A stretch of DNA of 15,305 nt from Candidatus Latescibacterota bacterium (GTDB lineage: Bacteria; Latescibacterota; UBA2968). The translations under genes were made by a program, and so were the position numbers. The stretch covers positions 1-15,305 of the forward strand of contig JAYODI010000110.1 in NCBI GenBank assembly GCA_038279365.1. Reading direction: 5' to 3'. Numbering within the stretch: the stretch's first letter is position 1; each line of letters begins with the position of its first letter. Below, in pieces: positions 1 through 15,305 of the stretch. The notes beneath the pieces were generated by a model. It saw only the letters and a program-made list of their open reading frames with translations, made no database searches and had not been told where the DNA came from.

Positions 1-2
1 TT

Positions 3-2816
3 GCGCACTTCAAAAAATGCACTGGCCAAGAACCGTTCGCTCAGCTTAAACCCATAGGTTAAGCGCATATCTGTGCGGAATGTCCAAGGACCTTCAGCCA
101 CTTCACGGTCACGCACATCTGTTGTCGTTTCTTCAACCCGATAATAAAAACCACTGTTCAAGGTTGAAATAGAGGTCAACGTCAACCGATCGCTTTCACC
201 AGGCGTGAGACTTGAAAAGTCACCCGTCAAGGTCATACCCACACGATGTTTCCGGTCAAAACCGGTTACCAATGGATTGCCACCACCGTTTACATTTTGT
301 TGATACGTGTTAAATGTAGCGCGGGCTTCCAAAGGAATGTCGGTGTCTGTTACAGACGAAAACGATGTCTGGTCAGGCACGTGTGATGTGTTGCCTGCAA
401 AAGCAGATGATTTGATATAACTAAAGGCATAGTTGAGACGACCCGAAATCCAAGGGCTGCCAGCACGACGCTCCAATGAAAGCTCAACACCACGCGAATC
501 GGCATAACCAAAGCTCGTGTTAAACGTATAAGAACCAAAACCCAAACCAGCAACAGGGTTAATGGCATAGCTGATACGTCCGTAGTTTTCGATGTCGCGA
601 TAATATGCCGTTACATCAAGCAAGTGGTTGCGATCAATCCCATATTGCACACCAATTTCATAGGCAGTGGCCTGTACGGGGTCTGCATCCACATCCACCA
701 CAAAGGGCAATGATGGGTTGGCAAACACACCAAAGTTGTCATACATGCTCGAAAACGAAGGGGGTGAATAAAACTTACCCCACGAATAGTGCATGGCAGC
801 ACTTTCGGTAATCGGATGCGAAATACCCAAGCGTGGTTGAATAAACCATTTGGTATCTACACTCTTGCCACGAATTTGCTCACGCACAATCTGACCGTTT
901 GCAAGTGTGGTTTGTGCTGAGGGATTGAAAAAGTCTGTAAAGTTTTTCACACCCACATTGAAACCATCAAGACGCACACCACCATTGATGATGATGCCAT
1001 CATATTCGATACGGTCTTGTACGTAAAGTGCATATTCACTTGGATTCACTGAAAAATCTGTGATCTCAAACGGAAATGCATTGTCATAAGTGACACGCAC
1101 TTGGGTGCGTTGTTGGAATTGCGATACTTCATGACGACGATACAAAAGACCTGCTTTAATTTGGTGATTAAAGTTCAATTGGCTGGTCACATCCGCTTTG
1201 ATTTGGAACACGTTGCGATCCAAATCTTCATAATAAAAGCCAGGTTGACCAATGCGATAAGCACCATTGGCAAATGTCAGGTTGAAAAACTTTTCATTAC
1301 CAGGGTCGGGTGTGAAAAATGAGCGTTGACCATTGGCCAAAATACCCGAACCATTTAAACCCAAATACTTATCTGATTCAGCCGAAGTTTTGAGTACGAT
1401 AAAGTCACCATCTTCACCAGAGTCTACCCGACCATTACCATTGTCGTCAGAATAACCAAATTCACTGGTACGGTTGAGTTGTGAAACCTTAATTTCATAA
1501 AAGGTTTTGGGTGAAAGAGATTGTGTCCAACCCAAATATCCCATCAAACCAAGTTTTTTATTGCCAGGGTAACCAGCATGATAAAACTTGAATCGAGAAG
1601 CAAAATCACGGTTGGTCCAACCACCCAATTTGCCTTCATCATCAATCATAAAGTTGGCGGTCAATTTGCCCGAATCAGAAGGCTTAAACGTCAACTTAAG
1701 AGAATGTCGCATGCTCACATGATGACCATAGGGCAAATATTCACGCGCATTGTTATAACGCGTCGTAAAGTAAAAGCCACCCACACCACCTAATGGGCCA
1801 CCCACCGAAACTTCGGCTTCAGTTGGGCCATCGCCATAATCGGTGTTTTGTGCCGCATTGAAATTATAAAACTGAACGGCTTTGGCAATATTGGCCGCAT
1901 CACCCGAATTTAACAGTGTGGTGCGTTCAAGATTGTATTTTGCCAAATCGCTTTCCACTGCTTGGCCATTTTTAGTGGTATTGGTATACACATCAGGACC
2001 GGCATTCTTCGTGCCAGAACCCGAGCGCACAAAAATACGACCGTCGTATTTTTCGCCACCTTCACGGGTTACCACATTGATCACACCTGCGCTGGCGGCA
2101 TCGTATTCGGCATTGAATGTACCAGAAATGATATCCAATGACTGTACGGAGCTGACGTTGATGCCCACACCAAACTCACCTTCAGATGAGCGATTGGCTG
2201 AAGTATAAGGGCTATAAACCGACGTACCTTCACCAGCACGGAAGTAGGTATCAGACACATCAATACCATCGACCAAAATTTTGGATTCCGATTTGCGACC
2301 ACCGCGTACAAACCCACGAAACACACTGGGTGAGGTATCAATCAAATCAGACAAATCAGCCACGGGCATCGTATTGTTAATTTCACTTGCATCAATACTT
2401 GTGCGGCTGGAAGTCAATGTCTTTTCAATCAAAGGACGTTCCGCCACCACCGTGATGGCTTCGCCTTCAATGGCTTGTTCAGAAATATCAAAATTGACTT
2501 CTGTGGTTAAATCTGAGCGCACACGCACATCGGTTTTTTCTACGGGTTGATACCCGACAAAACCAACTTTAATGGTGTAAACACCCGGTTGCAAATTCAA
2601 CAAAAAATACTGACCTTCACTATCTGTAACCGCACCAACCGTAGTAGCACCAACCATTGTGGTTACATTAGCCCCAGGAATCACTTCCCCAGAACTACGA
2701 TCTTTTACGACCCCCGCAACTTTGCCATTGGCAGCAAAAAGCGGCGAAGTCGCCAATCCTAAGCCAACAATGGCCCAGGCCAACAGGATAAAAACCTGTT
2801 TATGTAAAGCACGCAT
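3..2816 (-). CDS. TonB-dependent outer membrane receptor with N-terminal carboxypeptidase-regulatory-like domain; 3' end runs off the left edge of the window
   Basis: Manual translation from ATG at 2816 (SD GGAGG upstream): signal peptide MRALHKQVFILLAWAIVGLGLATSPLFA, then GKVAGVVKDRSSGEVIPGANV...GAVTDSEGQYFLLNLQPGVYTIKVGFVGYQ; plug motifs VRGGRKSESKILVDGIDV and GTFNAEYDAASAGVINVVTREG; barrel-type end WTFRTDMRLTYGFKLSERFLASAFFEVR. Start, middle and end were spot-checked and lie in the same frame. Missing from the ORF track because there is no stop codon in the window. Confidence 0.93.
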   Translation of the reverse strand, partial: MRALHKQVFILLAWAIVGLGLATSPLFAANGKVAGVVKDRSSGEVIPGANVTTMVGATTVGAVTDSEGQYFLLNLQPGVYTIKVGFVGYQPVEKTDVRVRSDLTTEVNFDISEQAIEGEAITVVAERPLIEKTLTSSRTSIDASEINNTMPVADLSDLIDTSPSVFRGFVRGGRKSESKILVDGIDVSDTYFRAGEGTSVYSPYTSANRSSEGEFGVGINVSSVQSLDIISGTFNAEYDAASAGVINVVTREGGEKYDGRIFVRSGSGTKNAGPDVYTNTTKNGQAVESDLAKYNLERTTLLNSGDAANIAKAVQFYNFNAAQNTDYGDGPTEAEVSVGGPLGGVGGFYFTTRYNNAREYLPYGHHVSMRHSLKLTFKPSDSGKLTANFMIDDEGKLGGWTNRDFASRFKFYHAGYPGNKKLGLMGYLGWTQSLSPKTFYEIKVSQLNRTSEFGYSDDNGNGRVDSGEDGDFIVLKTSAESDKYLGLNGSGILANGQRSFFTPDPGNEKFFNLTFANGAYRIGQPGFYYEDLDRNVFQIKADVTSQLNFNHQIKAGLLYRRHEVSQFQQRTQVRVTYDNAFPFEITDFSVNPSEYALYVQDRIEYDGIIINGGVRLDGFNVGVKNFTDFFNPSAQTTLANGQIVREQIRGKSVDTKWFIQPRLGISHPITESAAMHYSWGKFYSPPSFSSMYDNFGVFANPSLPFVVDVDADPVQATAYEIGVQYGIDRNHLLDVTAYYRDIENYGRISYAINPVAGLGFGSYTFNTSFGYADSRGVELSLERRAGSPWISGRLNYAFSYIKSSAFAGNTSHVPDQTSFSSVTDTDIPLEARATFNTYQQNVNGGGNPLVTGFDRKHRVGMTLTGDFSSLTPGESDRLTLTSISTLNSGFYYRVEETTTDVRDREVAEGPWTFRTDMRLTYGFKLSERFLASAFFEVR

Positions 2817-3057
2817 AATGCTTCCTCCAGTGAGGGTGAAACCACCAAAATATCAAAACCATTATTTTGGCGGACGACTTTACCCAGTAATTCCAGTACC
2901 GTGGTTAACCCACAAACTTATTAATGACTTATAATCGACGACCTCCTTTGCTCCTCCCGAGAAACTCAAATAGATATATGACACATCTAATTGAATAGAT
3001 ATGGATTTTAAACATTCTGATTATTAGGATTGTACCAATTTTTAAGACTATGTTCTA

Positions 3058-3086
3058 AATTTAGGGGCATCCTCTTCGGTTGTCAA
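3058..3086 (-). promoter_or_regulatory. Putative sigma70 promoter for the TonB receptor
   Basis: Minus strand TTGACA (3086-3081), 17-nt spacer, TAAATT (3063-3058); implies a 5' leader of about 235 nt. Confidence 0.55.
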
Positions 3087-3163
3087 TGCTTTTTTGACAG
3101 AATTGTGACATGCATAAAGCATTGATAATAAAAATGTTTAGTTTTTTTAACACAAAGATTAAA

Positions 3164-3192
3164 TTGACATCTAACCATTGATATATTACTGT
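3164..3192 (+). promoter_or_regulatory. Putative sigma70 promoter for the XRE regulator
   Basis: TTGACA (3164-3169), 17-nt spacer, TACTGT (3187-3192), about 60 nt upstream of ATG 3251. Confidence 0.5.
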
Positions 3193-3250
3193 TATGACAT
3201 AAGGTTAATCAATGGTCTCAGTGGCCTAAAATCGACAATAGCGAATTATT

Positions 3251-3850
3251 ATGGATTCATTTGAATTTAATCCCATAACCATTGGTGGGCGCATTGATCG
3301 TATGCGCAACCAATTTAAATATTCTATTGAGGAACTGGCAGGGCGTGCAGGACTCAATAAAAATACGGTAAACCGTGTCATCAAAGGCATAGGTAAACCC
3401 AATCTAAACACCTTTTTAAAGCTATGCAATGCCTTAAAAGTCACGCCCAACGACCTCATGGCTCCCAGTATCAACCAAAATGACCACTATCGCATCCTGC
3501 GTCCCACTGACAACCAGTTTATTGCCTATCATAACCAAGAAATGGGTTTGCGTATAGGTCTCCTGACCAACGACCTGCCCCAAAGCACCATGGGGTGCAT
3601 GGTGCTTGAATTTTCTGAGCGAACCACCACGCGCAACCACGTTGGCGAAGAACTCTTGGTTTGCACTTCGGGGCGTATAGGACTCACCATTGGTGAAAAA
3701 ACCGTAGAAATAGACGCAGGTACAGCCATTATCTTTCATGCATCAGAACCACACAGCTACTACAATGCCGATCCCACACGTGAAAAATCCACAGCCATTG
3801 GCGCACTAACAGTTTCATTTATTGATGAGTCCAACAAACATCCCCTATAA
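3251..3850 (+). CDS. XRE-family (HTH_3) transcriptional regulator with C-terminal cupin domain
   Basis: N-terminal IGGRIDRMRNQFKYSIEELAGRAGLNKNTVNRVIKGIGKPNLNTFLKLCNALKV (XRE HTH); cupin motifs HVGEELLVCTSG and GTAIIFHASEPHSYYN. Confidence 0.9.
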   Translation: MDSFEFNPITIGGRIDRMRNQFKYSIEELAGRAGLNKNTVNRVIKGIGKPNLNTFLKLCNALKVTPNDLMAPSINQNDHYRILRPTDNQFIAYHNQEMGLRIGLLTNDLPQSTMGCMVLEFSERTTTRNHVGEELLVCTSGRIGLTIGEKTVEIDAGTAIIFHASEPHSYYNADPTREKSTAIGALTVSFIDESNKHPL

Positions 3851-3881
3851 TTTGAGACAGTTCTTAAATATAAGAAGATTC

Positions 3882-3918
3882 AAAAAAAAGCCGTGACGAA
3901 ATCGTCACGGCTTTTTTT
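3882..3918. terminator. Bidirectional intrinsic terminator between convergent XRE gene and pntB
   Basis: A8-GCCGTGACG-aaat-CGTCACGGC-T7. Confidence 0.88.
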
Positions 3919-4013
3919 GCCATAAACACAGCACCCATCAGGAGTAAACGTCTTAATTCTACTCCCCAAAAACACCTAATGTATATATAAAACAAATATT
4001 TATGCTTTCACAC

Positions 4014-5402
<1,389 letters not shown>

Positions 5403-5478
5403 AATTTCAAAGTTTTCTTTTAAAAAATAGTGGATGATCTTAGTCGATTACGCGCTACGCTCGTTGTAACCTGCGCCT

Positions 5479-5518
5479 ATTCGTCGATTCGTCAATTCGC
5501 TTATTCATCAATTCGCTA
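5479..5518. repeat. Five tandem degenerate octamers (ATTCGTCA-like) at the pntAB-pntB junction
   Basis: attcgtcg attcgtca attcgctt attcatca attcgcta; the last unit contains the pntAB stop codon. Confidence 0.75.
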
Positions 5519-5797
5519 ATCTCGCCTTTTAAACATGCTCAGCATGCGATGTGTCACCAAAAAACCACCCACCACATTCAATGTTGCAAAAACAACCGCC
5601 GCCACACCCAAACCCGTTGTCAACATCGTATGCTGAGAGCCTGCTGAAAGCACCGCACCAATTAATGTAATGCCAGAAATTGCATTGGAACCCGACATCA
5701 GTGGGGTATGCAATGTAGGTGGAATTTTTGTGATAATTTCAAACCCCACAAACACCGCCAACACAAATACCGTCAACGCAGTTACTAAAATTTCCAT
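5516..5797 (-). CDS. pntAB: NAD(P) transhydrogenase subunit alpha part 2 (membrane)
   Basis: 93 aa; KIPPTLHTPLMSGSNAISG and NVVGGFLVTHRMLSMF are typical of the split alpha2 subunit. Confidence 0.95.
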   Translation of the reverse strand: MEILVTALTVFVLAVFVGFEIITKIPPTLHTPLMSGSNAISGITLIGAVLSAGSQHTMLTTGLGVAAVVFATLNVVGGFLVTHRMLSMFKRRD

Positions 5798-5815
5798 AAT
5801 AAAATTCCTTAAAAA

Positions 5816-5921
5816 CGGTCAAAAGTCTACAGGTCACATGTCGCAGGTCAAAATCACAAAAACCAATCACATAAGATTTACAAGTTTGACCTACGACCTG
5901 CAGACCTGTGACCTGCGACAT
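5816..5921. repeat. Palindromic element made of inverted heptamer arrays (AGGTCRC / GYGACCT)
   Basis: Left arm cggtcaa aagtctac aggtcac atgtcgc aggtcaa; right arm ttgacct acgacct gcagacct gtgacct gcgacat. Confidence 0.8.
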
Positions 5922-5925
5922 TCTT

Positions 5926-7074
5926 TTAACTCATACTTTCCTTCACCCGATCATTCACCACCTGCCCCCCTTGTGTCACCAAGGTGGCTTTTAAAATTTC
6001 ATCTTCCAAATCAATCTTTAAACCACCCTCATCAATCAACAAACCGAGAAAGTTTGCCACATTATGCGCAAACATCTGACTGGCATGATAAGGCACCGTA
6101 GCCGGTAAATTGGTTGGCCCAAAAATTTGTACATCATGCGCAATCACGGTTTCATTGGCCTTTGTCAATGCACAATTACCGCCACGTTCAGCCGCCAAAT
6201 CAACAATCACAGAACCAGGAGCCATCGCTTTAACCGCATCTTCAATAATCAACAAAGGAGATGGTTTACCAGGTATTGCTGCAGTACTGATCACCACATT
6301 GTTTTCGCCCACCACATGCCCCAGTGCTTCACGTTGTCGATCATAAAAGTCTTCCGATTGGGCACGTGCATAACCACCGGCATCTTCAGAATTTTGCGTG
6401 TCCAATCCCAAATCAACAAACTGAGCACCCAAACTTTCAACCTGTTCGCGCACCGCCGGACGCACATCATAAGCTTGTACCACAGCACCCAAACGCCGCG
6501 AAGTTGCAATGGCCTGTAAACCTGCCACACCTGCACCAATTACCAAAACACGTGCCGGACGCACGGTGCCTGAAGCTGTCATCAACAACGGAAACATACG
6601 CGGCAAAGCATGTGCGGCCAACAACACCGCCTTATATCCTGCCACAGTGGCCATCGAAGACAAAATATCCATGCTTTGTGCCCGTGTAATGCGCGGGATG
6701 AGCTCCAAAGCAAACAACACAGCACCTGTATGAGCAACAGATTGTGTCATCTCATGCGCGGTTAAAGGATCTGCCGATCCAATCACCACTTGCCCATCAC
6801 GCATCAAATCCACATCGGCCTGACCCGCATCTGCATTGGCCCCTGGTGCACGCACTTGCAACACCACATCGGCCCGCTCAAAAACACCAGCGCGCGTGGC
6901 AACCACTTCTATACCGCGCTCTGCATATGCCGCATCGGGAAACCCTGCTGTCATACCTGCTCCAGATTCCAAAACAAACTGAACGCCCTTGCCAATAAGC
7001 GATGTTGCCACCTCAGGAATCATAGCCACCCGATGCTCACCCACTGCCGTCTCTTTAACTATGCCAACAACCAT
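5926..7074 (-). CDS. pntAA: NAD(P) transhydrogenase subunit alpha part 1 (NAD(H)-binding domain I)
   Basis: MVVGIVKETAVGEHRVAMIPE, PRITRAQSMDILSS, GAGVAGLQA, DLAAERGGNC; ATG 7074 preferred over GTG 7089 because AAGGA lies 7 nt upstream of it. Confidence 0.95.
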   Translation of the reverse strand: MVVGIVKETAVGEHRVAMIPEVATSLIGKGVQFVLESGAGMTAGFPDAAYAERGIEVVATRAGVFERADVVLQVRAPGANADAGQADVDLMRDGQVVIGSADPLTAHEMTQSVAHTGAVLFALELIPRITRAQSMDILSSMATVAGYKAVLLAAHALPRMFPLLMTASGTVRPARVLVIGAGVAGLQAIATSRRLGAVVQAYDVRPAVREQVESLGAQFVDLGLDTQNSEDAGGYARAQSEDFYDRQREALGHVVGENNVVISTAAIPGKPSPLLIIEDAVKAMAPGSVIVDLAAERGGNCALTKANETVIAHDVQIFGPTNLPATVPYHASQMFAHNVANFLGLLIDEGGLKIDLEDEILKATLVTQGGQVVNDRVKESMS

Positions 7075-7132
7075 ATCAAAATCCTTCACAAAAGCTTTTT
7101 ACATCTATCCATAACGAGATACAATGTGTTAC

Positions 7133-7300
7133 TTACTTTGGAGCCATTATCTTCTCACCAGGCAAGATACCTTGCTTCTTCATCTCTTTAAGCACAACTT
7201 CACACTTTGAACACAAAGTAAAAACGTGTCCTTCAAAATTGGGCACAACACCCATTTTCTTTTTGCAAACCCGACACAATATGGGTGTATACTTGGCCAT
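7133..7300 (-). CDS. Small hypothetical zinc-finger/zinc-ribbon protein, 55 aa (CxxC-x17-CxxC)
   Basis: Manual translation MAKYTPILCRVCKKKMGVVPNFEGHVFTLCSKCEVVLKEMKKQGILPGEKIMAPK*; ATG 3 nt after the upstream gene's stop; GGAG SD; fills the gap between co-oriented genes; shorter than any ORF in the supplied track. Confidence 0.75.
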   Translation of the reverse strand: MAKYTPILCRVCKKKMGVVPNFEGHVFTLCSKCEVVLKEMKKQGILPGEKIMAPK

Positions 7301-7303
7301 CTG

Positions 7304-9145
7304 TTACTTCTCCATTTTTTTTATATCACCTATAAGCATCTGAACCTGCTCATCTTCCGGCCAACGTAAATACGCCGACTGAATCAACATTTGTGAATCG
7401 ACATATCGCTTTGCTTCAATATAAAGTTTGCCCAAAAATACCGTTGCCAGTTTATGGTCAAATGCATATTCAGACAACAAAATCTCACACTGCCGGATGG
7501 CACCTACCACATTGTCTAACTGATAAAACACCTTTGCCAATGCAAAACGTGCGTCCACATCATCTGCATGTAAACGCAAAACATGTGTAAACGCTGCCTC
7601 AGCATCCAACAAATTGCCACTTTTCACAGACATCTCACCCAGGCGTTTCCACAAATCGACCTGTGTCGAATCCAACGCCACCGCCCGCGCATATGCATTT
7701 GCTGCTTCTACATATCGATTTTGCTCGGCATACACAATACCCAAATACTTCCAACTGCTGGCATCATCGGCCTTCAATTCTGCCAATTGTTCAAAAGCCT
7801 TCAATGCCTCACCGTACTGACCTTGTTTGCGATATCCCACACCCAAGTTATAATATACCTTAGCACTGCGATTGCCGTCATGTATTGCAGATAAAAATAA
7901 TGTCACATCATTTTGCCAATCAGCATTTCGCATCACCGTCCGCCCACCCAATCCCCCCAAAAGTACCACCAAAACAATGGTTACATACTTTCGTTCTTCG
8001 CCCACCATAAAACGCGAAACCACACTCCCCACAAACAAAGCCACACCCACCATAGGCAAATAAAGCAACCGTTCACCCAAAATGGTGCCAATAACCACAA
8101 CAAGATTAGAAACAGGCGCAAATGCGACCACAAAAAATAAAACACCCAACACACCCGACAAAAAATGCTTTCGCACAATCCACCGAATCACCAACACCCC
8201 CACACCCACCACCAAGACAATGGGCCCCCAAGCCAAAGGATCAAATACCGACGTTGCAATGGGCACCTCACTATATGAATAATCGGGCATTAACCACAGT
8301 GGAAACACCAACAAACGCACATAAATGCCAATAGCAACCCAGGTGGTTAACCAGCGGGATAGACCCACCAAATGGGGCAAGGGGTTGTCAAATTCGGCTG
8401 GCGGTGTTGGTAAAAACACAGCCCCAACAACTTGTGTGCGAATAAACAAAAAAAGAACCACCAAACCCACATAAGGCATATAACGTGGCAAACCCGCCTT
8501 TAAAAAGCCCAACACACCCTTGGGCCAACGCCCCCGATGGATCCATATCCAATCAAACACCACCAACAAACCCACCAAACACGCTGCATTTTCTTTGCTG
8601 CACATGGCCAAAAAAGACGCCACAAGCGACAACCCATATAATCCATTGAGCCCACGCCCAGCATAAACCCCAGACCGCACATACAACAAACACGCCACCA
8701 ACACCCAAAATGCCGACAACAACTCAGCACGCCCAACAATGCCATTTACCGCTTCGGTTTGTACAGGGTGCAACGCAAACAACAAGGCCACCACCCCACC
8801 AAAAGGGATCCGCAACAAATTTCGGGTCAACAGATACACCAACAACGTATTCATAACATGCAACAACACATTGATTACGTGGTAGCCAAATGGATCAAAC
8901 GCATGAACGGCATAATTAAAAGCCAAACTCAATGTCGTCAGTGGGCGATAAAGCCCTGCATGTTCTCTGTTGGGCCAATAGGGCGTTGAAAAAATACGAA
9001 CAAGATCCAACGACAATATAGACGGGTTATCTTCAACAATCGCATGATCATCAAACGTAAACCCATTCCCCAACGAATTGGCATAAACCAACAAAGGCAC
9101 CAACACCACCCACAAAATGGGCTTCCGCATCCAGTTCAAAATCAT
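7304..9145 (-). CDS. TMTC-like membrane protein (GT-C type, DUF1736-like) with C-terminal TPR repeats
   Basis: Motifs FTFDDHAIVEDNP, YRPLTTLS, HPVQTEAVNGIVGRAELL, SKE, ERLLYLP, RNADW resemble the TMTC1-4 family; multiple TM helices followed by TPR helices (YYNLGVGYRKQGQYGEAL...). Confidence 0.85.
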   Translation of the reverse strand: MILNWMRKPILWVVLVPLLVYANSLGNGFTFDDHAIVEDNPSILSLDLVRIFSTPYWPNREHAGLYRPLTTLSLAFNYAVHAFDPFGYHVINVLLHVMNTLLVYLLTRNLLRIPFGGVVALLFALHPVQTEAVNGIVGRAELLSAFWVLVACLLYVRSGVYAGRGLNGLYGLSLVASFLAMCSKENAACLVGLLVVFDWIWIHRGRWPKGVLGFLKAGLPRYMPYVGLVVLFLFIRTQVVGAVFLPTPPAEFDNPLPHLVGLSRWLTTWVAIGIYVRLLVFPLWLMPDYSYSEVPIATSVFDPLAWGPIVLVVGVGVLVIRWIVRKHFLSGVLGVLFFVVAFAPVSNLVVVIGTILGERLLYLPMVGVALFVGSVVSRFMVGEERKYVTIVLVVLLGGLGGRTVMRNADWQNDVTLFLSAIHDGNRSAKVYYNLGVGYRKQGQYGEALKAFEQLAELKADDASSWKYLGIVYAEQNRYVEAANAYARAVALDSTQVDLWKRLGEMSVKSGNLLDAEAAFTHVLRLHADDVDARFALAKVFYQLDNVVGAIRQCEILLSEYAFDHKLATVFLGKLYIEAKRYVDSQMLIQSAYLRWPEDEQVQMLIGDIKKMEK

Positions 9146-9163
9146 AAATACCTTTAATAATCA

Positions 9164-9268
9164 AGGTCACACGTCTTCAGGTCACAAGTCGCACGTCTGA
9201 AAGTCACAAATCAAAAAGCCTTTGATTGATTTGTGACCTGTAACCTGCCAACCTGAGACTTGCGACAC
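9164..9268. repeat. Second palindromic heptamer-array element (AGGTCAC / GTGACCT family)
   Basis: aggtcac acgtcttc aggtcac aagtcgc acgtctga aagtcac ... gtgacct gtaacct gccaacct gagactt gcgacac; perfect 12-bp inner inverted repeat GTCACAAATCAA (9203-9214) / TTGATTTGTGAC (9226-9237). Confidence 0.82.
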
Positions 9269-9270
9269 CT

Positions 9271-10197
9271 TTAAGCCTCCAAAACCATTCGCAACAACGT
9301 CATACGAATAAACAATCCATTATGCGCCTGTCGAAAATATGCCGCTCGTGGGTCAGAATCAACCGCAGGATCAATCTCATCAACCCGTGGCAACGGATGC
9401 ATCACAACCGCTTTTTCCGACAAGGCATCCATCACCTTGCCATCAATAATATATTTGCCACGCGCTTTTTCATAATCTTCAATACGATCTCCAAATCGCT
9501 CTTTCTGAATACGCGTTTGGTAGATCACATCCACCTCGCCAGCCACCTTCAACAAATCGTTTTCTTCCTCAAAAGACACCCCATGCTCGGTTAAGTGTGT
9601 TTTAATATCATCTTTCATACGCACCACATTGGGCGCAACAAAATACAACTTCACACCCTCATACTTAGCCAACAAATAAGCCAATGACCGCGCCGTACGC
9701 CCATTTGCCAAATCGCCAACCAATGCCACCTTAATCCCATCCAAGTGGCCAATTTCTTTTTGAATCGTATACACATCCAACAATGCCTGAGTGGGGTGCT
9801 GCCCTGGCCCATCACCCGCATTAATAATGGGTACCGATGCCACATCAGCGGCACGCCGCGCCGCACCGCTTTCAAAGTGTCGCATCACAATCACATCCGA
9901 ATAACCTTCCACAATGCGAATGGTGTCTTCCAATGTTTCACCCTTCGCCGCCGAAGAAAACTCACGTGCACTTTCGGTTGTAATCACTTCACCACCCAAG
10001 CGAAACATCGCCGACTCAAAAGACAACCGCGTACGTGTGCTGGGTTCATAAAACAAAGACGCCATAATCCGCCGATTCAAAATACTCGATCCATATCGGC
10101 TCACCACCTCTTCCATTTCCTTCGTTGTTGCAAAAATTTCATGCATCAAATCTCGACTAAATTGTTGTGCTTCAACCACATGAAAGAGTTTGTCCAT
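9271..10197 (-). CDS. pyrB: Aspartate carbamoyltransferase catalytic subunit (plant-like type)
   Basis: FYEPSTRTRLSFE, INAGDGPGQHPTQALLD, YQTRIQKER, MHPLPR; ATG 10197 has SD GGGAGG, so 308 aa rather than the 325-aa ORF call. Confidence 0.97.
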   Translation of the reverse strand: MDKLFHVVEAQQFSRDLMHEIFATTKEMEEVVSRYGSSILNRRIMASLFYEPSTRTRLSFESAMFRLGGEVITTESAREFSSAAKGETLEDTIRIVEGYSDVIVMRHFESGAARRAADVASVPIINAGDGPGQHPTQALLDVYTIQKEIGHLDGIKVALVGDLANGRTARSLAYLLAKYEGVKLYFVAPNVVRMKDDIKTHLTEHGVSFEEENDLLKVAGEVDVIYQTRIQKERFGDRIEDYEKARGKYIIDGKVMDALSEKAVVMHPLPRVDEIDPAVDSDPRAAYFRQAHNGLFIRMTLLRMVLEA

Positions 10198-10221
10198 GCC
10201 AACCTCCCAAATTAAAAAAAC

Positions 10222-10341
10222 AATGAAACGCCAAATGTGAAACGGCAAAAGTAAAAACCCTTAAAATCCATAAAACAAAATATATCACGCAGCCAAATCA
10301 CACGGTTAATTCATTTGCCGTTTGCCATTTGCCATTTGCCT
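10222..10341. repeat. Inverted heptamer arrays (TTTGCCR family) in the pyrB leader
   Basis: tttgccg tttgcca tttgcca tttgcct (10314-10341) facing aatgaaa cgccaaa tgtgaaa cggcaaa agtaaaa (10222-10256). Confidence 0.7.
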
Positions 10342-10450
10342 CAAAAAAAAACGCCCCCATTGCGGGAGCGTTTACCAAATCATAAAACCACATATAACCA
10401 AAGCGAAAACCTAACATATCATCTATTGCGTGGGGCGAATTTTTTTTCAC
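10298..10450 (-). CDS. Putative pyrL-like leader peptide (50 aa) reading through the attenuator
   Basis: GTG 10450 after GAAAGG; MKKNSPHAIDDMLGFRFGYMWFYDLVNAPAMGAFFFEANGKWQTANELTV*; frame spans a U-rich tract and the terminator hairpin. Confidence 0.4.
   Translation of the reverse strand: MKKNSPHAIDDMLGFRFGYMWFYDLVNAPAMGAFFFEANGKWQTANELTV
10343..10373 (-). terminator. Intrinsic terminator/attenuator in the pyrB 5' leader
   Basis: Minus strand AAACGCTCCC-gcaat-GGGGGCG-T9, located between the predicted promoter and pyrB, with no upstream minus-strand gene that would need terminating. Confidence 0.8.
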
Positions 10451-10499
10451 CGTTCACCTTTCACACCAAATCGTTTTACCATCCTTTTCACTTGACCAA

Positions 10500-10528
10500 A
10501 ATATAGAGTCTCACAGTCATTCAATCAA
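10500..10528 (-). promoter_or_regulatory. Putative sigma70 promoter of the pyrB operon
   Basis: Minus strand TTGATT (10528-10523), 17-nt spacer, TATATT (10505-10500). Confidence 0.6.
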
Positions 10529-10541
10529 GCATAAAATACGG

Positions 10542-10570
10542 TTGACGTGGCCTACAAATCCTGATATCTT
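10542..10570 (+). promoter_or_regulatory. Putative sigma70 promoter of glyA (extended -10)
   Basis: TTGACG (10542-10547), 17-nt spacer ending in TGA, TATCTT (10565-10570), just upstream of the riboswitch. Confidence 0.65.
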
Positions 10571-10590
10571 AAGAAAACATTCATCAGACG

Positions 10591-10670
10591 TATTCAACGT
10601 AACTGGCGAGCTGCGTGGATTCAACCACGAGGGAGCGTTGAATGAAGAACAAAGCCGATCGCCTGGGCTA
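10591..10670 (+). ncRNA. ZMP/ZTP (pfl) riboswitch aptamer
   Basis: P1 ATTCAACG/CGTTGAAT; conserved CGTAACTGGCG, P2 CGTGG-attcaa-CCACG, GGGAGCG, A-rich linker, 3' element GCCGATCGCCTGGGC; upstream of glyA, a known target class. Confidence 0.93.
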
Positions 10671-10700
10671 ATGACGTAACCACAAGCCTGGGCTATTTTT
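10661..10700 (+). terminator. Riboswitch expression-platform terminator
   Basis: GCCTGGGCT (10661-10669) pairs with AGCCTGGGC (10685-10693), 9 bp including 2 G-U, followed by TATTTTT; overlaps the aptamer 3' end. Confidence 0.7.
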
Positions 10701-10730
10701 ATGCCCGAAACGCAACCGAGGAGGTTTCTC

Positions 10731-12236
10731 ATGGCTTCACCACTTGCACAATACCTCTCGCAAAACCCCAACCCCAACGCTGGTTTTATTGCCTATCTGG
10801 CGGCATTAGAACAAGTTGCATCAATTTCGCCAGAAATAGCCAAAAGCATCATTGCCGAGTTGGCCGACCAACGCAGCAACCTCAAAATGATTGCCAGCGA
10901 AAATTATTGTTCATTGCCCACCCAGTTGGCAATGGGCAACTTGCTCACCGACAAATATGCCGAAGGCATTCCAGATCATCGCTTTTATGCCGGGTGCGAC
11001 AACATAGACGACATCGAAAAACGCGCAGCCAACCTCGCCTGTGAGTTGTTTGGCGCCCACCATGCCTACGTGCAACCCCATTCGGGTGCCGATGCCAACA
11101 TGGTCGCTTTTTGGGCCATTCTCTCAGCACGCGTGCAAGACCCGCACCTCGAAAAAATGGGCAAAAAAAGTGCCTTCGACCTCTCCGATAGCGAGTGGGC
11201 CACACTGCGTGCATCTTTGGGCAACCAACGTCTCTTAGGCTTAGACCTCGCCTCAGGCGGTCACCTCACCCACGGATATCGCGTCAATGTTTCAGGGCGT
11301 ATGTTCGAATCGCACGCCTATACCGTGAGCAAAGAAACAGGTCTTTTAGACTACGATCAAATTCGTGCACAAGCAAAAGAAGTCAAACCGCTCATCCTCT
11401 TGGCGGGTTACAGCGCCTATCCACGCAAAGTCAATTTCCGCATCTTTAAAGAAATTGCCGATGAAGTAGGTGCTGTCTTTATGGTCGATATGGCACACTT
11501 TGCAGGTTTGGTTGCAGGCAAAGTATTTACAGGCGATTTTGACCCAGTCGCCCATGCCGACATTGTCACCACCACCACCCACAAAACTTTGCGCGGCCCA
11601 CGCGGTGGCATGATCTTGTGCACCGAAGAATTTGCCGAACATGTGGACAAAGGCTGCCCTATGGTGCTTGGTGGCCCCTTGCCTCATGTGATGGCCGCCA
11701 AAGCCATTGCCTTTAAAGAAGCCCTTTCGACCGATTTTCAAGCCTATGCCAAGAGAATCGTTGAAAATTGCCAAACCTTATCCCAAGCCTGTATCGACGA
11801 AGGTCTTACCGTGCTCACTGGGGGCACAGACAACCACCTCATGCAAATTGATGTGCGCCCCTTTGACCTTACCGGTCTTCAAGCCGAAGCCGTCTTGCGC
11901 GAAGCCCGAATCACCCTCAACAAAAACACCATTCCCTTCGACACAAACGGCCCATGGTTTGCCAGTGGTTTGCGCTTAGGCACACCCGGCCTCACCACCT
12001 TGGGAATGGGCGCAGAAGAAATGCAAGAAATCGGGTTTATCTTGAGCAATGTCCTAAAACACACACGCGCCCTCAAACTCACCAAGGGCAAACAAGCCGG
12101 TGAACTCAGCAAACGCGGTTACAAATCGGACGAAGAAGCACTCAAAGTCGCCCAAAATCGGGTCACTGCACTTTTGAAACGTTTCCCACTCTACCCCGAA
12201 ATTGATCTCGAATATTTGCAAAAATCTTTCGCATAA
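10731..12236 (+). CDS. glyA: Serine hydroxymethyltransferase (long form, about 500 aa)
   Basis: MIASENY, KYAEG, VQPHSGADAN, GGHLTHG, DMAHFAGLVAG, PLP-lysine motif TTTHKTLRGPRGG; ATG 10731 follows SD GAGGAGG (501 aa). Confidence 0.97.
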   Translation: MASPLAQYLSQNPNPNAGFIAYLAALEQVASISPEIAKSIIAELADQRSNLKMIASENYCSLPTQLAMGNLLTDKYAEGIPDHRFYAGCDNIDDIEKRAANLACELFGAHHAYVQPHSGADANMVAFWAILSARVQDPHLEKMGKKSAFDLSDSEWATLRASLGNQRLLGLDLASGGHLTHGYRVNVSGRMFESHAYTVSKETGLLDYDQIRAQAKEVKPLILLAGYSAYPRKVNFRIFKEIADEVGAVFMVDMAHFAGLVAGKVFTGDFDPVAHADIVTTTTHKTLRGPRGGMILCTEEFAEHVDKGCPMVLGGPLPHVMAAKAIAFKEALSTDFQAYAKRIVENCQTLSQACIDEGLTVLTGGTDNHLMQIDVRPFDLTGLQAEAVLREARITLNKNTIPFDTNGPWFASGLRLGTPGLTTLGMGAEEMQEIGFILSNVLKHTRALKLTKGKQAGELSKRGYKSDEEALKVAQNRVTALLKRFPLYPEIDLEYLQKSFA

Positions 12237-12256
12237 ATTTTCCATTTCTGCAAAAG

Positions 12257-12286
12257 AAAAAGCTCGGACAATTGTCCGAGCTTTTT
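12257..12286. terminator. Bidirectional intrinsic terminator between glyA and the SDR gene
   Basis: Perfect palindrome AAAAAGCTCGGACAATTGTCCGAGCTTTTT. Confidence 0.85.
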
Positions 12287-12304
12287 GTGTTATAGCGATA
12301 TCAT

Positions 12305-12344
12305 CAGATGTTAATTTTACATACGCGTGTAAAATTAACATCTG
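12305..12344. repeat. Perfect 17-bp AT-rich inverted repeat
   Basis: CAGATGTTAATTTTACA-tacgcg-TGTAAAATTAACATCTG. Confidence 0.85.
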
Positions 12345-12376
12345 CGATTGCCAATAAAAGCCAATCGCGGCATTAA

Positions 12377-13147
12377 CTATATATGAATATTCAACCCCGC
12401 CGACACATTCAAGTCCGTTCCCGTCACCCGAGCCGCCGCATCACTGGCCAAGTACACACACGCTTCAGCCATATCCCCTTCGGTATTAAACTCACCCATC
12501 GGCAACTGTTCGGCCTGCCCTTTCTCCCACCCATCTTCACGCCCTTGCCCTGCTTGCACCTCAAATTCCTTCTCCGTTAACACCCACCCAATCGTCACCC
12601 AATTGACCCGAATCTTATCCTTGCGCAAAATGCCCGCAAGCTGTCGCGTCATGGTATACATTGCGCCCTTGCTGCACCCATACGCAAATAAATTATCGCC
12701 CATACTCCACGGCAATGTCGATCCCATATTGATAATGGAACCTCCCCCGCGCACACGCATCATCGGCACCGCGGCTTGACTACACAAAAACGCACTGCGC
12801 GTATTCACCGCAAACATATTGTCCCAAAACTCAGGCGTTGTTTCTTCAAATTTAGCCCGCGGAAAAATGCCCGCATTGTTCACCAAAATATCCAACCCAC
12901 CAAAAGCGTCCTTCGCCCGTTCACACACCCGTTTACAATCTTCCGCAACCGCCATATCCGCCTGCTCAAAAACCGCTTCTCCGCCTGCATCCACAATCTC
13001 CTTCACCACCGCCTCACCGCGATCCACCCGCCGCCCCGTAATCACAACTTGCGCACCTTCTTGTGCAAACGCCCGCGCAATGGCCGCACCAATCCCACTG
13101 GTTGACCCCGTCACCACCGCAATTTTATTTTCTAACCGCTTAGACAT
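12377..13147 (-). CDS. Short-chain dehydrogenase/reductase (classical SDR)
   Basis: TGSTSGIG, LVNNAG, INMGS, YGCSK (YxxxK); ATG 13147 preferred because SD GGAGAGG lies upstream (256 aa). Confidence 0.93.
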   Translation of the reverse strand: MSKRLENKIAVVTGSTSGIGAAIARAFAQEGAQVVITGRRVDRGEAVVKEIVDAGGEAVFEQADMAVAEDCKRVCERAKDAFGGLDILVNNAGIFPRAKFEETTPEFWDNMFAVNTRSAFLCSQAAVPMMRVRGGGSIINMGSTLPWSMGDNLFAYGCSKGAMYTMTRQLAGILRKDKIRVNWVTIGWVLTEKEFEVQAGQGREDGWEKGQAEQLPMGEFNTEGDMAEACVYLASDAAARVTGTDLNVSAGLNIHI

Positions 13148-13172
13148 ATCATTCCTCTCCAAATAATTCACA

Positions 13173-13200
13173 TTGTATTTATCGAACGATGTATTATAAT
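13173..13200. promoter_or_regulatory. Possible overlapping divergent promoter (palindromic ATTATAAT gives TATAAT on both strands)
   Basis: Plus strand TTGTAT-16 nt-TATAAT (13195-13200); minus strand TATAAT (13198-13193) about 45 nt upstream of the SDR start. Confidence 0.35.
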
Positions 13201-13293
13201 CCTTATCCCCCCAAAAGGAAATCCCTACTTACATTTCAAAATTTGATACACAACACCATAAAAATAACCCATAAATAAATCACTCAAATCACC

Positions 13294-13490
13294 CATGATT
13301 TTCCGCACCATTCCGTCCAGCTCTTATGACTTTATAAAAGCAACCAAATTGACAGGCCACTGTCCTTCCTGCCTCCTCTAAAGGTATTTGCGGAAAATCA
13401 GCCTTCCCGGCACTTGAGGGACGACTTTTTGCCCACTTTTTAGTCGTTTAAAAAGTGGGTCGCCGAAGGCAAACCAACTTAAAATCAATT
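13294..13490 (+). repeat. Structured dispersed repeat, copy 1 (about 200 nt)
   Basis: First 32 nt identical to 15092-15123; 3' half highly similar to 15181-15291; 12-bp stem TGATTTTCCGCA/TGCGGAAAATCA; 3' pseudoknot; terminal GCCGAAGGC hairpin. Confidence 0.88.
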
Positions 13491-13537
13491 CAAAAATAAA
13501 CTTTCAGCCTCATAATGTTTCGTATAAGGATTTTCCC

Positions 13538-14704
13538 ATGAACGCAAACCTAAAAATCACCCACATCGAATTCCACACCTTCGCCTACGACGTTCACGAC
13601 CTCACCAACCAAGACGACTACAACGGCTTCAACACCGTCTATAAAAAAGGGGCCGTCACCAAACGCGGCGGCAGCATTATGCAAATCCACACCAACGAAG
13701 GCATCACAGGCGAAATCGCCGCGGGAAATACCTCCCAACTCCAACTGTTCATCCCCTACCTCATCGGCAAAAACCCCCTCCAACGCGAACTCATCTACAA
13801 CGACGTCAAACGCGCCCTGCGCAAATACGACCGCATGAGCATAGGCCCCGTAGACATCGCACTCTGGGACATTGCTGGCAAGCTTTACAACGCCCCCATC
13901 TACGAAATGCTCGGCGGTTATCGCAAAACCCTCCCCGCCTATGCCTCCACCTACCACGGCGACGAAAACGGCGGCCTCGACAGCCCCGAAGCCTTTGCCA
14001 ACTTTGCAGTACAATGCAAAGAAATGGGCTACCGCGCCTTCAAAATTCACGGTTGGAGCCACGCGCCCATCCAACGCGAAGTGGCCAACGTTTTGGCCGT
14101 GCGCAAAGCCGTGGGCCCAGAAATGGACCTCATGCTCGACCCCGCCTGCGAATACGAAACCTTTGCCGAAGCCCTACGTGTGGGCCGTGCCTGCGACGAA
14201 GCCAACTTCTTTTGGTATGAAGACCCCTTCAAAGATGGCGGCATCTCCTTTTTTGCCCAGCGCAAACTCCGCCAAATGCTCAAAACCCCCATCCTCATGG
14301 GCGAACACGTACGCACCCTCGAACCCAAAGTAGACATGGTCATTGCCGAAGCCACCGACTACATGCGCGTCAACCCCACCATGGACATGGGCATCACAGG
14401 TGCCATCAAAGTGGCCCACGCCGCCGAAGGTTTCGGCCTCGACGTCGAAATCCACGCCCCAGGCCCCGCCCAACGCCACTGCATGGCCGCCATCCGAAAC
14501 GCCAACTACTACGAACTCGGCCTCGTCCACCCCAACGCCCCAAGCTCAGGCCCCCCCATCTATACCAACTACAGCGACACCTTAGATGCCATCGACAAAA
14601 ACGGCTGCGTCCCCGTTCCCGAAGGCCCAGGCCTCGGCGTTGAATTCGACTGGGACTTCATCGAAAAACACCGCACAGGAAAAGTGATCTATCCTGAAAT
14701 ATAA
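13538..14704 (+). CDS. Enolase-superfamily enzyme (mandelate racemase/muconate lactonizing enzyme-like)
   Basis: VDIALWDIAGKLYNAPIYEMLGG; FKIHG; metal ligands in MLDPAC, YEDP, MGEH; PEGPGLGVE; SD AAGGA. Confidence 0.93.
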   Translation: MNANLKITHIEFHTFAYDVHDLTNQDDYNGFNTVYKKGAVTKRGGSIMQIHTNEGITGEIAAGNTSQLQLFIPYLIGKNPLQRELIYNDVKRALRKYDRMSIGPVDIALWDIAGKLYNAPIYEMLGGYRKTLPAYASTYHGDENGGLDSPEAFANFAVQCKEMGYRAFKIHGWSHAPIQREVANVLAVRKAVGPEMDLMLDPACEYETFAEALRVGRACDEANFFWYEDPFKDGGISFFAQRKLRQMLKTPILMGEHVRTLEPKVDMVIAEATDYMRVNPTMDMGITGAIKVAHAAEGFGLDVEIHAPGPAQRHCMAAIRNANYYELGLVHPNAPSSGPPIYTNYSDTLDAIDKNGCVPVPEGPGLGVEFDWDFIEKHRTGKVIYPEI

Positions 14705-14773
14705 AGCACCTACCCTCGGCCCCTTCCTAAAGTAAGGGGAGACAAAACCATCTATTCAGCCAAAATAAACATC

Positions 14774-14856
14774 ACTTCGGTAATCACTCAATCACGCCGG
14801 AATAATGGATTTTGAAAAATTACTTCGGTAACCACATCACCATCGCACCGGAATAA
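14774..14856. repeat. Degenerate tandem duplication (about 50-nt period)
   Basis: ACTTCGGTAAtCAC...CCGGAATAA at 14774-14805 and ACTTCGGTAAcCAC...CCGGAATAA at 14822-14856. Confidence 0.65.
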
Positions 14857-15030
14857 ATTCCAGTGCAAAGATGGAAAAGTCCTTCGGACTAAGAATCAAA
14901 AACGCTATCAAATCATTGCCGGTTTATTTAAACAATTTCCATAATTCCAGCACGACAATAAGAAAAGTCCTACGGACTAAAGATCAAAACCTCAATCAAA
15001 CCATTGTCGATTTATTAAAAAAAATCCCTG
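14856..15030. repeat. Degenerate tandem duplication (88-nt period) carrying REP-like hairpins
   Basis: AATTCCAG...GAAAAGTCCTWCGGACTAA...ATCAAA...CATTGYCGRTTTATT repeated; hairpins AGTCC-ttc-GGACT (14878) and AGTCC-tac-GGACT (14966). Confidence 0.7.
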
Positions 15031-15091
15031 AAAAATGAGAACAATCTATCCCCAAAAAATAAACACCACTTTACCCATCACAAAAAGTAAT

Positions 15092-15291
15092 CATGATTTT
15101 CCGCACCATTCCGTCCAGCTCTTTATATTTTAATATCTGTGAGGTTATAGGCTATATTCCTCTGAGCGTCTCCAAATGTAATTTGCGAAAAATCAGCCCT
15201 CCCGGCACTTGAGGGACGGCACTTTTTGCTTACTTTTTCTTGCTGTTGAGAAAAAGTAAGTCGCCGAAGGCAAACCAACAAAAAATCAATT
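15092..15291 (+). repeat. Structured dispersed repeat, copy 2 (about 200 nt)
   Basis: Direct repeat of 13294-13490 with compensatory substitutions in the 3' stems and a diverged central ~57 nt. Confidence 0.88.
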
Positions 15292-15305
15292 AAAAGAGCT
15301 GTTTT

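Follow-up and report, generated by a model that had tools for sequence, protein, structure and literature searches.

The last ~80 nt of both copies of a ~200-nt non-coding repeat in the window analysed here, a stretch of 15,305 nt (contig JAYODI010000110.1 of assembly GCA_038279365.1, Candidatus Latescibacterota bacterium), constitute a module whose fold, a pseudoknot with a triple helix, is very probably real. This triple-helix pseudoknot reading of the repeat end is supported by comparison of many sequences: covariation shows the helices, a loop-tail base pair and the third strand's register, and from these sequence patterns we infer that the triples physically form. Taken as a whole, we regard the repeat as a mobile non-coding element carrying a self-folding triple-helix module that would probably act as RNA and present a stable barrier, a composite view whose chances appear evenly balanced to us. 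The parts of the two copies, all on the + strand, are as follows.

13280..13494, + strand: first copy of the non-coding ~200-nt repeat, a 'family 1' element, nhmmer match 13280-13483/13493, alignable with copy 2
13297..13307, + strand: 5' arm of the long-range stem P1 in copy 1, GATTTTCCGCA, complementary to 13389-13399
13389..13399, + strand: copy 1, 3' arm of P1, TGCGGAAAATC, pairing with 13297-13307
13405..13421, + strand: copy 1, hairpin Pa (TCCC / loop GGCACTTGA / GGGA), from covariation in the alignment of 51 modules
13422..13426, + strand: copy 1, CGAC and a further T as the 5' strand of S1; columns 32-36 of the alignment, paired with 58-62
13426..13431, + strand: copy 1, L1 as third strand (TTTTT), then linker G13431; parallel match to A13450-A13454
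13432..13442, + strand: copy 1, S2 5' arm CCCACTTTTTA (lower stem CCCAC, then pyrimidine tract), from covariation and also in the minimum-energy fold
13442..13448, + strand: copy 1, S2 loop, in which the S1 3' strand (A)GTCG is accompanied by two free T, from covariation
13449..13459, + strand: copy 1, S2 3' arm TAAAAAGTGGG (purine tract AAAAA, then GTGGG), from covariation and minimum-energy fold
13460..13470, + strand: copy 1, T13460 (base N), then C, then the small hairpin GCC-GAA-GGC; covariation links N to A13466, the central base of its loop
15078..15295, + strand: copy 2 of the ~200-nt repeat, nhmmer match 15078-15284/15294
15200..15216, + strand: copy 2, hairpin Pa, from sequence and covariation
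15217..15221, + strand: copy 2, S1 5' strand CGGCA, pairing with TGCTG 15241-15245, one G-U included
15222..15228, + strand: copy 2, L1 CTTTTT and linker G15228; parallel match of C15222 with G15250 and of T15223-27 with A15251-55
15229..15260, + strand: copy 2, S2 hairpin with arms 15229-40 CTTACTTTTTCT and 15249-60 AGAAAAAGTAAG, from covariation and minimum-energy fold; its loop, 15241-48, contains the S1 3' strand
15261..15271, + strand: copy 2, T15261 (base N), then C, then the GNA-loop hairpin with N' = A15267, from sequence and covariation

In the alignment, copy 1 and copy 2 share a mean column identity of 82%; at the position of P1, CACAGCGCA/TGCGCTGTG or CCAC/GTGG is found in other copies. 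An earlier note on this DNA had seen in both copies a selected tertiary fold, an H-type pseudoknot with U.A-U and C+.G-C triples, and the comparative evidence agrees with it. All segments that it listed are found where it had placed them, including GACGAC (13420-25) / GTCGTT (13443-48) with loop TTTTT (13426-30) in copy 1 and GACGGCA (15215-21) / TGCTGTT (15241-47) with loop CTTTTT (15222-27) in copy 2. The pairing stem S1 is thus present, but had been drawn 2 bp too long at its 5' end: its true length is 4-5 bp, because GA (13420-21, 15215-16) pairs in the preceding, covarying hairpin Pa (TCCC/GGGA). So corrected, S1 of copy 1 reads CGAC(T)/(A)GTCG and that of copy 2 CGGCA/TGCTG, leaving 2-3 loop bases free. 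The covariation, for which the note had two copies, extends to 51 distinct modules of this genome, with which other genomes agree, and in the genomic copies whose collection it had suggested as a check, both the S1 pairing and the match between loop and purine strand hold with few exceptions.

In the fold that we propose, hairpin Pa would be followed directly by the H-type pseudoknot, likewise on the + strand. The bases right after Pa would pair with the loop of S2, a helix of 9-13 bp, to give S1 (4-5 bp), and L1, the pyrimidine stretch leading from S1 to S2, would fill the major groove of the A-U-rich upper part of S2, running parallel to its purine strand and yielding 4-8 consecutive U.A-U and C+.G-C triples, the latter of which require protonation. 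One linker base, usually G, would span the lower stem of 4-5 bp, and in the GNA-triloop hairpin 3' of S2 (13462-70 in copy 1, 15263-71 in copy 2) the middle loop base would pair with the base that follows S2. Such a module may be the element's own cis-acting fold, formed on a single strand, most likely a transcript and possibly a DNA strand, and we propose that it has been kept because only folding copies spread. We further propose that the purine strand, having a Watson-Crick as well as a Hoogsteen partner and facing the 3' side, would therefore form a stable barrier, which would stop 3'-to-5' exonucleases and helicases and shelter the RNA upstream.

The structure statistics come from an alignment of the 51 distinct modules from this genome. 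Under the proposed structure, 97.3% of cells pair compared with 83.1% in shuffles, none of 500 shuffles equalling the observed value, and shifting the partner columns by 1-3 lowers pairing to 38-57%. As the earlier note had read from its two copies, the stems vary in sequence yet stay paired, with 95.2% of cells paired in S1 and changes on both sides in three of its five pairs, and 98.1% and nine of 12 in S2, cell counts that overstate the number of independent events since repeat copies share descent. Within S1, pair 33-61 is GU in 26, GC in 18 and AU in 6 modules, pair 34-60 is GC in 27, AU in 20 and CG in 4, and pair 36-58 is UA in 15, AU in 10 and CG in 9; in Pa, pair 14-31 occurs as CG (32), UA (18) and UG (1), and pair 16-29 in five pair types. 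The loop-tail pair N-N' (columns 78-86; UA 32, GC 9, AU 5, CG 3, other 2) is Watson-Crick in 49/51 modules with four pair types, while the stem of the GNA hairpin (82-84/88-90) is 100% paired with two compensated cases. G-U cells number 40 versus 11 A-C cells, most of which are alignment register problems. Other genomes add the S1 pairs CGCCC/GGGCG, CGTCC/GGACG, CGTGC/GCACG, CACCC/GGGTG, TGCCC/GGGCA and GCGAC/GTCGC, and Paraburkholderia contributes GCCGC/GCGGC, GCGGC/GCCGC and GCTGC/GCAGC. Over 103 distinct combinations, the longest complementary run between an S1 strand and its own loop averages 5.55, and 4.34 +/- 0.11 when loops are swapped. We also considered a helix that would close the module by pairing GCC 5' of Pa with the tail's GGC, and dropped it, as two compensated tails (CCC..GGG, GTC..GAC) favour the local hairpin. 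Nor do Pa and the U run look like an intrinsic terminator to us, since the subtypes do not share the extension of the stem; a scan found no excess of terminators (4 found versus 3.3 expected).

The third strand follows a rule of its own. In parallel register, L1 and the purine strand fit to 95.7%, with three of four column pairs changed on both sides and none of 500 shuffles as good; the antiparallel control reaches 84.3%, without a column pair changed on both sides. The classes of L1/purine strand comprise CTTTTT/GAAAAA, TTTCTTT/AAAGAAA, TTCTTTT/AAGAAAA, TTTCTT/AAAGAA, TTCTTT/AAGAAA, TTCTTTTT/AAGAAAAA, TCTTTT/AGAAAA and TTTCT/AAAGA. That an added C tracks an added G, as the earlier note had observed between its two copies, is borne out by the haplotypes: in 20/25, as many T follow the C of L1 as A follow the G of the tract, and 19 of the 23 asymmetric haplotypes follow the parallel rule, none taking the antiparallel value. 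Column counts and haplotypes together rule out pairing of L1 antiparallel to the purine strand, and a parallel register in which C follows G is predicted only by a pyrimidine-motif triple helix. The tract varies from 4 to 8, and no base of the region stays fixed. Exceptions are haplotype C76_113, whose tract contains a G-C pair but whose L1 lacks C, L111:2279 with an extra G, and L110:8021, which lacks the last T of L1. In other phyla, 72/89 free positions fit the L1 rule versus 34.1 +/- 4.4 in shuffles. One might argue that only the simple hairpin S2 is real and that chance or common ancestry produced the matches of S1 and L1, given that nested folding already reaches z = -3.4, that many copies are close relatives and cell counts thus inflated, and that the poly-T/poly-A classes carry no information. 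There are, however, at least ten different S1 sequence pairs and eight L1/tract classes in which C follows G, none of them antiparallel; mirror repeats would not be products of duplication or inversion; and loci from other phyla, picked by the hairpin only, obey both rules at free positions. Tested by covariation and register, the S2-only reading was not upheld, and we consider it extremely improbable.

The repeat family has 82 nhmmer matches in the 6.03-Mb genome, and a profile of the ~80-nt module alone has 77. The module occurs in 53/60 related genomes (f1 29/30, f2 21/22, f4 3/3, f3 0/5) at copy numbers from 0 to at least 75 per genome; within one genus, most genomes hold 1-11 copies and three hold at least 75 near-identical ones. 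Its core is also found in repeats of many other phyla: of 80 loci retrieved across the whole collection by a DNA pattern too loose to yield a clean census of taxa, the model scored two as full modules, and the core rules hold in the rest. A genome of the same genus has the orthologous spacer without copy 1; this spacer cannot be aligned with that of copy 1 although the flanking genes are 85-89% identical, and is too diverged for the empty-site test to give exact ends. DNA contigs stack ~15-30-fold over the repeats. These observations make a multi-copy mobile non-coding element the probable nature of the repeats. No target duplication was seen at 29 left and 37 right boundaries, the window copies have neither terminal inverted repeats nor target duplication, and the search yielded no clean empty site and no transposase or autonomous partner linked to the module. 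An inverted 12-nt end motif was detected in a related genus (79 matches versus 1 in a control). In a closed relative, we looked for an autonomous element enclosed by widely spaced end motifs and discarded the idea: the sole distant pair found encloses ordinary peptidase genes.

As to function, a barrier on RNA is a role we put forward tentatively, by analogy, at somewhat below even chances. Contigs of one metatranscriptome run, which show neither strand nor ends, cover 13383-13430 (from another copy, with 6 differences), 13451-13604 and 14355-14522; the contig over 13451-13604 is a weak hint of RNA. Further hints of RNA are the modules co-oriented with their neighbouring genes and the RT-PCR product of Bp1_684, both described below. 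Alternatively, the fold may act in single-stranded DNA, as the end structure of a non-autonomous element used by a single-strand enzyme at the replication fork, for which IS200/IS605 ends, REPs and integron attC sites are the comparators. In line with this idea, which we judge rather unlikely, the module forms the 3' boundary of both element types in this genome and lies at both ends, inverted and ~430 nt apart, in Paraburkholderia, and the three genomes mentioned above had bursts of near-identical copies. Moreover, the folding strand is the C-rich strand in 74/82 matches, whatever the gene orientation, and in 37/44 full copies, a bias in this genome that an RNA role does not predict. This bias is nevertheless not a general property: it holds in this genus and is reversed or absent elsewhere, with the C-rich strand used in 3/19 and 6/20 loci of another genus. 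The rplB gene lies on the G-rich strand and the folding strand is placed on the leading-strand template, which is least often single; the preference of IS608 is the reverse. DNA can form intrastrand triplexes of the pyrimidine and the purine motif alike (Holder 2015, PMC4666352, in its available text), but tolerance of G-U on one strand only fits RNA at least equally well. Enzymes are a further difficulty: PF07282 (TnpB) has 0 matches in this 98.5%-complete genome, control genomes being positive, so that the TnpB gene upstream of or overlapping an omega RNA is not found here; the two Y1_Tnp genes are flanked by other hairpins, without the module (best 6.9 bits); and a DUF559 gene is absent from this genome, those of a related genus not adjoining modules.

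Another way to see an RNA fold is as a host cis-regulatory leader, a knot bound by a protein or small molecule or one that sets translation or stability downstream. Both neighbouring ORFs lie on the module strand in 17/27 module-only matches, most with a G-rich 5' domain, the start codon following mostly 40-60 nt downstream of the module in the printed copies on the same strand; in a closed relative, all six modules of one 20-kb stretch sit between same-strand Pfam-confirmed genes, and 17 modules within 110 kb share one strand. Such co-oriented, leader-like copies could point to a host regulatory rather than a selfish role, and SAM-II and SAM-V pockets use pseudoknots of this kind (PMC6061858, as far as its accessible text goes). 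On the other hand, neighbour genes are functionally unrelated, copy numbers are very uneven among close relatives, the orthologous site of the sister genome lacks the element, and the triplex has no fixed base of the sort that a pocket requires. The ORF arrangements around the 44 full-length copies (opp/opp 18, same/same 11, same/opp 7, opp/same 4) place 18/44 antisense to both neighbours, so that read-through transcripts there would carry the wrong strand. A leader function thus appears improbable to us. More improbable still is a functionless DNA oddity, a triplex-prone repeat like PIT/BoxC/TMECO with local instability as its main effect: the unalignable spacer of copy 1 between genes that are 85-89% identical would suit it, as would TMECO, for which Holder 2015 (PMC4666352, in the part available) found no promoter, terminator or regulatory role but more rearrangement nearby. 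Without function, however, a sequence would not keep its three strands co-changing with the pseudoknot stem and the loop-tail pair across families and phyla.

The most far-reaching interpretation, which we consider doubtful, would be a pan-bacterial mobile RNA or ssDNA module with the longest natural pseudoknot-embedded triple helix (up to 8 triples), serving as a portable barrier to exonucleases or helicases, or as the structure recognised in a new mechanism of transposition. If true, thousands of natural bacterial triple helices would be missing from RNA catalogues. Natural major-groove triple helices are few, those of bacteria being described in riboswitches and group II introns (PMC13541005, accessible text); the triplex of the module would add one in which three strands co-change in many copies, in several phyla and in a repeat found in no RNA family library. 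As an RNA fold it would be a ready stability or barrier module that can be tuned, and its U.A-U / C+.G-C variants would offer biophysics a natural series. As a DNA fold it would give the little-studied intrastrand-triplex repeats a class with a pseudoknot lock, and could help to explain replication-strand bias and local instability. Whichever it is, the module deserves a name or a mask in genome annotation.

With Rfam 15, at gathering and E-value thresholds, no family was found for the module in the window, in family 2 loci or in loci from other taxa, in agreement with the undescribed function implied by the earlier note; the window's only match is a ZTP riboswitch outside the repeats, and on the repeat itself PhotoRC-II is the best of the weak matches (19.3 bits, E 0.95, on the minus strand). 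Literature searches returned no description of this module. Among known folds, the telomerase pseudoknot has the order S1 5' strand, U-rich L1, S2 5' strand, S1 3' strand, S2 3' strand, and its L1 runs alongside the purine strand of S2, in the same direction, to form U.A-U triples. Strand order and parallel L1 of the module are those of telomerase RNA, SAM-II and SAM-V pseudoknots, a resemblance of fold only, without sequence or Rfam relation. In SAM-II and SAM-V riboswitches the H-type pseudoknot with its major-groove triplex is the ligand pocket (PMC6061858, accessible text). Compared with these three, the module is multi-copy and patchy, without conserved gene association, and is not known to have a template or reverse transcriptase; its triplex tract is longer and variable (4-8 triples), its non-triplex lower stem of 4-5 bp is crossed by one linker base, and it has a hairpin directly before S1 and the GNA-loop hairpin after S2. 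Neither an association with genes of one pathway nor a fixed pocket, as in SAM-II, SAM-V and preQ1-II riboswitches, was seen: the neighbours are unrelated and the tract varies from 4 to 8.

The ENEs of PAN, MALAT1 and plant/fungal transposons have U.A-U runs with occasional C+.G-C and protect RNA from 3' decay (PMC13541005, accessible text). The module would have the same kind of runs, and some ENEs likewise ride on transposable elements. In an ENE, however, a U-rich internal loop clamps a 3'-terminal A tract from both sides, an order not found in the module sequence, whose purine strand is internal, as the 3' arm of a hairpin, and whose third strand arrives from the 5' side in a pseudoknot. 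With REP/BIME+RAYT, ERIC, Correia, BOX/RUP and MITEs the module shares that it is non-coding, multi-copy, intergenic, single-strand folding and patchy, yet its conserved part is a tertiary fold rather than a plain palindrome. We found no GTAG-tagged palindrome adjoining a RAYT, the RAYT-like genes here having other hairpins, and of the features of MITEs, presence/absence in the sister is seen, whereas terminal inverted repeats, duplication and an autonomous relative are not. Rfam RF02421 (Bp1_684) matches the outer flank of the wider Paraburkholderia repeat, not its pseudoknot, and has no match to the window or its relatives; Bp1_684 is a Burkholderia sRNA candidate for which Khoo et al. 2012 (PMC3521395, accessible text) report an RT-PCR product, and which they describe from several phyla, next to unrelated genes.

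Among published repeats, the intrastrand-triplex kind of bacteria, PIT/BoxC/TMECO, comes closest: these are multi-copy intergenic triplex-competent repeats found in E. coli and in further Proteobacteria (Hoyne et al. 2000, cited in PMC4666352). Like these, the module consists of three consecutive triplex-competent blocks on one strand and is multi-copy and intergenic, and uneven numbers between close strains and unrelated neighbours are, as far as the available text tells, further likenesses. It differs from them in its A/T-rich sequence of class IV (Hoogsteen strand, pyrimidine strand, purine strand) and in its pseudoknot stem, the word 'pseudoknot' being absent from the available text of PMC4666352, and a triplex of class IV can form in RNA, too.

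Both copies of the repeat were delimited by sequence comparison, and the window sequence contains every stem and loop segment where the earlier note had located it.

Copies of the repeat in the window
about 13280-13494, + strand, copy 1
about 15078-15295, + strand, copy 2

Mean column identity of the aligned copies is 82%. The two copies on which the fold had been proposed have now grown into a family of 82 nhmmer matches in a single genome, the window's own (6.03 Mb, 199 contigs, 98.5% complete), where a BLAST-type search gave 52 matches to the repeat and iterated nhmmer rose from 55 to 79 to 82. With full length defined as a profile start at or before 30 and an end at or after 185, 44 matches are full-length (family 1), and 27 comprise the last ~80 nt alone, termed the module; a profile of this 3' module alone found 77 matches in the genome. 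Near-complete modules numbered 69, of which 58 could be parsed, the remaining 11 being degenerate or carrying insertions; setting aside 4 that bore large insertions and 3 that repeated another exactly left the 51 distinct modules of our alignment, A2.

Most of the 27 module-only copies are preceded by a G-rich domain of ~170 nt unlike family 1 (family 2). This domain (start ...CCCACCCACGGGTGGTGTGGGCCGTTGTGCAGTTGG...) is conserved 5' of the module at about 20 loci (L031-L050), for example upstream of same-strand genes at G000:C136:45850-46260 and G000:C20:39300-39700; the genes downstream lie on the same strand at all ~20 loci and have unrelated functions. The family 2 loci searched gave no Rfam match to the domain, which may represent either a mobile promoter/leader cassette or another structured RNA so far undescribed. 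As a separate observation, a palindromic mini-insert of ~27-30 nt (centre ...GAATGCTCAAATTACTC.CATTC...) interrupts 11 modules of the window's genome (contig:position C45:22666, C191:123, C103:19761, C111:26814, C34:30744, C36:14997, C175:563, C113:8884, C26:18-200, C159:6469 and C136:17549), in either orientation, within L1, within the S2 loop or 3' of S2; it resembles a very small insertion element that targets the fold of the triple-helix module.

Parts of the module, 5' to 3'
Pa, 5'-most part: 4-5-bp stem; loop GGCACYUGA, GCA or GGCCA by subtype
S1 5' strand, immediately 3' of Pa: 4-5 nt
L1, after the S1 5' strand: 4-8 pyrimidines in a run
Linker, between L1 and S2: a single base, almost always G
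S2: 4-5-bp lower stem of any sequence, topped by a pyrimidine/purine tract
S2 loop: the S1 3' strand and 2-3 free bases
Base N, then C: directly after S2
Tail hairpin, 3' end: GCC-GN'A-GGC

The S1 pairing of the earlier note stands, but not its 5' extent: the first two bases, GA, pair in Pa, where U-A and C-G alternate at column pair 14-31 (CG 32, UA 18, UG 1 in the 51 sequences). Minimum-energy folds predicted for the nested parts reach -29.6 and -30.1 kcal/mol (z = -3.4 for both copies), which supports S2 and the flanking hairpins at the level of the model and is silent on the pseudoknot. Over the 25 pairs of A2, 97.3% of cells are paired in the proposed structure, cell counts exceeding the number of independent events as the copies share descent, versus 83.1 ± 0.6% in shuffled controls, 0 of 500 of which equalled the observed value; sliding the partner columns lowered pairing to 38-57%.

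S1 column pairs in A2
32-62: CG 47, AU 3, UG 1
33-61: GU 26, GC 18, AU 6, other 1
34-60: GC 27, AU 20, CG 4
35-59: CG 49
36-58: UA 15, AU 10, CG 9, UG 2, other 10

S2 is paired in 98.1% of cells, with changes on both sides in 9 of its 12 pairs, and the tail hairpin in 100%, with two compensated variants. Base N pairs with N', the middle base of the triloop, in 49 of 51 modules (UA 32, GC 9, AU 5, CG 3), which we read as a putative tertiary contact. G-U cells outnumber A-C cells by 40 to 11, most of the latter being accounted for by two alignment-register problems. This identifies the + strand as the one that folds. S1 pairing, whose loss in further copies the earlier note had named as speaking against the fold, is kept in the 51 modules and in other genomes, where a search with R1, a covariance model of the nested helices, revealed joint changes to CGCCC/GGGCG, CGTCC/GGACG, CGTGC/GCACG, CACCC/GGGTG, TGCCC/GGGCA and GCGAC/GTCGC. 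The longest stretch of complementarity between an S1 strand and its own loop averaged 5.55 over 103 distinct strand-loop combinations; exchanging the loops lowered it to 4.34 ± 0.11 (maximum 4.63 in 200 shuffles). The covariation argument, as drawn from these sequences, rests on the count of distinct, mutually consistent haplotypes.

The core of the whole finding is that a C in L1 tracks a G in the S2 purine tract, both standing at equal distance from their 3' ends.

L1 and S2 purine tract, by class
CTTTTT with GAAAAA (copy 2 of the window)
TTTCTTT with AAAGAAA
TTCTTTT with AAGAAAA
TTTCTT with AAAGAA
TTCTTT with AAGAAA
TTCTTTTT with AAGAAAAA
TCTTTT with AGAAAA
TTTCT with AAAGA

In every class the Watson-Crick strand is L1 reversed, i.e. 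L1 mirrors the S2 5' arm rather than copying it. A mirror sequence would not be the product of duplication or inversion, and this relation is exactly what a parallel Hoogsteen strand requires. As parsed, the distance rule holds in 20 of 25 haplotypes with one internal G. Three of the five failures obey the rule on visual inspection and reflect parsing errors (one linker C put in L1, and S2 run into L1 twice), one is a 14.8-bit match on the opposite strand, and C76_113, with T7 facing AAAGAAA, is the single true exception; L111:2279, whose tract has one G too many, and L110:8021, with A in place of the last T of L1, are partial exceptions. Asymmetric haplotypes obey the parallel rule in 19 of 23 cases and the antiparallel rule in 0 of 23. 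Likewise, the four informative parallel column pairs of A2 show 95.7% fit and both-side change in three of the four, with 0 of 500 shuffles equal. Antiparallel pairing of the same L1 columns was rejected (84.3% fit, no both-side changes, 500 of 500 shuffles equal). Haplotype counts and column statistics thus uphold, beyond the window copies, the parallel loop/purine-strand match proposed before. Under the rules of H-type pseudoknots, a pyrimidine-motif third strand must run parallel to the purine strand. L1 would accordingly start from the S1/S2 junction and run parallel to the S2 purine strand, with the single linker base spanning the deep groove across the 4-5-bp lower stem, for which one nucleotide should suffice; 2-3 free loop bases crossing the shallow groove of a 4-5-bp S1 would be a tight but possible fit. 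Altogether, we consider the pseudoknot fold with a triple helix well supported and highly probable from sequence comparison, the triples themselves being what we infer from it.

Of 61 genomes, the window's own among them, 54 carry the module according to R1 (families of related genomes f1 29/30, f2 21/22, f4 3/3, f3 0/5), at 0 to at least 75 copies per genome; within one genus, most genomes hold 1-11 copies and three hold at least 75 near-identical ones. A DNA pattern that joined the linker and the last four T of L1 to a single common lower stem and four tract pairs matched at least 126 stretches in a collection of 596 Gb, where about 0.4 chance matches are expected at uniform base composition. 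The matches fall in Paraburkholderia, Pseudomonas, Acinetobacter, Haemophilus, Oscillospiraceae, Bacteroidota, Desulfuromonadales and others; R1 scored full modules at 2 of 80 among the pattern loci listed. At positions left free by the pattern, L1 and the purine strand fit in 72 of 89 cases at the listed loci of other phyla (G positions 24/32), and shuffles gave 34.1 ± 4.4, with 0 of 2000 equalling 72; S1 strands at pattern loci of other phyla are complementary to their own loops. Paraburkholderia carries inverted module pairs about 430 nt apart, tails outward, and there the outer flank of the repeat coincides in part with the Rfam sRNA candidate Bp1_684 (RF02421; L165 759-870, L168 814-910); this 'sRNA' may be part of the triple-helix repeat family.

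Patchy copy numbers, near-identical bursts and presence or absence in sister genomes are traits of a mobile repeat, and we regard the element as non-coding and probably mobile. An enolase-superfamily gene sits between copies 1 and 2, and a short-chain dehydrogenase gene, divergent to it, lies on the far side of copy 1. In a same-genus genome the orthologous spacer lacks the element between flanking genes 85-89% identical and is too diverged to give exact ends; in the sister genome G002, the orthologous spacer (L104, about 1400-1450) has a threefold tandem TATCTGTGCT where the window's genome has copy 1. Boundaries of family 1 copies show neither a target duplication nor terminal inverted repeats. 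In the closed relative G022, of another genus (e.g. L127-L138), the repeat unit measures 330-400 nt and bears an inverted 12-nt end motif, TGACGTT[AC]CGCA, with 79 matches versus 1 in the reversed control; among the matches listed, many lack an exact-match partner. An autonomous element between end motifs was rejected, the sole distant pair enclosing peptidase genes and no transposase. The 98.5%-complete genome of the window contains neither a TnpB nor a DUF559 gene, and its two Y1 transposase genes are flanked by hairpins of another kind.

Other features of the window
10589-10675, + strand: ZMP/ZTP riboswitch (RF01750, 66.3 bits), just 5' of a 511-aa ORF at 10701-12236
14760-15030, + strand: spacer 3' of the enolase-family gene, containing a tandem pair of ~88-nt units that carry CUUCGG-type hairpins, as well as hairpins centred on GGAATAAATTCC-like sequence
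13240-13296 and 15040-15094: flanks with ATCAC-like pentamers

The hairpins at 14760-15030 are probably a separate REP/RAYT system, because like hairpins flank a Y1 (RAYT-like) transposase gene elsewhere in the genome (G000:C91; L276 1183-1224, 1890-1931). Within the 60 nt 5' of many family 1 copies, ATCAC-like pentamers return at intervals of 8-12 nt, one being conserved 17 nt 5' of P1, the long-range stem in the 5' part of the repeat; a target or binding motif is conceivable, as is mere C/A-rich strand composition.

Regarding function, we tentatively take RNA as the likeliest working state and a barrier as the likeliest effect, at somewhat less than even chances. By analogy with other triple helices, the purine strand, clamped by two partners, would face the 3' side, so that enzymes arriving from the 3' end would first have to break the triplex. 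G-U pairs are tolerated on one strand alone, and the pyrimidine motif is, according to the accessible text of Holder et al. (2015, PMC4666352), the sole triplex type that RNA can form. Leader-like, co-oriented copies in the window's genome and in the closed relative count for RNA as well: both adjacent ORFs lie on the module strand in 17 of 27 module-only copies, with a same-strand start codon within about 40-60 nt downstream among the copies listed, and in a 20-kb stretch of the closed relative all 6 modules lie between same-strand, Pfam-confirmed genes. ORFs were called crudely, by a longest-ORF rule with no gene finder, and flanks in the higher-GC relatives were short for orientation tests. 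A metatranscriptome contig spanning 13451-13604 weakly favors RNA, DNA carry-over being possible, and the overlap of Bp1_684 with the outer flank of the Paraburkholderia copies also counts for RNA, an RT-PCR product of this candidate being reported in the portion available of Khoo et al. (2012, PMC3521395).

The main rival, which we hold to be somewhat less likely still, is a role of single-stranded DNA in the element's own movement. In its favor are the terminal position of the module in the element, the inverted module pairs of Paraburkholderia and the 18 copies antisense to both neighbors; orientation of family 1 to its neighboring ORFs is not fixed (opposite/opposite 18, same/same 11, same/opposite 7, opposite/same 4, one side missing 4). 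The replication-strand bias of the folding strand counts in its favor too. GC skew in the window and its genome is strong, domain-wide (about ±0.2-0.3) and independent of gene orientation, 10-kb windows falling mostly around ±0.2 and hardly ever near 0, and 58% of ORF bases lying on the G-rich strand; as the skew overrides gene orientation, opposite-strand genes have opposite third-position preferences. Among the full copies, 37 of 44 have the folding strand on the C-rich strand, as do 26 of 27 module-only copies and all 11 others. Since the ribosomal protein L2 gene is on the G-rich strand, the latter is probably the leading strand and the folding strand the leading-strand template. The same bias holds at 3 of 3 loci of the same and the neighboring genus, and in another genus the folding strand is on the C-rich strand at just 3 of 19 and 6 of 20 loci. 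This reversal makes a simple rule set by the fold itself less likely and leaves room for a DNA-level mechanism.

In the openly readable literature searched, we found no description of the module. Its fold class is common to the telomerase, SAM-II and SAM-V pseudoknots; the context speaks against membership in the telomerase or SAM-II/SAM-V families. In the accessible part of a 2026 review on RNA triple helices, the bacterial examples are riboswitches and a group II intron (PMC13541005). The nearest published bacterial kind is the PIT/BoxC/TMECO intrastrand-triplex repeat (Hoyne et al. 2000, as cited by Holder et al.), for which the available text of Holder et al. (2015, PMC4666352) gives no function and reports local instability.
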